Positions 1 to 64,000 of a stretch of 64,000 nt of DNA are shown here, one piece after another. The stretch spans positions 1,536,001-1,600,000 of the forward strand of contig OZ271854.1 in the NCBI GenBank assembly GCA_965601925.1. Direction: 5' to 3'. A model generated the notes under the pieces. The model was not told the DNA's origin, did not search any database, and worked only from the letters and a program-made list of their open reading frames with translations. This stretch comes from Alkalispirochaeta sp. (GTDB taxonomy: Bacteria > Spirochaetota > Spirochaetia > DSM-27196 > Alkalispirochaetaceae). Numbering within the stretch: position 1 is the first letter of the stretch; every line of letters begins with the position of its first letter. The position numbers and the translations under genes were made by a program.

Positions 1-669
1 CAACTCGCCCAGACGACGATGCGTTCCGAGATCGGCAAGATCGAACTCGACCGCACATTCTCGGAACGCGACTCGATTAACGATGCGATCGTACGCGCCG
101 TCGATGAGGCCTCCGATCCGTGGGGCATCAAAGTCACGCGCTACGAAATCAAGGACATCACGCCGTCGGAGGGCGTCATGACCGCGATGGAGCAACAGGT
201 CCGAGCAGAACGGGAGAAACGCGCCGAAATTCTTTCGAGCGAAGGTATTAGGGAGGCGCGGATCAACTCGTCCAAGGGCGACCGCCAGCAGGCGATCAAT
301 CTCTCCCAGGGCGAACGGAGGCGGCGTATTAATGAGGCGGAGGGGCGTGCCCGCGCCACCGAGATCATCGCGGAGGCGACCGCCGGCGGCGTCTCCGAGG
401 TGTCCGCGGCCATTCGTCTACCCCATGGACGCACCGCCGTCGCAATGAGAATCTCCGAACAGTTCATCTCAGGCCTGGGTGAGATCATCAAAAAGGGCGA
501 CACGTCCGTACTTCCGGCTGAGCTCGCCCAGCTGCGTTCGGTCATTGCGTCGTTACGCGGCGGCGCTCACCGAGACGCTGCCGAAGCCGACCCGTCTCAT
601 CGTACGGCCGCCCCATCGTCGGCGCCGCGCGGCGAGGCGACCGATTACCGTGTAGGAGGTAACGCATGA
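1..669 (+). CDS. SPFH/Band-7 (stomatin-like, paraslipin) protein, 5'-truncated by window edge
   Basis: Frame open from base 1 (QLAQTTMRSEIGKIELDRTF...WGIKVTRYEIKDI); SPFH motifs; paralogous to next gene. Confidence 0.9.
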   Translation, partial: QLAQTTMRSEIGKIELDRTFSERDSINDAIVRAVDEASDPWGIKVTRYEIKDITPSEGVMTAMEQQVRAEREKRAEILSSEGIREARINSSKGDRQQAINLSQGERRRRINEAEGRARATEIIAEATAGGVSEVSAAIRLPHGRTAVAMRISEQFISGLGEIIKKGDTSVLPAELAQLRSVIASLRGGAHRDAAEADPSHRTAAPSSAPRGEATDYRVGGNA

Positions 670-1607
670 ATCCTTTCCTCCCGCTACAAATCGTTCTCGG
701 CGTCTTCGGTGTCGTGGTCGTCGTTACACTCTTCCGTAGCATCCGCATCGTTCCGGCGCGGAGCGTGTTGGTGATCGAACGCCTGGGGAAATACTCCGGC
801 ACGCTTCAAGCCGGCTTCCACGTTCTGATTCCGTTCATCGATCGCGTGGCGTATACCCACAGCCTCAAGGAGCAGGCGGTGGACGTGCCGACCCAACCGT
901 GCTTTACCCAAGACAACGTCAAAATCGACATAGACGGCGTGCTCTATCTTCGCGTAACGGATCCCAAGAAGGCGAGCTACGGTATCACCGATTTTCGCTA
1001 TGCCACGATTCAACTCGCCCAGACGACCATGCGCTCGGTGATCGGCAAGCTCGAACTCGACCGAACGTTCGAGGAGCGTGAGGCGATCAACGCGACGATC
1101 GTAAAAGAGGTGGACGCCGCGAGCGCCGAATGGGGGGTCGACGTCACCCGCTACGAGATTCAAAACATCGTCGTTCCCCAGGATATTCTGCAAGCGATGG
1201 AGGCGCAGCTTCGCGCCGATCGCGAGAAGCGCGCCATGGTCGCCCGTTCCCTCGGTGAGATGGAAAGCAAGATCAACTACTCCGTCGGCGAGATGGAGGA
1301 GGCGATCAACCGTTCCGAGGGCGAGAAGGAGAAGTGGATCAACGAGGCCGAGGGGAAGGCCGCCGAAATCGAGGCGCTCGCGAAGGCGACCGCCGCCTCG
1401 TTGGGCAAACTCGCCGAGGCGTTGGACGTCGAGGGGGGCAGCGAGGCACTCGCGCTGCAGCTCGCCGAGCAGTACATCGGCGAACTCCGCCATCTCGCCC
1501 AAGGCGGGACCGAGGTCGTTCTTCCGATGGATCTGACCGATCTCGACTCGATGTTGGGCAACATACGCACTATCTTGGATCGGGCCGGAGCAAAGACGTC
1601 CATATAG
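666..1607 (+). CDS. SPFH/Band-7 (stomatin-like) protein
   Basis: N-terminal TM, IERLGKY...GFHVLIPFIDRV, TQDNV, coiled-coil tail; GGAGG RBS; ATGA overlap with upstream gene. Confidence 0.92.
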   Translation: MNPFLPLQIVLGVFGVVVVVTLFRSIRIVPARSVLVIERLGKYSGTLQAGFHVLIPFIDRVAYTHSLKEQAVDVPTQPCFTQDNVKIDIDGVLYLRVTDPKKASYGITDFRYATIQLAQTTMRSVIGKLELDRTFEEREAINATIVKEVDAASAEWGVDVTRYEIQNIVVPQDILQAMEAQLRADREKRAMVARSLGEMESKINYSVGEMEEAINRSEGEKEKWINEAEGKAAEIEALAKATAASLGKLAEALDVEGGSEALALQLAEQYIGELRHLAQGGTEVVLPMDLTDLDSMLGNIRTILDRAGAKTSI

Positions 1608-1627
1608 ACGGTCGATGTCGGGGGGCG

Positions 1628-1754
1628 ACTCAACGACCGCGTGGCGTGTATTGGCGCGGTTGTTGCGCACGCAAGAACCGGGACAATGGCCACGACTGGT
1701 CTATGTGCCATGTCATGTGGCGAGCGATGAACACGCCCCGCATCTGAAGCAACG
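1628..1754. repeat. ~125-bp direct repeat, copy 1
   Basis: Near-identical to 4325-4460 (actcaacgaccgcgtg...gccccgcatctgaa.caacg). Confidence 0.95.
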
Positions 1755-2065
1755 ACCCCGTTTATGCCGGCTTTATTGAATGTGAATACCAAGCTTGGCA
1801 GGTCGCCCCCCCGGTTGTGATCCCGCTCGCCTCACCTAACGATTTCCTCGCGCACGCCCCGTGGGATACGTGTGTCTGTTTCTCGGTCAAAATGCACCTA
1901 AAACTGCCGTTTCTCCCCGATTGTCGCGTCTGCACCTTCACCCGCGCAGCGAGGCCACCGGTGTTTCCGTGCGAATAGCTCTTGCCGCCCCGTTTTCGTG
2001 TAAACTCACCATCGGTGCGGTTTTGCACTTGTACTCCGAGATAACTCTTCCTCATTCTGGTTGAT

Positions 2066-3160
2066 TTATAATCGGGAACGGAAGAACTCAACTGCCTCTT
2101 GCCCCACGTTTTCATGAACAACAGCGCGTTCAATTCCTTCCGGGTCTCTGAACAACCTGCGAGCAAATATCTTGCCCCACCAGACACCTCTACTTAAAAA
2201 AGTGTAGTGAGTCACCCCCGGGAGAACCGTTATCTCGCTGTTAGGAATCGAATCAGCAAGTGGGACAGCATTCGTCGTGGGAACTCCCTGATCATCTTCA
2301 CTGCCGACGATCAATTTTACCGGAACTCGAATCGATTGAAGGCTCTCGTCGGTAATCAATGGACCGCCGACCGGTGCGATAACAAAAGCCGCTCCTATCC
2401 TTTCGTCGAGGTAGCTGTCGTTTGCTCGGGATAAGCACGAACGTACCGACTCAGTTTGGGTGTATTCCGTCACTTCGTTTGTAGCGAAGGGAGCCTCCGG
2501 CGGAAAATGGCAGATCGGATCGCTTTCATTGTCCGAGCAGTATCCTCTCCAACGTTCGACATCGAGCCGTGCTCCGACCGTAGCGAGAGCGGTGTAGCCA
2601 CCAAGTGAAAAACCCGCGACTCCAACTCTTTCCGGATCAATCCGATCGCCTATGACCGGATCTAATAGTAAATTGTCGATCAAAGCGCTGATATCCGCGG
2701 GACGTTCCCACCAACAAATAAAACCCTCGGGTAAATAGTTTCGTTCCGCACCGGTATTACCGTGGTGATTAACGGCCACAACAACATTGCCGGCGGAAGC
2801 GAGTTTTACACATAACCAAGCGATGCTCGCCGCCGAACCGCCGGTCCCGTGTGATACGACGATTAAAGGATACCGGACATCCTCCTGATTCCAATCCGAG
2901 AGAAATCTATACCGTCCAGTTTTAAAGATCGCGATTCTCTGCTTTGGGGTCCGTCGACCCGTATCAGCCGGATACCAGATCATTGTTGAAAGAGGGCGAG
3001 GCCCGTCGGAGTTCCATCGTTCCCGCGAAGGATCGGTGTACGCTCTGGTAACAGCTCCAACCGCGTTCGGGTAGGAGTCTATAGGTAGCGTTTGACAGGA
3101 AAACACGGTTACGAGGCACCCAATAACCACGAGTTTTACCAGCGACTGAACAGCCTTCAA
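2066..3160 (-). CDS. Alpha/beta hydrolase (dienelactone/PAF-acetylhydrolase-like), probable lipoprotein
   Basis: SHGTGG, GFSLGG nucleophile elbow, HYTF catalytic His; VFSC lipobox-like motif; start placed at TTG 3160 because the ORF-track extension to 3259 lies in a repeat. Confidence 0.8.
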   Translation of the reverse strand: MKAVQSLVKLVVIGCLVTVFSCQTLPIDSYPNAVGAVTRAYTDPSRERWNSDGPRPLSTMIWYPADTGRRTPKQRIAIFKTGRYRFLSDWNQEDVRYPLIVVSHGTGGSAASIAWLCVKLASAGNVVVAVNHHGNTGAERNYLPEGFICWWERPADISALIDNLLLDPVIGDRIDPERVGVAGFSLGGYTALATVGARLDVERWRGYCSDNESDPICHFPPEAPFATNEVTEYTQTESVRSCLSRANDSYLDERIGAAFVIAPVGGPLITDESLQSIRVPVKLIVGSEDDQGVPTTNAVPLADSIPNSEITVLPGVTHYTFLSRGVWWGKIFARRLFRDPEGIERAVVHENVGQEAVEFFRSRL

Positions 3161-3198
3161 TGGTTTACATTCTCCCGTTCCGTTTTTTTTTGGCAAAC

Positions 3199-3331
3199 CA
3201 GGCAATTTCAAGAATCGGCGATTTTTGGAAATGCCAGGACTTCTAGAAATCATAATCATATACTGTGTATATAATTATGATTTCGACCCGATATTGAGGC
3301 TCTTGCAAAATGCAATTTAGAAAGAGCCTCA
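3199..3331. repeat. AT-rich triple-hairpin dispersed repeat, copy 1 (more degenerate)
   Basis: Aligns over ~133 bp with 29770-29902. Confidence 0.92.
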
Positions 3332-3347
3332 GGCGTAAAAAAGTTAT

Positions 3348-3740
3348 GTTCATTCCCGGACATGGTTTACACATCCAACGCGCTATTGTACGTCATGATG
3401 TCGTGAACATGTAGGTCCTTCATGTCGATATACCCGAGCGGCCCATGGCGATATCAGACGGCCCACACCCCATCATCCAGTTCGTCCATGCCGATATACC
3501 TTCCACCGAGGGCGGTCGAGACCATCACCTGTACATCTGATTTCCACCTGATTGATCCGTTTACGGTAACGTACCGGGTGCGGTACCCCCGGTCATACTC
3601 CCACTCTGTAATACGCCGATTGTAGGTCCTGGGCGAATGAATATGCACCGACCCTGGCGTTGCCATCGCTTCATGAGGTCTCACATCGTTGTACTCGTTT
3701 CGAAACTGATTGAACATGTTCTGTTGTGCCTTCAGGTGTT
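3348..3740 (-). mobile_element. IS481-family remnant (transposase C-terminus plus right end)
   Basis: QQNMFNQFRNEYNDVRPHEA...VTVNGSIRW...STALGGRYIGMDELDDGVWAV with premature stop; terminus TGTAAACCATGTCCGGGAATGAACA on minus strand. Confidence 0.75.
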
Positions 3741-4236
3741 TGCCCGCCGGTTCGTCGAGTTTGTCAGTTGAGTCGAGAGCTGTCTCGATCGCATCCAACT
3801 CGATCTCGTCGGTGATCGGCGTCAACACGTGTTCAAGCACACGGTACGCGGACTTCTCATGATCGAGTTCGGCGTTGATGTGCTTATCGAACTCTGAGTC
3901 TTTGAAGTGTCTCGAAGTGAACCCGATGAAATCGTAAAGCTCGAACCATTCGAAAGCGAAGAAGCGGCGTCCGATGTCGTCTTTGATCTCCCGAGCGGCC
4001 CCAAGGATAGAGTTCATCGTTTCTCGAAAGTGAACATGCCAAAGCCGTTTAACATAGTTAGTGAAGGTTTCCGCGAAAGAGTCGCTTCCGTAGCCGGTAC
4101 GGTCGTAGGTGAGTGCATTCCGAAAAAGTTTGATCGACACGATGCTCCAGAGCCCGCTTCGGGGTGGTTAATCGATTGCCTCAAACTGAACGATGGTTCT
4201 AATGGGAGTCCTGCCGATCCTTTCGGAGAACCGCAT
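3741..4236 (-). pseudogene. AbiJ-NTD4-like protein, disrupted and truncated
   Basis: MRFSERIGRTPIRTIVQFEAID* then ...RLWHVHF...FEWFELYDFIGF...SAYRV...ITDEIELDAIETAL...HLK; internal stop; 3' part replaced by IS sequence. Confidence 0.6.
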
Positions 4237-4324
4237 CCCACTACTATCAGTCTTTTGCAGGTTGTCGACAACATGATGTAGTCCTTGGTCGAACATCATC
4301 GAATCCGGAGCTCCCTTCTTCGGC

Positions 4325-4460
4325 ACTCAACGACCGCGTGACCTGCGTGGCGTGTATTGGCGCGGTTGTTGCGCACGCAAGAACCGGGACAATGGCCACG
4401 ACCGGTCTATGCGCCATGTTATGTGGCGAGCGATGAACACGCCCCGCATCTGAAACAACG
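4325..4460. repeat. ~125-bp direct repeat, copy 2 (9-bp insertion)
   Basis: Matches 1628-1754 with few substitutions and an extra acctgcgtg. Confidence 0.95.
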
Positions 4461-4640
4461 GCGTCTTTCTTCCCGTCCTCATGTATGTGAGCAGGGCAGT
4501 TGCCCCGCCGACACCGGCAGCGAAACCGTACGTCCTTCGCGGTCGGAAGGTGCTGCATACCGGCTTCGACCGCCACTGTGCCGACGTTTGTGGCCGCTAC
4601 GACGAAACGCACACGGCCACCCACTCCCCGCTTCCTTCCA

Positions 4641-4967
4641 TCATTCGTTCTGATCGTTCGGTTCCTTCATTGCGTCGTTGGCCACGGCAGACGGCTGCCC
4701 GGCGTCGCTGGTCCACACCGCGTGGTACACCACGCCCCAACGACGAAGCGCAGCGGCTAGACGTACGCCGAGCTCGGAGCCGTGCGGCCGAATCGGAGCG
4801 GTGTCGTGGCGAATCTCCAGCAAGAAATCGCTGTCGACCGTCACGCGGCGATAGATCCGCGCCGCGTTCATCTCTGGTGTGCCGGCCAGCTCGACCAAAA
4901 GCTGCTCGACAGACGGTCCGGACCCGTAAGGGAGACGCAGCTCGAGCGTCTCGAGCCAACTCATCAC
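4641..4967 (-). CDS. Hypothetical protein (108 aa), last gene of the MMPL operon
   Basis: WLETLELR...GSELGVRLAAALRRWGVVYHAVW; start overlaps stop of upstream mini-ORF. Confidence 0.65.
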   Translation of the reverse strand: MMSWLETLELRLPYGSGPSVEQLLVELAGTPEMNAARIYRRVTVDSDFLLEIRHDTAPIRPHGSELGVRLAAALRRWGVVYHAVWTSDAGQPSAVANDAMKEPNDQNE

Positions 4968-5113
4968 GGTTCACCCGGCATGGCCGCGAGCTGATCGGCG
5001 AAGAACTGTTGCAGCGTGTAGCTTCCGTAGGTCGGCGCAACCATATCGCGCGCCTGTCGGGCGACGTGGCGGCCGAGGAAGCCGGTCGCTCCGGCGATCA
5101 GTACTCGTTTCAT
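4964..5113 (-). pseudogene. 49-aa internally deleted NAD(P)-binding SDR remnant
   Basis: Manual translation MKRVLIAGATGFLGRHVARQARDMVAPTYGSYTLQQFFADQLAAMPGEP; GxxGxxG motif; AGGAGAG RBS. Confidence 0.65.
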
Positions 5114-5141
5114 TGCGCTCTCCTTCATTGCAAACTCGTCG

Positions 5142-6581
5142 TTAGAACGACACCTTGACCTGCGCCACGCCGCCCGGTCGCACGAGGCGCACCGTTCTGT
5201 CGTCGAACGTTCGCTCCCCGCCGAACTCGGAGGTGGAACCGCCCCAGGGAACGATTCCGGTTAGCCCGAGCGTAAGCGCGTCCGACAGCTCGTATTCGAT
5301 CGCCGGTAGCGCGACGCCGCTTGCGTCATTGAGATTGACCAGTGCCGCGGCGCTTACCTCGACGTAGTCCCAGAATGTCCGCTGAAGGAGCCCAAACCCG
5401 TAGTCGCGGGCCAGCACGCTTATGTGACCGGTAAAAAGCGGCGCGAGGTCGTAGTCGGCGGGTCTCGCGGCTCCCGCGCCGCGGCGATAATACTCAACCT
5501 TCGCTTCCACGTCCCCGGGAAACAGATACTCGAGTCCGACCGTCGATTCGAGCGCCTCATGGGCCGTCCAGCCGTCCGTGCCGTCGAACGAGTCCGTGGT
5601 TAGGATCGCCTCGGCGAACATCCCGAGATCGCCGATCGAGCCGACGAGCTCCGCGGCCGCGTGAAGGTATCGTTCGTAGCCGGTACCGTCGCGCGCGGCA
5701 ACGACCTCGTGGAGCGCCCCGGCGGCGACATCAAACGAGCCGACATACGCGCGAATGCGGGCGCCCCACGGGTAGTTCCAGACCTCGACATCCTCCGGCG
5801 CCGTACGGCCCGTGTGTAATCGATCCTCAAATGCAACATAACCCTCAAGCACCGCCTGTGCGGGCAGCGCGACCGCCGCGCCGACCGAAGCCGTTCCGGT
5901 GGTCTCCTCCTCGCCGAGCTCGGTGAGATTGCCGTCGGGATTGGTTCGTGCGGTGGGGTTGAACGCGTATCCGGTCCCCCACGCGATCGGGACGCGCCCG
6001 ATTTGGTAGTCGACGCGATCGAATCGCAGTTGGGCCCACGCCTGATCCACGAACAAGGTGGAACGGAAATCGTCCTGCGGGCTCGCGTCCTGCGCGTCGT
6101 TGACCGCGCCGCCGCCAAGACCGGTCGCTTGCGTAAACGCGAACTGGTTGGATAGGCCTGCGTCGTGCCTCGACTCGATCTCGAGATGGAAGAGAACTCG
6201 CTCGCTCGGCTCCCAATCACCTTTGAGGCGCACCCGGGTGACCGCCCCCAGCGCAGCATCGCGGCCGGCGACCGCGACACTTCCAGTTTTTCCGAAAGAC
6301 GCCTGGACCGTGCTCGACAGGTAGCCGTATAGGCTGAACGCGCCGACCCGGTCGAAGGCGTTCGTTGTGACCGGCGCGGTCGCGTCGGGCTGCCACTCGT
6401 CGCCGGGCCACACCCCATCCGTAGTTTCCGCGCCCTCCCTCGTCGCCGCAATCTCGCTGCTATCGGTGGCGTGTGACCCAGGTGGCCACGGTTCATCGCC
6501 CCACGGCGACTCTTGCGCTCCCGCAAACGCGACGGAAGACAACAGAAGGGCGGCTCCCGCCGCTACAATCGTGTTTCGCAT
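5142..6581 (-). CDS. Putative outer-membrane beta-barrel protein
   Basis: Signal peptide, DQAWAQL...IGRVPIAWGTGYAFNPT, C-terminal VKVSF; follows MMPL/LolA-like gene. Confidence 0.7.
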   Translation of the reverse strand: MRNTIVAAGAALLLSSVAFAGAQESPWGDEPWPPGSHATDSSEIAATREGAETTDGVWPGDEWQPDATAPVTTNAFDRVGAFSLYGYLSSTVQASFGKTGSVAVAGRDAALGAVTRVRLKGDWEPSERVLFHLEIESRHDAGLSNQFAFTQATGLGGGAVNDAQDASPQDDFRSTLFVDQAWAQLRFDRVDYQIGRVPIAWGTGYAFNPTARTNPDGNLTELGEEETTGTASVGAAVALPAQAVLEGYVAFEDRLHTGRTAPEDVEVWNYPWGARIRAYVGSFDVAAGALHEVVAARDGTGYERYLHAAAELVGSIGDLGMFAEAILTTDSFDGTDGWTAHEALESTVGLEYLFPGDVEAKVEYYRRGAGAARPADYDLAPLFTGHISVLARDYGFGLLQRTFWDYVEVSAAALVNLNDASGVALPAIEYELSDALTLGLTGIVPWGGSTSEFGGERTFDDRTVRLVRPGGVAQVKVSF

Positions 6582-6587
6582 GATCGC

Positions 6588-9500
6588 CTACCTGTAGAAC
6601 CGGTTGGGGTTGAAGAAACGATCGTCCATCGGCACGTCGAACGCCGCCTGATGGATCACCAGTTGCGTGCGGCGGTGACGGCGATGGTTCATCATCGTCA
6701 GCTCCGTCGCGATCAGTCGTCCCTGAATGGTCTGGAACGTCTCGGCGGTAAGCGTCTTTTCGCGGCCGTGATCCTCGGTGAAATACTCGATGCGCGTCGC
6801 AACGAGTCTTTCGCGGTCTATCGTGTAGATCAGATGGTTGTAAGAGCTGTCCGGGTCGGTCGGTATGCCGCGTATCACCCACGCGGCGGGTGTCTCGTCG
6901 ACCATCGAGAAGGTGTAGTCATCCAACAGTTCACCGCCGCCCATATCCTCGTAGCTAAAGTCACCGCCGACGCCGCCGACCGACCCGCTCTTCTGGCCGC
7001 TCGCGATACGTCGTACGCGCCCGGTACTCGGGAAGAAGACGCGGATCTCGCCGTCGAGGTCCTGCACCCGCAGCCCGGCTATGCTGCGTGGTGCGACAAA
7101 CTCCATGTAGTTCTCCGTATCGCCACGGCCGTAGCTCTCAATGAAGAGGTCGCGGCTCTCGTCCGATTCCAGCGAATCGTAGATGTGCATGCTGATCCGC
7201 ATCGCCGCGGTGTCGGCATCCTGTTCATCGCTGACGCGGCGCATGATCTCGGTCGCGTCCTGCGCGCCGGCCGTGCCGGCGGCAACGGCAAGCACGACGA
7301 TCGCGAGCGCGAGCACAGCGCCGGGCCCGGCCACGAGTCGTTCCACCGAGCATCGCACCCCGCCGACGGTTCGATTTCCGATGCGGGCGGCACCCGTGTC
7401 GGCGGTTTGCCGGCCGCGCCGACCGTTGTTGCCGCGTCCGCCGCCCACCTCGAGATCGGCTCGCGTTCGGTTGGCCCGCGGACGTTCGGCCAGCACCGCC
7501 GGCAGGAACACCAAGCTCACCACAAACGCGCTTGCGATCCCGAGGAAGAGGATCGCCCCGATCAGCGACAGCGACTTGAACTCGCCCACGAGGGCCAGAC
7601 TGCCGAAGCCGATCATCGTCGTGAACGCAGACAGGAGCACCGCTTTGCCGGTGTAGCTGTAGGTCACCCGTAGGTCGCGCTCCTCGCGATAGCGGTGCAC
7701 CAGGTGGATGCCGAAGTCGACCGCCATGCCGATGACCAACGGCACCATCGCCAGGTTGATCGGGTTGATCTTCATACCGAGTGCCGGGTACAGGCCAAGC
7801 ATCCAGACCATGCCGAACACGAGGGGGAACGCCGCGGCGGCGGCCCAGCGGATGCTGCGAAACTCGATCAGAAGTGCAGCGACAACCACGATGAGAATGA
7901 AGATCCCCGCGCGGATCGAGCTCCGGAAGCTTTCGCGGGTCCATTCCAGCCCGAGTTGGACCGAACCGGTCATCCGATCATCGATCTGCTGCATGTCTTC
8001 GGTGAAGCGCTCCATCAGGGGCAGGCTCTCGTACATGCCTTCGGCCGGGAACGCCGTCACCAGGTTGCGTTCGCCGGTGCCGGAGAGGAACCCATCGCGA
8101 TAGTTCTCGGGCAGGTCGCCGATTCCGATCGGGCGATCCACCGCCACCATGTCTCGCGCGATCGCTGAAGTTTCGGCGGCGAACGCGGTGTCGAGTTCGG
8201 ATAGGAGCGCGCCGTAGCGTTGCGGGTCGCTCTCGATAAGCGTGATGAGCGTCTGGAACACCTCGTCCCCCGCCTCGCCGACCTCCGCGCCGAAGATCTC
8301 GCGAACCATCGCATTGCGCTTCCGGAGGATACGGTTGTCCTCGCCGAGCCCCGCAACCGACAGGTCGGCGATCTCGATCAAGTTCCACTCGACGCGCTGG
8401 ATCTCGTAGAGTAGGTCCTCGAGGGTCGCCCCCCCGTAGTCCAACTCGGTTGTCCGGCCCACGGCATCGCGACTGCGTGTGACGATTTCGAGCCGCTCCC
8501 GGGCATCGCTCCGGCGCGGGATCAGGTAGGCGATCGATCGCACGTCCGCGATCAGCGGCTCTTCCTCGAGCCGGTCGGTCAGCTCGTGCGCCTGCTCAAT
8601 CGAGTCGGCGATGACCATCGTCTGGCTCGGCGTGATGCCGAGGCGCTCCGACAGGTCGTTGTAGGCCACGATCGACGGCATGTCCTGCGGCTCGAGGTTC
8701 ATGAAGTTGTACTCCACGCGCATGCCGAGCGCGGCAAACGCCAAAGCGCCGCTCATTACCGCGCCGACGACGAGCACGCCGAGGCGGTGCTTGCCGGCCC
8801 ACTCGGCAAACGAACCGAGGAAGCTGTAGTCGATCTTCGGCAGACGCGCCTCCTTGTCCGCCTGCTTGCGACCGAATAGGAGCAGCAGGCTCGGCAGGAT
8901 CGTGACCATCGCCAGAAAGCAGAGCACGATGCCGCTCGCGGCGGTGACGCCGAACTGGGCGAACGCCTTGCTCCCCGTGAGCGTCATGACGATGAACGCC
9001 ACGGCGGTCGTGAAGGCGGCGAGCAACGTGCCCATTCCGGCCTTGCGGAACGTCAGCATGATCGACTTGTTCGGGTCGTGACCGAGCTTGCGCATCGCGT
9101 TGAAGGTGGTAACGATCTGAATCCCGTAGTCGATCCCGAGACCGATCAACAGCGTGCTCATGAAGCTCGTCATCATGTTGATCTCGCGGATCGTCACACC
9201 GACGAAGCCGTAGTTGAAGATGATGCCCATCACCAAGACGATGAGCGTCATGACGATCGAGCGGATCTGATCGAACGAGAAGAGGAAGACAACCAGGATC
9301 AACAAGAGCGCCACGAGCGCCGGCACCAACATGTCGAAGCCCATCGCAAGTTGTTCGTCCGCCTGGATCGGGATGTTGCCCGTGACCTGGACGGTCACAC
9401 CGGGGACCTGTGCCTCGACGATCGCCTGAACTTCGCGCACGTTATCCATCAATGCGACGAGCTCAGCGAAGTCCATCGACGAGATGCCGGGCACGATCGT

Positions 9501-10190
9501 GAAGACGAGCATCGAGTTGTCCCACGCGTAGCTGAAGGAGTCGCCGAGCAAAAAGAGCTCGGCCAACTCGCGGCCGCGCTGGTCGGCCGGCATAGCTTCC
9601 GGATTCTCGAGGTGCTCGGTGAGGGCCGTAAAGAACGTTTCCATCTGCTGGTAGAGGACGACGGTATCGTTCTCTTGCTTGGTGTTTGAGAGCTCCTCCT
9701 CAGCGGTGTCCGAGCTGTACGTCGTCTCGAAGTTGTCGTTCAGCGAACGAATGAGCGGAAGCAGATTGGTCTCCTCGAGCATCGTCAGCGTTCGCTCGAG
9801 GTCGTCGCTCTCCTGCAGCAGCAGCCCCCAGTTCCTCACGAAATCGGTATCGGTCTCGAGATTGATCGCTGTGACGTACTGCATCGCTTCCGGTCGTGAC
9901 TCGAACTCCTCGGCGAACAGGCGTGCGCCGTCGGCCATCACATCCTTGTCGGCACCGGTGACCATCACGAAGATCGATTCGCCACCGTCAAACTCATCCA
10001 TAATTGCGTCCCAGCTGGCGATCATCGGATTGTCCTCCGGCAACAAGTCTTTGATCTGCGTCTTGACGACGATCTGGTTCGCCGCCGCCAGGGACAGCAC
10101 AACGGCAACGACACCGACGATCGGAATGACTTTCCGATAGCGGATGACAAACCGGCCGAGCCCGTCCATTAATCTGTGTTCCAGTTTCAT
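6588..10190 (-). CDS. MMPL/RND transporter fused to C-terminal LolA-like (outer-membrane lipoprotein-sorting) domain
   Basis: Two MMPL repeats (GLGIDYGIQ; GMAVDFGIHLVHRY; SAFTTMIGFGSL), then linker, hydrophobic segment, and FFPSTGRVRRIASG...GGDFSYEDM...DDRFF. Confidence 0.85.
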   Translation of the reverse strand: MKLEHRLMDGLGRFVIRYRKVIPIVGVVAVVLSLAAANQIVVKTQIKDLLPEDNPMIASWDAIMDEFDGGESIFVMVTGADKDVMADGARLFAEEFESRPEAMQYVTAINLETDTDFVRNWGLLLQESDDLERTLTMLEETNLLPLIRSLNDNFETTYSSDTAEEELSNTKQENDTVVLYQQMETFFTALTEHLENPEAMPADQRGRELAELFLLGDSFSYAWDNSMLVFTIVPGISSMDFAELVALMDNVREVQAIVEAQVPGVTVQVTGNIPIQADEQLAMGFDMLVPALVALLLILVVFLFSFDQIRSIVMTLIVLVMGIIFNYGFVGVTIREINMMTSFMSTLLIGLGIDYGIQIVTTFNAMRKLGHDPNKSIMLTFRKAGMGTLLAAFTTAVAFIVMTLTGSKAFAQFGVTAASGIVLCFLAMVTILPSLLLLFGRKQADKEARLPKIDYSFLGSFAEWAGKHRLGVLVVGAVMSGALAFAALGMRVEYNFMNLEPQDMPSIVAYNDLSERLGITPSQTMVIADSIEQAHELTDRLEEEPLIADVRSIAYLIPRRSDARERLEIVTRSRDAVGRTTELDYGGATLEDLLYEIQRVEWNLIEIADLSVAGLGEDNRILRKRNAMVREIFGAEVGEAGDEVFQTLITLIESDPQRYGALLSELDTAFAAETSAIARDMVAVDRPIGIGDLPENYRDGFLSGTGERNLVTAFPAEGMYESLPLMERFTEDMQQIDDRMTGSVQLGLEWTRESFRSSIRAGIFILIVVVAALLIEFRSIRWAAAAAFPLVFGMVWMLGLYPALGMKINPINLAMVPLVIGMAVDFGIHLVHRYREERDLRVTYSYTGKAVLLSAFTTMIGFGSLALVGEFKSLSLIGAILFLGIASAFVVSLVFLPAVLAERPRANRTRADLEVGGGRGNNGRRGRQTADTGAARIGNRTVGGVRCSVERLVAGPGAVLALAIVVLAVAAGTAGAQDATEIMRRVSDEQDADTAAMRISMHIYDSLESDESRDLFIESYGRGDTENYMEFVAPRSIAGLRVQDLDGEIRVFFPSTGRVRRIASGQKSGSVGGVGGDFSYEDMGGGELLDDYTFSMVDETPAAWVIRGIPTDPDSSYNHLIYTIDRERLVATRIEYFTEDHGREKTLTAETFQTIQGRLIATELTMMNHRRHRRTQLVIHQAAFDVPMDDRFFNPNRFYR

Positions 10191-10262
10191 CGTTTACTCC
10201 TTGCATTCGCCTGCGGCCACGCGCCGGTTGGCGAGCGCGCCACAGGTGATCTCACACGTATC

Positions 10263-10279
10263 CGCAAAAAACGTGCCAA
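10263..10279 (-). promoter_or_regulatory. Sigma-54 (-24/-12) promoter of MMPL operon
   Basis: Minus strand TTGGCACGTTTTTTGCG = TGGCAC-N5-TTGC. Confidence 0.8.
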
Positions 10280-10349
10280 GCCGAAATGGGCCCCCCGACG
10301 TGGAATCGGCAGGATTTCCGCCGGGAGCGGCGCGGCGCGCACCTCTCCG

Positions 10350-10440
10350 TCGCCATATTTGACGATTCGCCGGGGCGTCATTCGCCGTATGTGACGGATG
10401 GGTTTTACGAGCGGCGGCCACCGCTCGCCCGAATTGGCGG
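10350..10440. promoter_or_regulatory. Three putative enhancer (UAS) sites CGCC-N6-G(A/G)CG
   Basis: tcgccatatttgacga, tcgccgtatgtgacgg, tcgcccgaattggcgg lying between two sigma-54 promoters. Confidence 0.55.
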
Positions 10441-10534
10441 ATTCAGTCGCTACTTCATGGTTCAGGGAGCGAAACGACACCCGCTGCGGAACGGCGGACC
10501 TCGATATCTTTTAAATCCAACGTAACTTGCTCAT

Positions 10535-10551
10535 TTGGTATGGGAATTGCT
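10535..10551 (+). promoter_or_regulatory. Sigma-54 (-24/-12) promoter of ABM/ATC-hydrolase genes
   Basis: TTGGTATGGGAATTGCT with GG-N10-GC spacing. Confidence 0.7.
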
Positions 10552-10765
10552 TTTTTAAGATTGGACGCTGATGGCCAAAGGATATGCGCAGGTGCCGGGA
10601 CGGCTGGGTGATCCCGACGTGATCTAGGGGCGAACGCTTTGTACGACAGACGATGGGTCCGGCTTCGACACCCCCGGCGATACGTTGGTCGACGACGTCA
10701 CACACACGCCGGCCGGCAAGCGCATACCGATGCAAACAGCGCAATAAAAGCGTAAGGAGGATCGG

Positions 10766-11065
10766 ATGATCACAGAACTGATCGAGTTCAACCTCAAGGA
10801 GGGTGCCGACGAATCGGAGTTTCTGACCCTACTGAAGCGGTTCCACGAGTTCTTCAAACACAACTTCACGGGGTACGCCGGGTTGGAGTCCACCAAAGGC
10901 GAGAATCGCTGGGTCACGATTATGCACTGGGAGAGCATGAAGGACGTACACCTGGCCGGCGAAACCCTAAAAAACCGAGCACGCGAGGTCGCCGAGTACC
11001 AGTCACTGACGGACCTTTCATCGATCAGGCTGACCTTCCTCGAGCGGAAAATGGTGCTTGACTGA
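10766..11065 (+). CDS. ABM-like (dimeric alpha-beta barrel) small protein
   Basis: ITELIEFNLKEG...GYAGLE...WVTIMHWESMKD; GGAGG RBS. Confidence 0.65.
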   Translation: MITELIEFNLKEGADESEFLTLLKRFHEFFKHNFTGYAGLESTKGENRWVTIMHWESMKDVHLAGETLKNRAREVAEYQSLTDLSSIRLTFLERKMVLD

Positions 11066-11148
11066 GTGTGAGAGCGTGCCGAACCCTCGGCGGTAACAGC
11101 GCGATTCTCATGCATCCAGCTTCGGTTTCTAAAAGAGGAGGAACGACG

Positions 11149-11883
11149 ATGAACAAACCGAACATCGGTTACTGGACGCGCAACGCGGCCAAGGTCCGTA
11201 GGATCGCGGTACGAACGCTGCCCATCTACGAGCAGTCCGCCAGCCGCTACACGGTCGTCGCGCTTCCGGGGCGCTTCCGCGCCGCCGTGATGGCGGAGCT
11301 CGACCACTACATCGGCGCCTTGCCGTACCACGCCGGCGGCAGCGGCAACTTCTTCAACGGATTGATGCCGACCCTGGCAGTGATGGCGTCGGTTCACGTG
11401 GTGCTTACCAAAGAGGGGTGGACCCCCGAACAGGTCGGCCGACTATCGTACGACACGTTCCACGCCAAGTTCCGCCGTCTGCCCGGGGTTGTCCGAACGC
11501 TGATGCGCGCGGTGATGGTGTCTCCCCTTCTGGCGCGCAAGATGCGGCCCGTGAGCGAAGCGATGCGCCGCTCCGGGCGTAGCGACACGTTCTTCATCGA
11601 CTACTCGTTCGCGCGTCGCCCGAGACGATGCTCCACGATGAACTGCACCCAGTGCGGCATGGTGGAGTTCATGCGCCGTAACGGCCTCGACGGAATGCTC
11701 ACCTACTGCAACGTGTTCGACTTTGCGCAGGCCGATGCGTGTGGGATGGGGCTCGTACAGCCGGCCTGCATCGGTACCGGCGATGCGGACTGCACCTATT
11801 TCATCACCCGTACCCCGGCCGACACCCGCTACCCCGAGCAACTCGCGCGAATACTCGGTCTCGATATGACCGCTAGCGGCTGA
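11149..11883 (+). CDS. L-2-amino-thiazoline-4-carboxylic acid hydrolase family protein
   Basis: TQCGMVEF...YCNVFDFA...GMGLVQPACIGTGDADCTY pattern; GAGGAGG RBS before ATG 11149. Confidence 0.7.
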   Translation: MNKPNIGYWTRNAAKVRRIAVRTLPIYEQSASRYTVVALPGRFRAAVMAELDHYIGALPYHAGGSGNFFNGLMPTLAVMASVHVVLTKEGWTPEQVGRLSYDTFHAKFRRLPGVVRTLMRAVMVSPLLARKMRPVSEAMRRSGRSDTFFIDYSFARRPRRCSTMNCTQCGMVEFMRRNGLDGMLTYCNVFDFAQADACGMGLVQPACIGTGDADCTYFITRTPADTRYPEQLARILGLDMTASG

Positions 11884-13384
11884 TTCCGAGTTTCGCCATC
11901 TTTCCGCGTAATGTACTGGGGTTGAGACCCAACAGGTCGGCCGCTCCGCCCTCACCGTGAATGCGCCCGTCGGTGACCGAGAGCGCGAGCCGGATATGGT
12001 CCGCGACCAAAGTGTCCAGCGGTTTGAGTACGCCGTCGACCAGCGGTGCGACTGCGCGCGACGGGGTGACGTTATCGAACGTGAGCGGTCCGTACGGGTT
12101 GAGGATGATCTCGCGTTCAACCACGTTCTGGAGCTCGCGAACGTTGCCCGGCCAGTCGTACCCGACGAGGGCATCCATCGCACCCGGCGCGGTCACCGGG
12201 ATGGCCGAGAGCTTTAACTCCTTCGTCTTCAACTCGATGAAGTGTTGTACCAGGGAGGGGATATCGACACTGCGCTCTCGGAGCGGCGGTATCTCGATCG
12301 GAAACACATTGAGCCGAAACCAGAGATCCTCGCGGAAATCTCCCGCCGACACCAACGCGCTGAGGTCGCGGTTTGTCGCCGCAATCACGCGAAGGTCGAG
12401 CGCGATCGTTTCGGTCCCGCCGACGCGTTCTATCTCGTGGCTCTGCAGTACCCGCAGCAGGCGAACCTGTGCGGCGAGTGGTAGCTCGCCGACCTCGTCG
12501 AGGAAGATCGTTCCGCAGTTGGCCCGCTCAAAGCGACCACGGCGCTGCGCGAGGGCACCGGTAAACGCCCCTTTTTCGTGCCCGAACAGCTCGCTGTCTA
12601 TCAGCGATTCGGGGATCGCACCGCAATTGACGCCGACGAACGGACGATCGCTCCGAGGCGACGCCGCGTGAACTGCGTGCGCAATCACTTCCTTTCCCAC
12701 CCCGGTCTCACCGGACAGTAGCACCGGGCTGTCATAGGCCGCGACCCGACGCGCCTTTTCCATGACGTCTCGCAGACCGTGGTTGTGGCCGATCACCTCG
12801 CCTCCCACCGCTCGGCGCAGCTCGTCGTTCAGGTAGCGGACGTCGTCTGCGAGCCTGTTTTTCAGCTGCAACACGTTTGCGTGCTGCAGCGCGTTGGCCA
12901 TCGCCACTGCAAACGGCTCGCGTAACAGCGCCATGGCGCGTACGTGTTCATCGCTGAACTGCCGCGTTTCCGAGACGAGCACCACATTGCCGAGGAATCC
13001 GTGGACGGAGTCCAATGGAATGACCATCAACGACTCCGCGCGTTGATCGAAGAGCCCCAGCAGGTGGTTCGGGACCGGTTCGTTGTGTGGATTGGGGATT
13101 ACATAAGGCGGAGGAACACCGTTCGCCAAGCGGTCACGGACGTAGGCGACGTACTCCGGCTGCAGCTGCTCGATGATCTTGACGGGCCGCCCCTCGGTGG
13201 GGGTCGCGTCGACGATAAAGCGCAGCGTCCCGGCATCGGGGTCGAAATGTTCGAGGAACAGCCGCTGGGCCGGTACGTATTCGTTGACAAACGCGAGGAA
13301 CGCCGCCATCGCCTCGTGGATCGCGAGGTTGCCGCAGATGAGAACGGTTGCCTGCCGGAAGAAGACATCGTCCTTGGCGTTCAC
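11873..13384 (-). CDS. Sigma-54-dependent enhancer-binding protein (GAF-like, AAA+, Fis-HTH; FhlA/NifA-type)
   Basis: GETGVGKE, ELFGHEKGAFTGA, FLDEVGE, WPGNVREL, C-terminal HTH. Confidence 0.95.
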   Translation of the reverse strand: MNAKDDVFFRQATVLICGNLAIHEAMAAFLAFVNEYVPAQRLFLEHFDPDAGTLRFIVDATPTEGRPVKIIEQLQPEYVAYVRDRLANGVPPPYVIPNPHNEPVPNHLLGLFDQRAESLMVIPLDSVHGFLGNVVLVSETRQFSDEHVRAMALLREPFAVAMANALQHANVLQLKNRLADDVRYLNDELRRAVGGEVIGHNHGLRDVMEKARRVAAYDSPVLLSGETGVGKEVIAHAVHAASPRSDRPFVGVNCGAIPESLIDSELFGHEKGAFTGALAQRRGRFERANCGTIFLDEVGELPLAAQVRLLRVLQSHEIERVGGTETIALDLRVIAATNRDLSALVSAGDFREDLWFRLNVFPIEIPPLRERSVDIPSLVQHFIELKTKELKLSAIPVTAPGAMDALVGYDWPGNVRELQNVVEREIILNPYGPLTFDNVTPSRAVAPLVDGVLKPLDTLVADHIRLALSVTDGRIHGEGGAADLLGLNPSTLRGKMAKLGISR

Positions 13385-13577
13385 CAGTATTCATTGTGTG
13401 GCATTCCGAGTCCGGCGTCCAGCACGGGATTAGGCGACCACAGGCAGTGTCCACCCTCAAGGCGAGATCGGGGCAACGTCGGCGCATCATTTGCCGGATC
13501 CTTACGGGTAGGACGACAGTGGAGATCTCGCGATCGTTTGTCCATTGGGATTAACAATGCGCAACACAACACCGAGA

Positions 13578-14168
13578 TCACGCCGTGGCGAGGGTACTCA
13601 AGAAGATGTGCACCGTATCGCGCGCGGTCCGCACATCCTCCGGGGTTGTGATCCACAAGCTCAACTGATTCATCGCCCCCGAAAGCGCGCGCGCGGTAGC
13701 TTCGATATGGAGAGGGCGTATTCGCCCTCTCTCGGCCAGCGTGTCCAGCACCTCGACTAACGGAGTCGTGGTGTAGTGATCGTCGAGACGCTGCCACTCC
13801 CGCATCCCCAGAATGCTCGGCGCTTCGGTGAGAATGATCCGCCGGTACGCCGCATCCTGCGACTCTACGAGAAATCCCTCACATCCCAAAACGAGCGCCT
13901 CCCAAGGATCCTCCCCGGCTGAGGCTCCGCTGCGAGCGTGTCGCTGAATCGCCTCTCCCATATTCTCAAGAAGCGCTATCGCCGACGCGCGAAAAAGCAG
14001 CTCTTTATTCTTGAAATGGTGATAAATCGCTCCCCGCGTCACGCTCACCTCGGAGGCCAGCGTCTCCAAAGAAAGCTTCTCGTATCCCACAACCGAAAAA
14101 ACCTCTATCGCCTTGTTCAAAATACCCGTTCGGGTCCGTTGCGCTTCTTCGGGCGTCCTGCGAGGCAT
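13578..14168 (-). CDS. TetR/AcrR family regulator
   Basis: VTRGAIYHHFKNKELLF HTH. Confidence 0.92.
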   Translation of the reverse strand: MPRRTPEEAQRTRTGILNKAIEVFSVVGYEKLSLETLASEVSVTRGAIYHHFKNKELLFRASAIALLENMGEAIQRHARSGASAGEDPWEALVLGCEGFLVESQDAAYRRIILTEAPSILGMREWQRLDDHYTTTPLVEVLDTLAERGRIRPLHIEATARALSGAMNQLSLWITTPEDVRTARDTVHIFLSTLATA

Positions 14169-14194
14169 AGAACGAGTATAAAAAAAGGTTGACA

Positions 14195-14257
14195 TACATA
14201 CAAGATGAATGTATATCTGTTTATACATACGTTCTGAATGTATGTATAAACAGATAT
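14195..14257. promoter_or_regulatory. TetR operators in divergent promoter
   Basis: Two TACATAC-N5-GAATGTA sites; perfect 18-bp inverted repeat 14213-14230/14240-14257. Confidence 0.8.
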
Positions 14258-14271
14258 CGACGGAGGTTTCT

Positions 14272-14697
14272 ATGCAGATATCCAGTGTGTATCCCGTGTT
14301 TATGACGAAAGACGTCGCGGGTCTCTCCGGCTTTTATCGCACATACTTCGGCTTCGAGACGAGTTTCGAGGCCGACTGGTATGTAAGTCTCAAGACGGCC
14401 GGGGACGGACACTACTTTCAGCTCGCATTTGTCCGGGAGGGCCATCCTTCGATACCCGAGGGATTCAGCCGCCCGGCGTCGGGTCTCATTCTCAACATAG
14501 AGATCGAAGACGCCCGTTCGGAGTACGAACGTCTGGTAGTCTCGGGCCGATTGCCGGTGAAAGTCGACATCCGGGACGAACCGTGGGGTCAGCGGCACTT
14601 CATCCTCGCGGACCCGGCATCGAATCTGATCGATGTGATCCAGATCATCCCGCCGACGAGCGAGTTTCTCGCGCAGTACACCGACGGAGTTCAATAA
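14272..14697 (+). CDS. VOC/glyoxalase family protein
   Basis: FYRTYFGFE...DEPWGQRHFILADPASNLIDV; GGAGG RBS. Confidence 0.9.
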   Translation: MQISSVYPVFMTKDVAGLSGFYRTYFGFETSFEADWYVSLKTAGDGHYFQLAFVREGHPSIPEGFSRPASGLILNIEIEDARSEYERLVVSGRLPVKVDIRDEPWGQRHFILADPASNLIDVIQIIPPTSEFLAQYTDGVQ

Positions 14698-14950
14698 TGG
14701 TGGAGGCCTCCTTAACTCGACGCTTCGGGACCGGTCTTCTACACGCTATCGCCTGAAGATTTGAGGTCCTTTGGTCCAACTTCGTCATGGGAGTCGGTGG
14801 TCGGGGCGGCGAACCGGATGGACTGCCTCCGATGAGGTGAGTGGTCGCCGCGCCGATAGATCTCGGAAAGACGTTGCGTAGGGGCGGTGTCACGGTCGGG
14901 ACGCTCCGGTCGAACGGTTCCGCCGGGCCGCTATCCCCGCATACTGTGAG

Positions 14951-15865
14951 ATGGTATCCTCCGGCATGCCCAAAGAACCGACGATGGTGACCCTGACGAG
15001 TCCGATCAACTTCGAGTTACGGCACCTCCGGAGTTTCTTGGTGCTCGCACGGACGCTCAGCTACGTAAGAGCGGCGGAAGCTCTTTCGATCGTGCAGCCG
15101 GCACTCACCCGGCAGATTAAGGACCTCGAGTATCATCTCGGTGTTCGCCTCTTTGAGCGCGGCACGACCGGTACGACATTGACGCCGGCGGGCAAAGAGT
15201 TGGTACCCCTCGCGAACGAGATCATGCGCTCGATCGCCGATGCGCGGACGGCGATGAGCAGGTTCGACGGTACGACGTTGCGCGCACGACTCGGCGCCTC
15301 TTCCGGCGTTGCGGTAGCGACATTGTCCTCGCTTATCGCCGAGGCGCAAGCCGAGTTTCCCGAGATTGAGATAGACGTGATCGCCGGGTATACCGAGCAG
15401 CTGGTCGAAGACGTGCGATCGCGAAGAATCGACGCCGCCCTGATCCATCCACCGGTCAACGCCCCGGACATGATTACGCGCCACATATACTCGGAACCAC
15501 TCGTCCTCGCCGGACCGAGTCCCGAGCAGGAAACGATCCAATCCGATAAACTCATCATCTTCCCCGAGGTCGCGGGACCCGCCCTGTATCACACCCTTCG
15601 GCGAATCGCCCGCGAGGTGTTCGGCGATCGCTTTATAATCAGCTTCAGCGAATCGTTTTCGGCGCGTTTGGCCATGGTCGCTGCGGGCTCGGGATGGTCC
15701 GTTTTTCCCCGGTCAATGGTCGCCGATCAACCGCTTCGGATCAGAACACACCCGGAACTCCCCGAGTTAGCGACCGCGGTGGTCTACCCCGAGACCTTGC
15801 GAGACTCGCGCGTGTCTGAGGTCTGGCAGTTCTTGCAAACGCGCGAACCCTATCATCGACCTTGA
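14951..15865 (+). CDS. LysR family regulator (start uncertain)
   Basis: LRHLRSF...RAAEALSIVQPALTRQIKDLEYHLGVRLFER. Confidence 0.92.
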   Translation: MVSSGMPKEPTMVTLTSPINFELRHLRSFLVLARTLSYVRAAEALSIVQPALTRQIKDLEYHLGVRLFERGTTGTTLTPAGKELVPLANEIMRSIADARTAMSRFDGTTLRARLGASSGVAVATLSSLIAEAQAEFPEIEIDVIAGYTEQLVEDVRSRRIDAALIHPPVNAPDMITRHIYSEPLVLAGPSPEQETIQSDKLIIFPEVAGPALYHTLRRIAREVFGDRFIISFSESFSARLAMVAAGSGWSVFPRSMVADQPLRIRTHPELPELATAVVYPETLRDSRVSEVWQFLQTREPYHRP

Positions 15866-15947
15866 TAAGCCCATAACGAAATCCTATTAGTCCCGTCCGA
15901 CGCCTCTTTGTAACCTTCCCGCAACCAAAAAGACAAAGGAGGTGTGG

Positions 15948-17414
15948 ATGAACACACCACAATGCAAACGGTTCGGTCGTCTACAGAGGTGCGGCACGCG
16001 GCTTGCCGTAGCGGTTCTCGCATGTACGCTCCCGATTACACCGGCGTTCGCCGGAGGCGCGCGCGACGGGAGCTCGGACGAGGCGTCGCAGGTGACGGCG
16101 ACGGTATTCTCGCCCGCTGAGCTTTCCGCGGTCGATCGGGACATCTACGCACCGATGGACTTCGAAGGCCGCTTTATCGTCTCGATCTCCGACGCCGACA
16201 TGCTCTCGTCCGCCTATGTGAACGGCATGCTCGGCCCGCGCGAGGGTCGCGATGCGCTCAGCGTCATTCCACTGGGTGGAGACCCGCGGGAGTGGCAAGC
16301 GTACGAGGTCGAAGCAAGCAACTCGGTCGCCGGTCCGCCCGCGGCGGTCGACATCACGCCGGACGGCCGGTTCGCGTTCGTGGTGGAGTCTTTTACGCCC
16401 CGACCCGCCGACGGAGACGGGCTGGAGCATACATTCGGCGACCTTGCATTTGGTGACAGCCTACTCGTTTTTGATCTTGCCGATCCCCGTAACCCGGTGC
16501 TTCACGAGGAAGTCCGCCTGCCGTTGCGTCCGGACGCCGTGCGAGTCAACGCGACGGGAACGATCGTAGCCGTCTCGATCAATCCGAACGGTGGGGGCAC
16601 GGAGACGCCGATTGCAGTGTTCCCGTTCGGCGATGGTCGCCTGGGAGAGCCGTCTTTTCCGTCGGTCCCCGCATGGGTTGCCGGCGACCGCCTTATCGAC
16701 CTTGACTTTCATCCTGAGACCGACGTGCTCGCACTGATAAACGAGACCGGCAAGGACTTGCGATTCGTCGAGGTTCTCGAGGCGGGCGGCGAGTTCAGCC
16801 TCGAGCTGATCGGAAATGTAGTCGAGACCGAACGGGCGCAGTATCGCGTGGAGTTCGCACCCGATGGGCGCCACGTTCTCACCAATGCTCTCTACTGGGG
16901 CGCCGACATCCAAGGAACGTGGAATGAAGCGCCACGCGGCAGCGTAATTTCGGTGCGCTATCGAGCCGAGGAGCGGGCGGACGGAACGGTGCGTCACGCT
17001 CTGGTCTCTCGCGCCATAACGGGCGTGTCACCGGAGGGTCTGGCGATAAGCCCCGACGGACGTTGGGTAGCAACGACGAATCTTGAACGGAGCTTCCTGC
17101 CGTACGACGACCCGCGCATTACCTTCTTCAGCTCGATTACGTTAATTGAGTTTGACCGGGAGACGGGAGCCCTGCGGCGCATCGGTGATTTCACGTACAG
17201 CGGGATTCTGCCGGAAGCCGTACTCTTCGACAACAGCGGAAACTACCTGGCCGTGGCCACCTATGACCACTTCGACGATCGTCGGATGGGAGGGTCCATA
17301 GATTTCTGGCGCATCGCCGGCGACGTGCAAGACCCGTTCCGGGTCGAACTCGTGAAGACGGAGTACTCGGTACCGGTCACGCGAGGTGCTCACTCGATGG
17401 CGATCAGCCGCTAA
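15948..17414 (+). CDS. Secreted beta-propeller (lactonase-like) protein
   Basis: Signal peptide (AFAGG), repeated SPDG/TPDG blades, VSPEGLAISPDG. Confidence 0.7.
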   Translation: MNTPQCKRFGRLQRCGTRLAVAVLACTLPITPAFAGGARDGSSDEASQVTATVFSPAELSAVDRDIYAPMDFEGRFIVSISDADMLSSAYVNGMLGPREGRDALSVIPLGGDPREWQAYEVEASNSVAGPPAAVDITPDGRFAFVVESFTPRPADGDGLEHTFGDLAFGDSLLVFDLADPRNPVLHEEVRLPLRPDAVRVNATGTIVAVSINPNGGGTETPIAVFPFGDGRLGEPSFPSVPAWVAGDRLIDLDFHPETDVLALINETGKDLRFVEVLEAGGEFSLELIGNVVETERAQYRVEFAPDGRHVLTNALYWGADIQGTWNEAPRGSVISVRYRAEERADGTVRHALVSRAITGVSPEGLAISPDGRWVATTNLERSFLPYDDPRITFFSSITLIEFDRETGALRRIGDFTYSGILPEAVLFDNSGNYLAVATYDHFDDRRMGGSIDFWRIAGDVQDPFRVELVKTEYSVPVTRGAHSMAISR

Positions 17415-17608
17415 ACGGGATCGTTGCGCGGTTCGATCGACCGTGTCGATCGCCGGGCCGAACGCACGTTCGGCCCGGTACTCTACGGTGCTTCGCGACG
17501 TAGTGTGCGGAGATCGACAGGACGGCGGATCGAACGTCACGCCCCTCCGCCCGACGTGTTGAAGCTCGGATCGGCGGGTCGAAGGCGAAAGCCGCGCCAA
17601 GCGACTCG

Positions 17609-18343
17609 TTACACGACGATTTTACATAGCCGGGAGATGGTACGGATACTGTATGTCGGAGCAGCACCATCTTCGACGGGGATTCCGGCTCGATTGTAGT
17701 AACAGAAATCAATCCCTGCGGCGACGGCGCCTTGATAGTCGTTTCGAATCGAATCTCCGACATACAGAACCTGGTGAGGCTGGAGGTGCATCCGCTCCAG
17801 GGCGATCACAAAGATCTGCGGGTCCGGTTTCGTGTACCCGACTGCATCGGACACGAGAATCTCTTCGAAAAAGCGCTCGATCCGAGCCGCCCGAACCCGC
17901 TTCTCTTGTGCCGGTGATGTTCCGTTGGTAACGATTCCGAGTCGGAATGTTGATGATAGCGACCGAATCGTCTCCAACGCACCCGGTTCGAACGAGACCT
18001 CGGTCAAAAAGACGCGCCGGTAGACTTCGGAGAGGCATCGCGCGGGAGCGGTGTCGAGCGAGAGAGCGTCCAAGGCGTCGGAGAACGACTTTTCGACCAT
18101 ATCGTGCGGATTGAACTCGGAGCGCCGCCTCCAGTACTCGGCGTTTGCCGACTCGTATGCCTCAAGAAAGGAGGCCAGTGTATGGTTTTCAATGGGCAGA
18201 TCGCAGAACGTCACAGCCTTTAGGATGGCGTTCCGTTCGCACCGATGGAAATCAAGGATGGTATTATCGAGATCGAAGAGGATCGCAGAGTAGGTTCCTG
18301 GGGCGTTCGATCGCGTCGCGTCGTTGATCATAGGCTCCCGCAC
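17609..18343 (-). CDS. HAD hydrolase, YjjG-like nucleotidase
   Basis: FDLDNT, VTNG, KPDP, VGDSIRNDYQGA. Confidence 0.88.
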   Translation of the reverse strand: MREPMINDATRSNAPGTYSAILFDLDNTILDFHRCERNAILKAVTFCDLPIENHTLASFLEAYESANAEYWRRRSEFNPHDMVEKSFSDALDALSLDTAPARCLSEVYRRVFLTEVSFEPGALETIRSLSSTFRLGIVTNGTSPAQEKRVRAARIERFFEEILVSDAVGYTKPDPQIFVIALERMHLQPHQVLYVGDSIRNDYQGAVAAGIDFCYYNRAGIPVEDGAAPTYSIRTISRLCKIVV

Positions 18344-18353
18344 CGTTTCGACG

Positions 18354-19049
18354 TCACACCGAACAGTCGCACTTGATTAGTTCAATGCGTCCCGTCTCTA
18401 CGTCTGTGGTCCGTTTCAGGACGAAATCGAACCTGTCCAGCGCCATGCAGTACTCGAAATCGCTCTCCGGTGCGAACCCGTCCTTCGAGAAACCGTTCGC
18501 GCTCTTCGCCTTGAGGAGACGCTTGATATTTCCGAAATCAACTCGCTCGTTCTCAATCGTGCGTCTTAGATAATCCGCAAATAGATAGTCTTCATCGCCG
18601 AGTCTGCCGTTCTTTCGCGCCGTGCAGTATAGATGGAGCGCGCCAGGTCGCGTCCTCTCCGCGTATCGCCGAACGGCCGCCGCATTGACGAAGCTTCCGC
18701 ATACGACATCGTTGTCCGACCGTTGTCTTAAGAGTCCCTTCGTTCCGGCCGTCGTTGTATGAACGACAATCTTGTCCTCGAGATTTGAACCTCGAATTTC
18801 GGTCGGAGAGTTCCCATACTCGAATCCGTCGATCCGAACGCCTCCCCGTTCCCCGACCAAGACCGTATGCGCGGCGTGTTCGCGCCGAATCTCGAGCGCT
18901 GCCTCGATGCTATCGACGGGAATCAGTTTCTTAGGATTCTGTTCCGCAATGTAACAGTTGGTCGAGAACGCTCGAAACACGTCGATCACGACGACCAACC
19001 CTCTGACGCACTCAACGTCCGCGGTAGGCTCCCAGATCTTGATGTCCAT
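18354..19049 (-). CDS. comB: 2-phosphosulfolactate phosphatase family
   Basis: VVIDVFRAFST, GERGG...FEYGNSP, TTTAGT, DEDYLFA. Confidence 0.85.
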   Translation of the reverse strand: MDIKIWEPTADVECVRGLVVVIDVFRAFSTNCYIAEQNPKKLIPVDSIEAALEIRREHAAHTVLVGERGGVRIDGFEYGNSPTEIRGSNLEDKIVVHTTTAGTKGLLRQRSDNDVVCGSFVNAAAVRRYAERTRPGALHLYCTARKNGRLGDEDYLFADYLRRTIENERVDFGNIKRLLKAKSANGFSKDGFAPESDFEYCMALDRFDFVLKRTTDVETGRIELIKCDCSV

Positions 19050-19219
19050 CGGCCTACAGTGCCGAGAACTCGAACATTTTTCTACTGCGTCATTACACCG
19101 AGCTGCGCGACGGTGGCCGGCGGCCCGACGAAGGGTTCGGCGTGCATCATCTGCATGGAGTCATCGGCGTAGCCGTTGCTACGACGAACGCGCCGCTCCA
19201 TAATGTCTCACCGCCTATG

Positions 19220-19720
19220 AATGGAAACGACATGACGAGCAAGAGAGAGCTCGGCGACCGAGCCGCGCCGATCGTACACCGATTCGCTCATCTCACGGAG
19301 GCTGCGATCGACGCCTCCTCCATGATCTACATGCTCAAGGCGGGTTTTCTCGGTCTGTTGGGCTCCACAATTAGCCTCAAGACGATTCCGAGCGTCTTTG
19401 ACGAGACGGGGTGGCCGTCGCTCCCGGTGATCGTCCTCGAAGAGGAGACCGACGATCGCCCCAACGACGAGAAGCTCCTCGACTTCGCGGTTCGATCGGC
19501 TCTTCCTTTCATCTCCGAAGACCGCGCGCTGCTTCTCGCCGCCGGGCGCAGCGGATTGGACTACTACAACAGCCTCATGATGCTCGCGTTCCTACGGCAT
19601 CGCGGGCGTATCGACGAGGCGTGGTACGACGAAGCGCTCGGCCGAATCCTGACGATCGGTCGGTACGACGACGACGTACTCCGACGTTTCGATGAGATTT
19701 CGAGTTCGTTGTTCCGCTGA
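19220..19720 (+). CDS. PIN-domain-like hypothetical protein
   Basis: IDASSMIY...SVFDE...NDEKLL...ISEDRAL acidic pattern. Confidence 0.55.
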   Translation, partial: NGNDMTSKRELGDRAAPIVHRFAHLTEAAIDASSMIYMLKAGFLGLLGSTISLKTIPSVFDETGWPSLPVIVLEEETDDRPNDEKLLDFAVRSALPFISEDRALLLAAGRSGLDYYNSLMMLAFLRHRGRIDEAWYDEALGRILTIGRYDDDVLRRFDEISSSLFR

Positions 19721-19834
19721 GCCGGCGGGGATGGCGTGCGTGCGGTCGACCGACGGGTGATGTTCGACGTGGAGCCCACCACGCTTCCGTTGTGCAGCGT
19801 ACTCTCTGTTTCGCCGGCCGTCGCCGGCGCCCGC

Positions 19835-20539
19835 CTATGGCCGCGCGCCGCCTACAAACTCCATCTCCAAATCCACCGTCTCTCCGACGCTTGCGACGAT
19901 GGAGTTGCCGCCGACGTAGGGAATCGTAATATCGAAATCGTCCCAGCGGATCGTCGTCCGGACGCGGCCGGTAATCTCTTCTTCGCTGTCGAGGGCGACG
20001 GACACCGCAAATGTCACGCGGCTGGTCACGTCTCGAATCGTAAGCTCTCCCCTCACGTCGAATCGAACGACCTCTCCCACCCCAAGTGCCTCAAACCTCG
20101 TCGGGTCGCTGGTCGGTGTGAAGACGGCAAACTCATACTCGTCCCGGTTGGACTCCAGAATGAGCGTGCGAATCGTGCGATCGCGCACTTCATCGTCCGT
20201 CTCGATCGTGCGAACGTTAATGACGAACTCGCCGACCTCGACTTCCCCGGTGGCGAAGTCTACGGCAATGGAACCGTCAATCTGATTCGTCGTGCCCACG
20301 ACCGTGTTCTCTACGCCCCGGAGGACCTCCTCGATGAGAAATCGCGCCTCGGAGCGCTCCGAGACGACCTCGTACACGACCGCTTCAACGCGCTGAGGTT
20401 CCAACGATGCCGCGTCAGCCTCCGCAGACGGCTCTCCACTTCCCCCGGCAAACCAGATATAGGCGAGAAACGCCGCTCCCGCGGCGACGACAACCACGAC
20501 GACTACGAGGAGAACCCGCAGTATTCCCTTCATGTTCAT
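19835..20539 (-). CDS. YceI family protein
   Basis: SEARFLIEE, RDRTIR, GELTIRDVT, DFDI; N-terminal TM. Confidence 0.88.
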   Translation of the reverse strand: MNMKGILRVLLVVVVVVVAAGAAFLAYIWFAGGSGEPSAEADAASLEPQRVEAVVYEVVSERSEARFLIEEVLRGVENTVVGTTNQIDGSIAVDFATGEVEVGEFVINVRTIETDDEVRDRTIRTLILESNRDEYEFAVFTPTSDPTRFEALGVGEVVRFDVRGELTIRDVTSRVTFAVSVALDSEEEITGRVRTTIRWDDFDITIPYVGGNSIVASVGETVDLEMEFVGGARP

Positions 20540-20675
20540 ACCCCAAACATACGGAGAAGCAGATAAGAATACAAAGGGGGTACACAACGCGCAATGCTCG
20601 CCCGGTAGTGGGTACGTTTCCCTTGTCCGCGGTCGCGACACGGGCGGGCGTCGACGCGTCGATTTCGAGGCCCCC

Positions 20676-21260
20676 TTACCGCTTCGAGAGCTGCGTGATA
20701 TGCGCCTTCACCGCCGGCCACTCGCTGTGCAGGATCGAGTAGACCGCCGTATCGCGGTAGGTCCCGTCGGCGAGGATACGATGGTTCCGTAAGATACCGT
20801 CCAGGTGCGCTCCCAGCCGCTCGATCGCGGCACGAGAACGACGATTCAACCGATGGGCACGAAACTCCACGGCGATGCACCGCAGCGTCTCAAAGGCGTG
20901 AGTGAGGAGTAGTCGCTTCGCTTCGGTATTGACCCCGGTCCGCTGTCGAGAGGCTGCGTACCACGTGTAGCCGATCTCCACACGCCGGTTCTCCTCATCG
21001 GGATTACACAGGCGCGTCGTTCCGATTGCCCGACCGGTCCGGCGATCGATCACGGCAAAGGGAAGGTCGCCCACCTCATCGCGACGAGCCATCGCCGCTC
21101 GGTACCACCCGTCGATCTCGCCGGGCTTCGGTACGGACGTGACCCAAAGACGCCACAACTCCCCGTCGTTAACCGCCGCGGCAAGATCGGAGAGGTGATC
21201 CTCGGCGAGCGGTACCAGCTCGACACCCTTCCCGACGAGCACGGTATTCGAAAGCCACAT
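20676..21260 (-). CDS. GNAT/RimL-like N-acetyltransferase
   Basis: EIGYTWYAASRQRTGVNTEAK...NRRSRAAIERLGAHLDGILRNH. Confidence 0.92.
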   Translation of the reverse strand: MWLSNTVLVGKGVELVPLAEDHLSDLAAAVNDGELWRLWVTSVPKPGEIDGWYRAAMARRDEVGDLPFAVIDRRTGRAIGTTRLCNPDEENRRVEIGYTWYAASRQRTGVNTEAKRLLLTHAFETLRCIAVEFRAHRLNRRSRAAIERLGAHLDGILRNHRILADGTYRDTAVYSILHSEWPAVKAHITQLSKR

Positions 21261-21545
21261 CAAGAAACAAGCATATCGGCCGCCGCCCACCCCGGCAAGC
21301 GACGCTCAATGCACCGGCAAAACCCGCTCCCCACCCAACACTCCGGGCGCCACCGAGCGCTCCGAGTTCCACAAGAGCGGCCGTGAGCGCACCCTCCGGC
21401 TCCGCCGGCCGAGCGCTCGCCGCCGTCTCCGCTCACAGTCGACACGGGCACCCGGGAAACGCACCGCCCGGCTTCCCTCCCCATCCGATCCTTCAAGCGG
21501 TCCCCAAGTGCCCCGGTATCGCTGCGGAACGGCGATCGCGGCACC

Positions 21546-21615
21546 GTGCGACTTCGGGCCGGTTGCGTACCGCAGAACCGTTCTGCGGACGCAACCTCCC
21601 TGGCCCGCTGAGCAC
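21546..21615 (+). repeat. Structured dispersed element, copy 1
   Basis: gtgcgacttcgggccggttgcgtaccgcag...acgcaacc...gctgagcac; homologous to reverse complement of 54246-54311. Confidence 0.75.
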
Positions 21616-21702
21616 GGGGACGCTGCCGACGTTCCGCTCACAGTTACCACAAGCACTTCGGGAACGCGCCGGTGTACATGACGACCCGATGCGCGGTAGG
21701 TT

Positions 21703-23346
21703 ATGCCCCAGATGGATACGGTATACGTAGCAGGACATAGGAATCCCGACATGGACTGCGTGTGCGCCGCCTATTGTTACGCTGCGCTCAAGCGGAAGAT
21801 CGACCCCGATACCGACTACGTGCCGATCCGCTCGGGTCCATTGAGTGCCCAAATCAGAGATGTATTTCATCTCGCCGGGGCTGCGGTACCCGAGCACTAC
21901 GACACGATCGCACCGACGGTGGGGCTGGTAGCCAAAACGGCGCCCGCGACCCTCAAGCCGGAAGATCCGGTTCTCGAGGCGTTTCGCGAGGTAGAGCACC
22001 AGACCATCAGCGCCATTCCGATATTCAACCACGACGACGAGTTTGTCGGCGTAGTGGGTATCAACGAGATCACCTCCTATGTCTTGGCTCAGAATCGAAG
22101 TGAGCGTCCGATCTACTCGTTTCTTGTTGAGAACCTGGCGCGAGTTCTCCCCGGGACGTTGATCAAGAAGGGCGCGAGCACGAGCTTCGACGCGCCGGTC
22201 GTGAGCGGTTCCATGCCGCACGAACGTTCGATTGAGCTCATCAGCACGATCGATCCACCGCCGCTCTTGGTGGTGGGAAATCGTGAAGAGATACTCGCGC
22301 ACGCGGTCGAGGCGCAGCTGCCGGCGATCGTCGTCACCGGATTGCATGAGGGTGAGAGCCTCGCCGTCGACGTGGCGGGGTTTCGCGGTTCGGTGTACCG
22401 GTCCGCGACCGATACGGCCGAGACGATCCGGCTATTGCGGCTTAGCTCCCCGGTGCAAAAGATCATGGACGGCGACATTCCACGCCTGGACGCGCACACG
22501 CTCTTCGATCGCGTCAAAAATGACCTTCTGAACTCGAAGTATCGCGGTCTGCCGGTGTTCGAGGAGGGGCATTTTATCGGAATGGTAAGTCGCCGATCAT
22601 TTATCGAGCGCCCGCGCCGCAAACTCATCATGGTAGACCACAACGAGGTGTCGCAGGCGGTCGCCGGGGCCGAGGAGGCCGAAATTCTCGAAATTGTGGA
22701 TCATCACCGCCTTGCGCCCCCATCCACTACCCAGCCGATTGCGGTGACGACCCGCGTCGTCGGAAGCACCTGTACCCTCGTCTACGAGGAGTTCGCCAAC
22801 CGCGGGCTCGGATTGGACCGCGATGCGGCGATTCTCCTTCTTTCGGGAATCATATCCGATACGGTGAACCTCCACTCGCCGACGACCACCGAGGCCGATC
22901 GAAGAGCCGTCTATCGCTTGGAAACGATTACCGGCATTTCCGCTGCGGAACACGCAAAGCGACTCTTCGCGCAGCTCAAGGCGTTGGAGAAACGCGAGCC
23001 GCAGGAGATCGTTCTTTCGGACTTCAAGCAGTACACCCACGCCGGCGTCAGCTTCGGCATCGGTCAGGTGGAGGTCACGACACTTTCCGACTCCGACACC
23101 TATCGACCGCGGCTGGTCAGCGCACTCGATACGGTGGGACGAGACAAAGGTCTCGCGTGGACGATGATCATGGTGACCGATGTAATGAAGCGCAACAGCA
23201 TGCTGTTGACTTCGGATTACGAGGAGGCGGAGTCGTCGCTCCCCTTCGCGAAGGTCGCCGACCACACCTACGACATGCCCGGCGTCCTATCGCGGAAGAA
23301 GCAGCTCTTACCCGAAGTTATGCGTCTCCTGAGCGAATTGCGATAG
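21703..23346 (+). CDS. ppaC: Mn-dependent inorganic pyrophosphatase, family II with CBS-DRTGG insert
   Basis: GHRNPDMD, VDHNE, DHH, IISDT, SDFK, GVLSRKKQLLP. Confidence 0.93.
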   Translation: MPQMDTVYVAGHRNPDMDCVCAAYCYAALKRKIDPDTDYVPIRSGPLSAQIRDVFHLAGAAVPEHYDTIAPTVGLVAKTAPATLKPEDPVLEAFREVEHQTISAIPIFNHDDEFVGVVGINEITSYVLAQNRSERPIYSFLVENLARVLPGTLIKKGASTSFDAPVVSGSMPHERSIELISTIDPPPLLVVGNREEILAHAVEAQLPAIVVTGLHEGESLAVDVAGFRGSVYRSATDTAETIRLLRLSSPVQKIMDGDIPRLDAHTLFDRVKNDLLNSKYRGLPVFEEGHFIGMVSRRSFIERPRRKLIMVDHNEVSQAVAGAEEAEILEIVDHHRLAPPSTTQPIAVTTRVVGSTCTLVYEEFANRGLGLDRDAAILLLSGIISDTVNLHSPTTTEADRRAVYRLETITGISAAEHAKRLFAQLKALEKREPQEIVLSDFKQYTHAGVSFGIGQVEVTTLSDSDTYRPRLVSALDTVGRDKGLAWTMIMVTDVMKRNSMLLTSDYEEAESSLPFAKVADHTYDMPGVLSRKKQLLPEVMRLLSELR

Positions 23347-23373
23347 CCGACACGCGCTATGCGGACGGCGCGC

Positions 23374-23997
23374 TTAGTGCGGCATCATAAGCACGCCCGA
23401 CAGCGTCTCGGTCGCAAACGTCTCAACTCCGGACAGAAGCATCTGCGTCGCCATCGTAGTGAGTATCATACCCATGAGTCGCTCGAGGGCAGCCAACCCG
23501 CGGCGGCCGAGAGCACGCCGCAGCACGTCCGCCGATACCAACACCGTCGCCGCGGCCAACCATGCGGCAACGAGGGCGATCATCCAATCGCCCAACTGAT
23601 CCGGAAACTGCGTCGAAAAGAGAATGAGCGTCGCCATGGCCGACGGCCCCGCTACCAGGGGTACCGCCAACGGCACGATGAGCGGTTCCTCCCCACCCTC
23701 GTTCGTCTCTGCGGCAGCGGTGTGACGAGAGGGAAAGATCATCCGTAGTGCGATCAGAAAGAGTATTACACCACCACCGATACTCAACGCCGGTTGAGAA
23801 ATGTTCATCCCGCTGAGAATGTACTGTCCGAAAAGGAGAAACAACGAAAGTATGACGAGCGCGATGACCATCTCGCGAAAAATAATCCTCCGGCGTCGCG
23901 TAGGTTCCACGTTGTTCAGAACACTCAAAAAAATGGGAATATTGCCCAGGGGATCGAGAACCAAAAAGAGTGTAATGGCCGCGGTGTAGATGCTCAT
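23374..23997 (-). CDS. MarC family membrane protein
   Basis: LDPLGNIP, IVPLAVPLVAGP, LERLMGMIL. Confidence 0.93.
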   Translation of the reverse strand: MSIYTAAITLFLVLDPLGNIPIFLSVLNNVEPTRRRRIIFREMVIALVILSLFLLFGQYILSGMNISQPALSIGGGVILFLIALRMIFPSRHTAAAETNEGGEEPLIVPLAVPLVAGPSAMATLILFSTQFPDQLGDWMIALVAAWLAAATVLVSADVLRRALGRRGLAALERLMGMILTTMATQMLLSGVETFATETLSGVLMMPH

Positions 23998-24236
23998 CGT
24001 CGCATTCCTTTCATGATCCTCGTGGGGCGCCGCCCGGCAACACTGACACGGTACGCCGGCGCCTCGATCGGTCTCCGTCTATCGAAGCCGACCGCTGAAA
24101 CGTACCGGCGCCTGTACTTCCGTATCGTGGGGGCGCATTCGTCGTTGTCGTACGAGGGAATCTTCGCGGTACCGTATCGCCGACACCGAGAGAGGTCAAT
24201 ATCGAAACGTCTGTTCAGCGGGGCGTCCGAACTACG

Positions 24237-25034
24237 TCACCGGCTTGTTCGGTGTTCGACCAACTGTACCATGTACTCGAGATCGTCGGAGTTGAGCTCG
24301 GACTCGATAATCGTGATACCCACATCGACCACCGTCCCGGCCGGTTGCGGCCCGCCGATGGTCGTGTCATAGCGAATCGACTCTTTCGGGTACTCGCCGC
24401 CGGCGGCTTGCATGTCGAAAAACGGTTCATCCGCCAACGTTCGATCTCTGAGCGCGTCGACCGATTCGACACCGAAAAACGAGGCGGCCTCGCGATTCGC
24501 GTCCACGAGACGCCCGGCGGCGTCATAAATCATGATCGGTATCAGCGACTGTTCGAATATCGTGCGAAAGTGACGTTCCCGCGCGCGAACGACTCGCTCC
24601 GAGCGGTGGCGCGTGATGGCGGTCTGGAGAGTGCTGTCCAATTCGGTACGCGACCATGGTTTTACCAAATAGCCGTAGGGCGAAATACTCAATGCGCGAC
24701 GAATCGTCGTACGATCGGTGTGAGCGGTAAGAAACACGACGGGAATTCCCTGATTCGAACAAATGTGCTCCGCCGTCTCAACGCCGTCCTGCGCTCCGTC
24801 GATTTTGATATCCATAAGCGCGACGTCGGGAAGATGCTCCTCGGCCAAATTCTCGGCGGTCCGTCCGTCGGCGCAACGATACACATCGCGATATCCCAAG
24901 TCCTGTAGAGTGTTCTGGAGATCCAGGGCGATCAACGCCTCATCCTCGACTACCAAAACGGATGAGGCGGAACGAAGGTCCACATTCCGGTCACGAGCGG
25001 CTCTCGCAGATAGATCAAATATTTCGGGGTTCAT
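24237..25034 (-). CDS. Response regulator (REC + PAS)
   Basis: VVEDE, LMDIKI, FLTAH, YLVKP; followed by PAS (FRTIFEQ...DANREA). Confidence 0.85.
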   Translation of the reverse strand: MNPEIFDLSARAARDRNVDLRSASSVLVVEDEALIALDLQNTLQDLGYRDVYRCADGRTAENLAEEHLPDVALMDIKIDGAQDGVETAEHICSNQGIPVVFLTAHTDRTTIRRALSISPYGYLVKPWSRTELDSTLQTAITRHRSERVVRARERHFRTIFEQSLIPIMIYDAAGRLVDANREAASFFGVESVDALRDRTLADEPFFDMQAAGGEYPKESIRYDTTIGGPQPAGTVVDVGITIIESELNSDDLEYMVQLVEHRTSR

Positions 25035-25087
25035 GTCGGAATCTCTTACCTTGAATTGTAAATTATTACGGCTCCGATTTCTAATTT

Positions 25088-25930
25088 CTATCGAGAATAA
25101 ATGGAAACAACGACCGGCCCGGGTCGTCTGAGCGGTATCCGGCTCGGCAATACCTCGCCACCCGGGAGCTCGACGAGCGCGGAGCGTCCCCCGTCGAGGT
25201 TGAGCGCCCACGTTACTCCGGCCTCGGTCATCACGACGGCCAACTCATTCGTAGTGAGGCCGGCCCGGCCCGGTCCCGGACCGATACGGCTCCCCTCGGC
25301 GACGACGACTATCGTCTCGCGCCGATTACCGCCGACGGCGACGCGGGCTGCGCGGACCTGCCGCCCCGGATATCGGCCGGCAACATTGATCCCGTCCCGT
25401 ACCAACGGATAAAAGGCGCCCGCAGCGAGCCGGTACTCGTCCAGCGCCGCCGCCGGAAGCAAGCTCGCTTGCTCCCGCATCGACCAGCGGCATTCGGAGT
25501 CCACCACCAAAGCCCAATAGGGCGGTCGCGGCGCGCTTTCGAGCACGGCACCGTCGTAGACGATACCGACGGGCACCCGACCGTCGGCGTCATACCGCCA
25601 CGGTGTTACATTCACTGCGAGTGCCGACATGTCTCGGCGAGTATCGTCCGCCGCGCTTCGCCGAAGCTCGACACACGGCGCTTCACCGAGGCGAACAACC
25701 GTAACTCTCGCAACGTTGCTCCGGCGCACGGACCGTCGGTCGTCGATGCGTCTCCCCCCCGGGACGACGACAAAAAAAGACTCGACTGTTTGTGGTGACG
25801 GTGCGGCGTGCTTGTCCCGATACTCGACCGCCGACCGGGTAGCGCACGAGGCGCACACTAATGCGACAATCCAGAGGCTCGGAATAAGAACCGCTCGCCG
25901 CCCATTCACCGCTGACGCGGAACCGGTCAC
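25088..25930 (-). CDS. Phosphodiester glycosidase (NAGPA-like) family lipoprotein
   Basis: ARVAVG, VVAEG, ALNLDGGRS; CASC lipobox-like motif. Confidence 0.75.
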   Translation of the reverse strand: MTGSASAVNGRRAVLIPSLWIVALVCASCATRSAVEYRDKHAAPSPQTVESFFVVVPGGRRIDDRRSVRRSNVARVTVVRLGEAPCVELRRSAADDTRRDMSALAVNVTPWRYDADGRVPVGIVYDGAVLESAPRPPYWALVVDSECRWSMREQASLLPAAALDEYRLAAGAFYPLVRDGINVAGRYPGRQVRAARVAVGGNRRETIVVVAEGSRIGPGPGRAGLTTNELAVVMTEAGVTWALNLDGGRSALVELPGGEVLPSRIPLRRPGPVVVSIYSR

Positions 25931-25931
25931 A

Positions 25932-27209
25932 TCACGGCCGGACGCGCTTTCGATCCCTGGGAAAGAGAGAGGCTTCCTTCACGTTTTGGAGCCCAAGAAT
26001 CTTCTGAGTAATCCGCTCCAAGCCGATCGCAAACCCACCGTGGGGAGGGCACCCGTACTTGAAAATCGTGCAGTAATCACCCAACCCCTCTTCGGTGAGC
26101 CCGAACTTCGGGAGCGTTTCGGTAAGCATGCGATAATCGTGAATGCGCTGACCACCGGTAGTAATCTCGAGTCCGCGAAAGAGCAGATCGAAACTGCGCG
26201 TCCCCCGTCCTTCGGGATAGGTGTAGAACGGTCGCTTCTTTCGCGGGAACCCGAAGACGAATACCGCCTCGACGCCGTGCTCCTCAGCCGCCCACTCGCA
26301 GAGGACCCGCTCTCCCTCGGGATTGATCTCAAAGGCGGTCTTGCCGGTCCGCGCCCTGATGATCGTTTTGGCCTTGTCATGGTTGATTCTGGGGGTACGT
26401 GCAATCTCATCGGCGCTCGGCACGGTTGCGTCGAACTCCTTGAGAATATCGCCGTGGTCGTCGGCGACCCTGGAGAAGATGTGGCCCAATAGGCCCACTT
26501 CCAGATCCATCACATCGGATTCGCTGTCGATAAACCCCATCTCAACGTCGAGTGAGACGTACTCGTTCAGATGTCGCGGGGTATCGTGCTTCTCGGCGCG
26601 ATACGCGGCGCCGATCTCAAAGACGCGCTCCAGCCCGCTCGAGACCATCGCCTGCTTGTAGAACTGGGGGCTCTGGGCGAGATACACCCGCTCGCCGAAA
26701 TAGTCGACGGAGAACAGCCCCGTGCCCCCCTCGGTACCCGACCCGATGATCTTGGACGACTTGATCTCGGTAAATCCCTCGCTCCTCAGCCAGTCGGCGA
26801 AATAGTGCACGATCGCCGCCTGGAGTTCGAATATGCGGCGAATGTGCGGATTACGAAGGCTGACGATCCGATTGTCGAGAACTGAATCGATACCGACGTT
26901 GCCGAGATCTTGATTGACGGCGATCGGAAGATCGGGGTCGGCCTCCGCAAGAACCTCGGTCTCGGCGACGTGAAGCTCGTAGCCGCCGGGAGCCTTGTCA
27001 TTCGCACTGACCGTACCGCCGACGGTGACTACCGTTTCGTTACCGAACGTGGGCGGCGTTTGGTACACCAACTGCGCCATACCGCTGCGATCCCGCACCA
27101 TTACGAAGGTGATACCGCCGAGGTTCCGCACACGGTGGACCCATCCGGACACGGTGATATGCTCGTCGGCGTGGCGGGCTAAATCGGCCGCCAAAACTCT
27201 CTCATTCAT
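25932..27209 (-). CDS. aspS: Non-discriminating, archaeal-type (short) aspartyl-tRNA synthetase
   Basis: 425 aa without GAD insert; LAQSPQFYKQ, YRAEKHDTPRHLNE, GGQR, PPHGGFAIGLER. Confidence 0.92.
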   Translation of the reverse strand: MNERVLAADLARHADEHITVSGWVHRVRNLGGITFVMVRDRSGMAQLVYQTPPTFGNETVVTVGGTVSANDKAPGGYELHVAETEVLAEADPDLPIAVNQDLGNVGIDSVLDNRIVSLRNPHIRRIFELQAAIVHYFADWLRSEGFTEIKSSKIIGSGTEGGTGLFSVDYFGERVYLAQSPQFYKQAMVSSGLERVFEIGAAYRAEKHDTPRHLNEYVSLDVEMGFIDSESDVMDLEVGLLGHIFSRVADDHGDILKEFDATVPSADEIARTPRINHDKAKTIIRARTGKTAFEINPEGERVLCEWAAEEHGVEAVFVFGFPRKKRPFYTYPEGRGTRSFDLLFRGLEITTGGQRIHDYRMLTETLPKFGLTEEGLGDYCTIFKYGCPPHGGFAIGLERITQKILGLQNVKEASLFPRDRKRVRP

Positions 27210-27211
27210 CG

Positions 27212-29713
27212 TCAGTCCTCCATCAGGGCAAGTACGCGTTCGGTGTAACGACGATCGGCGGAGGCGTTCAATAACGCCTCTACCGCTTCGGCATCGATAT
27301 CGTCGTAGTCTCCGGCGCCGAGCGCCGCCTCAATCTGGGCCGTTATGAGGCGTGTCCACGCCGCCTCGGTCGCGAGCCCTCCCATGGGTACCGCACCTTC
27401 GCGCCACAACTGGTGAGCGGTCACATACTCTGAGAAATCGACCGCTCCCTCCTGTTGAGAGGTGCAAAAGAACTGTACACCTTTCCCGCGGCCGTGGGAA
27501 AAGGCCTTGCGGAGCGAAAACGGCGACTCGCGAAGGTTGGCCGTGCCGGTGTCGAAGAGCTCGAGTACGAAGTAACGGACTCCCGCATCCATGAGGGCCA
27601 TCAAGGCCTCTCCGCGGAGACCAGGATAGACTTTGACGATATGGGTGCGCCCAATCGCTACTTCCAAAGCGCGCTCCAAGGTCGGCTGCGATAGGCTCCG
27701 TGCCGATCGCGCAATCGCCCGTCCTCCGCGATGGAGCCCGTCACCGTTCCAATTGCGAAACCGCCCCGCGACGGCGCCCCCGGCCTCCGGTCTGTCCGCG
27801 ACTCGTACACTTTCAAACTTGAGATTGACCGCGAAGTAATCCGTTTCGCCGTAGACGACGTGAATTCCCCTCTCCCCTCCGGCGGCGACACCGACGGCGT
27901 TTCGAAGATTTACCGCGGCCTCGCCGGTCGGTCCCTCGTCGGTAGGCGCGGTACTCGCGGTCAGTACGACGGGTATCGACGCATCGGCGAAGAACCAGTA
28001 GAGCAGACTGGCGGTGTAGGAGAGTGTATCCGTCCCGTGACCGATCACGATTCCGCGACTGCGGCTCTGGTCGAGTGAATGGGCGGTATGCGCTACGAGA
28101 GCGGCCCAATCGGAGGGAGTGATCTCCTCGCTCAGAAACTGCCCCAGCCGTATCTCCTCGAAGCGTACGTCGCCGGGAAGGTCGGGATCGTTCCGAAAGA
28201 GTGTATCGAGACTCACCAAATCGCCCGGTACTACCAAGCCGTCGTCCCGGCGTTGCCCGGCGATCGCGCCGCCGAACGAGTACACCTCGATCGTACTGAC
28301 GGCAAAGCGCTCGGCGAGGAGCTCTTGCACAACTCGAGGCTCCGCCCGGCCGCTGGTGACCTTCATGATCCGGCCGACCAAAAAGCCGATCGGCTTGGTG
28401 TCGCCGGAAGCGATCTGTTCGGCGGCTTGGGTATTTGCCGCGAGCACGTCGTCGACGATACGGCCAAGCGCATCGCGGTCGGTTATCTGCTCCCAGCCTT
28501 GTTCGCGAATAATCGTCGCCGGGTCTTTGTCCTCTTCAAACACGAGTTCCAAGACCTGCTTGGCAATTTTTCCGTGAATCGTGCCATCGGCGAGAAGGCG
28601 TAGGAGATCGGCCAATCGATTCGGCGTGAGCGCCGTCGCCTCGAGCCGTTCGGCGCGCCGATTGAGTTGCTTGCGGACGTCGCCGGCGAGCCATATCGCG
28701 ACCTGCTGGGCGTCGGCGCCCGCGGAGACCGTCGATTCAAAGAAGTCGGCGCCCTCCTTCTCGTCGCAGAGAAAATCTGCCTGTGCGGCGCCGAGCCCGT
28801 ACTCGTCGACGAACCGCGCCCGTCTGGCGGCCGGCAGCTCCACTAATCGCCCCTCGACCTCGCGGAGAAAGGCCTCACCGGTTCGAAAATGGGGCAGGTC
28901 CGGTTCGGGAAAGTAGCGATAATCGTGAGAGCTCTCTTTGGTGCGCATACTCTCGGTAAGGTCGCGATTCTCGTTCCACAGACGCGTCTGTTGGGCAACC
29001 GTCCCGCTACGCTCAAGAATCTCCCGTTGGCGTTCGATCTCGTAATTAAGCGCCTTGCGCACGAAGCGCGAGCTGTTCAAGTTCTTGATCTCGACCTTGC
29101 TTCCGAGACCCCGGCCGCGTACATTGACCGAAACGTTCGCGTCGCAGCGCATCGAACCTTCTTCCATATTGCCGTCACACACGCCGAGATAGCGCACGAT
29201 GCGGCGTAACTCCTGCAGCAGAACCTCGGCCTCTTCGCCGATTTCCAGATCGGGCTCGGTGACGATCTCCAGGAGGGGTGTGCCAGCGCGATTGTAATCC
29301 AGAAGCGACATGTCGCCGGCGTGGATCATTTTGCCCGCGTCCTCTTCCAGATGAATCTCGTGGATTCGCACGCGCTTTTTCTTTTTGTGGAACTCGAGAT
29401 CGAGGTACCCGTTGCGCCCTACCGGCTCGTGAAATTGCGATATCTGGTAATTCTTGGGAAGATCGGGATAGAAGTAGTTTTTGCGATCGAAGACGCACTC
29501 GTCATTGAGCTCGCAATTGAGTGAACGCGCGACCGTGTACGCCATGGCGATCGCCTCGCCGTTGAGCGCCGGCAACACCCCGGGGTAGCCCATGCACACG
29601 GGGCACACGTTGGTGTTGGGCTCGTCGCCGAAATTGGCGCGACAGCCGCAAAACACCTTGGTTGCCGTCAGAAGCTGGATATGAATTTCGAGCCCTACAA
29701 ACGATTGGTACAC
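27212..29713 (-). CDS. gatB: GatB fused to C-terminal asparaginase/GatD-like domain
   Basis: GLEIHIQL, RKNYFYPDLPKNYQISQ, HLEEDAGK, MRCDAN, YRYFPEPD, YqeY tail; then FGGAIAG, HGTDT, PVVLTAS. Confidence 0.92.
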   Translation of the reverse strand: MYQSFVGLEIHIQLLTATKVFCGCRANFGDEPNTNVCPVCMGYPGVLPALNGEAIAMAYTVARSLNCELNDECVFDRKNYFYPDLPKNYQISQFHEPVGRNGYLDLEFHKKKKRVRIHEIHLEEDAGKMIHAGDMSLLDYNRAGTPLLEIVTEPDLEIGEEAEVLLQELRRIVRYLGVCDGNMEEGSMRCDANVSVNVRGRGLGSKVEIKNLNSSRFVRKALNYEIERQREILERSGTVAQQTRLWNENRDLTESMRTKESSHDYRYFPEPDLPHFRTGEAFLREVEGRLVELPAARRARFVDEYGLGAAQADFLCDEKEGADFFESTVSAGADAQQVAIWLAGDVRKQLNRRAERLEATALTPNRLADLLRLLADGTIHGKIAKQVLELVFEEDKDPATIIREQGWEQITDRDALGRIVDDVLAANTQAAEQIASGDTKPIGFLVGRIMKVTSGRAEPRVVQELLAERFAVSTIEVYSFGGAIAGQRRDDGLVVPGDLVSLDTLFRNDPDLPGDVRFEEIRLGQFLSEEITPSDWAALVAHTAHSLDQSRSRGIVIGHGTDTLSYTASLLYWFFADASIPVVLTASTAPTDEGPTGEAAVNLRNAVGVAAGGERGIHVVYGETDYFAVNLKFESVRVADRPEAGGAVAGRFRNWNGDGLHRGGRAIARSARSLSQPTLERALEVAIGRTHIVKVYPGLRGEALMALMDAGVRYFVLELFDTGTANLRESPFSLRKAFSHGRGKGVQFFCTSQQEGAVDFSEYVTAHQLWREGAVPMGGLATEAAWTRLITAQIEAALGAGDYDDIDAEAVEALLNASADRRYTERVLALMED

Positions 29714-29769
29714 GCTTTCTACACCTCCCTCCGCATCGATACGGTGCGACGCGGCCGGGTTTTATATCA

Positions 29770-29902
29770 CAGGCAATTTCAAAAATCGACGATTTTTGAA
29801 ATTGTCAGGATCTTTAGAAATCATAATTATATATCATGTATATAATTATGATTTCGACCCGATATTGAGGCTCTTGAAAAATGCAATTTTTCAAGAGCCT
29901 CA
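29770..29902. repeat. AT-rich triple-hairpin dispersed repeat, copy 2 (between gatA and gatB)
   Basis: Three consecutive inverted repeats; matches 3199-3331. Confidence 0.92.
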
Positions 29903-29940
29903 TCAGATCGTCGAACGCATCGGCGGCGTCGACGGGTCCT

Positions 29941-31347
29941 TTATCGCCAATGAGAGAAGGAGACGCTCTCGCGTGGGAACTGCATCGGCACGACCGACGC
30001 CAGCTGCCGCGCCACAGCGAATAACCGTTCCTCGCTGAATGAAGGTCCCATGAGCTGCATACCGACCGGAAGGCCGCCCTCCACGCCCGTCGGCACGGTC
30101 AAAGCCGGTGTTCCCGTCAAATTCGCCGTCCCGGTAAACCGATCGGCGACCTTCTGCTGAAACGGGTCCATCCCTTCGTCTCCGTGGAGAAAGGCCTGAG
30201 TCGGAAACGCGGGAAGCAGGAGGGCATCGACCGATCGAAATACCTCATCAAGTTCTCGTCGAATCAACGTGCGAATCTTTTGCGCCCGGGCATAGTACCG
30301 ATCCTGAAAGCCGCTGCGAAGCACGTAGGTGCCGAGGACCACGCGGAGTTTGACCTCATCGCCGAATCCTTCGCTGCGCGCCTTGCGCATGAGTTCCTCG
30401 GGATTCTCAGCATATATCGGATGGTATCCGTAGCGCACGCCGTTGTAGCGCGCCAGGTTGGCGCTCGCCTCCGCTGAGGCGATCGTGTAGTACGCCGGGA
30501 CAACGTACTCCAGCGTCGAAAGGGTGATCGTCTCCGTACGATACCCGAGCGTACCGAGCGCATCGGCGGTGTCCCGATAGTTCCGCGCCACCGCATCGTC
30601 CAGCCCGAGGTCGCCGCCGAGGATGCCGACGGTCCCGCCGGGGGCCGCCTCGGCCGGTCGTTCGGCATCGGCGGGAATCACTACCGAGCTCTGGTCCTTC
30701 TCGTCCGCACCGCGCATCGCGCGATAGGTATCGGCAAGCATATCGATATCGGCGGCGATCACTCCGACGACCTCCAGGGACGAGGCATACGCGACCAGCC
30801 CGTATCGCGAAACGGTGCCGTAGGTCGGCTTGAGGCCGTACACGCCGCAGAACGCCGCAGGCTGGCGGATCGAGCCGCCGGTGTCGCTGCCGATCGCAAC
30901 GGGAACCAGCTGTTGTGCCACCGCCGCCGCCGAACCGCCGCTCGAGCCGCCGGCAACGCGCTGCGAATCCCAGGGATTGTTCGTGACTTTGAGCGCCGAA
31001 TTGTCGGTGGAACTTCCCATGCCGAACTCATCGAGATTCGTCTTGCCGACGATCTCGGCGCCGGCGGCACGCAATCGTTCGACTGAGCGTGCATCGTAGG
31101 GACAGACGAACTCCTCGAGCATGCGTGAGCCGCATGTGAGTCTATACCCCTTGACAGCAATGTTATCCTTTACGGCGATGGGAATCCGTAACGTTACATT
31201 CGAGCTATCCGAGGACACGCCGCTCGGCGACCACTGTGCGGGGTCGCCGTACTCCAGAAACGCACCGACACGACGATCTTGTTCCTGTATGAAGCGCGCA
31301 TACGATGAACGCGACTCGGCAGAAAGAGATTTGTCCCACATCGGCAT
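29941..31347 (-). CDS. gatA: Amidotransferase subunit A
   Basis: VKDNI, TNLDEFGMGSS, GGSSGGS, GSDTGGSIRQP, GFGDEVKLR. Confidence 0.96.
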   Translation of the reverse strand: MPMWDKSLSAESRSSYARFIQEQDRRVGAFLEYGDPAQWSPSGVSSDSSNVTLRIPIAVKDNIAVKGYRLTCGSRMLEEFVCPYDARSVERLRAAGAEIVGKTNLDEFGMGSSTDNSALKVTNNPWDSQRVAGGSSGGSAAAVAQQLVPVAIGSDTGGSIRQPAAFCGVYGLKPTYGTVSRYGLVAYASSLEVVGVIAADIDMLADTYRAMRGADEKDQSSVVIPADAERPAEAAPGGTVGILGGDLGLDDAVARNYRDTADALGTLGYRTETITLSTLEYVVPAYYTIASAEASANLARYNGVRYGYHPIYAENPEELMRKARSEGFGDEVKLRVVLGTYVLRSGFQDRYYARAQKIRTLIRRELDEVFRSVDALLLPAFPTQAFLHGDEGMDPFQQKVADRFTGTANLTGTPALTVPTGVEGGLPVGMQLMGPSFSEERLFAVARQLASVVPMQFPRESVSFSHWR

Positions 31348-31626
31348 CTACAAGACATTGGGGATCGCGATGAGTCGATCCTCGAGATCGGGTGCATTCT
31401 CGAGTAGGCTGTCGGGATCGGTCTCGGATCGAAGCACGTCGGGCCGCACGCGATATGCGCTTTCCGATGCGTGTGTTGTCGGCGGTAGGTGGTCGACATC
31501 CACGGATGCCATGACGGCAAAATACTCGAGCATCTGCTCGACCGCGCCCTCAAAAGCTGCGATCTGTGCGTCGTCCAGCTCGAGCATCGCCATGTCGACC
31601 GTCGTTTTGAGCTCGGACGCGTCCAT
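31348..31626 (-). CDS. gatC: Amidotransferase subunit C
   Basis: MAMLEL...LLENAP...IAIPNVL; directly upstream of gatA. Confidence 0.9.
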   Translation of the reverse strand: MDASELKTTVDMAMLELDDAQIAAFEGAVEQMLEYFAVMASVDVDHLPPTTHASESAYRVRPDVLRSETDPDSLLENAPDLEDRLIAIPNVL

Positions 31627-31749
31627 GGGGGCAACTATGACAGTGAGGTATTGGCCTGTCAAGCAAGGACTTGGCGGCCATTTGACGAACCGGTCGGCAC
31701 GCGCTATGTTTGGCATCGCTCCACAGGCAAATCAATAGGTACAGCAGAC

Positions 31750-33177
31750 GTGGTAACCAAGAAAGAATTCCCCACTATTCATTTTTACGATCAAGACTTC
31801 GTAGACATCTACGAGCAAACCTGGGCGTGGATCCAGGACCACTGGCAAAAGGCGACGAGCCGCAACGGGTTTGAACCGCGGTTTTTTGTCGCTCCGGACG
31901 CGGATAGGATAAATCAGACCGACGCGATTTTCTCGTCTTTCTTTCTCGTGTACAGCAACAAGAACTATCCGGCCGCTCCTCAACTGGACAACTTTTACAA
32001 GAAGCAGGAAGACGACGGTGCGATCCGCCTCGAATACTCTCTTGACACCGGACAGCCGATTTTTTCGGAGGATAACCCCGCTGGTGTCGCGCCCCCGCTG
32101 TTAGCGTGGGCGGAGTACAACATGTATCACAAGGTGGGCAACAAAAAGCGCATCAAAGAGGTCATGGCGGTGCTCGAACGGTATGTACAATGGCTGGAGA
32201 ACACCTTCAAGGACGACACCGGCCTGTATCACGTACCGATCTCGGCGACCGGGATGCTCAATGCGCCGCGCGAAACCGCGTACTATCCCGTGGACTTCAA
32301 CATCCAAGTAGCGCTCAACGCCTCGTGCATGGCGAAACTGGGCCACGTACTCAACGATAAGGACATCGAGTTTCGCTACCGTCGACAGTACTTCTCGCTC
32401 AAGACGAGAATCAATCAGCTCATGTGGAACGACGAAGCCGGGTTCTATTTCGACTTGGACAAGAATCGAGAGCAGGTGCCGGTGAAGACCGTCGCGACGT
32501 TTTGGGCTCTTTTGACCGACATCCCCAACGAGGCGCGCTCCAGTCGCTTGATTGAGCATCTCAAGGATCCGGAAAGCTTCGGCACCGAGAATCCCTTTCC
32601 CTCTTTAGCGGTAAACGAGCCGGCGTTCTCGGAGGCGGGAGAGGGATGGCGCGGGTCGGTTTTCCCTCAGTACACGTTTATCATTATCAAAGGACTGGAA
32701 AAGCAGCACCAATGGGAGTTGGCGCGGGAATACGCGATACGCCATCTCTACTACATGCTCGATACGCTGCACCCGGAGGGAAACAAGCGGGGTAACGTGT
32801 GGGAGGCGTATCGTCCCACCCGGGACGGTGAAGCGCAATGGGAGGGTAATCCCGACTTTCCGCGGCCGATGCACCTTCCGGCCGTCGGGCTCTCGACGAT
32901 TGCCCTTATGATCGAGAATGTGGTCGGGCTCGAGGTAAGCTTGCCGCGAAAAACGGTTCGCTGGATCGTGCCGACTTTGGAAATCATGGGTATCGAGAAT
33001 CTCAACCTACGGCGCAATACCATCACGATTCTCAGTCAAAAGAGCGGTCGCGGCTGGGAGATACGACACGAATCGGAGAAGTTGTACTATTTCACGCTCG
33101 ATCTTCTGAGCCAAAAAAAGGAAAAAACGCTGCCGATTCCCTCGGGAAAGTGCTCGATGCTGGTCGATAAGCTATAA
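31750..33177 (+). CDS. GH63/MGH1-like (alpha/alpha)6 glycoside hydrolase-family protein
   Basis: PPLLAWAE, GMLNAPR, LMWNDEAGFYFD, GWRGSVFP, VWEAYRP; start uncertain. Confidence 0.75.
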   Translation: MVTKKEFPTIHFYDQDFVDIYEQTWAWIQDHWQKATSRNGFEPRFFVAPDADRINQTDAIFSSFFLVYSNKNYPAAPQLDNFYKKQEDDGAIRLEYSLDTGQPIFSEDNPAGVAPPLLAWAEYNMYHKVGNKKRIKEVMAVLERYVQWLENTFKDDTGLYHVPISATGMLNAPRETAYYPVDFNIQVALNASCMAKLGHVLNDKDIEFRYRRQYFSLKTRINQLMWNDEAGFYFDLDKNREQVPVKTVATFWALLTDIPNEARSSRLIEHLKDPESFGTENPFPSLAVNEPAFSEAGEGWRGSVFPQYTFIIIKGLEKQHQWELAREYAIRHLYYMLDTLHPEGNKRGNVWEAYRPTRDGEAQWEGNPDFPRPMHLPAVGLSTIALMIENVVGLEVSLPRKTVRWIVPTLEIMGIENLNLRRNTITILSQKSGRGWEIRHESEKLYYFTLDLLSQKKEKTLPIPSGKCSMLVDKL

Positions 33178-33212
33178 AACGACACCGCATCGGACTCGTA
33201 CGCGGAGCGCGG

Positions 33213-33962
33213 CTATTCGCCGCGCTCTTTTTTTATCTTTCGCTGGAGGACTGCGATGTGCTTTGCCGGGTAGACGCCGGTCGGACACACTGCGCTACAC
33301 GCGAGATGTCGGTCGCACCCCCACACGCCCTCCTCGGTGTCGACCTGGGGCAACAGTTCCTTTGCGCGATCCGGCCGATTCTCTATCTCGCGGTTGTACG
33401 CCGCAAGCGCCGCAGGCCCCATAAATCCGCGAAGGGAGATAACCGGACATGAGGAGACACACAACCCACATTCGATGCAGTTTTCAAACCGCTCGTAGCG
33501 CTCGATCTCGGTAGGTACGAGGCTCCCTTTGTTGGCCTCACTCGGGCGAACGTAGCCGGCCGCGACGGGAAAATCGCGAAACAGCGGGGTCGGGTCGACC
33601 GCGAGATCGCCGATGTGCTTCATCGTCTGAAGCGGTCGAATCTCAACGACGGCCGTTCCATCGGTTTCCGCGGAATCTCCGAGCAGCTCCATGACGTTGG
33701 TGGTGCATGCGAGGCGGCGCTCTCCGTTTATGATCATCCCGCACGTCCCGCAGCTCCCGTGGTGGCACGAGTGACGAAACATGAGCGAGCCGTCCAGGTG
33801 GCTTTTGATCCACTCCAAGGCGTCGACAACGGTGGTATGACGCCGCACCGGTGCTTCGAACTCGCCCCACTCCTCACCGCGCTGCGACCGCTCGACGCGA
33901 AATCGCACCGTGAGGGGATCGGCGGCGGGGGTGTCGACCGATTTGTGCGAATCGCTGCTCAT
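33213..33962 (-). CDS. SdhB/FrdB-like iron-sulfur subunit
   Basis: SCHHGSCGTC...LAC; CIECGLCVSSCP; CDRHLACSAVCP; GGAGG RBS. Confidence 0.9.
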   Translation of the reverse strand: MSSDSHKSVDTPAADPLTVRFRVERSQRGEEWGEFEAPVRRHTTVVDALEWIKSHLDGSLMFRHSCHHGSCGTCGMIINGERRLACTTNVMELLGDSAETDGTAVVEIRPLQTMKHIGDLAVDPTPLFRDFPVAAGYVRPSEANKGSLVPTEIERYERFENCIECGLCVSSCPVISLRGFMGPAALAAYNREIENRPDRAKELLPQVDTEEGVWGCDRHLACSAVCPTGVYPAKHIAVLQRKIKKERGE

Positions 33963-35155
33963 AGGGATACCTCCGTGGGATGTAGGCCGGGATTGTAGTA
34001 CGCTCTGTGGGGCAAGAGCGGAAGCTCGGCGGTGCGACACCGTTCTTCTACACCGAACAGATCGCACACCAAATCGGCCGTTTTCTCTCCCATTGCGCGC
34101 AGAACCGTCGCCTTGCCGCCGATAATCGATATCAATCCCCGCACGTTGTCCGACCGACCGTGGTCGACGGCAATGAAATCGCGGCTGAGTTTGCGCCCGT
34201 CCTCGACGTTGCTCGACGCGCCGGCGAGGGGTCGGCTGGCCGACCAGGCGGCATGAAAGGGCGTCTCGGCAAACACGGGCATCATGCGGGCGGCCTTCTC
34301 GGTGAGATACGCGATATCCTCCTCCGGTACCTCGACGGTATCCGGATCGTCGGTCTTCCACTGTGTGGAGCCGATGATGGAAAGCCCTCTCTGCGGCACG
34401 ATGATGTCGCCGTCACCGGCCGGATGCAGGTGGCTGATAACCATATTGTTCAGTCGTTTCTTGACCGCGACCATGGTACCGGGAGCGGGCGTGACGGGGA
34501 TGTGGATCCCGGCAAGCTTCGCGACTTTCTCGGCCCACGCGCCGGTTGCGCTCACTACCATGTCGGCCTCGATATCGTACTCGTTGCGCGTTGCATGGTC
34601 GAGAACCCGTACACCCGTCGCGATCCCGGCTTTCGTGTGAATACCGGTTACCTCGGTGAAGGTCTTGATGGTGGCGCCGTTGGCTTTGGCCGTCGCGAAA
34701 AAATGCAACGGAAGTCGCCACGCGTCGATCGTTCCGTCGGGTACCTGCACCGCCTTTTTGATCGCGGGACTGAGATTGGGCTCCATGCGAAGCGCCGTCG
34801 CGACCGGAATCTCCCGCGCAGGGATCGTCGACTCGAGACACGCTTCGGTAAAGACGGGCGCGAACTCGACATCATCGTCGGTTACCGCGACGAAGAGGCC
34901 GTAGTTCATCTCCAGCGCGTCGGGAGCGATTTTCTGTAGAATTCGCACCTCGTCCATGCACTCCCGCGCGATCTCACGGTCACCGACGGCGTACCGTGCA
35001 CCGGAATGCAACTGCCCGTGGTGCCTCCCGGTGGTACCGCTGGTAAGCTCTCCCCGCTCCACGAGGGTAATCGTAAATCCACGAAGGGTCAGATCGTGGG
35101 CGATGGCCGCTCCGGTTCCGCCTCCGCCGATAACGACTATATGCCCGTGGGCCAT
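33959..35155 (-). CDS. GlpA-like FAD-dependent oxidoreductase (short)
   Basis: IGGGGTG, GTTGRHHGQLHSGARY, GDGDIIVP, GGKATVLRAMGE, CRTAELPL. Confidence 0.85.
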   Translation of the reverse strand: MAHGHIVVIGGGGTGAAIAHDLTLRGFTITLVERGELTSGTTGRHHGQLHSGARYAVGDREIARECMDEVRILQKIAPDALEMNYGLFVAVTDDDVEFAPVFTEACLESTIPAREIPVATALRMEPNLSPAIKKAVQVPDGTIDAWRLPLHFFATAKANGATIKTFTEVTGIHTKAGIATGVRVLDHATRNEYDIEADMVVSATGAWAEKVAKLAGIHIPVTPAPGTMVAVKKRLNNMVISHLHPAGDGDIIVPQRGLSIIGSTQWKTDDPDTVEVPEEDIAYLTEKAARMMPVFAETPFHAAWSASRPLAGASSNVEDGRKLSRDFIAVDHGRSDNVRGLISIIGGKATVLRAMGEKTADLVCDLFGVEERCRTAELPLLPHRAYYNPGLHPTEVSL

Positions 35156-35204
35156 ATCGTACTCCTTCTATTCGCACCTTTCCTCGATACGGACATCAAA
35201 ACCC

Positions 35205-36194
35205 TCACGATACCGCCTCCCACGTTCCACTTTCGCCGCTTCTGAAGAGGGCGTCGAGTACCTTCTGATTGGCAAGTGCGTCGGCAGGTTCTATGGGAAC
35301 GGGGCCGCCGGTACGCACGGCTGCGGAAAACGCAACAAACTCCGCGAGATACTGGTCCGTAGGCTCGGTATGGATCGTGCGATGCCCCACACCGGTCTCG
35401 ATGTGGATCGCCAGAGGCACATCGGGATACGCGTTGAAGGGAAGCTCGACTCGGAGCGTCCCACCTGATCCGAACGCTTGTACCTTCTGTTGCGAATAGG
35501 TTTGAGTACCGACGGTAAACGTCGATTGAAGGCCGCCGAAGTCCAGAATTCCGGAAGCGAGACGGTCGGTACCGAACCGATCGTCCCAGTCCACCAGACT
35601 CACCACGCGTAGGGGCTCGCGACGTGCGAGAAATCGCGCCGATGAGACGGCGTAACAGCCGATATCGAGTATACCGCCGCCCCCCGCCTCTTTTTGGTTG
35701 CGAATGTTCTCCGCGTCTCGATTATTATAGAAGAAATGGCTTTGTATCGCCGTCACGGAACCGATCTCACCGACGGCCACTAAGTCGCGGGCGCGCACCC
35801 ACTGAGGGTGTAGGCGATACATGAAAGCCTCCATGAGGAGGACACCCTTTTTGTGCGTGTACTCGATGGCCTCGGCGGTCTCGCGGGCGTTCATGCCCAT
35901 GGGTTTCTCGCACAAGATATGCTTTCCGCGGTCGGCGGCCTTTTTTATCCACTCGAGATGCATGTGGTTGGGAAGGGGAATGTAGACCGCTTCTATGTCC
36001 GGGTCGGCCAGGAGGTCCTCGTAACTCCCGTACGAGGTGGGCATTCCGAACTCAGCGGCGGCGGCGGCGGCTCGACCCGCCGAGCGCGAGGCGATGCCGT
36101 GCATCACCAGACCCGTCGCTCTTCGTAAGGAGAGAGAACATCGCAGTCGATAATGTCCCGACACGCCGAGGACGCCCCATGTCACCGGTTTCAT
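35205..36194 (-). CDS. Gfo/Idh/MocA oxidoreductase
   Basis: YIPLPNHMH, KHILCEKP, MEAFMYR, GGGILDIGCY. Confidence 0.93.
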   Translation of the reverse strand: MKPVTWGVLGVSGHYRLRCSLSLRRATGLVMHGIASRSAGRAAAAAAEFGMPTSYGSYEDLLADPDIEAVYIPLPNHMHLEWIKKAADRGKHILCEKPMGMNARETAEAIEYTHKKGVLLMEAFMYRLHPQWVRARDLVAVGEIGSVTAIQSHFFYNNRDAENIRNQKEAGGGGILDIGCYAVSSARFLARREPLRVVSLVDWDDRFGTDRLASGILDFGGLQSTFTVGTQTYSQQKVQAFGSGGTLRVELPFNAYPDVPLAIHIETGVGHRTIHTEPTDQYLAEFVAFSAAVRTGGPVPIEPADALANQKVLDALFRSGESGTWEAVS

Positions 36195-36327
36195 GTATCT
36201 ACCTTCCTTGTTACGGTGGTGAGGTAATAAAGTAATCCCAAGCATACAGTTTAGCAACTGTAAAAATGAGGTATTACAACCGTCCATGACGCACTCCCGG
36301 GCGGCGTCGATGAGGACACGGCGGATC

Positions 36328-37449
36328 TCACCTGCGCTTTTTTCGTCGCGTCTTTTCTTTCCTGAGCCGTTTCAGCTCTCGTGCTTGAAACTCCTCTCCG
36401 AAGGGGATCCGTTTCGGATAGAACGTCTCCAACTCATCGCCCCGAATCTCCAAGCAACTGAGCCTCCCCCGCTTTTTATCCGAGATACGAGTGTCGATCA
36501 TGACGACCGTCTCTCCGTAGTAGGGGTGCGAGAGCATGATCTCTCCGGTTGCCGATGGGGAGTGACCGAGAATGAGACGCTTGACGCCGTACCGCCGTAG
36601 GAGACGATGCAGGTCGATCGCGTCGAGCGAGCGAGAGACCTCCTCCTCATCGTGCGGCCGTTTCGTTTTGAAGGAGGTGGTCCAAAGGGGACCGGCACTG
36701 GCGCTCTCCAACTCCACGTGGGGACCTACGGCAAGCCACTCGGTGTGCGGATCCGGCTGATCGTCGACACCCTGCCAGAATCGTATCCACGCGCGAATCG
36801 TCGCATTGATGCGCTTCGGGTGATACCGGAGGGCCCAACGGTTCAAACCGGCGTGGGCAAAGAGATTGCGCCCGATACGCACGAGTGCATTCCGTTCACG
36901 CAAAAACCGCGCGAACGAGGTATCTCCAATAAAGGCGGCTCGGGGCGAAGCCTTCAACGCGCCGGTGAGGGGAAACTCTCGAAAGAGTGTCTTACCGAGC
37001 CGTTTTTGATACCCCTTCGAGAAGACCCGCACGTCGTGGTTGCCGAGCACAGCGTGTACTCCCGCCCCATGGTTACGCGCGTCACCGCTGAGGCGAAGTA
37101 TGTAACGAAGGAGTACGCGCGCGTTCCTTCCACCGACGAGATCGCCGTTCAATACCACGTGCGTCCGGTCGCCGGACCAACGCCCCTTCTTGTCGATGAG
37201 GCGGCGCTCCCGGAGAATGCAAGCCAGACCGGCCAGGTCGCCGTGGATATCGCCGATGACGACGATTCGCGAGGGAACCGGTTTCACCGTCCACGGGATG
37301 CCGTCCCGCTCGAGCGATATGAGACGCCCCCCAACCCGTTCGCGTCTTTCGAACCAACCGATCACGTCGTATCTCTCTACATACCAGATTATACAACGGT
37401 GCGTGGAAAAAGCTTGTACAGAGCGCCTTGATGAAGTAAGAGCGCCCAT
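36328..37449 (-). CDS. Metallophosphoesterase (Shewanella-like phosphatase); true start likely downstream
   Basis: GDIHGD, GDLVG, LGNHD, HAG, GPLW, GHS, IDT. Confidence 0.8.
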   Translation of the reverse strand: MGALTSSRRSVQAFSTHRCIIWYVERYDVIGWFERRERVGGRLISLERDGIPWTVKPVPSRIVVIGDIHGDLAGLACILRERRLIDKKGRWSGDRTHVVLNGDLVGGRNARVLLRYILRLSGDARNHGAGVHAVLGNHDVRVFSKGYQKRLGKTLFREFPLTGALKASPRAAFIGDTSFARFLRERNALVRIGRNLFAHAGLNRWALRYHPKRINATIRAWIRFWQGVDDQPDPHTEWLAVGPHVELESASAGPLWTTSFKTKRPHDEEEVSRSLDAIDLHRLLRRYGVKRLILGHSPSATGEIMLSHPYYGETVVMIDTRISDKKRGRLSCLEIRGDELETFYPKRIPFGEEFQARELKRLRKEKTRRKKRR

Positions 37450-37463
37450 GAAGCCTCAAACGG

Positions 37464-38321
37464 CTAATGCGAACGCGTGATAATTCGTCGGAGATCGTCA
37501 GGCGAACCGTACTCGCCGACGAACCACTCGATGAGAGTCCGGGCAACGCTATAGCGCCCCGGTATCTCGTCGGGGATATCCTCGGGCGCGAACCACCCGA
37601 TCTCATCGATTTCGTCTCGATCGGGCCGCACCGTTCCACCCGCATATGCGGCGGTAAAGGCGACCATCAAAGAGTTGGGAAAGGGCCAAGGCTGGCTCGA
37701 AAAATACTCGACGTTGCTGAGGAGTACGCCGGACTCCTCAAATACTTCCCGACTCACGGCGTGTTCGAGCGTCTCTCCCACTTCGACAAATCCGGCGAGT
37801 ACGCTGAACATCCGTCCGGGGTGGCGTCGATTGTGCGCCAACAGAAGCGTTCCGTCCTTCACGACCGCCATGATCACCGCCGGCGCGATCTGCGGGTAGT
37901 AGCGACTATTGCACGCCGGGCAAACCTTGGCGATCTCCTCGTTATCGCGCTCGGTCGGTTCGCCGCACTGCCCGCAATAACGCGTCCTACGGTCCCAGTC
38001 GGCGATATGAAAGGCGCGATTCATGCCCCAGAAATCGTCCAACTCCAATAGATCGATCGCCTCGCGCCGGCTGACGACCTCGAGCGACGCCTCGTCATCC
38101 GATCGATCGCTCGTCGGCAAATCCTTTGTGACGTGAGAATCGAGAAACGAGCCGCTCACCGTCTCGCCGTCCCACGACGGCTCGATCGCCCCGTCAACCC
38201 CGAATCGCGCGAGGTCCTCTCGCGACGGGAGTGCGTAACGTCTGCGGCCCGCATCGTTTATTTCGGCGGGCAAGCGGTAGAGAACGACGGATTTCGAGTC
38301 GGGGAAGATCGCGAAGACCAT
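37464..38321 (-). CDS. nudC: NAD(H) diphosphatase
   Basis: CGQCG..CPAC zinc ribbon, Nudix box GFVEVGETLEHAVSREVFEESG, SQPWPFPNSLM. Confidence 0.95.
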   Translation of the reverse strand: MVFAIFPDSKSVVLYRLPAEINDAGRRRYALPSREDLARFGVDGAIEPSWDGETVSGSFLDSHVTKDLPTSDRSDDEASLEVVSRREAIDLLELDDFWGMNRAFHIADWDRRTRYCGQCGEPTERDNEEIAKVCPACNSRYYPQIAPAVIMAVVKDGTLLLAHNRRHPGRMFSVLAGFVEVGETLEHAVSREVFEESGVLLSNVEYFSSQPWPFPNSLMVAFTAAYAGGTVRPDRDEIDEIGWFAPEDIPDEIPGRYSVARTLIEWFVGEYGSPDDLRRIITRSH

Positions 38322-39133
38322 CAGCGCACGGAGACGTTCCGGAGTATCCGGTCGAGCAGCCCGGGCGCGAAACGCGACAGAAAAAGCATTACCTTCAGTC
38401 GCGCCGTCATACCGGTTGTGATACGCGTTCGACGCCGACAGAGGCCGCGTACAATATCGCGCGCCGCCCGGTCCGACGAGATACCGTTCGCTTGATTGGG
38501 ATCCATCGCGGAGTTTGCCGATCCATCCTCCGTAAGAGCGTTCAACGACACGGCGGTTCTGACAAAACCGGGAATGACGACGCTCACGAGAACACCGCTA
38601 TCGGCAAGCTCGTTGGCGAGGGTACCGAAAAACGCGAGCTGAGACGCTTTGGCGGCGTTGTATCCGCTGCGAAGCGGTACCGGAACGAGGCCAGCAACGC
38701 TCGATACCGCCACGATGCAGCCGCTTCGCGCGGTAAGCATCGCCGGCAACACGGCCTTGGTAAACTCCACCGCGGCGAGATAGTCGACCTCCATGAGCGT
38801 TCGATCAATGGAAACCGCGGTCTGCGCCGCGTATCCGCGCTGACTCACTCCGGCGTTGTTTATCAATACGTCCGGCGTCAACTCGCCGCGACGAATCATG
38901 CGGACAACTCCATCACGCTCGTTCGCGTTCGCCATATCGAAGGCCACGGTCTCGACGACGGCTCCCGCGGCCCGACAGTCTTCGGCCACCTCACCGAGCC
39001 GCTCACGAGAGCGCCCGGAAAGATAGAGGACTCGCCCCGGTGTCGCGATGAGTCGGGCGAGCGCCGCGCCGATTCCCGAACTCGCGCCGGTGATCCAGTA
39101 GGACCGCCAGGGCAATACATCGCGTTTCGCCAC
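38321..39133 (-). CDS. Short-chain dehydrogenase/reductase
   Basis: WITGASSGIG, NNAGVSQR, YNAAK, PGFVRT. Confidence 0.92.
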   Translation of the reverse strand: MAKRDVLPWRSYWITGASSGIGAALARLIATPGRVLYLSGRSRERLGEVAEDCRAAGAVVETVAFDMANANERDGVVRMIRRGELTPDVLINNAGVSQRGYAAQTAVSIDRTLMEVDYLAAVEFTKAVLPAMLTARSGCIVAVSSVAGLVPVPLRSGYNAAKASQLAFFGTLANELADSGVLVSVVIPGFVRTAVSLNALTEDGSANSAMDPNQANGISSDRAARDIVRGLCRRRTRITTGMTARLKVMLFLSRFAPGLLDRILRNVSVR

Positions 39134-39137
39134 TCCG

Positions 39138-39677
39138 TCAGTCCGTATCGCCGGCCCCGAAGACCAGCCGCAACACGATGCGAACGATGAGAAACACCGC
39201 GAGCGCCGCGACACCGACGCCTACGAGTTCGGGACCCGGCACGAACGAGAGGCCGGAAAAGAGTAAGAACCCCCCCGCCGCCCAGCCGGCGATCCACGAC
39301 AGAAGTAATACAAACGGACTGCGGACCGAACGAATTTTGGAGAAATCGACCGCTCGTTTTACGACGAGCAGCGTAAAGAGCCAACTACCGACGAAGGCGC
39401 CGAGCGGCACGATAGGCACAGCGGCATCGTCGATCACTCCCCCGTCGAGAATGTGCAGCACCACCAGAGCCCCGGCTGCAGAGACCAAAAAAGTGGTGAG
39501 GTGAATAACGAGCGCGTAGATATGCCGCCATGGTGCGCGTCGCCCATCGTAGACACCGTGGATGAAACTAACGGCAAATATCGCGAACGGAAGCGCGATA
39601 AGTGCGGGTATGACAATCTGCCGATGCGACGACAGGAAGACAAACATGGCTTCTTTGGTCATGATGACATTTATCAT
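39138..39677 (-). CDS. Hypothetical membrane protein
   Basis: About five hydrophobic segments; start uncertain. Confidence 0.7.
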   Translation of the reverse strand: MINVIMTKEAMFVFLSSHRQIVIPALIALPFAIFAVSFIHGVYDGRRAPWRHIYALVIHLTTFLVSAAGALVVLHILDGGVIDDAAVPIVPLGAFVGSWLFTLLVVKRAVDFSKIRSVRSPFVLLLSWIAGWAAGGFLLFSGLSFVPGPELVGVGVAALAVFLIVRIVLRLVFGAGDTD

Positions 39678-39708
39678 TGTATAACGAGAGGGAGAGGGCA
39701 AGCAACGA

Positions 39709-40653
39709 GTGAACGCACAGACTCTCGGCCAAGTGGCGGCATTGGGAACGGCGATCTGTTGGGCCGTCACGAGCCTCTCGTTCGAGGCGGCCGGACGACG
39801 CGTGGGTTCGCTTTCGGTGAACATCATTCGACTGTTCTTCGCCCTTCTGATGTTCGCTGTGTACGGCCTTGCGGTTCACGGCGCACCGTTTCCGGTGGAC
39901 GCCGGAAGGCACGTGTGGATATGGCTCTCCCTCTCGGGTCTCGTCGGCTTCGTGATGGGCGATCTGTTTCTCTTTCAGGCCTTCGTGGATGTCGGGGCGC
40001 GCACCGCGATGCTCATCTACTCACTGGTGCCGCCGATGACGGCCGTCGTCGGTCGGTTGGTCCTCGACGAGCGCCTTACGCCCATGCAACTCCTCGCGAT
40101 GGGACTTACCGTGTGCGGTGTCGTGATCGTCACGACGAGACGCACGTCGGAGGACGGCGGAGCGGCGGCGGCCGCGTACTCCGAGGGTAGGCCCCACGAG
40201 GTCAAGACGGCGAGTCGTCCCCACGTAGTGCGCGGGATCTGGTTCGCGATACTTGGTGCACTCGGTCAAGCACTCGGCCTCGTCTTGAGCCGTTACGGTG
40301 CACCGGAGTACGATCCGTTCGCCGCGACACAGATTCGCACCCTGGTTGGGCTCGCCGGGTTCTCCGTACTGTTCCTCGTTACGCACCGTTGGGGGTCGGT
40401 CGCCTCGGCGCTGCGCGATGTTCGTGCAATGCGACACATCGCACGCGGCTCCTTGTTCGGGCCCTTTCTGGGGGTTTCGTTGGGACTGGCGGCCGCCCAG
40501 CGCGCCGGAACGGGTATCGCGTCGACGATTATCGCGACCGTCCCGGTCATCCTCATTCCCGTATCGGTCTTCGTCTTCAAAGAGCGGATATCGGCCCGAG
40601 AAGTGGTCGGTGCGTGCCTGGCGGTGGGAGGCGTCGCGCTCTTCTTTCGATAA
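39709..40653 (+). CDS. DMT/EamA family transporter
   Basis: Two EamA repeats, SGLVGFVMGD, FKERIS. Confidence 0.9.
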   Translation: MNAQTLGQVAALGTAICWAVTSLSFEAAGRRVGSLSVNIIRLFFALLMFAVYGLAVHGAPFPVDAGRHVWIWLSLSGLVGFVMGDLFLFQAFVDVGARTAMLIYSLVPPMTAVVGRLVLDERLTPMQLLAMGLTVCGVVIVTTRRTSEDGGAAAAAYSEGRPHEVKTASRPHVVRGIWFAILGALGQALGLVLSRYGAPEYDPFAATQIRTLVGLAGFSVLFLVTHRWGSVASALRDVRAMRHIARGSLFGPFLGVSLGLAAAQRAGTGIASTIIATVPVILIPVSVFVFKERISAREVVGACLAVGGVALFFR

Positions 40654-40666
40654 GTGGGGGCGAGTG

Positions 40667-41398
40667 TTATTCCACGCTCGTTCCCTGCGACTCGCTTAGG
40701 CGTGTCGTCTCGAGCGCCAACTCGACCATCTCGTGAAAGCTCGTCTGCCGTTCCTCGCTGGTAAGCTCCTCGCCGGTGACTAAGCTGTCGCTCACGGTGA
40801 GAATCGTCAATGCATCAACCCCATATTTGGCCGCCAGGGTGTAAAGTTGGTTCGTCTCCATCTCGACCGCCAGCACGCCGAACTCGGCCCAGAGCTTCCA
40901 AACGTCCGGATCGTCTTGATAAAACGTATCGCTCGACAGAACTCCTCCGGCGTGGGGAGCGAGGCCCTGTTCCTCGGCGACGGTCATCGCGCGGCGAAAG
41001 AGGTTCCAACTCGCGGTGGGCGCGTAATCCATCCCGCGAAAGCGCAGCCGATTCATTGCACTGTCGGTCGAGGCGGTCATCGCAAGAACCACGTCTCGGA
41101 CCGCGACCTCCGCCTGGATCGAACCGCACGAACCGATTCGAATGAGGCGCTCGGCGCCGTACGAGTTGATGAGTTCATTCACGTATATCGCAAGGCTCGG
41201 CATCCCCATTCCCGATCCCTGGACCGAAACGCGCGTGCCCTTCCAAGTTCCGGTAAACCCGAGCATACCGCGCACCTCATTGTAGATTTCCACGTCGGTA
41301 AGATAGTTTTCGGCGACAAACTGCGCGCGCAAGGGATCTCCGGGCAATAATACCGTCGATGCAACGGCCCGATCGTCGGCTCCGATATGTACGCTCAT
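40667..41398 (-). CDS. deoD: Purine-nucleoside phosphorylase
   Basis: [30 protein letters not shown]. Confidence 0.96.
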
Positions 41399-41477
41399 CG
41401 TTCCTCCTCTGTCGGTTCCGAGGCGGTGGTCCGCTCGGATGATGGTATCACACGCCGTCGACGCCGCACCGCCGGAC

Positions 41478-42485
41478 TCATCCGACGGCGTCGCGCAACC
41501 GCCGGCGAAGATCTCCAAGCTCAGCGGACCGGTCGGGGTGCGCTCGTTCCGTGCGGTCCACCGCCGCGTCGAGACCCTCCGCGGTATAGCGGTTGCCGGG
41601 TAACGACGTCTGCAGAGTCTCGATCATATCGCCCGCCGCGGCGTCGGAGAAGACGCGAGCGCTGATGATCACTCCGCGATGGACATCCAGGTGAATATCG
41701 ACTCCTCCCCAATCGAAGCGCGTCTCGACGTGGTGCGAGAAATCGGGGGTGTTGCCGAAACGCCACTCCCAGTCCGCCATCTTCTCGTAATACGCCGCGA
41801 GCGAGGGAATCCGGGCGAGAGCATCGGCGTCGAGGGTCTCCGGCTCACATCGCGTCCGGTAGTGCTCGAAAAAGCTCTCCATAATCGCCTCGCACACCAT
41901 CTTATGGGTGAGTTCCGGCACGAACTCCGTGAGATTGGCGACTCGCGAGCGGACCGACTTGATGCCCTTGCCGACCAGCTTCTTTTTGTAGGGTGCCAGA
42001 TAATCTCGCAGTCGCCCGAGGTCGGCGTGTACGAGAAGGGTTCCGTGGTGAAAACTCCGCTCCTTGGTATGCTTGAACGCATTTCCCGAAACCTTACGTC
42101 CCCCGACCAGTATGTCGTTGCGCCCGGATCGCTCGGCGCGAACACCGAACCGCGCGAGGGCGGCGATAACGATCTCGAAGTTCGAATCCTGACTATAGGT
42201 GCTACTCGGTGAAAGGAAGGTGAAGTTGGTATTTCCCAGATCGTGAAAAACCGCACCGCCGCCGCTCTGACGGCGTGCAAGCGTCACATGATCCTCTTCC
42301 ATCTTATCGACTTTGCACTCTACCCACGGATTTTGGTGACGGCCGATGACGACGGTATCGGTGTTGCGCCATAGAAAGAGCGTATGTGTGTCGGGATCGA
42401 GCTCTCGAAATATCCAATCCTCGATCGCAAGGTTGAACCACGGATCGGTTGTATCCGATATCAGGACACGAACGCGCCTTGCCAT
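41478..42485 (-). CDS. lplA: Lipoate-protein ligase A
   Basis: [44 protein letters not shown]. Confidence 0.95.
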
Positions 42486-42574
42486 ATATGATCGCCAGTA
42501 TGAAACGCGAGGGGAATCGAAGCAAGGTGTCACGGGGGGGCGGGGCGAGGTCAACCAAGCCGCCGCAGAACGCC

Positions 42575-43120
42575 GTGAAACTGATTGCACTCCTCGGAAA
42601 TCCCGGCCGGCGGTACGCACGGACGCGGCACAACGTGGGCTGGATGGTCTCCGACGAGCTGACGTCTCATTCCGCATCCGCGTGGAAGGAGAAGTTCCAC
42701 GGCGTGTTTCTTAAGCGCGGCGAGACGACGCTCCTCAAACCACACACGTTCATGAATCGCAGCGGCCACAGTGTACAGTCGGCGCTCTCCTTCTTCGGCC
42801 TGGAGCTCACCGAGCTGATTGTCGTCCACGACGATCTCGAGACTCCGTTCGGTTCGATAGAGCTTACCTGGGACGGCGGCCATCGAGGAAACAACGGTGT
42901 ACGGTCGATCATGACGCAGTTGGGAGACTCGGCGTTCTGGCGGCTCAGAGTCGGCGTGGGTAGGCCGCCGGCGGGGCGCAAACCGGGCGACTGGCTCCTG
43001 GAGCGCTTCTCGCCGGAAGAGGAGGCACACCTTCCGTCGATCGTTGCCGCCGCCGCGGCGATGATCGGCGAATACACGGATACCCCACGCGTCGTTCTGC
43101 GTCACATTCCCTCGATCTGA
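42575..43120 (+). CDS. pth: Peptidyl-tRNA hydrolase
   Basis: LGNPGRRYARTRHNVG, FMNRSG, VHDDLE, RLRVGVGRP; start GTG 42575 or ATG 42500. Confidence 0.92.
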   Translation: MKLIALLGNPGRRYARTRHNVGWMVSDELTSHSASAWKEKFHGVFLKRGETTLLKPHTFMNRSGHSVQSALSFFGLELTELIVVHDDLETPFGSIELTWDGGHRGNNGVRSIMTQLGDSAFWRLRVGVGRPPAGRKPGDWLLERFSPEEEAHLPSIVAAAAAMIGEYTDTPRVVLRHIPSI

Positions 43121-43180
43121 CGCAAAACCGCATCACTCGGCACAATACGGTGGGGGTTCCAGGAGCCCCGATATGACGGT

Positions 43181-44758
43181 ATGATTGCCGCCGCGAGGTC
43201 ATCGGTGAAACGTTGTAACAATGTACTCTTTATCCAACGCGCCGTACGCGGGCTTATCGCGGCGCTCTGTCTGTTCGCACTACCCGTCGTCTCGACTCAT
43301 GCGCAAGCGGCCGATGCCGCCGAGGAGCAGCGTGAGCAACCGACGGCATCGAGCTACCGAATCGAGGCGGTCGACTACGTCATAGACGGTCGAACGCGGC
43401 AGTGGATCCTTCGGGATCTCCTTGATCTCGATATCGGCCTCGAGTTTGCATCGCGCGAGGCGCTGGAAGCGCACCTCATACGACAGCAACAGATTCTCAT
43501 CAACCAGCGTGCGCTTCAGGAAGCGAGCGTTGACTATACGCTCGGAGAGCCGGATGAAGGAGCGGTCGTACCGGTTTCGGTGGCGGTCACGACGGAAGAC
43601 ACGTGGAACCTCATCGTGCTTCCCTACTTTCGATACGACTCCAATACCGGGCTCCTCCTCAGTGTCCGCGGACGTGACTACAACCTCTTCGGAACGTTAC
43701 AGGAGCTCGAGATCGACTTCGACTACGAGCGCACGGACGATGAAGAGGACCTTTTTACCGTCGCATTCAACTTCAGCCTCCCCTTTAATCTGTTTGAGCA
43801 ACGATGGCGCCTCATCGTAGATCAGCGGCTTGAGATCGAGGACGGCGATCTCGATTTCGAGTTTTCCACCGGACTCGGTTACGCATTCGACTGGGTCGGT
43901 CTGGGGTGGGAAGCGGTCTATACGCAGTCGTACAATTATCTCACCAACGACGACGAGGGAGACGACTACTATTTCACCAGCCGTCTCGCCCTCGAAACGT
44001 CCGTCGATACGCCGGTCCATGTGCCCGGTTTCGGGGTGCTCCAATACAGGCCCGGAGTCTATACCCAAACGCGCTACCGCCCGGGCGGCATCAGCGAAGA
44101 ACGGGAGGGCGTATCGGTCGGTTTCGACCACAGGCTGGACGCCGGCGGGTTTGATTGGATCGGAAACTATCGCAGGGGCCAGTCCGTTCGACTCGGTAAC
44201 GACAACGAGTACAATATCACCACCGACGAGTGGGACACGGAAGTCAACTTCCGCCTGTCTGCGTATCGCTCGCTGTGGCAGCCGAGTCCCGACGTGTGGC
44301 CCAAGGCCGGCGTAAGCGCGTCGATCAGCAGTTTCTATCTGATCGACGGTGCCGACGACGACCCGGACGATCCGGACGACGACCAGGAGGATGCGGCAAG
44401 AGACGCACGCGGCGTGGCCGACGACTCGATGAACGGCGATTTGGGCGTCTTCCTCAACCTCGACGCAGTCGTAACGGTCTGGACGTTGGAGCCGATCTTC
44501 GAGGCGCAATTCGGCGTCTTCTTCGATGTCGCATACGTGCGTGACACGAGAGGCGATTTCTACGAATCATCATCGTTCGATGCCGAACGTGACCTCAAAT
44601 ACGGCGCCGGTATCGAGATTATCGGTTTCCCGCTGTTCGCGCGGAGTCTATACATTCGGGGATCTCTCGGATTCGATCTGCGACGAGTTGCCGAAGGCGA
44701 GGATCCGCTCGATAGCGAGGTGAGGGAGATCTTTATCGGTCTCGGACACCACTACTAA
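43181..44758 (+). CDS. Putative outer-membrane protein (POTRA-like N-terminus, beta-barrel)
   Basis: Signal peptide, EDTWNLIVLPYFRYDSN, C-terminal IFIGLGHHY. Confidence 0.7.
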   Translation: MIAAARSSVKRCNNVLFIQRAVRGLIAALCLFALPVVSTHAQAADAAEEQREQPTASSYRIEAVDYVIDGRTRQWILRDLLDLDIGLEFASREALEAHLIRQQQILINQRALQEASVDYTLGEPDEGAVVPVSVAVTTEDTWNLIVLPYFRYDSNTGLLLSVRGRDYNLFGTLQELEIDFDYERTDDEEDLFTVAFNFSLPFNLFEQRWRLIVDQRLEIEDGDLDFEFSTGLGYAFDWVGLGWEAVYTQSYNYLTNDDEGDDYYFTSRLALETSVDTPVHVPGFGVLQYRPGVYTQTRYRPGGISEEREGVSVGFDHRLDAGGFDWIGNYRRGQSVRLGNDNEYNITTDEWDTEVNFRLSAYRSLWQPSPDVWPKAGVSASISSFYLIDGADDDPDDPDDDQEDAARDARGVADDSMNGDLGVFLNLDAVVTVWTLEPIFEAQFGVFFDVAYVRDTRGDFYESSSFDAERDLKYGAGIEIIGFPLFARSLYIRGSLGFDLRRVAEGEDPLDSEVREIFIGLGHHY

Positions 44759-44895
44759 CGGTCGGGATGGGGAACACGACGCGGGGCCGAGATTCACGCC
44801 GCGTGCGCAAAGAACGAGTTCTCCAGAGTCCTGTACGACGGTGTACCGCCGTTCTGTGTGATGCACAGCGGATTCTTCCACTCCGATAGCCGACG

Positions 44896-45819
44896 TCACA
44901 ACCGGTAGGAGTCGAGCCCCAGATTCCGGCAAATCGTCATCGTCGCGTGGCTATTGTTGAGAGTATACAGATGAACGCCCGGAACCGCGGCGTTGAGTAG
45001 TTCCGCGACTTGCGCGGTAGCCCAGTGCGTACCGACTCGGCGCACACCGTCGTCGTCGCGGGCCCGAGATATCGCCCGTAGAAGCGGCGCGGGAAAGCGC
45101 GAACCGGCGGCAAGTTCGGCCATGCGGCGCATACCGGCTCTACTGGTAACGGGCATCACTCCGGGTACTACCGGCACGGTTATGTCGGCGAGTCGCAATC
45201 GGTCGACGTAGTCGAAGTAGTCCCGATTGTCGAAGAACAGTTGCGTCACGATATAATCTGCACCGGCCTCAACCTTACGCTTCAAGAGCTCGATTTCGGT
45301 GAGACGATTGGGTGTCGCCGGATGCCCCTCGGGAAATCCCGCCACACCGATGGAGAAATGGGGGTAACGTCGGCGGATGTAGGCGATGAGATCCTCTGCA
45401 TAGGGGAAGTCGGGGCTTCCCTGTCCATCGGGCCCCAATCGATCGCGCATCGTCTCCTTCAGCGCGGGATCGGCCGGCGTATCGCCTCGCAGCGCGAGAA
45501 TATTGTGCACGCCTGCCGAATCGTACTCGGCGAGTATGGCGTCGATTTCACCGCGCATCGATCCGACGCACGTAAGGTGCGCTACGACCGTCAAGCCGAA
45601 TTCGGCTTGAATGCGCGTCACCAAACGGTGTGTCTGCGTGCGCGTAGAACCGCCGGCGCCGTAGGTCACGCTGACGTACGCCGGCTCCAAAGGAAGCAGA
45701 TCTTCCCCGATGGTCCGAAAGAGCGTATCCCATCCCTTCGGCGTCTTGGGCGGAAAGAACTCGAAGCTGAAGATCGTCTCCCCATTTGAAAGGAGATCGA
45801 CGACTCGCTTCACGGTCAT
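44896..45819 (-). CDS. metF: Methylenetetrahydrofolate reductase
   Basis: SFEFFPPKT, SVTYGAGG, ALRGD, TQLFFD, HLYTLN. Confidence 0.96.
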   Translation of the reverse strand: MTVKRVVDLLSNGETIFSFEFFPPKTPKGWDTLFRTIGEDLLPLEPAYVSVTYGAGGSTRTQTHRLVTRIQAEFGLTVVAHLTCVGSMRGEIDAILAEYDSAGVHNILALRGDTPADPALKETMRDRLGPDGQGSPDFPYAEDLIAYIRRRYPHFSIGVAGFPEGHPATPNRLTEIELLKRKVEAGADYIVTQLFFDNRDYFDYVDRLRLADITVPVVPGVMPVTSRAGMRRMAELAAGSRFPAPLLRAISRARDDDGVRRVGTHWATAQVAELLNAAVPGVHLYTLNNSHATMTICRNLGLDSYRL

Positions 45820-45867
45820 CGGACACGTCCGCTCGCTCCTCCGCCCGGGGGCGGAGGCGACACGCGA

Positions 45868-47037
45868 TTAGCCAACGGCGCTCTGAAGAGCTTTCACTCG
45901 ATCGACCTTTTCCCAGGAGAACTCATCGCGACCGAAGTGGCCGTAGGCGGCGGTGGCGTTGTATATGGGTCGCAGCAGGTCGAGCGCCTCAACGATACCG
46001 TGGGGCGTCAAATCGAACGTCTTCTCGACCCCTTGTGCAATATGGGCTTCGGGGACCGTACCGGTACCGAAGGTGTCGACCATGACGCTCACCGGGAACG
46101 GAACACCGATTGCGTAGGCGAGCTGCACCTCCGCGCGTTCGGCGAGGCCGGCGGCAACGATATGCTTGGCGACGTAGCGCGCCATGTAGGCGGCGCTCCG
46201 GTCTACCTTGCTGGGGTCCTTCCCGCTAAAGGCGCCGCCGCCGTGGCGACCGATGCCGCCGTACGTATCGACGATGATCTTGCGACCCGTAAGCCCGCTA
46301 TCTCCGTGGGGCCCGCCGATGACGAATCGTCCGGTAGGATTGATAAAGAAGCGGGTTTTCCCGTCGAGTAATCCCGTCGGTTCCAGGACGGGGCGGATAA
46401 TCTTCTCGATTATCGTCTCGCGAATCTTGTCGTGGGCCACATCGGGATCGTGCTGGTGGCTGATAACGACCGAGTCGATCCGCTGCGGTTTGTATCCCTC
46501 GTACTCGATGGTCACTTGGCTCTTTGAATCGGGGCGCAGCCAGCTGATGTCGCCGTGCTTGCGTAGTTTGGCGGCGTACCGGAGAAGCCCGTGCGCATAG
46601 GTTATCGATGCCGGCATCAACTCCGGAGTCTCGTTACACGCAAATCCGAACATCATCCCCTGGTCGCCCGCGCCTTGCTGTCCCTCGTACTCCTTGAGCC
46701 CCGCACCGCTCACTCCCTGCGAAATGTCGGCGCTCTGGGCGTGAATCGTGCTCATCACGCTCATCGACTCGTAGTCGAGGCCGTAGGACGGGTCGTCGTA
46801 CCCGACCCGCTTGGCAACTCCGCGGGCGATCTCCTGTACATCGACATAGGTCTTGGTCGTTATCTCTCCGCCGACGAGCACCATACCGGTTGTCGTAAAA
46901 GTTTCGCACGCTACACGGCTCGCGGGATCATCCTGAAGACACGCATCGAGAACCGCATCGCTGATCTGATCGGCGAGCTTGTCCGGGTGACCCTCACTCA
47001 CCGACTCGGAAGTGAAGAGATATCTGGAATTATTCAT
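45868..47037 (-). CDS. metK: S-adenosylmethionine synthetase
   Basis: [35 protein letters not shown]. Confidence 0.98.
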
Positions 47038-47047
47038 ATACGACCCC

Positions 47048-48526
47048 TTAGTATCGATACCAGTCCGGCTTATACGGACCGTCGACCGACACGTTGATGT
47101 ACTCCGCCTGCTCGGGGGTCAGCGTTGTCAGCACGATGCCGAGTTTCTCGAGGTGAAGCCGGGCAACCTCTTCGTCGAGCCGTTTTTCGAGTACCCGCAC
47201 ACCGGGCTCATACGCGTCGCGATTCTGCCACAAATCGATCTGCGCCAACGTTTGGTTCGTGAAGCTGTTGCTCATGACGAAGCTCGGATGGCCCGTTGCG
47301 TTTCCGAGATTCACCAATCGCCCCTCGCTCAAAAGATATATCGCGTGGCCGTCGGAAAAGGTGTACTTATCCACCTGAGGCTTGATCGTCTCGCGCACGA
47401 TGTCCGCAGCGTCGTTCAACTTACCGACCTGAATCTCGTTGTCAAAGTGACCGATATTGGCGACGATCGCCTGATCCTTCATGACCTTCATATGTTCCAA
47501 GGTAATGATGTCCTTGTTACCGGTAGTCGTCACGAAGATATCGATCTCACCGATGACATCCTCGATTCGTTTCACCTCGTATCCCTCCATGGACGCTTGA
47601 AGGGCGCAAATCGGGTCGATCTCGGTCACGATAACGCGCGCGCCTTGGCTGCGAAGGCTCTGGGCGCTGCCCTTTCCGACGTCGCCGTAGCCGCACACCA
47701 ACGCGGTTTTGCCGGCGATCATCACATCGGTGCCGCGCTTAATGCCGTCGATGAGACTCTCGCGACAGCCGTACAAGTTGTCGAACTTACTCTTGGTTAC
47801 GCTGTCGTTCACGTTGATGGCGGGAACGAGAAGCGTTCCGTCCTCGGCCATCTTGTAGAGACGGTGAACGCCGGTGGTCGTCTCCTCGCTCACACCACGC
47901 CATTCGGAGGCGATCTGGTGAAAAAAGCGGGCGTCTTCGTCGTGCACGCGCTTAAGGAGAGCCTTAATAACCGACTCTTCGTGACTCCCCGAGGGAGAAT
48001 CGACCCACGTCGAGCCGTTCTCCATCTCGACACCTTTGTGAATGAGAAGCGTGGCGTCACCGCCGTCGTCGACGATGAGGTTGGGGCCGTGGCCATCCGG
48101 GAAGGAGAGGGCGTTGAGCGTCATCTCCCAGTACTCCTCGAGACTCTCGCCCTTCCAGGCAAAGACCGGCACACCGCGCGGGTCTTCCACGGTACCACCC
48201 GTCTCAGGCTGTCCGACGGCTACCGCTGCGGCGGCGTGATCCTGAGTCGAAAAGATATTGCAGCTCGCCCAGCGGACATCGGCGCCGAGATCAACGAGCG
48301 TCTCAATCAGGACCGCCGTCTGAATCGTCATGTGGAGACTACCGGAGATCCTCACGCCACTCAGCGGCTTTGTCGCACCGTACTTCTCACGCACGGCCAT
48401 GAGCCCCGGCATCTCGTATTCCGCCATTCGGATCTCTTTCCGACCCCATTCGGCGAGGGTAATGTCCTTCACTCGATATGCCGGACGCGTTGCTACGTCA
48501 CGGTGAACATTCGTCTTCATATTCAT
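47048..48526 (-). CDS. ahcY: S-adenosylhomocysteinase
   Basis: [41 protein letters not shown]. Confidence 0.98.
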
Positions 48527-48654
48527 CGCTCCTTATAGGGTACCGTTGCGAATCCGTTATTGCCTCGTCCGTCATAAGGCGTCCGTGGCCCTCGATCGGC
48601 TACCCGTCTATACTGTAATCGATACGCTCCGCAATGGTATTGTTATTGAGAAAT

Positions 48655-49044
48655 TTAGTCTTCAAGCCCTTCGGTGAATGAGCGATACGCGTCGACGTCC
48701 ATGAGCGAATCGAGTTCCGCCGTGTCCAACGGCTTTATTTTGACGATCCATCCGTCGCCGAACGGCGCACCGTTAATCGTCTCCGGTGTATCCTTGAGAA
48801 CCTCGTTGACTTCCGCAACTTCACCCCCGACCGGTATATACAGATCGCTGGCGGCTTTCACACTCTCCACGACTCCGAAGGTGTCGCCTTTTTTGAGTGT
48901 CGCTCCGACTTCCGGTAACTCAACGAATACCACATCGCCCAGCTCTTCCTGCGCATAGTCGGAGATACCGACGACGACGAGATTGCCCTCGAGGCGGGCC
49001 CATTCGTGACTCTCCTGATACTTAACCGAATCATCAAACGCCAT
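48655..49044 (-). CDS. gcvH: Glycine cleavage system H protein
   Basis: HEWA, GISDYAQEELGDVVFVELP, VESVKAASD lipoyl Lys. Confidence 0.96.
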   Translation of the reverse strand: MAFDDSVKYQESHEWARLEGNLVVVGISDYAQEELGDVVFVELPEVGATLKKGDTFGVVESVKAASDLYIPVGGEVAEVNEVLKDTPETINGAPFGDGWIVKIKPLDTAELDSLMDVDAYRSFTEGLED

Positions 49045-49070
49045 GCTGCTCTCCTCTCTTTTTCCACCAG

Positions 49071-49229
49071 TTATCCACAGAGTGCCCTAACACGCAACAA
49101 ACATTTAGTAGACAGAACTCTTACATACACCGGACTGATAGTGTCAATTTTGTCGCTTTAATCAATTATATCGGCGATATACTCTACGCTTGTGTGCTTG
49201 ATGCGAAGTTTATCCACAACATTTCCACA
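49071..49229. promoter_or_regulatory. Distal DnaA-box group
   Basis: TTATCCACA at 49071-49079 and 49210-49218; atttccaca at 49221-49229. Confidence 0.7.
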
Positions 49230-49239
49230 ATTGCAGGCG

Positions 49240-49938
49240 TTACGATCCTCGATAGAAGATCCGTACTTGCTTGTAGAGCCCGTCGCCCTCGCTTTCGGTA
49301 CCGATACTCTCAATGTTGTTCAGTGTAGTATGAATCAAGCGTCTTTCAAAGGGATTCATCGGTTCCAATAGCTTACTGCCGCGCGTTCGCTGTACCTGAT
49401 CGGCGACTTTTTGGGCGAGACGAACGAGCTGCTCTTCGCGTCGTGCGCGATACCCTTCGGTATCCAGGACAATCTTGATCTCCGCATCCTCAAACCGGCT
49501 CGCCACGACGTTGGCCAATAGCTGCAGCGCGTCGAGGTTCTTTCCCTTGCGACCAATGAGAATGTTGGCGTGTGTGGTGTCCATGCGGAGACCCAGTTTG
49601 TTGGGCTCGCGATACATGATCTTGATATCGGCGGGAAATCCCATCTTCTCGGTAACGGTCGTCATGAAGTCAACGACGGCGTGCTCGAAATCGGTCTCCG
49701 GCTCCTGGCTGCTCGCAGCGCGCGCAACGCGACTGTCGAGCTCGTGGGCCTCGTCTCCGTCAACACCGGGCTCGCCGGCGAGGTGGACGCGGATCTTAAC
49801 CGACTTGCTTCGTCCGAACAGTCCGCCTTTTTGCATCTCGACGATCTCAACTTCAAACTCGTGCCGTTCCAGGCCCAATGCGTCGACCGCTGCATCGATC
49901 GCCTCCTGTTCGGAGCGACCCTCAAACTCTCTTACCAT
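49240..49938 (-). CDS. jag: Jag/KhpB RNA-binding protein
   Basis: Jag_N (KGGLFG), KH (LIGRKGKNLDALQ), R3H (ERRLIH). Confidence 0.95.
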   Translation of the reverse strand: MVREFEGRSEQEAIDAAVDALGLERHEFEVEIVEMQKGGLFGRSKSVKIRVHLAGEPGVDGDEAHELDSRVARAASSQEPETDFEHAVVDFMTTVTEKMGFPADIKIMYREPNKLGLRMDTTHANILIGRKGKNLDALQLLANVVASRFEDAEIKIVLDTEGYRARREEQLVRLAQKVADQVQRTRGSKLLEPMNPFERRLIHTTLNNIESIGTESEGDGLYKQVRIFYRGS

Positions 49939-49941
49939 ATA

Positions 49942-51696
49942 CTACTCCGTTGCTTGTTGTTTGCGCCGTTGGTTGATGAAGTACTGCTGCCCGACGGTGA
50001 GAAAGTTGGAGAATATCCAGTACACGAGAAGACCGCTGGGCATATTGTATAGAATAAAGAAGAACATGATCGGCATGCCATACTGCATCATCTTCATCTG
50101 TCCCGCACTGGATCCCGCTGCGGGGTTCTGCATCAGCTTACTGGAAAACAACTGACTCGCGACAAATATAATCGGCAACAGTCTCAGGTCGTTCCATCCG
50201 AGAAAAGGAATGGTAAAACTGCCGAAATTGAGCACCGATTCGGGGGCCGAAAGGTCGGTAATCCACCCGGGAATGAACGTAGCGCCACGCAGATCGAAGT
50301 GGTTGTTGAATACACCGAACATAGCGATGAAAAAAGGAAACTGAAGGGCCAGGGGAAGACACCCACCCAGGGGATTGACACCCTCCTTCTTGTACAAGTT
50401 AGCCATCGCCTCGTTCATCTTTTGGGGGTTGTCCTTGTACTTTTCCCTGATCTCCTGGATCTTTGGATTGAGGGTCTGCATCTTGCCGGTGCTCTCGTAG
50501 CTCTTGTGGGTAAGCGGCCAGAGGGCAACCTTAACCAGAATCGTCAGAATGATGATGGCGATTCCGTAGTTGGGCACGAACCGATGGATCTGCTCCATCA
50601 GAAACTTCAGGATCGTCTCGAGCCACCCGAACAACACCCGGCTATCCTGTACGCGTTGGAGTTCCAGATTGCGGAGTCCCAAAGCGTTGTCGTCGACGTC
50701 GTTGTAGCGCTCGAGCACCCTCGTAACCTTAGGACCGACGTAGAATCGGTACACGTCGCGGTTGGCGGCGGAGCGAATCACCGGCCGCGTGATCGCGAGA
50801 GAATGGCCGTCGCGCAACCCCGCCGGTGTCTGGTTGGAGAAGGTCCACTCATAGTCCAAAGCGCCGGGAATCCCGATCACGGCAAAATACTTGCCCGCAA
50901 GCGCGGCCCACTGGACGCGTTCGGTAAGTGTTTCGCGGTCCTCGTTACGCATCCGGATGTTTCGCCGGCGATCACCGTCGAAGTAGTGAAAATTGCGGAA
51001 CTCGTTCCTGTTGTCCAGTTCCTGATACGACGGACCGATCTGCGGACCGTACGATATCGTGTAGGCGTGCCCGTCAAAATCGAGGGGAATCAGTGCATTA
51101 ATCGAGTTCTGGATCTCGACCGCTACTTCCAGCAAATACTCACCGGGATAGAAGCGATACGTTCGCGTTATGGTAAACGGCTGTTCGCTCGCCCCTTCGA
51201 CGAAGAAATCTCGCGCAAAGACGATCGTATTGCTGTCGGTGGTGTCGACGCGGCGAAAGAGGGTTCGCACCGGTGGATTATCGGCGCCTCCGAAATGGAG
51301 CTCGAACGCTCCGATATCCGTCTCGCCCCGCATCACCATTTCTACCGGGCCCTCGCCGTCGAGATGTTCCAACAGTTGCAACGACACGACGCGTGCGCCG
51401 GCGGGGTCGAAGGTAACGCGCATCAGATCGTTTTCATATATCACCGGGTCCACCGATAGATTCTCTATCGGGGTAGGGGATATGGGATTTCCGAGCATCT
51501 GTTGGGCGAACGGTGGAGGAGTCGACGATTGCTCGCCGTCGAGCGGTTGCTCTCGTATCGCGCCATCGGAATCGGCCGGTGACGCGGTGGGTGCATCGGT
51601 GGCCGGCTGCGGCGGATACAGAATGTTCTGTATCATGAAACCGGCCGTGATAACGATTACCGAGAGAACAACCGCGAGAAGGGTGTTCTTTTCCAT
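49942..51696 (-). CDS. yidC: Membrane protein insertase
   Basis: NYGIAIIILT, GVNPLGGCLP, WITDLSAP, PSGLLVYW. Confidence 0.97.
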   Translation of the reverse strand: MEKNTLLAVVLSVIVITAGFMIQNILYPPQPATDAPTASPADSDGAIREQPLDGEQSSTPPPFAQQMLGNPISPTPIENLSVDPVIYENDLMRVTFDPAGARVVSLQLLEHLDGEGPVEMVMRGETDIGAFELHFGGADNPPVRTLFRRVDTTDSNTIVFARDFFVEGASEQPFTITRTYRFYPGEYLLEVAVEIQNSINALIPLDFDGHAYTISYGPQIGPSYQELDNRNEFRNFHYFDGDRRRNIRMRNEDRETLTERVQWAALAGKYFAVIGIPGALDYEWTFSNQTPAGLRDGHSLAITRPVIRSAANRDVYRFYVGPKVTRVLERYNDVDDNALGLRNLELQRVQDSRVLFGWLETILKFLMEQIHRFVPNYGIAIIILTILVKVALWPLTHKSYESTGKMQTLNPKIQEIREKYKDNPQKMNEAMANLYKKEGVNPLGGCLPLALQFPFFIAMFGVFNNHFDLRGATFIPGWITDLSAPESVLNFGSFTIPFLGWNDLRLLPIIFVASQLFSSKLMQNPAAGSSAGQMKMMQYGMPIMFFFILYNMPSGLLVYWIFSNFLTVGQQYFINQRRKQQATE

Positions 51697-51698
51697 TG

Positions 51699-52052
51699 CT
51701 ATTCCTTATGTGATCGGATCAGGCCCGATCGATGTAACAGTGTCTCCACCTGTGAGCGACGATCCGAGAAGCCGAACGAACCGGGATACAGAACGAAAGC
51801 GAGGTCGTAGGTGCCATCGATGTCCGCCTTACACAAGCGATACGCTTCACGGACCAAGCGTCGAGCTCTATTGCGTTCGATCGCATTCGCAAAGCGGCGC
51901 GTGGCGGCGAACAAAACGCGACTCCACCCCACGTCGTTCGGAACGACACGGAGGTGAAGCCCCGTTATTCGATACACGTCCTTGCAAGCAAAGACGCGTG
52001 TGATGTCACGTCTCCGTCGTAAGATCTCCGCCTTAGTAAGGCTTTTTCTCAT
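51699..52052 (-). CDS. rnpA: RNase P protein component
   Basis: [21 protein letters not shown] motif. Confidence 0.92.
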
Positions 52053-52188
52053 CCGCAACGGTCAGTTTTGTACGGCCCTTGGCGCGACGGCGCTTCAGGA
52101 CGAGTCGACCGCCCTTCGTCTTCATTCGGGCACGAAATCCAAACTTGCGGTTACGTTTGACGCGACTCGGCTGATAAGTCCGTTTCAT
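52033..52188 (-). CDS. rpmH: 50S ribosomal protein L34 (51 aa; below ORF-track cutoff)
   Basis: Manual translation [51 protein letters not shown]. Confidence 0.97.
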
Positions 52189-52266
52189 CGCTTAACTCCT
52201 CATTTGAACGTAACAGGTGGCGAAGTATACCGATCGTAATCCTGCCATGTCAATCGAGGTGAATCG

Positions 52267-54183
52267 TTGAAAACTCTTAATTCGGAGTTTAGATTTGTGT
52301 ATATGAAACGCCGCTCAGTTCTCGCAATTCTTGGGGCTAATCTTGTGCTGCCGATGTTCTTCGGTGCCTTCGTCCGAGAACAATTCGTGGGTCTATTCAA
52401 TCCTCATCTCGATATGTCGGTGGGTGAACGTATTGTCTTCTCGTTCCGGCCGATTAACTTCGGCGCGGTAATAGTCTTCGGCACGTTGGCGCACGTCCTC
52501 GTAATGAGCCTGCTTCGCCCGCTCAACCTCTATATCAAAGGCCGCGAAGACCTCTATGAAAAGGCGCGTCGGGCGGCAATCCGTATTCCGTGGTATCTGA
52601 TGGGTTTGCAGGTGATTCTTTGGATAGCCGGCGTCACGGCGGTATACGGAATACTCTACCAATGGGACTCTCCGGGGGGAATCAGTTACGGCAAGGCGAT
52701 TCTCAACTCGGTAGCCACCGCACTTATCACCGGTCTTGCGGTCGCGCTCGCAATCAACGTGACTCTCGTGGAGTACAAGCAAAAACTCCGAATGACCTCC
52801 ATCCGAGAAGACGAAAAGGATATCTTTCTCGAGCTGAAAGACTATCTGATTCTCCTCGCCGTAGCCGTCAACATCGGTGTCTTCTTCGATCATATCGCCT
52901 ATTTCTACCGGACGGCGGAGTCGATCCCGGCGGCGTTGGAAAACCACTCCGGGGCGATACTTCTCGTTACCCTCTTCTACTCTCTCGTTCTCGTCGGACT
53001 GCTTGCCGTCTCGCGTCGGGAGATTTCCAAGCAACACAGCTTCCTTACGATGCGCCTCAAGGAGCTTGCCGAAGCGTCGAGCGACCTCACGCGCCCGATG
53101 TATCTTCTGAACTTCGACGAGCTGGGACGTATTACGGAACTGATGAATAGTTTCATATCGTCGTTACGCTCCCTCGTGGGGACGATCGTCGACGAGATAG
53201 AGAGCCTCCGGCACTCCGAGGAAGCGTTGGAAAAGGCCGTGGCCGAGGTCGACGTACAGGCCGCGAGCAACGGCTCCACGGTAGAGCAGGCCTCCAAACG
53301 CCTCGCCTCGACCAGAGAGGCGATCGACGCCTCCACACAGGCGGTTGCGGCGATCAGCGAGGGCGTCTCGTCTCTCGATCAGCAGATCGAGGAACAGTCG
53401 AGCGCCGTAGAGGAGTCTTCGGCGGCGGTCGAGGAGATGGTCGCCGGCGTACAATCGATCGGAAAGACGGTTCGCGACCTGGAGCAAATCTTCGGAGAAC
53501 TTCAAGGGTCGGTGCGTGCGAGTAGAGATCGGATGCTGTCGTTCAATCAACGCATGCAAGAGGTCGTCGTCAACGCCGAGAGTCTACAGGAGGCGAACCG
53601 CCTGATCAGTCAGGTCGCGAGCCAGACCAATCTCCTGGCGATGAATGCCGCGATCGAAGCCGCACACGCCGGAGAGGCGGGGCGGGGCTTCGCGGTCGTC
53701 GCCGAAGAGATTCGTAGCCTTGCCGAGAGCGCGACGGTCCAAAGTAAGCAGATCAAAGAGGCGCTTAACGCAACGACGGGGCTCATCGACTCCATCGCCC
53801 GGGACATGCAGGAGAGCGTCGGTACCTCGGAACGCATGGCGGAGCTTCTGGAAAACACGCGGGAGATTCAAAATGTCGTGCTCAACGGCCTTACCGAACA
53901 GCAGGCCGGCAGTCAGGAGGTGCTCACCGCCCTTCAGACGATGCGCGAGTCGACTATGACCGTCAAGCAGGCCGCCAGCGCGATGAACAACGATACGGAG
54001 TCGGTAAACCGCAGAATCAGCGAGCTCGCAGAAATCAGCGGTGATCTCGGGCACGCGATGAAGATGGTACGGGAGAGCAGCGTCAGCAACGCGCAATCGG
54101 TATCGGCGATGAAAGAGGAAAGCGGACGAACGCAGACGTCCTTGAGCCGAATCGCCGAGTTAATCGACGGTTTCCGGGTATAG
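52267..54183 (+). CDS. Methyl-accepting chemotaxis protein, multi-TM sensor
   Basis: About six TM segments, HAMP-like region, QTNLLAMNAAIEAAHAGEAGRGFAVVAEEIRSLAE. Confidence 0.95.
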   Translation: MKTLNSEFRFVYMKRRSVLAILGANLVLPMFFGAFVREQFVGLFNPHLDMSVGERIVFSFRPINFGAVIVFGTLAHVLVMSLLRPLNLYIKGREDLYEKARRAAIRIPWYLMGLQVILWIAGVTAVYGILYQWDSPGGISYGKAILNSVATALITGLAVALAINVTLVEYKQKLRMTSIREDEKDIFLELKDYLILLAVAVNIGVFFDHIAYFYRTAESIPAALENHSGAILLVTLFYSLVLVGLLAVSRREISKQHSFLTMRLKELAEASSDLTRPMYLLNFDELGRITELMNSFISSLRSLVGTIVDEIESLRHSEEALEKAVAEVDVQAASNGSTVEQASKRLASTREAIDASTQAVAAISEGVSSLDQQIEEQSSAVEESSAAVEEMVAGVQSIGKTVRDLEQIFGELQGSVRASRDRMLSFNQRMQEVVVNAESLQEANRLISQVASQTNLLAMNAAIEAAHAGEAGRGFAVVAEEIRSLAESATVQSKQIKEALNATTGLIDSIARDMQESVGTSERMAELLENTREIQNVVLNGLTEQQAGSQEVLTALQTMRESTMTVKQAASAMNNDTESVNRRISELAEISGDLGHAMKMVRESSVSNAQSVSAMKEESGRTQTSLSRIAELIDGFRV

Positions 54184-54224
54184 CGGGCGGCGCGTTCTCG
54201 ACGGCACGCGTTTTCAACCGACCG

Positions 54225-54332
54225 TTGGTGAATGGCCGTGAGTCGGTGCTCAGCAGACGGAGTTGGTTGCGTTCCTCGTACCTGCGGTACGCAACCGGTC
54301 TGAAGTCGCACCGCCACCCGGCCATTCACCAA
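54225..54332 (-). repeat. Structured dispersed element, copy 2, bounded by 14-bp perfect inverted repeat
   Basis: ttggtgaatggccg ... cggccattcaccaa; core homologous to 21546-21615. Confidence 0.75.
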
Positions 54333-54386
54333 TATGAGCGAATTCTGTGCCCGATGCCGCTTGACGGATTGTGGGAAGAGGCGGAA

Positions 54387-54914
54387 CTATGCGTCGCCGC
54401 GGCGGCGTTCGTTCTCCTCGAGCGCGCGACGCAGACCGCTCAGGTGCCGTTGAAACTCGCTATCCTCCGCCGAAGATCCCATCGAGTGGCCGGTTTCGGA
54501 CTCCCGCGCCGCGCGGACACTCTTCGTCCCACCTTCACGTTTCGTATCGTCGACGGCAGGCGCGTCGTCACCGTTGCTCGGCGTGCTCCCGTCGTGCTGC
54601 ATGGGGACGTCCAGATGCTCCACGATCGTGAACGCGAGATATCGCGCGCCGAGGCTCGGAAATCGTCGCTGTATGGTCGCAACGATGCGGGTCCGATCCA
54701 TGTGCAGCCGTTGTACCCACGCCGGATGATCGACCCCCACGAGAACCGTTCCGTTTCGAATATCGAGTATCTTCGAGTGTGCGGCGCGGTCGCGCCCCAC
54801 GATACGCGGCCACGCGCGAACGAAGGGAACGACGCCCGTCTCATCGCGAGCCCCGACGGTGTCGATGAACCGCGTGATCAACTCACTGACTTTGTTCTCG
54901 CCTGAGTATGCCAT
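54387..54914 (-). CDS. dciA: DUF721/DciA family protein
   Basis: AWPRIVG...HSKILDIRNGTVLVGVDHPAWVQRL; downstream of recF. Confidence 0.85.
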   Translation of the reverse strand: MAYSGENKVSELITRFIDTVGARDETGVVPFVRAWPRIVGRDRAAHSKILDIRNGTVLVGVDHPAWVQRLHMDRTRIVATIQRRFPSLGARYLAFTIVEHLDVPMQHDGSTPSNGDDAPAVDDTKREGGTKSVRAARESETGHSMGSSAEDSEFQRHLSGLRRALEENERRRGDA

Positions 54915-55971
54915 CCTCAACCGAATATACCAGCGTATCGGCAGTACGATAAGCGTCGTACGGCTCACCGGGCAGAAACGTAAAAACGCGCTGCTCCGAA
55001 TCGGGTAGTTGCTCGACAAAAAGCGCGCGTCGCCTCGGGTCAAGCTCGAGGAGAACGTCGTCCAAGAGAAGCACCGGAAGACGGTGTGTCGCCTGCGAAA
55101 AAAATCGTGCCTGTGCCGTACGTAGAATCAAAGCTACTAAGCGCGTCTGTCCGGTTGAGGCGATGTGCATGAAGTCGTGCCCGTCGTATCGAAAGAGTAC
55201 GCGATCGCGATGCGGCCCGCTGGTCGTCGTGCGAAGTGCATACTCCTGGTCACGCCGCTCCTCGAGATGTCTCAGCACCGCATCCACCGAATCGAGATCG
55301 CGCCAACTCGGGCGATAATCCAGTATCAGCTCCGAGTCGAGCTCCGATATGAGACGGAAGGTGCGCGAAAAGACGTGGTTAAAGGCCTCCAGAACGCTCC
55401 GACGACGACGTTGAATCTCGAGGCCCACCTCGGCCAGCTCGATATCGTACACCGGCAGGAGATCGGTCATTCCCTCCTTGATGGCCTGATTGCGATTTCT
55501 CAAGATGCGCCGATAGCGTCTGAGATCGTCGATGTAGGTAGGCTGATACATGCTGAGAGTCTGATCGACGAACCAGCGCTGCATCTCGGGAGGGCCGTTC
55601 ACAAAAGCCATATCGTCGTGCCGAAAAGCGACCGACGGGATCAAAGAGACCATATCGCGGCGATCCTGAACGGGAGTGTCGTCGAGAGTGATACGTTTAC
55701 GTCCGTCCTGCCACCGAATCTCCAACCGATGCCGCCCGTCGCGACCGTCGAACAGACCGTCGACGGCCATTTCGCGTTCGCCCAAGCGGCACAACTCGCT
55801 GTCGCGGCGCGTGCGAAAGCTCCCGCCGTAGCTCAAAAGGTATAGGCTTTCCAGGAAGTTGCTTTTTCCCTGCCCGTTACGGCCGATCAAGAAGATTTGC
55901 CGCGCCGGAAGGTCGAGGAAGCCGTCTTGCAGGTTTCGAAATTGGTAGTAGCGGACCCGTTCGAATCCCAC
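54883..55971 (-). CDS. recF: DNA replication/repair protein RecF
   Basis: FRNL, GRNGQGKSN, GPHRD, STGQ, LLLDDVLLELD. Confidence 0.96.
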   Translation of the reverse strand: MGFERVRYYQFRNLQDGFLDLPARQIFLIGRNGQGKSNFLESLYLLSYGGSFRTRRDSELCRLGEREMAVDGLFDGRDGRHRLEIRWQDGRKRITLDDTPVQDRRDMVSLIPSVAFRHDDMAFVNGPPEMQRWFVDQTLSMYQPTYIDDLRRYRRILRNRNQAIKEGMTDLLPVYDIELAEVGLEIQRRRRSVLEAFNHVFSRTFRLISELDSELILDYRPSWRDLDSVDAVLRHLEERRDQEYALRTTTSGPHRDRVLFRYDGHDFMHIASTGQTRLVALILRTAQARFFSQATHRLPVLLLDDVLLELDPRRRALFVEQLPDSEQRVFTFLPGEPYDAYRTADTLVYSVEDGILRREQSQ

Positions 55972-55985
55972 TCATTACCGACCGA

Positions 55986-57101
55986 CTACTGGATCTGCAT
56001 CGGCATCACGATATGAAAGTAGTTACCCTGCGGCTCCGAGTAGATCGTGATGGCCTTGTTCGCCTCGGTAAAGTGAATCGAGATCGCGTTGGAGTCGATT
56101 ACGCGCAGCGGCTCGACGAGATACGTGTAGTTGAGAGCCAGCGTCGTCTCCGGACCGTCGTACTCCACCGCGATATCCTCTCTGGCGACACCGACTTCGC
56201 TCTCCTCGCTCCGCAGATGCATCTCTCCCGGCGAGAGACCGAGGTAGATCCGCCGCGACTTCTCTACCAGTAGTGATACGCGCTTGAGCGCCTCCACAAG
56301 CTCGTTCTTGTCGAGGAGAACCGAGTGGTGTTGATGCTCGGGAATGACGCGGCGATAGTTGGGAAATTGCCCGTCGATGAGTGCCGAGGAGACGAGGTGA
56401 TCCTCAAACTCGAAGAACACGTGCTTATCCGCCACCGCCATGCGTAAGGTTCCCTCGCCGCTGGCGAGCTTGCGTACGAGGTTGAGTACTTTGGGAGGTA
56501 TGATGACGCCGGGAAACCCGCTCACGCTCGACGCCATCTCTTGGCTGATATAGGAAAGCCGTCGCCCGTCGGTCGCAACCATGACGAGCTTACTCTCATC
56601 GGGCTCGAGATAGACGCCGTTCATGAAAAAGCGCGTCTCGTCGTCGGATACGGCAAAAGCGGTCTGAGAAACCATCTCGACGAACTCGTTCTGGGGAAAC
56701 TCGAAATATCCGTCCTCGGGTGCGCGCGTTTGAATTTCGGGAAACTTGTCCGCGGAGATACTGCGAAGCTGGAAATCGATTTTCTTGAACTTTGGTCGAA
56801 TGACGAAGTTGTCACCGGTGCTTTGTGCGTTCTGCTCGAACTCGATGTCTCCCGAGGGAACCGAGCGGAGAATACCGAGAAGCTTGTCACAGAACACGGT
56901 GGTTACACCTGGTTCTACGACCGTTACCGGAATGGTCGTTTCGAAGCTGACCTTCAGATCGGTAGCCCGTACCGTCAACGTCCCATCCTCGGCATGAAGC
57001 AAGACGTTGGATAGGATCGACATGTTAGAACGCGATGCGATGATCTCCTGAGCGACCTGGATTTCACGAATAATGGGATCTCGTTCTACGGTGAATTTCA
57101 C
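55986..57101 (-). CDS. dnaN: DNA polymerase III beta clamp
   Basis: ATDL, VSDDETRFFMNGV, VATDGRRL, GQFPNY, VMPM. Confidence 0.98.
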   Translation of the reverse strand: MKFTVERDPIIREIQVAQEIIASRSNMSILSNVLLHAEDGTLTVRATDLKVSFETTIPVTVVEPGVTTVFCDKLLGILRSVPSGDIEFEQNAQSTGDNFVIRPKFKKIDFQLRSISADKFPEIQTRAPEDGYFEFPQNEFVEMVSQTAFAVSDDETRFFMNGVYLEPDESKLVMVATDGRRLSYISQEMASSVSGFPGVIIPPKVLNLVRKLASGEGTLRMAVADKHVFFEFEDHLVSSALIDGQFPNYRRVIPEHQHHSVLLDKNELVEALKRVSLLVEKSRRIYLGLSPGEMHLRSEESEVGVAREDIAVEYDGPETTLALNYTYLVEPLRVIDSNAISIHFTEANKAITIYSEPQGNYFHIVMPMQIQ

Positions 57102-57127
57102 GGGTATTCAGGCTCCTTTCCATTGCG

Positions 57128-57320
57128 GATTATATATAAAAGATAGTAGTAGCAGTAGTAGGGTACCGGGATTTGTGGAAAATGGGCTCAAATCATTCTC
57201 GGACCATGAAATAGAAGCATAATAACCCAGACCCTCTTTTCCCGACTTTGTCCACATATTCCCGGCGTACCGAGATATCCCGTTGTTATCCAAGCGATTC
57301 CCCATATCTATCCACATAAT
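57128..57320. other. oriC unwinding sub-region (DnaA boxes, DnaA-trios, AT-rich tract)
   Basis: Minus strand TTTTCCACA-aatcccggtacc-CTACTACTGCTACTACTA-tcttttatatataat; further degenerate boxes ttgtccaca, ctatccaca. Confidence 0.85.
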
Positions 57321-57361
57321 CTTATGGTTGAATCGGTCCGCCGTATCGCCCCGGGAGGCGA

Positions 57362-58780
57362 TTACGCGCGACTTCCTTCGTCTTTGATCCGTCGTATGAG
57401 CGTCTGAATGACGTCTTCGATCGTGGGATCGGTGCGCATGCGGCTCTCGATACGCTGGCAGGCGTGCATAACCGTCGTGTGGTCTCGCCCGCCGAACTCA
57501 AGGCCGACGTCGGTCATCGACGCCTCGGTGATCTCTCGAGCGATATACATCGCCAGCTGGCGCGGAAACGCCACTTGGCGAGTGCGTTTCTTACCTTTCA
57601 GTTCGTTGGGAGAGAGGTTGAAGTAGTCGGCGACGATGCGCTGAATGATATCGATAGTGATGTTGTTCTGCAGAGGACTCGAGAAGAAGTCCTTGAGCTG
57701 CCGTTGTGCCACCTCGACGGTCACCTCTTTGTTCACGAGCTCGGCGTAGGCGATGATCCGTGTGAGTGCCGCCTCGAGATCCCGAACGTTGGTGGTAATC
57801 TTCTGACAGATGAGATTGATGACGCCGTCGGGAACGTGCACCCCGGCGGCCTCGGCTTTCTTTTTGAGGATCGCGACCGCGGTCTCCATCTTCGGCGGTT
57901 GCAGATCGACGGTAAGACCCCGGGTGAAGCGATTTTGCAGACGCTCGGTGATGTCTTTGATTTCGCTCACCGGACGGTCCGACGTGAACACCATCTGCTT
58001 CTTGGCGTCGAACAACGCATTGAAGGTGTGAAAGAGCTCTTCCTGCGTCTCGTGCTTCTTCTGGAGAAAGTGAATGTCGTCGATGAGCAGCACATCGGCG
58101 TGGCGATACTTGTTCTTAAAGAGATGGGTCTTGTTCTCCTGAATGGAACGAATGAACTCGTTGGTGAAGTCTTCGGCGGTGACGTACACGATCTTCATGT
58201 TCGTGTCGTTTTGCCAGACGCTGTTACCGATCGACTGCAGGAGGTGCGTCTTGCCCAAGCCGACACCGCCGTAGATGAGACACGGATTGTAGGTCGTGCC
58301 CGGATTCTTTGCGATCGCCATCGCCGCGTTGGCTGCAAACCGGTTGTTGTCACCGACGACGAAGTTCTCGAAGGTGTATTCTCTGCTCAAACCGGGAGCG
58401 GTTCCGATCGGTTTGGGCTTGGCGACGGCGGTGCCGTTACGCGGTTCCGGTTCGGCCGCCTCGTGCTGAATCGTACGAGCGATACGCCGTTTTGAGGAAC
58501 GCTCCGGTGCGGGCGCTATCTCCGCCCGCCGGATTTCGAAGTCGAGCTGAAACGGACGTCCGGAGAGTTCGTACAGTTTTTTTTCGATTAAGTCGAGATA
58601 ACGCTGTTTTACTTGATCTCGATAAAAAGAAGACGGCACCATGACCGTAATACTCTGCTCTTCCGAGCGGGCGTATTCGATCTGCTGAAACCACATGACA
58701 AACTCCTGCTCGGAGATTTGGTGCTCGATGTGCTTCAGCGCTTCGTCCCAGAATACGTGATTATCGTGCCAATCGCTCAT
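57362..58780 (-). CDS. dnaA: Chromosomal replication initiator
   Basis: YTFENFVVG, GGVGLGKTHL, LLIDDIHF, NVRDLE, FGGRDHTTVMHA. Confidence 0.99.
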   Translation of the reverse strand: MSDWHDNHVFWDEALKHIEHQISEQEFVMWFQQIEYARSEEQSITVMVPSSFYRDQVKQRYLDLIEKKLYELSGRPFQLDFEIRRAEIAPAPERSSKRRIARTIQHEAAEPEPRNGTAVAKPKPIGTAPGLSREYTFENFVVGDNNRFAANAAMAIAKNPGTTYNPCLIYGGVGLGKTHLLQSIGNSVWQNDTNMKIVYVTAEDFTNEFIRSIQENKTHLFKNKYRHADVLLIDDIHFLQKKHETQEELFHTFNALFDAKKQMVFTSDRPVSEIKDITERLQNRFTRGLTVDLQPPKMETAVAILKKKAEAAGVHVPDGVINLICQKITTNVRDLEAALTRIIAYAELVNKEVTVEVAQRQLKDFFSSPLQNNITIDIIQRIVADYFNLSPNELKGKKRTRQVAFPRQLAMYIAREITEASMTDVGLEFGGRDHTTVMHACQRIESRMRTDPTIEDVIQTLIRRIKDEGSRA

Positions 58781-58792
58781 ATATGCCCCGGT

Positions 58793-59050
58793 TTATCCAC
58801 AACTTATCCACACTTGTGCTTCGATCTCGGTTTTGAACAAGAGATTATAATAGCATAGCTCAAGGCTATTTCCAGCTAGAATGGCGGGTGAATTTGGGGT
58901 GTTTTATGCGATATGTCGGCCTCTAGAGAACCGTATTCGCCTGTGGAAAGTGTTTTCCACACTGTTCAACACGCATAATTGTCTATGAGTACGTTGTTTG
59001 GAGCCGATCGATAGAGTTATCCACAGATAATCCCCATATGTTCCACGGAC
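58793..59050. other. DnaA-box cluster upstream of dnaA (oriC/autoregulatory)
   Basis: TTATCCACA at 58793, 58804, 59017; tgtggaaag at 58942; ttttccaca at 58953. Confidence 0.88.
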
Positions 59051-59125
59051 GGTGTTATTTATACTTCGATATATGGAGAATGTGTGTCTTTCGGGTCCGG
59101 GACGTGTTCCCGAACCCAAGGCGGC

Positions 59126-59494
59126 TCACGCATCGGCGTGGAGCGCGACTCTGTTTCCCTCGCTGTCCTCGAAGTGAGCGACAAATCCGAACTCGCCGAT
59201 CGGTGTCTTTCCGTTAATGATCGATCCGCCGGCCCGTTCGACCGCTTCCAAGGCCTTCTCGATACTCGCCACGCTGAAGTATACCATCGATCCTGCGCGA
59301 GACGGCGTGTACGACTCCGCCTGAACGAGGCTTCCCGTCGCAAAGGGCGCACCGCGTTCCATCGGAAACCACGCCATTCTCATCGGCCCCATCTCTTGTA
59401 GTGAGAGTTCGTAACCGAGTACCGCCTCGTAGAAGATCTTCGCACGATTGAGATCGGCAACGGGAATTTCAAACCAATTAACCGGATTGGGCAT
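59126..59494 (-). CDS. VOC family protein
   Basis: WFEIPVADLNRAKIFY...GFVAHFEDSEGNRVALH. Confidence 0.92.
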   Translation of the reverse strand: MPNPVNWFEIPVADLNRAKIFYEAVLGYELSLQEMGPMRMAWFPMERGAPFATGSLVQAESYTPSRAGSMVYFSVASIEKALEAVERAGGSIINGKTPIGEFGFVAHFEDSEGNRVALHADA

Positions 59495-59667
59495 ACGTTC
59501 CTCCTCGTCGTATTACTCAAACGGTAAGAAGAATCAATCGCAAAAAACAGTGGCGTTACCGACAATACCGCGAGGTCTTTACGACATCACAGCGCATGTC
59601 TTTGCATACACCGGTGCACCGTGCCGCTGCGCTTCTCTTCTCCGGGGAGCTTCTCTATACTCTGTTC

Positions 59668-62600
59668 ATGCACGGTTCGCCGCCTTTCGATCTCGAGCAC
59701 TTTCACCCGATCGTTGCGCAGTGGTTTGCCGAAGAGGTCGGAGAGCCGACACCGGTCCAGGCGGAGGCGTGGCCCCTCATCGCGACCGGAGAGCACTGCC
59801 TCATCAGCGCTCCGACCGGAACCGGTAAGACATTGGCGGCGTTCCTCATCGCCGTCGACGCGATCATCCGCGGCCACGAGGGGCGTGTACTCTATATCTC
59901 GCCGCTCAAGGCGCTCAACAATGACATCGAGCGCAACCTACAACGCCCCCTTTCGGCGTTGCGCCGCCGGTTCAGCGCTGCAGGCGAGGGTTTTCCGGAA
60001 ATTCGCGTCGGTGTGAGAAGCGGCGACACCGAGCAGTCCGAGCGTCGGCGGCTCGTCGCGCATCCTCCCGAGATTCTCGTCACGACACCCGAGAGCCTCA
60101 ATCTGATGCTCTCCTCCAAGAGCGGACTCCGCGGACTCGCCGGATTCACCACGGTCATTCTCGATGAGATTCACGCGGTACTCTCATCCAAGAGAGGAAC
60201 CTACCTCATGAGCGGTGTCGAGCGACTCGTCCCGCTGTGCGGCGAGTTCCAGCGTATCGCCCTCTCGGCTACGGTGCGACCGATGGCGCTGGTGGCCGAA
60301 ATTCTGGGCGCTTTTCGGCTGAAGCACATCGGCGAAGAGTACGAGTACGTATCGAGACGTGTACGTACCGTCGATGTACACAGTACCAAGCGATACGAGA
60401 TCTCCGTCGGCTTTCCCGAGGTCGGTGGGAATCGCAGAACGCCGGCGGAGATCGTAACGCCGGGGGAGGAGAGCGACGAGTGGTGGAACGCCATTACCGA
60501 ACGCTTAATCCGCCACATTCGCGTCAACCGCTCCACACTCATATTCGCCAATAGCCGACGAATGGTGGAGAAGATCGCGCGGTTGATAAATGAATCGGGA
60601 GAGGAGTCCGTCTACGCCCATCACGGATCGCTCTCCAAGGAGATTCGTGCCGTCGTTGAGGAGCGCCTGAAAGCCGGGGAGCTCTCGGCGATCGTCGCAA
60701 CGAGCTCTCTGGAGCTCGGTATCGATATCGGCGAGATCGACGAGGTCGTACTCGTTCAGGCGCCGTTCTCCATCGCCTCGACGATACAGCGGATCGGGCG
60801 CGCCGGACACGGGGTGGGCGCAACATCCCGTGCCACGATTTTTCCGATCCACTCCCGCGATTTGATCGAGTCCGCCGCACTGACCGAGGCTATCGGCGAA
60901 GGTGCAATCGAAGACGTCGATCCTCCCGAGAAGCCGCTGGACGTACTTTCCCAGATCATTCTCTCCACCGCACTCTTCGACCCCGTGTCGATCCATGACC
61001 TGTTTCTCCAGCTGCGCTGTATCCACGCCTACAGGAATCTCGGCCGCCGGGAGCTGGAGATCGTCGTGGAGATGCTTGCAGGACGCTACGCCGATACACG
61101 TATCAAGGAGCTCAATCCGAGGGCCATTTACGATCGCACGATGGGGACGATTCAGGCGCGGAAGAACGCGGCGATGCTCCTGTATATGTCCGGTGGGGTG
61201 ATTCCCGATCGGGGTTACTTCAATCTGCGCATCGCCGACTCGAAGGTAAAGATCGGCGAGCTGGACGAGGAGTTCGTGTGGGAGCGCTCTCTCGGAGAGG
61301 CCTTTCCCTTCAGCAATCGCGCCTGGCGCATTACCCGGATCACCCACAACGACGTCGAGGTCCTTCCCGCGGACCGGAGTAACACGATCGTTCCCTTTTG
61401 GATCGCCGACGACATATCGCGGCCCTTCGTCTTCTCCGAGCGTATCGCCGGCTTTCTTGAGAAGGCCGAGGCGTTGCTCAGCGAAAAACGGGATCTCGCC
61501 GGTGAGCTCGAACGCGTTCATCGTATGGAGCGTTTCGCCGCGCAGTCGCTGTACGATTATCTCAGTCTACAGCGGTCTCGCACCGGCTCCGCGCTTCCCC
61601 ATCGTCGCCACGTGCTCATCGAGCGCTATCACGATCCCAAGGGCAACGTCGACTCGATGCAAATCGTCATTCACACCATATGGGGAGCGGCGGTAAACAA
61701 GCCTCTCGCCATGTGCCTCTCCGCGGTGTGGAATGAACGCTTCGGGTATCCGTTGGAGACCTTCACCAATAACGACGCGGTTCTTCTCAACGCGGTGAGT
61801 GACTACGACGAGACGAAGCTGTTTCAGCTTTTGGAAGGTCGGGATCTTGCGCGACTCCTGCGCGAATCGATCGAAGGGGGAGGCGTCTTCGGAGCACGAT
61901 TCAGGGAGAACGCACAACGCGCGCTCCTCCTTCCGCGAAAGCGCTTTTCCGAACGTATGCCCCTGTGGATCAATCGTCTGCGCTCCAAGAAGCTGCTCCA
62001 GGCTACCTCTCGACACGAGGATTTTCCGATCATCCTCGAGACGTGGCGGGAGTGTATGCAAAGCGAGTTTGATCTCGAGCAACTCATAGAGCTGCTTGCC
62101 GAAATCCGTCACGGTGAGATAGCGCTCTCGTTTGTACATACCGATACGCCCTCGCCCTTCGCCGCCTCGATCCTGTGGCGCCAAATCGAAGTACTCATGT
62201 ACACCGACGACGCGGCCGCGCCGGATCTACGCACCTCCTTGAGCGATGAGTTGCTACGAGAGGTACTTCACTCGCCCCATTTGCGTCCCGAGATTCCGGC
62301 CGAGCTCGCCGAAGCGCTGCGACGAAAGCTGCAGCGCGTGGAGGCGGATTACGCCCCCGACTCGGCGGAGGAGCTTCTTGCGTGGGTCGACGAGCGACTC
62401 TACATTCCCGCTTCCGAGTGGCGCGAGCTTTTAGAGGCGATTGAGCGCGGCGGCGGCGATTCGTACGCGATCGTCGCCGCGGTGGAACACCGACTGTACC
62501 GTTACCAGCGGGACGGCGAGGTAATCGGTGTGCTTGCCGGCGAACGGCGCGCCTTCTTCGAAGAGGCCGTGGCCGGCGCGGTGGATCGGACACCCGACGA

Positions 62601-64000
62601 TGCGGCGATCGATGGTACCACGGAGGACGATGACGGCGACGAAGGAAATCACGCGACGACCCTCCATCGGTTCGTCGTCCAATGGTTGGATTACTACGGT
62701 CCCGTCTCGATATCGTGGATCGAGCGCACGGTGCCGGTCAGCGCCGATGCGTTGGATCGTGTCATAGACGATCTGACACACAGCGGGGCGCTCATTCTCG
62801 ATCGGATTACCACCGGAGCGACGGAGGACCAGCTTTGTTCACGAGAGAACCTCGAGCGGCTTCTGCGTATGCGGCGCGCTGCGGCCAGACCGTCCCTCGA
62901 GCCCTTGTCGCCGCAACGGTTTCAGCTCTTCTTAGCACACTACCAGGGGCTCGCGACGCGCGGCGACTCGTTGGAAGAGATGGAAGGGCGGCTCGAGCAG
63001 CTGTTCGGCTATCCGGCGCGCGCCGCACATTGGGAGAGTGAGCTATTGCCCGCGCGGGTCGACCCGTACTATCCGAGCTGGTTGGACCGCGCTATGGGCG
63101 AGAGCGAGCTGGTCTGGTTCGGTTGCGGCGTCAGGCGCGTCACATTCGCGTTCGAAAGCGATCTCGATCTCTTCCCCCAACCGCGGCGGCGGGAAGGTAA
63201 GGGCGAACCATCGTCCGAGTCCGGGGTCGAAATGAAAATCGAGGAGGTTCTGGCGCGCGGCGGCGTCTTCAATTTTCTCGATCTCGTTCGTGAGGCGGAA
63301 TGCAAGAGCGAAGAGGCGGCGTCTGCATTGTGGCGTCTCGTGTGGGTCGGGGCGGTGCGCAACGACGGGATCGAGGCGTTGCGCCGCGGTATTGCCACCA
63401 ATTTTGCCGCCGAGACGATCGCCGGGGTCGCCGAGAGGGATCGGCGCGGGCGATCGCGCGTGCCGAGCGGGCGGAGTTACAATCGCTGGAAGGCGACGCG
63501 CCCGATGAGCGGAAACTGGATCCACTTGGGAGCGGCGGACGAATCCGACGATCCGGTGGAGGAGAGCGAACTCATCAAGGATCGGATCAGGACGCTCTTT
63601 GCCCGCTACGGCGTTCTCTTTCGGGAGATTCTCAAGCACGAGCTGCCCGCCTTGCAATGGAGCCGACTCTTTCGCACCCTAAGGCTCATGGAACTCTCCG
63701 GCGAGATCACCACCGGCCACTTCGTCGAGGGCGTCGTTGGGTTGCAGTTCGTCTCCCATGCCGCGCTACGGCGCCTCGCAGACCCGCTTCCCGACGACAC
63801 GATCTATTGGATGAACGCCGCCGACCCCGCCTCGTTATGCGGAATCGATGTCGAGTCGGTCAAACGCGTGTTGCCCCATCGCCTCCCGACGACCCATCTC
63901 GTCTTTCACGGAGAGCGGGTGGTCGTAATATCGGAGAAGAGAGGGAAGGACGTTACCGTGTTCGCCCCTCCGGATTCACCGCGACTGACCGAGTACCTTG
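59668..64000 (+). CDS. lhr: Lhr-family DEAD/DEAH helicase, long form, 3'-truncated by window edge
   Basis: Absent from ORF track (no stop in window); FHPIVAQWF, APTGTGKT, ISPLKALNND, TTPESL, DEIH, HHGSLS, TSSLELGIDIG, QRIGRAGH, GGVIPDRG, RYGV, AADPA. Confidence 0.93.
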   Translation, partial: MHGSPPFDLEHFHPIVAQWFAEEVGEPTPVQAEAWPLIATGEHCLISAPTGTGKTLAAFLIAVDAIIRGHEGRVLYISPLKALNNDIERNLQRPLSALRRRFSAAGEGFPEIRVGVRSGDTEQSERRRLVAHPPEILVTTPESLNLMLSSKSGLRGLAGFTTVILDEIHAVLSSKRGTYLMSGVERLVPLCGEFQRIALSATVRPMALVAEILGAFRLKHIGEEYEYVSRRVRTVDVHSTKRYEISVGFPEVGGNRRTPAEIVTPGEESDEWWNAITERLIRHIRVNRSTLIFANSRRMVEKIARLINESGEESVYAHHGSLSKEIRAVVEERLKAGELSAIVATSSLELGIDIGEIDEVVLVQAPFSIASTIQRIGRAGHGVGATSRATIFPIHSRDLIESAALTEAIGEGAIEDVDPPEKPLDVLSQIILSTALFDPVSIHDLFLQLRCIHAYRNLGRRELEIVVEMLAGRYADTRIKELNPRAIYDRTMGTIQARKNAAMLLYMSGGVIPDRGYFNLRIADSKVKIGELDEEFVWERSLGEAFPFSNRAWRITRITHNDVEVLPADRSNTIVPFWIADDISRPFVFSERIAGFLEKAEALLSEKRDLAGELERVHRMERFAAQSLYDYLSLQRSRTGSALPHRRHVLIERYHDPKGNVDSMQIVIHTIWGAAVNKPLAMCLSAVWNERFGYPLETFTNNDAVLLNAVSDYDETKLFQLLEGRDLARLLRESIEGGGVFGARFRENAQRALLLPRKRFSERMPLWINRLRSKKLLQATSRHEDFPIILETWRECMQSEFDLEQLIELLAEIRHGEIALSFVHTDTPSPFAASILWRQIEVLMYTDDAAAPDLRTSLSDELLREVLHSPHLRPEIPAELAEALRRKLQRVEADYAPDSAEELLAWVDERLYIPASEWRELLEAIERGGGDSYAIVAAVEHRLYRYQRDGEVIGVLAGERRAFFEEAVAGAVDRTPDDAAIDGTTEDDDGDEGNHATTLHRFVVQWLDYYGPVSISWIERTVPVSADALDRVIDDLTHSGALILDRITTGATEDQLCSRENLERLLRMRRAAARPSLEPLSPQRFQLFLAHYQGLATRGDSLEEMEGRLEQLFGYPARAAHWESELLPARVDPYYPSWLDRAMGESELVWFGCGVRRVTFAFESDLDLFPQPRRREGKGEPSSESGVEMKIEEVLARGGVFNFLDLVREAECKSEEAASALWRLVWVGAVRNDGIEALRRGIATNFAAETIAGVAERDRRGRSRVPSGRSYNRWKATRPMSGNWIHLGAADESDDPVEESELIKDRIRTLFARYGVLFREILKHELPALQWSRLFRTLRLMELSGEITTGHFVEGVVGLQFVSHAALRRLADPLPDDTIYWMNAADPASLCGIDVESVKRVLPHRLPTTHLVFHGERVVVISEKRGKDVTVFAPPDSPRLTEYL

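Follow-up and report, generated by a model that had tools for sequence, protein, structure and literature searches.

A GatB protein with a C-terminal asparaginase-like domain lacking the nucleophilic threonine in a spirochaete gatCAB-aspS2 operon

The window, a 64,000-nucleotide stretch of an Alkalispirochaeta sp. genome, contains an operon on its minus strand with gatC and gatA upstream of an extended gatB. gatC (31348..31716) matches its family over residues 31-122 of the listed open reading frame, and since the match begins only at residue 31, translation probably starts further inside the listed frame. gatA (29941..31347) encodes an amidase subunit of 468 residues with 427 bits to Pfam Amidase and 478.7 bits to TIGR00132 (cut-off 481.1), and amidase-signature stretches are present. 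The next gene (27212..29713, GTG start, stop codon at 27212-27214) encodes 833 residues, which we describe as a GatB followed by an asparaginase-like domain, AsnD. Only 2 nt past its stop codon starts aspS2 (25932..27209), which codes for an archaeal-type non-discriminating AspRS of 425 residues (NF003483, 504 bits; TIGR00458, 376 bits). All four genes of the gatC-gatA-gatB-aspS operon proposed in the initial annotation were thus found and in the proposed order; a 227-nt spacer between gatA and gatB (29714..29940, minus strand), however, had been overlooked. It holds a triple-hairpin repeat of about 135 nt (about 29769-29902), which recurs elsewhere in the genome. An Rfam scan of positions 25000-33000 gave no family, and the promoter and terminator scan gave consensus-level matches only, terminator-like sites being rarer than in shuffled sequences. 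Divergent from the operon lies a gene for an MGH1-like glycoside hydrolase (31750..33177, plus strand), which served as a synteny anchor with the Treponema-type fused genes described below.

Residues 1-469 of the fused protein are a GatB. The catalytic (cradle) domain GatB_N covers residues 5-282 (28868..29701, minus strand; Pfam, 383 bits) and the YqeY tail domain residues 323-469 (28307..28747, minus strand; Pfam GatB_Yqey PF02637, 151.7 bits). Over residues 2-469, the GatB equivalogs of NCBIfam score above their cut-offs (NF004012, 621 bits against 338; TIGR00133, 548 bits against 314.8), and the solved GatB chains of Aquifex aeolicus (3h0l_B), S. aureus (2df4_B) and T. maritima (3al0_B) align end to end with residues 1-469 (E-values of 8e-143 to 3e-131). 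The likeness to these bacterial GatB proteins extends to the Mg ligands and to the neighbouring gatC and gatA, whereas the 364 additional C-terminal residues are absent from the solved chains of 466-483 residues. His11, Glu123 and Glu149 correspond, at S. aureus numbering minus one, to His12, Glu124 and Glu150 of S. aureus GatB, which we take to be the Mg2+ ligands of the kinase/transamidase pocket; all three are retained in 20 of 20 operon-type relatives. Their equivalents in GatE are essential, according to PMC2330236. The fused gene is the sole GatB match of the genome.

AsnD (residues 470-833; 27215..28306, minus strand) follows the YqeY domain directly, without a linker. Its N-terminal lobe (residues 475-624; 27842..28291, minus strand) scores 85.9 bits against Pfam Asparaginase (PF00710, cut-off 22.5) and contains the motifs Ser528-Glu529-Glu530 and His559-Gly-Thr561-Asp562-Thr. 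The C-terminal lobe (residues 691-792; 27338..27643, minus strand) is more conserved than any other part of AsnD and matches Asparaginase_C (PF17763) with 30.2 bits, under the cut-off of 34.6; the type I L-asparaginase model TIGR00519 likewise stays under its cut-off (102 bits against 260.5). The AlphaFold model of AsnD alone reached a pLDDT of 77 and a pTM of 0.82, and that of the full-length protein a pLDDT of 88.4. With Foldseek, the domain aligned with asparaginases and GatD at TM scores of 0.61-0.75 and a probability of 1.00. VIA-align gave Z scores of 26-28 over about 300 residues (rmsd about 3 Å) against type I and type II asparaginases, these rows being tied with one another and with GatD (2d6f_A, Z 26.4). 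AsnD is therefore a complete two-lobed asparaginase fold, and the 833-residue fusion of GatB with an asparaginase-type domain claimed initially is borne out.

The junction between the two parts was compared with public sequencing runs, the first three of which possibly represent the source sample. In one run a 25-kb contig covers the whole open reading frame with 0 differences, and contigs of two further runs span the GatB/AsnD junction without an indel, one run coming from a separate study. Neither a stop codon nor a frameshift is thus present at the junction in these contigs. The domain scan and survey of relatives revealed the same three-part architecture (GatB_N, YqeY, asparaginase) in 115 of the 120 relatives listed; the fusion is widespread across Spirochaetia, and close relatives encode it as a single gene and not as two separate ones. 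In one relative, G117, the copy is broken: it contains an in-frame TAG, and its domain is split. Short high-identity matches that were considered as stand-alone nucleophile-less domains turned out to be fragments: P0122, P0132 and P0134 bear YqeY tails, and P0127 and P0150 both begin at a Met within the motif and were hence counted as fragments. Among the short high-identity matches examined, no convincing split form of the domain was found.

All four motifs initially noted in the open reading frame, FGGAIA, HGTDT, PVVLTAS and AVNLKF, are present. The first stands in place of TGGTIA, and both threonines of the asparaginase motif are altered, the first to Phe480 and the second, the nucleophile, to Ala483 (codon at 28265..28267, minus strand). 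The nucleophile aligned with Ala483 in every alignment, that is, by HMMER to 9ufr, 9ufq and 1zq1 and by MAFFT to E. coli AnsA, where Thr14 falls on Ala483; Phe480 had been considered as the nucleophile position and was ruled out by the AnsA alignment, in which the second Thr is Ala483. The change is conserved: among 110 full-length relatives, this column holds Ala in 105, Ser in 3 and Val and Thr in 1 each. The first position of the motif is Phe in 88, Met in 14 and Leu in 8, and such a bulky residue could fill the pocket. In 15 of 45 Treponema-type members, the nucleophile position is occupied by Ser or Thr, which we count against the explanation preferred below. The loop tyrosine is lost, since AnsA Tyr24 aligns with Leu493 in a column that is variable among relatives. 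The position of the catalytic lysine differs among three alignments, falling on Phe633, Ser635 or Val638, none of which is a Lys. The lysine of AVNLKF, Lys632, does exist and is the sole conserved basic residue nearby (Lys in 87 and Arg in 23 of the 110 relatives), but with the alignments in disagreement it cannot be identified with the catalytic lysine. Compared with the type I L-asparaginases (E. coli AnsA, 2p2d; 4q0m, 5ot0 and 9ufq of Pyrococcus/Thermococcus), AsnD therefore shares the full fold, the HGTDT motif and the substrate-site serine, and differs in the exchange of Thr for Ala, in Phe at the first motif Thr, in the missing loop Tyr and in a Lys that cannot be placed.

The ligand-holding residues are kept. 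Ser528, Glu529, Thr561 and Asp562 are each present in 110 of 110 full-length relatives and are also retained in 65 genome loci. In the more distant fused members P0152-P0154, the position of Thr561 is Leu, which is likewise counted against the preferred explanation. According to their PDB titles, engineered Thr-to-Ala asparaginases (Blasnase-T13A and guinea-pig T19A) were crystallised with bound Asn. Because the conserved pocket residues of AsnD also belong to turns of the structural core and to the interface of the intimate dimer of the fold, their invariance is no proof of ligand binding. Thr561 and Asp562 make up half of the residues for catalysis and do not vary in the close family, so that AsnD may have some chemistry left, residual or altered. 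An allosteric Asn site of the AnsA type, to which Arg240 and Thr162 belong in E. coli AnsA, was also considered. These align by MAFFT with Glu718 and Lys632 of the fused protein, and such a site is unsupported because of these replacements.

The domain is strongly conserved. Mean pairwise identity amounts to 0.54 and 0.68 for the two lobes of AsnD and to 0.57 for YqeY; 42 of 112 columns of the C-terminal lobe hold a single residue in at least 95% of sequences, and in alignments of 110-113 sequences dozens of columns of the domain do not vary. For the pair L122-L123, the one pair that is not saturated at synonymous sites, dN/dS was 0.130 for AsnD, 0.128 for YqeY and 0.068 for GatB_N. AsnD is under purifying selection, like GatB's own YqeY tail, and with a dN/dS of 0.13 it does not evolve neutrally.

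The initial annotation regarded the fusion as a GatDE-like architecture grafted onto GatCAB. The analogy stands, as archaeal GatDE (1zq1, 2d6f) likewise combines a tRNA-dependent kinase of the GatB/E type with a type I asparaginase fold, and GatD forms a homodimer to which two GatE bind and which is the core of GatDE (PMC2330236). Here, however, the two parts are joined covalently, with GatB first and the asparaginase part second, the operon encodes GatA and GatC as well, and the fused protein has Ala for the Thr nucleophile and lacks the N-terminal part of GatD. Matches to the GatD models begin at model positions 50-71, whereas true GatD matches are proteins of 423-453 residues in which the match begins near residue 85-142. 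The GatD models scored far under their cut-offs (TIGR02153, 93.4 bits against 324; NF003217, 90.5 against 310). In the domain phylogeny, a quickly built tree of 70 rows for which SH-aLRT was the only support measure, the fused domains all group in a single clade (support of 100) that spans many genera and is separate from the clade of the 8 GatD sequences (support of 99). As far as the aligned domains tell, the fused domains are thereby shown to have one origin, apart from GatD. The architecture is accordingly analogous to that of archaeal GatDE, and the earlier claim is supported as an analogy, not as descent.

A second type of locus carries the same fused gene in a different setting. At 45 Treponema-type loci, gatC, gatA and aspS2 are absent within 8 kb. 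Breznakiella homolactica (locus L099), which is cultured and non-pathogenic, is one carrier of the Treponema-type protein. The divergent glycoside hydrolase neighbour is common to 36 of these 45 loci and 16 of 20 operon-type loci, and the Treponema-type fused gene is the positional orthologue of the gene in the window. In its GatB half, His11 is replaced by Arg in 45/45, Glu149 by Arg in 43/45, Asp191 by Asn in 45/45 and Glu208 by Lys in 45/45; two of the three Mg2+ ligands are thus lost, whereas the AsnD motifs are retained. In 2 of 10 Treponema-type genomes, 98-99% complete, neither GatA nor a canonical GatB was found. As AsnD is kept although gatC, gatA, aspS2 and the Mg2+ ligands are gone, the role of the domain is separable from transamidation.

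GatCAB and GatDE are the textbook routes to Asn- and Gln-tRNA. In systems of the Thermus/Deinococcus type, GatCAB and a second, archaeal-type AspRS occur in genomes that encode AsnRS as well. The present genome resembles them in encoding AsnRS, GlnRS and a bacterial AspRS beside an operon that joins AspRS2 to GatCAB. It differs in its three AsnB-like genes and, to our knowledge, in its fused GatB, since a plain GatB occurs in the Thermus/Deinococcus-type systems. The purpose of the operon alongside AsnRS, GlnRS and the AsnB-like genes is something we infer and do not observe. A full-text literature search, which covered papers other than subscription-only ones, returned no publication on a GatB-asparaginase fusion.

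Of the roles proposed initially for the domain, the pseudo-enzyme sensor and the oligomerisation scaffold are live readings. The explanation that we tentatively prefer is that AsnD would be a non-catalytic amino-acid-binding module that pairs two GatCAB complexes and tunes or organises Asn-tRNA synthesis, and not a source of ammonia. With its attacking threonine replaced by alanine, AsnD is likely to bind an amino acid and pair complexes rather than cleave. Its ligand, probably Asn, Asp or Gln, would be bound without being cut; the homodimer typical of the asparaginase fold would join two GatCAB complexes; and tRNA-dependent asparagine synthesis would be tuned or organised, ammonia not being supplied. 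By analogy, the putative ligand binding is modelled on the laboratory Thr-to-Ala asparaginases that hold uncleaved Asn, and the presumed dimerisation on the homologous asparaginases and on GatD2, the core of GatDE; a regulatory effect on transamidation would follow as a further assumption. With an intact gatA in the operon, AsnD is not needed as an ammonia donor.

It is possible, if rather unlikely, that AsnD is purely a scaffold that only dimerises GatB, and maybe brings AspRS2, itself dimeric, together with tRNA(Asn) in a stable transamidosome, with no ligand sensing. Accessory transamidosome scaffolds such as H. pylori Hp0100 are known, and aspS2 follows the fused gene in 20 of 20 full-length operon-type loci as well as in the window. 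Asparaginase-fold proteins and GatD are also dimers, according to PMC2330236. AsnD is, however, retained in Treponema-type genomes without aspS2, gatA and gatC at the locus, so that docking of AspRS2 cannot be its general role; the invariance of Ser528, Glu529, Thr561 and Asp562 moreover exceeds what a plain interface needs, although this is not decisive. Unlikely as well is a narrower form of the sensor reading, a natural "substrate-trap" asparaginase that would sense free Asn or a related amino acid and gate tRNA-dependent Asn synthesis, the Treponema-type protein then being a non-enzymatic amino-acid/tRNA sensor made from two dead enzymes.

Quite improbable is a direct role on tRNA, in which AsnD would bind the aminoacyl end of Asp-tRNA(Asn)/Asn-tRNA(Asn), or the tRNA itself, and hold or pass the substrate or product beside the YqeY tail. 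The fusion straight onto the tRNA-binding tail is in line with such a role, and the Treponema-type GatB body, with active-site His/Glu changed to Arg/Lys, would suit binding without chemistry. The usual contact of the Ser is impossible for an esterified alpha-carboxylate, though, and we know of no tRNA-binding asparaginase-fold protein.

The role as a second amide-donor hydrolase, also proposed initially, is the least supported of those put forward then. We consider it very unlikely that AsnD is a working GatD-like ammonia donor with a non-canonical mechanism, for example with Thr561 as the nucleophile, despite the conservation of Thr561, Asp562 and the nearby basic residue 632 and the occurrence of Ser or Thr in place of the nucleophile in some Treponema-type members. 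The nucleophile is Ala in nearly all relatives, the loop Tyr is gone, the catalytic Lys cannot be placed and GatA is intact. From GatCAB structures, AsnD would presumably sit on the mobile tail, far from the ammonia tunnel of GatB, and the Treponema-type GatB half, without its Mg ligands, would need no ammonia, yet AsnD is kept. A decaying relic or assembly artefact without function, for which the broken G117 copy might speak, is extremely improbable and already contradicted by the dN/dS, the invariant columns, the single clade over many genera and the junction confirmed in public-run contigs.

In the searchable papers, no regulated or asparaginase-bearing bacterial GatCAB has been described. 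The presence of a conserved nucleophile-less asparaginase fold on GatB may reflect an unrecognised layer of control, by amino-acid sensing, on tRNA-dependent Asn synthesis; alternatively, bacteria may have arrived independently at a GatDE-like dimeric organisation. The Treponema-type descendants constitute a natural experiment that separates the role of the domain from transamidation, and their proteins may define a new non-enzymatic protein family of gut and host-associated spirochaetes.

The fused gene is a single ORF on the minus strand (window 27212-29713, 833 aa), in which Pfam placed GatB_N at residues 5-282, GatB_Yqey at 323-469 and Asparaginase at 475-624 (85.9 bits), with a sub-threshold Asparaginase_C at 691-792 (30.2 bits, cut-off 34.6). 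With NCBIfam, residues 2-469 scored 548-621 bits against GatB equivalogs, and residues ~460-790 gave 102 bits with the type I asparaginase model (cut-off 260.5) and 90-93 bits with GatD models (cut-offs 310-324). The asparaginase-like C-terminal domain (AsnD, residues 470-833) directly abuts the YqeY tail without a linker. Of the 120 top-ranking relatives in the database, 115 combined GatB_N, YqeY and Asparaginase in one protein, and the other five were pieces of 458-642 aa; this bears out the initial annotation of both domains in one ORF. Public entries label the fused proteins simply 'GatB', and no publication on a GatB-asparaginase fusion was found in full-text literature searches. A stop or frameshift at the junction was looked for in contigs of public runs, the first three of which come from one sample that may be the source sample: a 25-kb contig of one run covered the whole ORF with 0 differences, and contigs of two more runs, one from another study, crossed the junction without indels. 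The architecture shared by relatives, including fused proteins of 815-818 aa in 3/3 same-genus genomes, is more telling evidence for the fusion than these contigs.

The catalytic residues of AsnD were mapped by HMMER alignment to solved asparaginases and P. abyssi GatD, and by MAFFT alignment of 71 sequences including the E. coli type I asparaginase AnsA. Both place Ala483 at the nucleophile Thr (second T of TGGT; AnsA T14). The proposed Thr to Ala change is conserved, with Ala in 105 of 110 full-length relatives (Ser in 3, Val and Thr in 1 each), and the first Thr of the motif is replaced by Phe (88), Met (14) or Leu (8). Leu493 aligns with AnsA Tyr24 in a variable column. The Lys of AVNLKF (K632), noted earlier, is indeed conserved (Lys in 87, Arg in 23), but it aligns one to three residues ahead of the catalytic Lys, which the alignments place variously at F633, S635 or V638, none of them Lys. 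On these alignments canonical hydrolysis by AsnD is very unlikely. Ser528, Glu529, Thr561 and Asp562, however, are each invariant (110/110) and align to AnsA S60, S61, T91 and D92, which we take to hold the backbone groups of the substrate. This pattern is similar to that of engineered Thr to Ala asparaginases crystallised, according to PDB entry titles, with Asn bound.

Models of AsnD alone (pLDDT 77, pTM 0.82; 11-sequence alignment) and of the full-length fusion (pLDDT 88.4, pTM 0.63; 113 sequences) both showed a complete two-lobed asparaginase fold. VIA-align gave Z 26-28 over ~300 residues at an rmsd of ~3 Å, in which GatD (Z 26.4) and both asparaginase types, I and II, were tied to within 1.5 Z of one another; the predicted fold is not closer to GatD in particular. 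The 110 relatives share a mean pairwise identity of 0.79 in GatB_N, 0.57 in YqeY and 0.54 and 0.68 in the two AsnD lobes; within the C-lobe, 42 of 112 columns show the same residue in >=95% of sequences. In the sole pair unsaturated at synonymous sites, dN/dS was 0.130 for AsnD and 0.128 for YqeY, lower in GatB_N (0.068) and higher across the final 35 residues (0.50). Neutral evolution of the domain was thus not seen, its rate being close to that of YqeY, and AsnD, judged by these values, is not drifting. Residues 799-833 (window 27215-27319), which evolve far faster than the rest, carry a ~25-residue acidic insertion absent from most relatives.

Searched exhaustively with AsnD, a set of 1.84 billion representatives yielded 2931 matches, of which 32 had E<=1e-30. 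Members of the fused family extend to about 1e-28; after them come type-I-like asparaginases that stand alone and keep TGGT and HGTDT intact (about 1e-25), and true GatD first appeared at 1e-17 to 1e-14. A quick maximum-likelihood tree (70 rows; SH-aLRT support only) grouped 26/26 fused domains in one clade on a long stem (100) and eight GatD in a separate clade (99). The suggested GatDE-like graft therefore stands as an architectural parallel with archaeal GatDE, whereas descent from GatD is unsupported. Locus L108 of a Clostridia MAG (1243-5054) carries gatA, gatB and a separate 352-aa asparaginase-like gene with intact TGGT. The gene product groups with P0163, P0168, P0174 and P0176 in a diverged clade of stand-alone proteins that seemingly lacks the usual Lys; the locus may represent an unfused GatB/asparaginase-like association beyond spirochaetes.

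The proposed gatC-gatA-gatB-aspS operon was confirmed: gatC and gatA, the latter with amidase-signature stretches, lie upstream on the same strand, and an archaeal-type non-discriminating AspRS (425 aa; NF003483, 504 bits) begins 2 nt downstream. The 227-nt gatA-gatB gap (window 29714-29940), almost nil in the Alkalispirochaeta relative L029, holds an AT-rich element of ~135 nt (core about 29769-29902) folding into three hairpins in a row (RNA fold z-score -9.2). The genome has at least 8 further copies of nearly full length, 85-98% identical, including one in the window at about 3199-3331, and the element resembles a small mobile or REP-like intergenic repeat that has entered the operon. The fused gene is the sole GatB of the 5.05-Mb genome, and its GatB half is read as a normal enzyme. 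Elsewhere the genome has AsnRS (614 bits), GlnRS (740 bits), an AspRS of bacterial type and a cluster of three AsnB-like genes, and therefore the operon is not required for decoding; AsnA was not found in this genome. The AsnB-like homologues (419-496 bits; G000:C1 1656143-1699605) sit together in a 44-kb stretch located 56-100 kb past the window end; such clustering suggests a polysaccharide/modification locus and not a housekeeping role in asparagine synthesis. PF00710 has just one other match in the genome, a 166-aa ORF (G000:C1 about 2598262-2598762; L002 1498-1998, +), an asparaginase N-terminal lobe alone with TGGT and HGTDT intact. The operon resembles the Thermus/Deinococcus-type tRNA-dependent route to asparagine, its putative role here.

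AsnD is best read as a putative non-catalytic module retaining an amino-acid pocket. By homology it would retain the dimer of the fold and yield (GatCAB)2, reminiscent of GatD2E2. We prefer the reading that ligand occupancy of AsnD tunes asparagine synthesis, although the allosteric residues of AnsA are not retained and the invariant residues have structural roles too; alternatively, AsnD merely organises the complex without ligand tuning. Against a non-catalytic module, altered chemistry could rely on Thr561 and Asp562, and 15 of 45 Treponema-type members, described below, have Ser/Thr at the nucleophile position.

Among 401 Spirochaetota species genomes, the fused gene is intact in 11 and in pieces or broken in two more, while 15 others have only ordinary stand-alone asparaginases. 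A scan of species genomes gave 71 loci with AsnD (Alkalispirochaeta, Spirochaetaceae, Spirochaetales, Treponema, Treponemataceae, Gracilinema caldarium and Breznakiella homolactica). Twenty full-length loci, besides the window, are operon-type (gatC-gatA-gatB~AsnD-aspS2), with GatB cores 60-78% identical to that of the window. The 45 full-length Treponema-type loci (L038-L099, e.g. L058, L099 of B. homolactica and L042 of G. caldarium; genomes G305, G317, G323, G329 and G347) have the fused gene alone, without gatC, gatA or aspS2 at the locus (GatB core 29-45%, AsnD 35-48% identical to the window). The two classes are positional orthologues. In the AsnD tree, Treponema-type domains nest within the operon-type grade (98), and an MGH1-like (mannosylglycerate hydrolase/trehalase-like) glycoside hydrolase, in the window a divergent neighbour of the operon (31750-33177, +; 59% identical to that of L058), lies upstream of gatC in 16/20 operon-type loci and immediately upstream of the fused gene, in most cases by 24-270 nt, in 36/45 Treponema-type loci. 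Counting both classes, 52/65 loci keep it in this place, an unusual degree of synteny for genes of unrelated function.

Treponema-type GatB shows H11R, H121R, D191N and E208K in 45/45, E149R in 43/45 and loss of Lys78 (numbering checked against S. aureus GatB), changes that replace two of the three Mg2+ ligands by Arg and alter other active-site residues. The GatE equivalents of the ligands are described as essential (PMC2330236). The AsnD motifs are retained. Separate canonical unfused GatB and GatA were present in 8 of 10 Treponema-type genomes, and neither was found in the other two (98-99% complete; one searched minus 16 kb). One Treponema-type genome has a broken copy (G117:C21:43183-45358), interrupted by an in-frame TAG in its GatB-like half, with the asparaginase-like half divided between two frames. 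The fused protein thus persists where its partners and its own kinase site have been lost. Its conserved function resides not in transamidation but in AsnD and the GatB body together.
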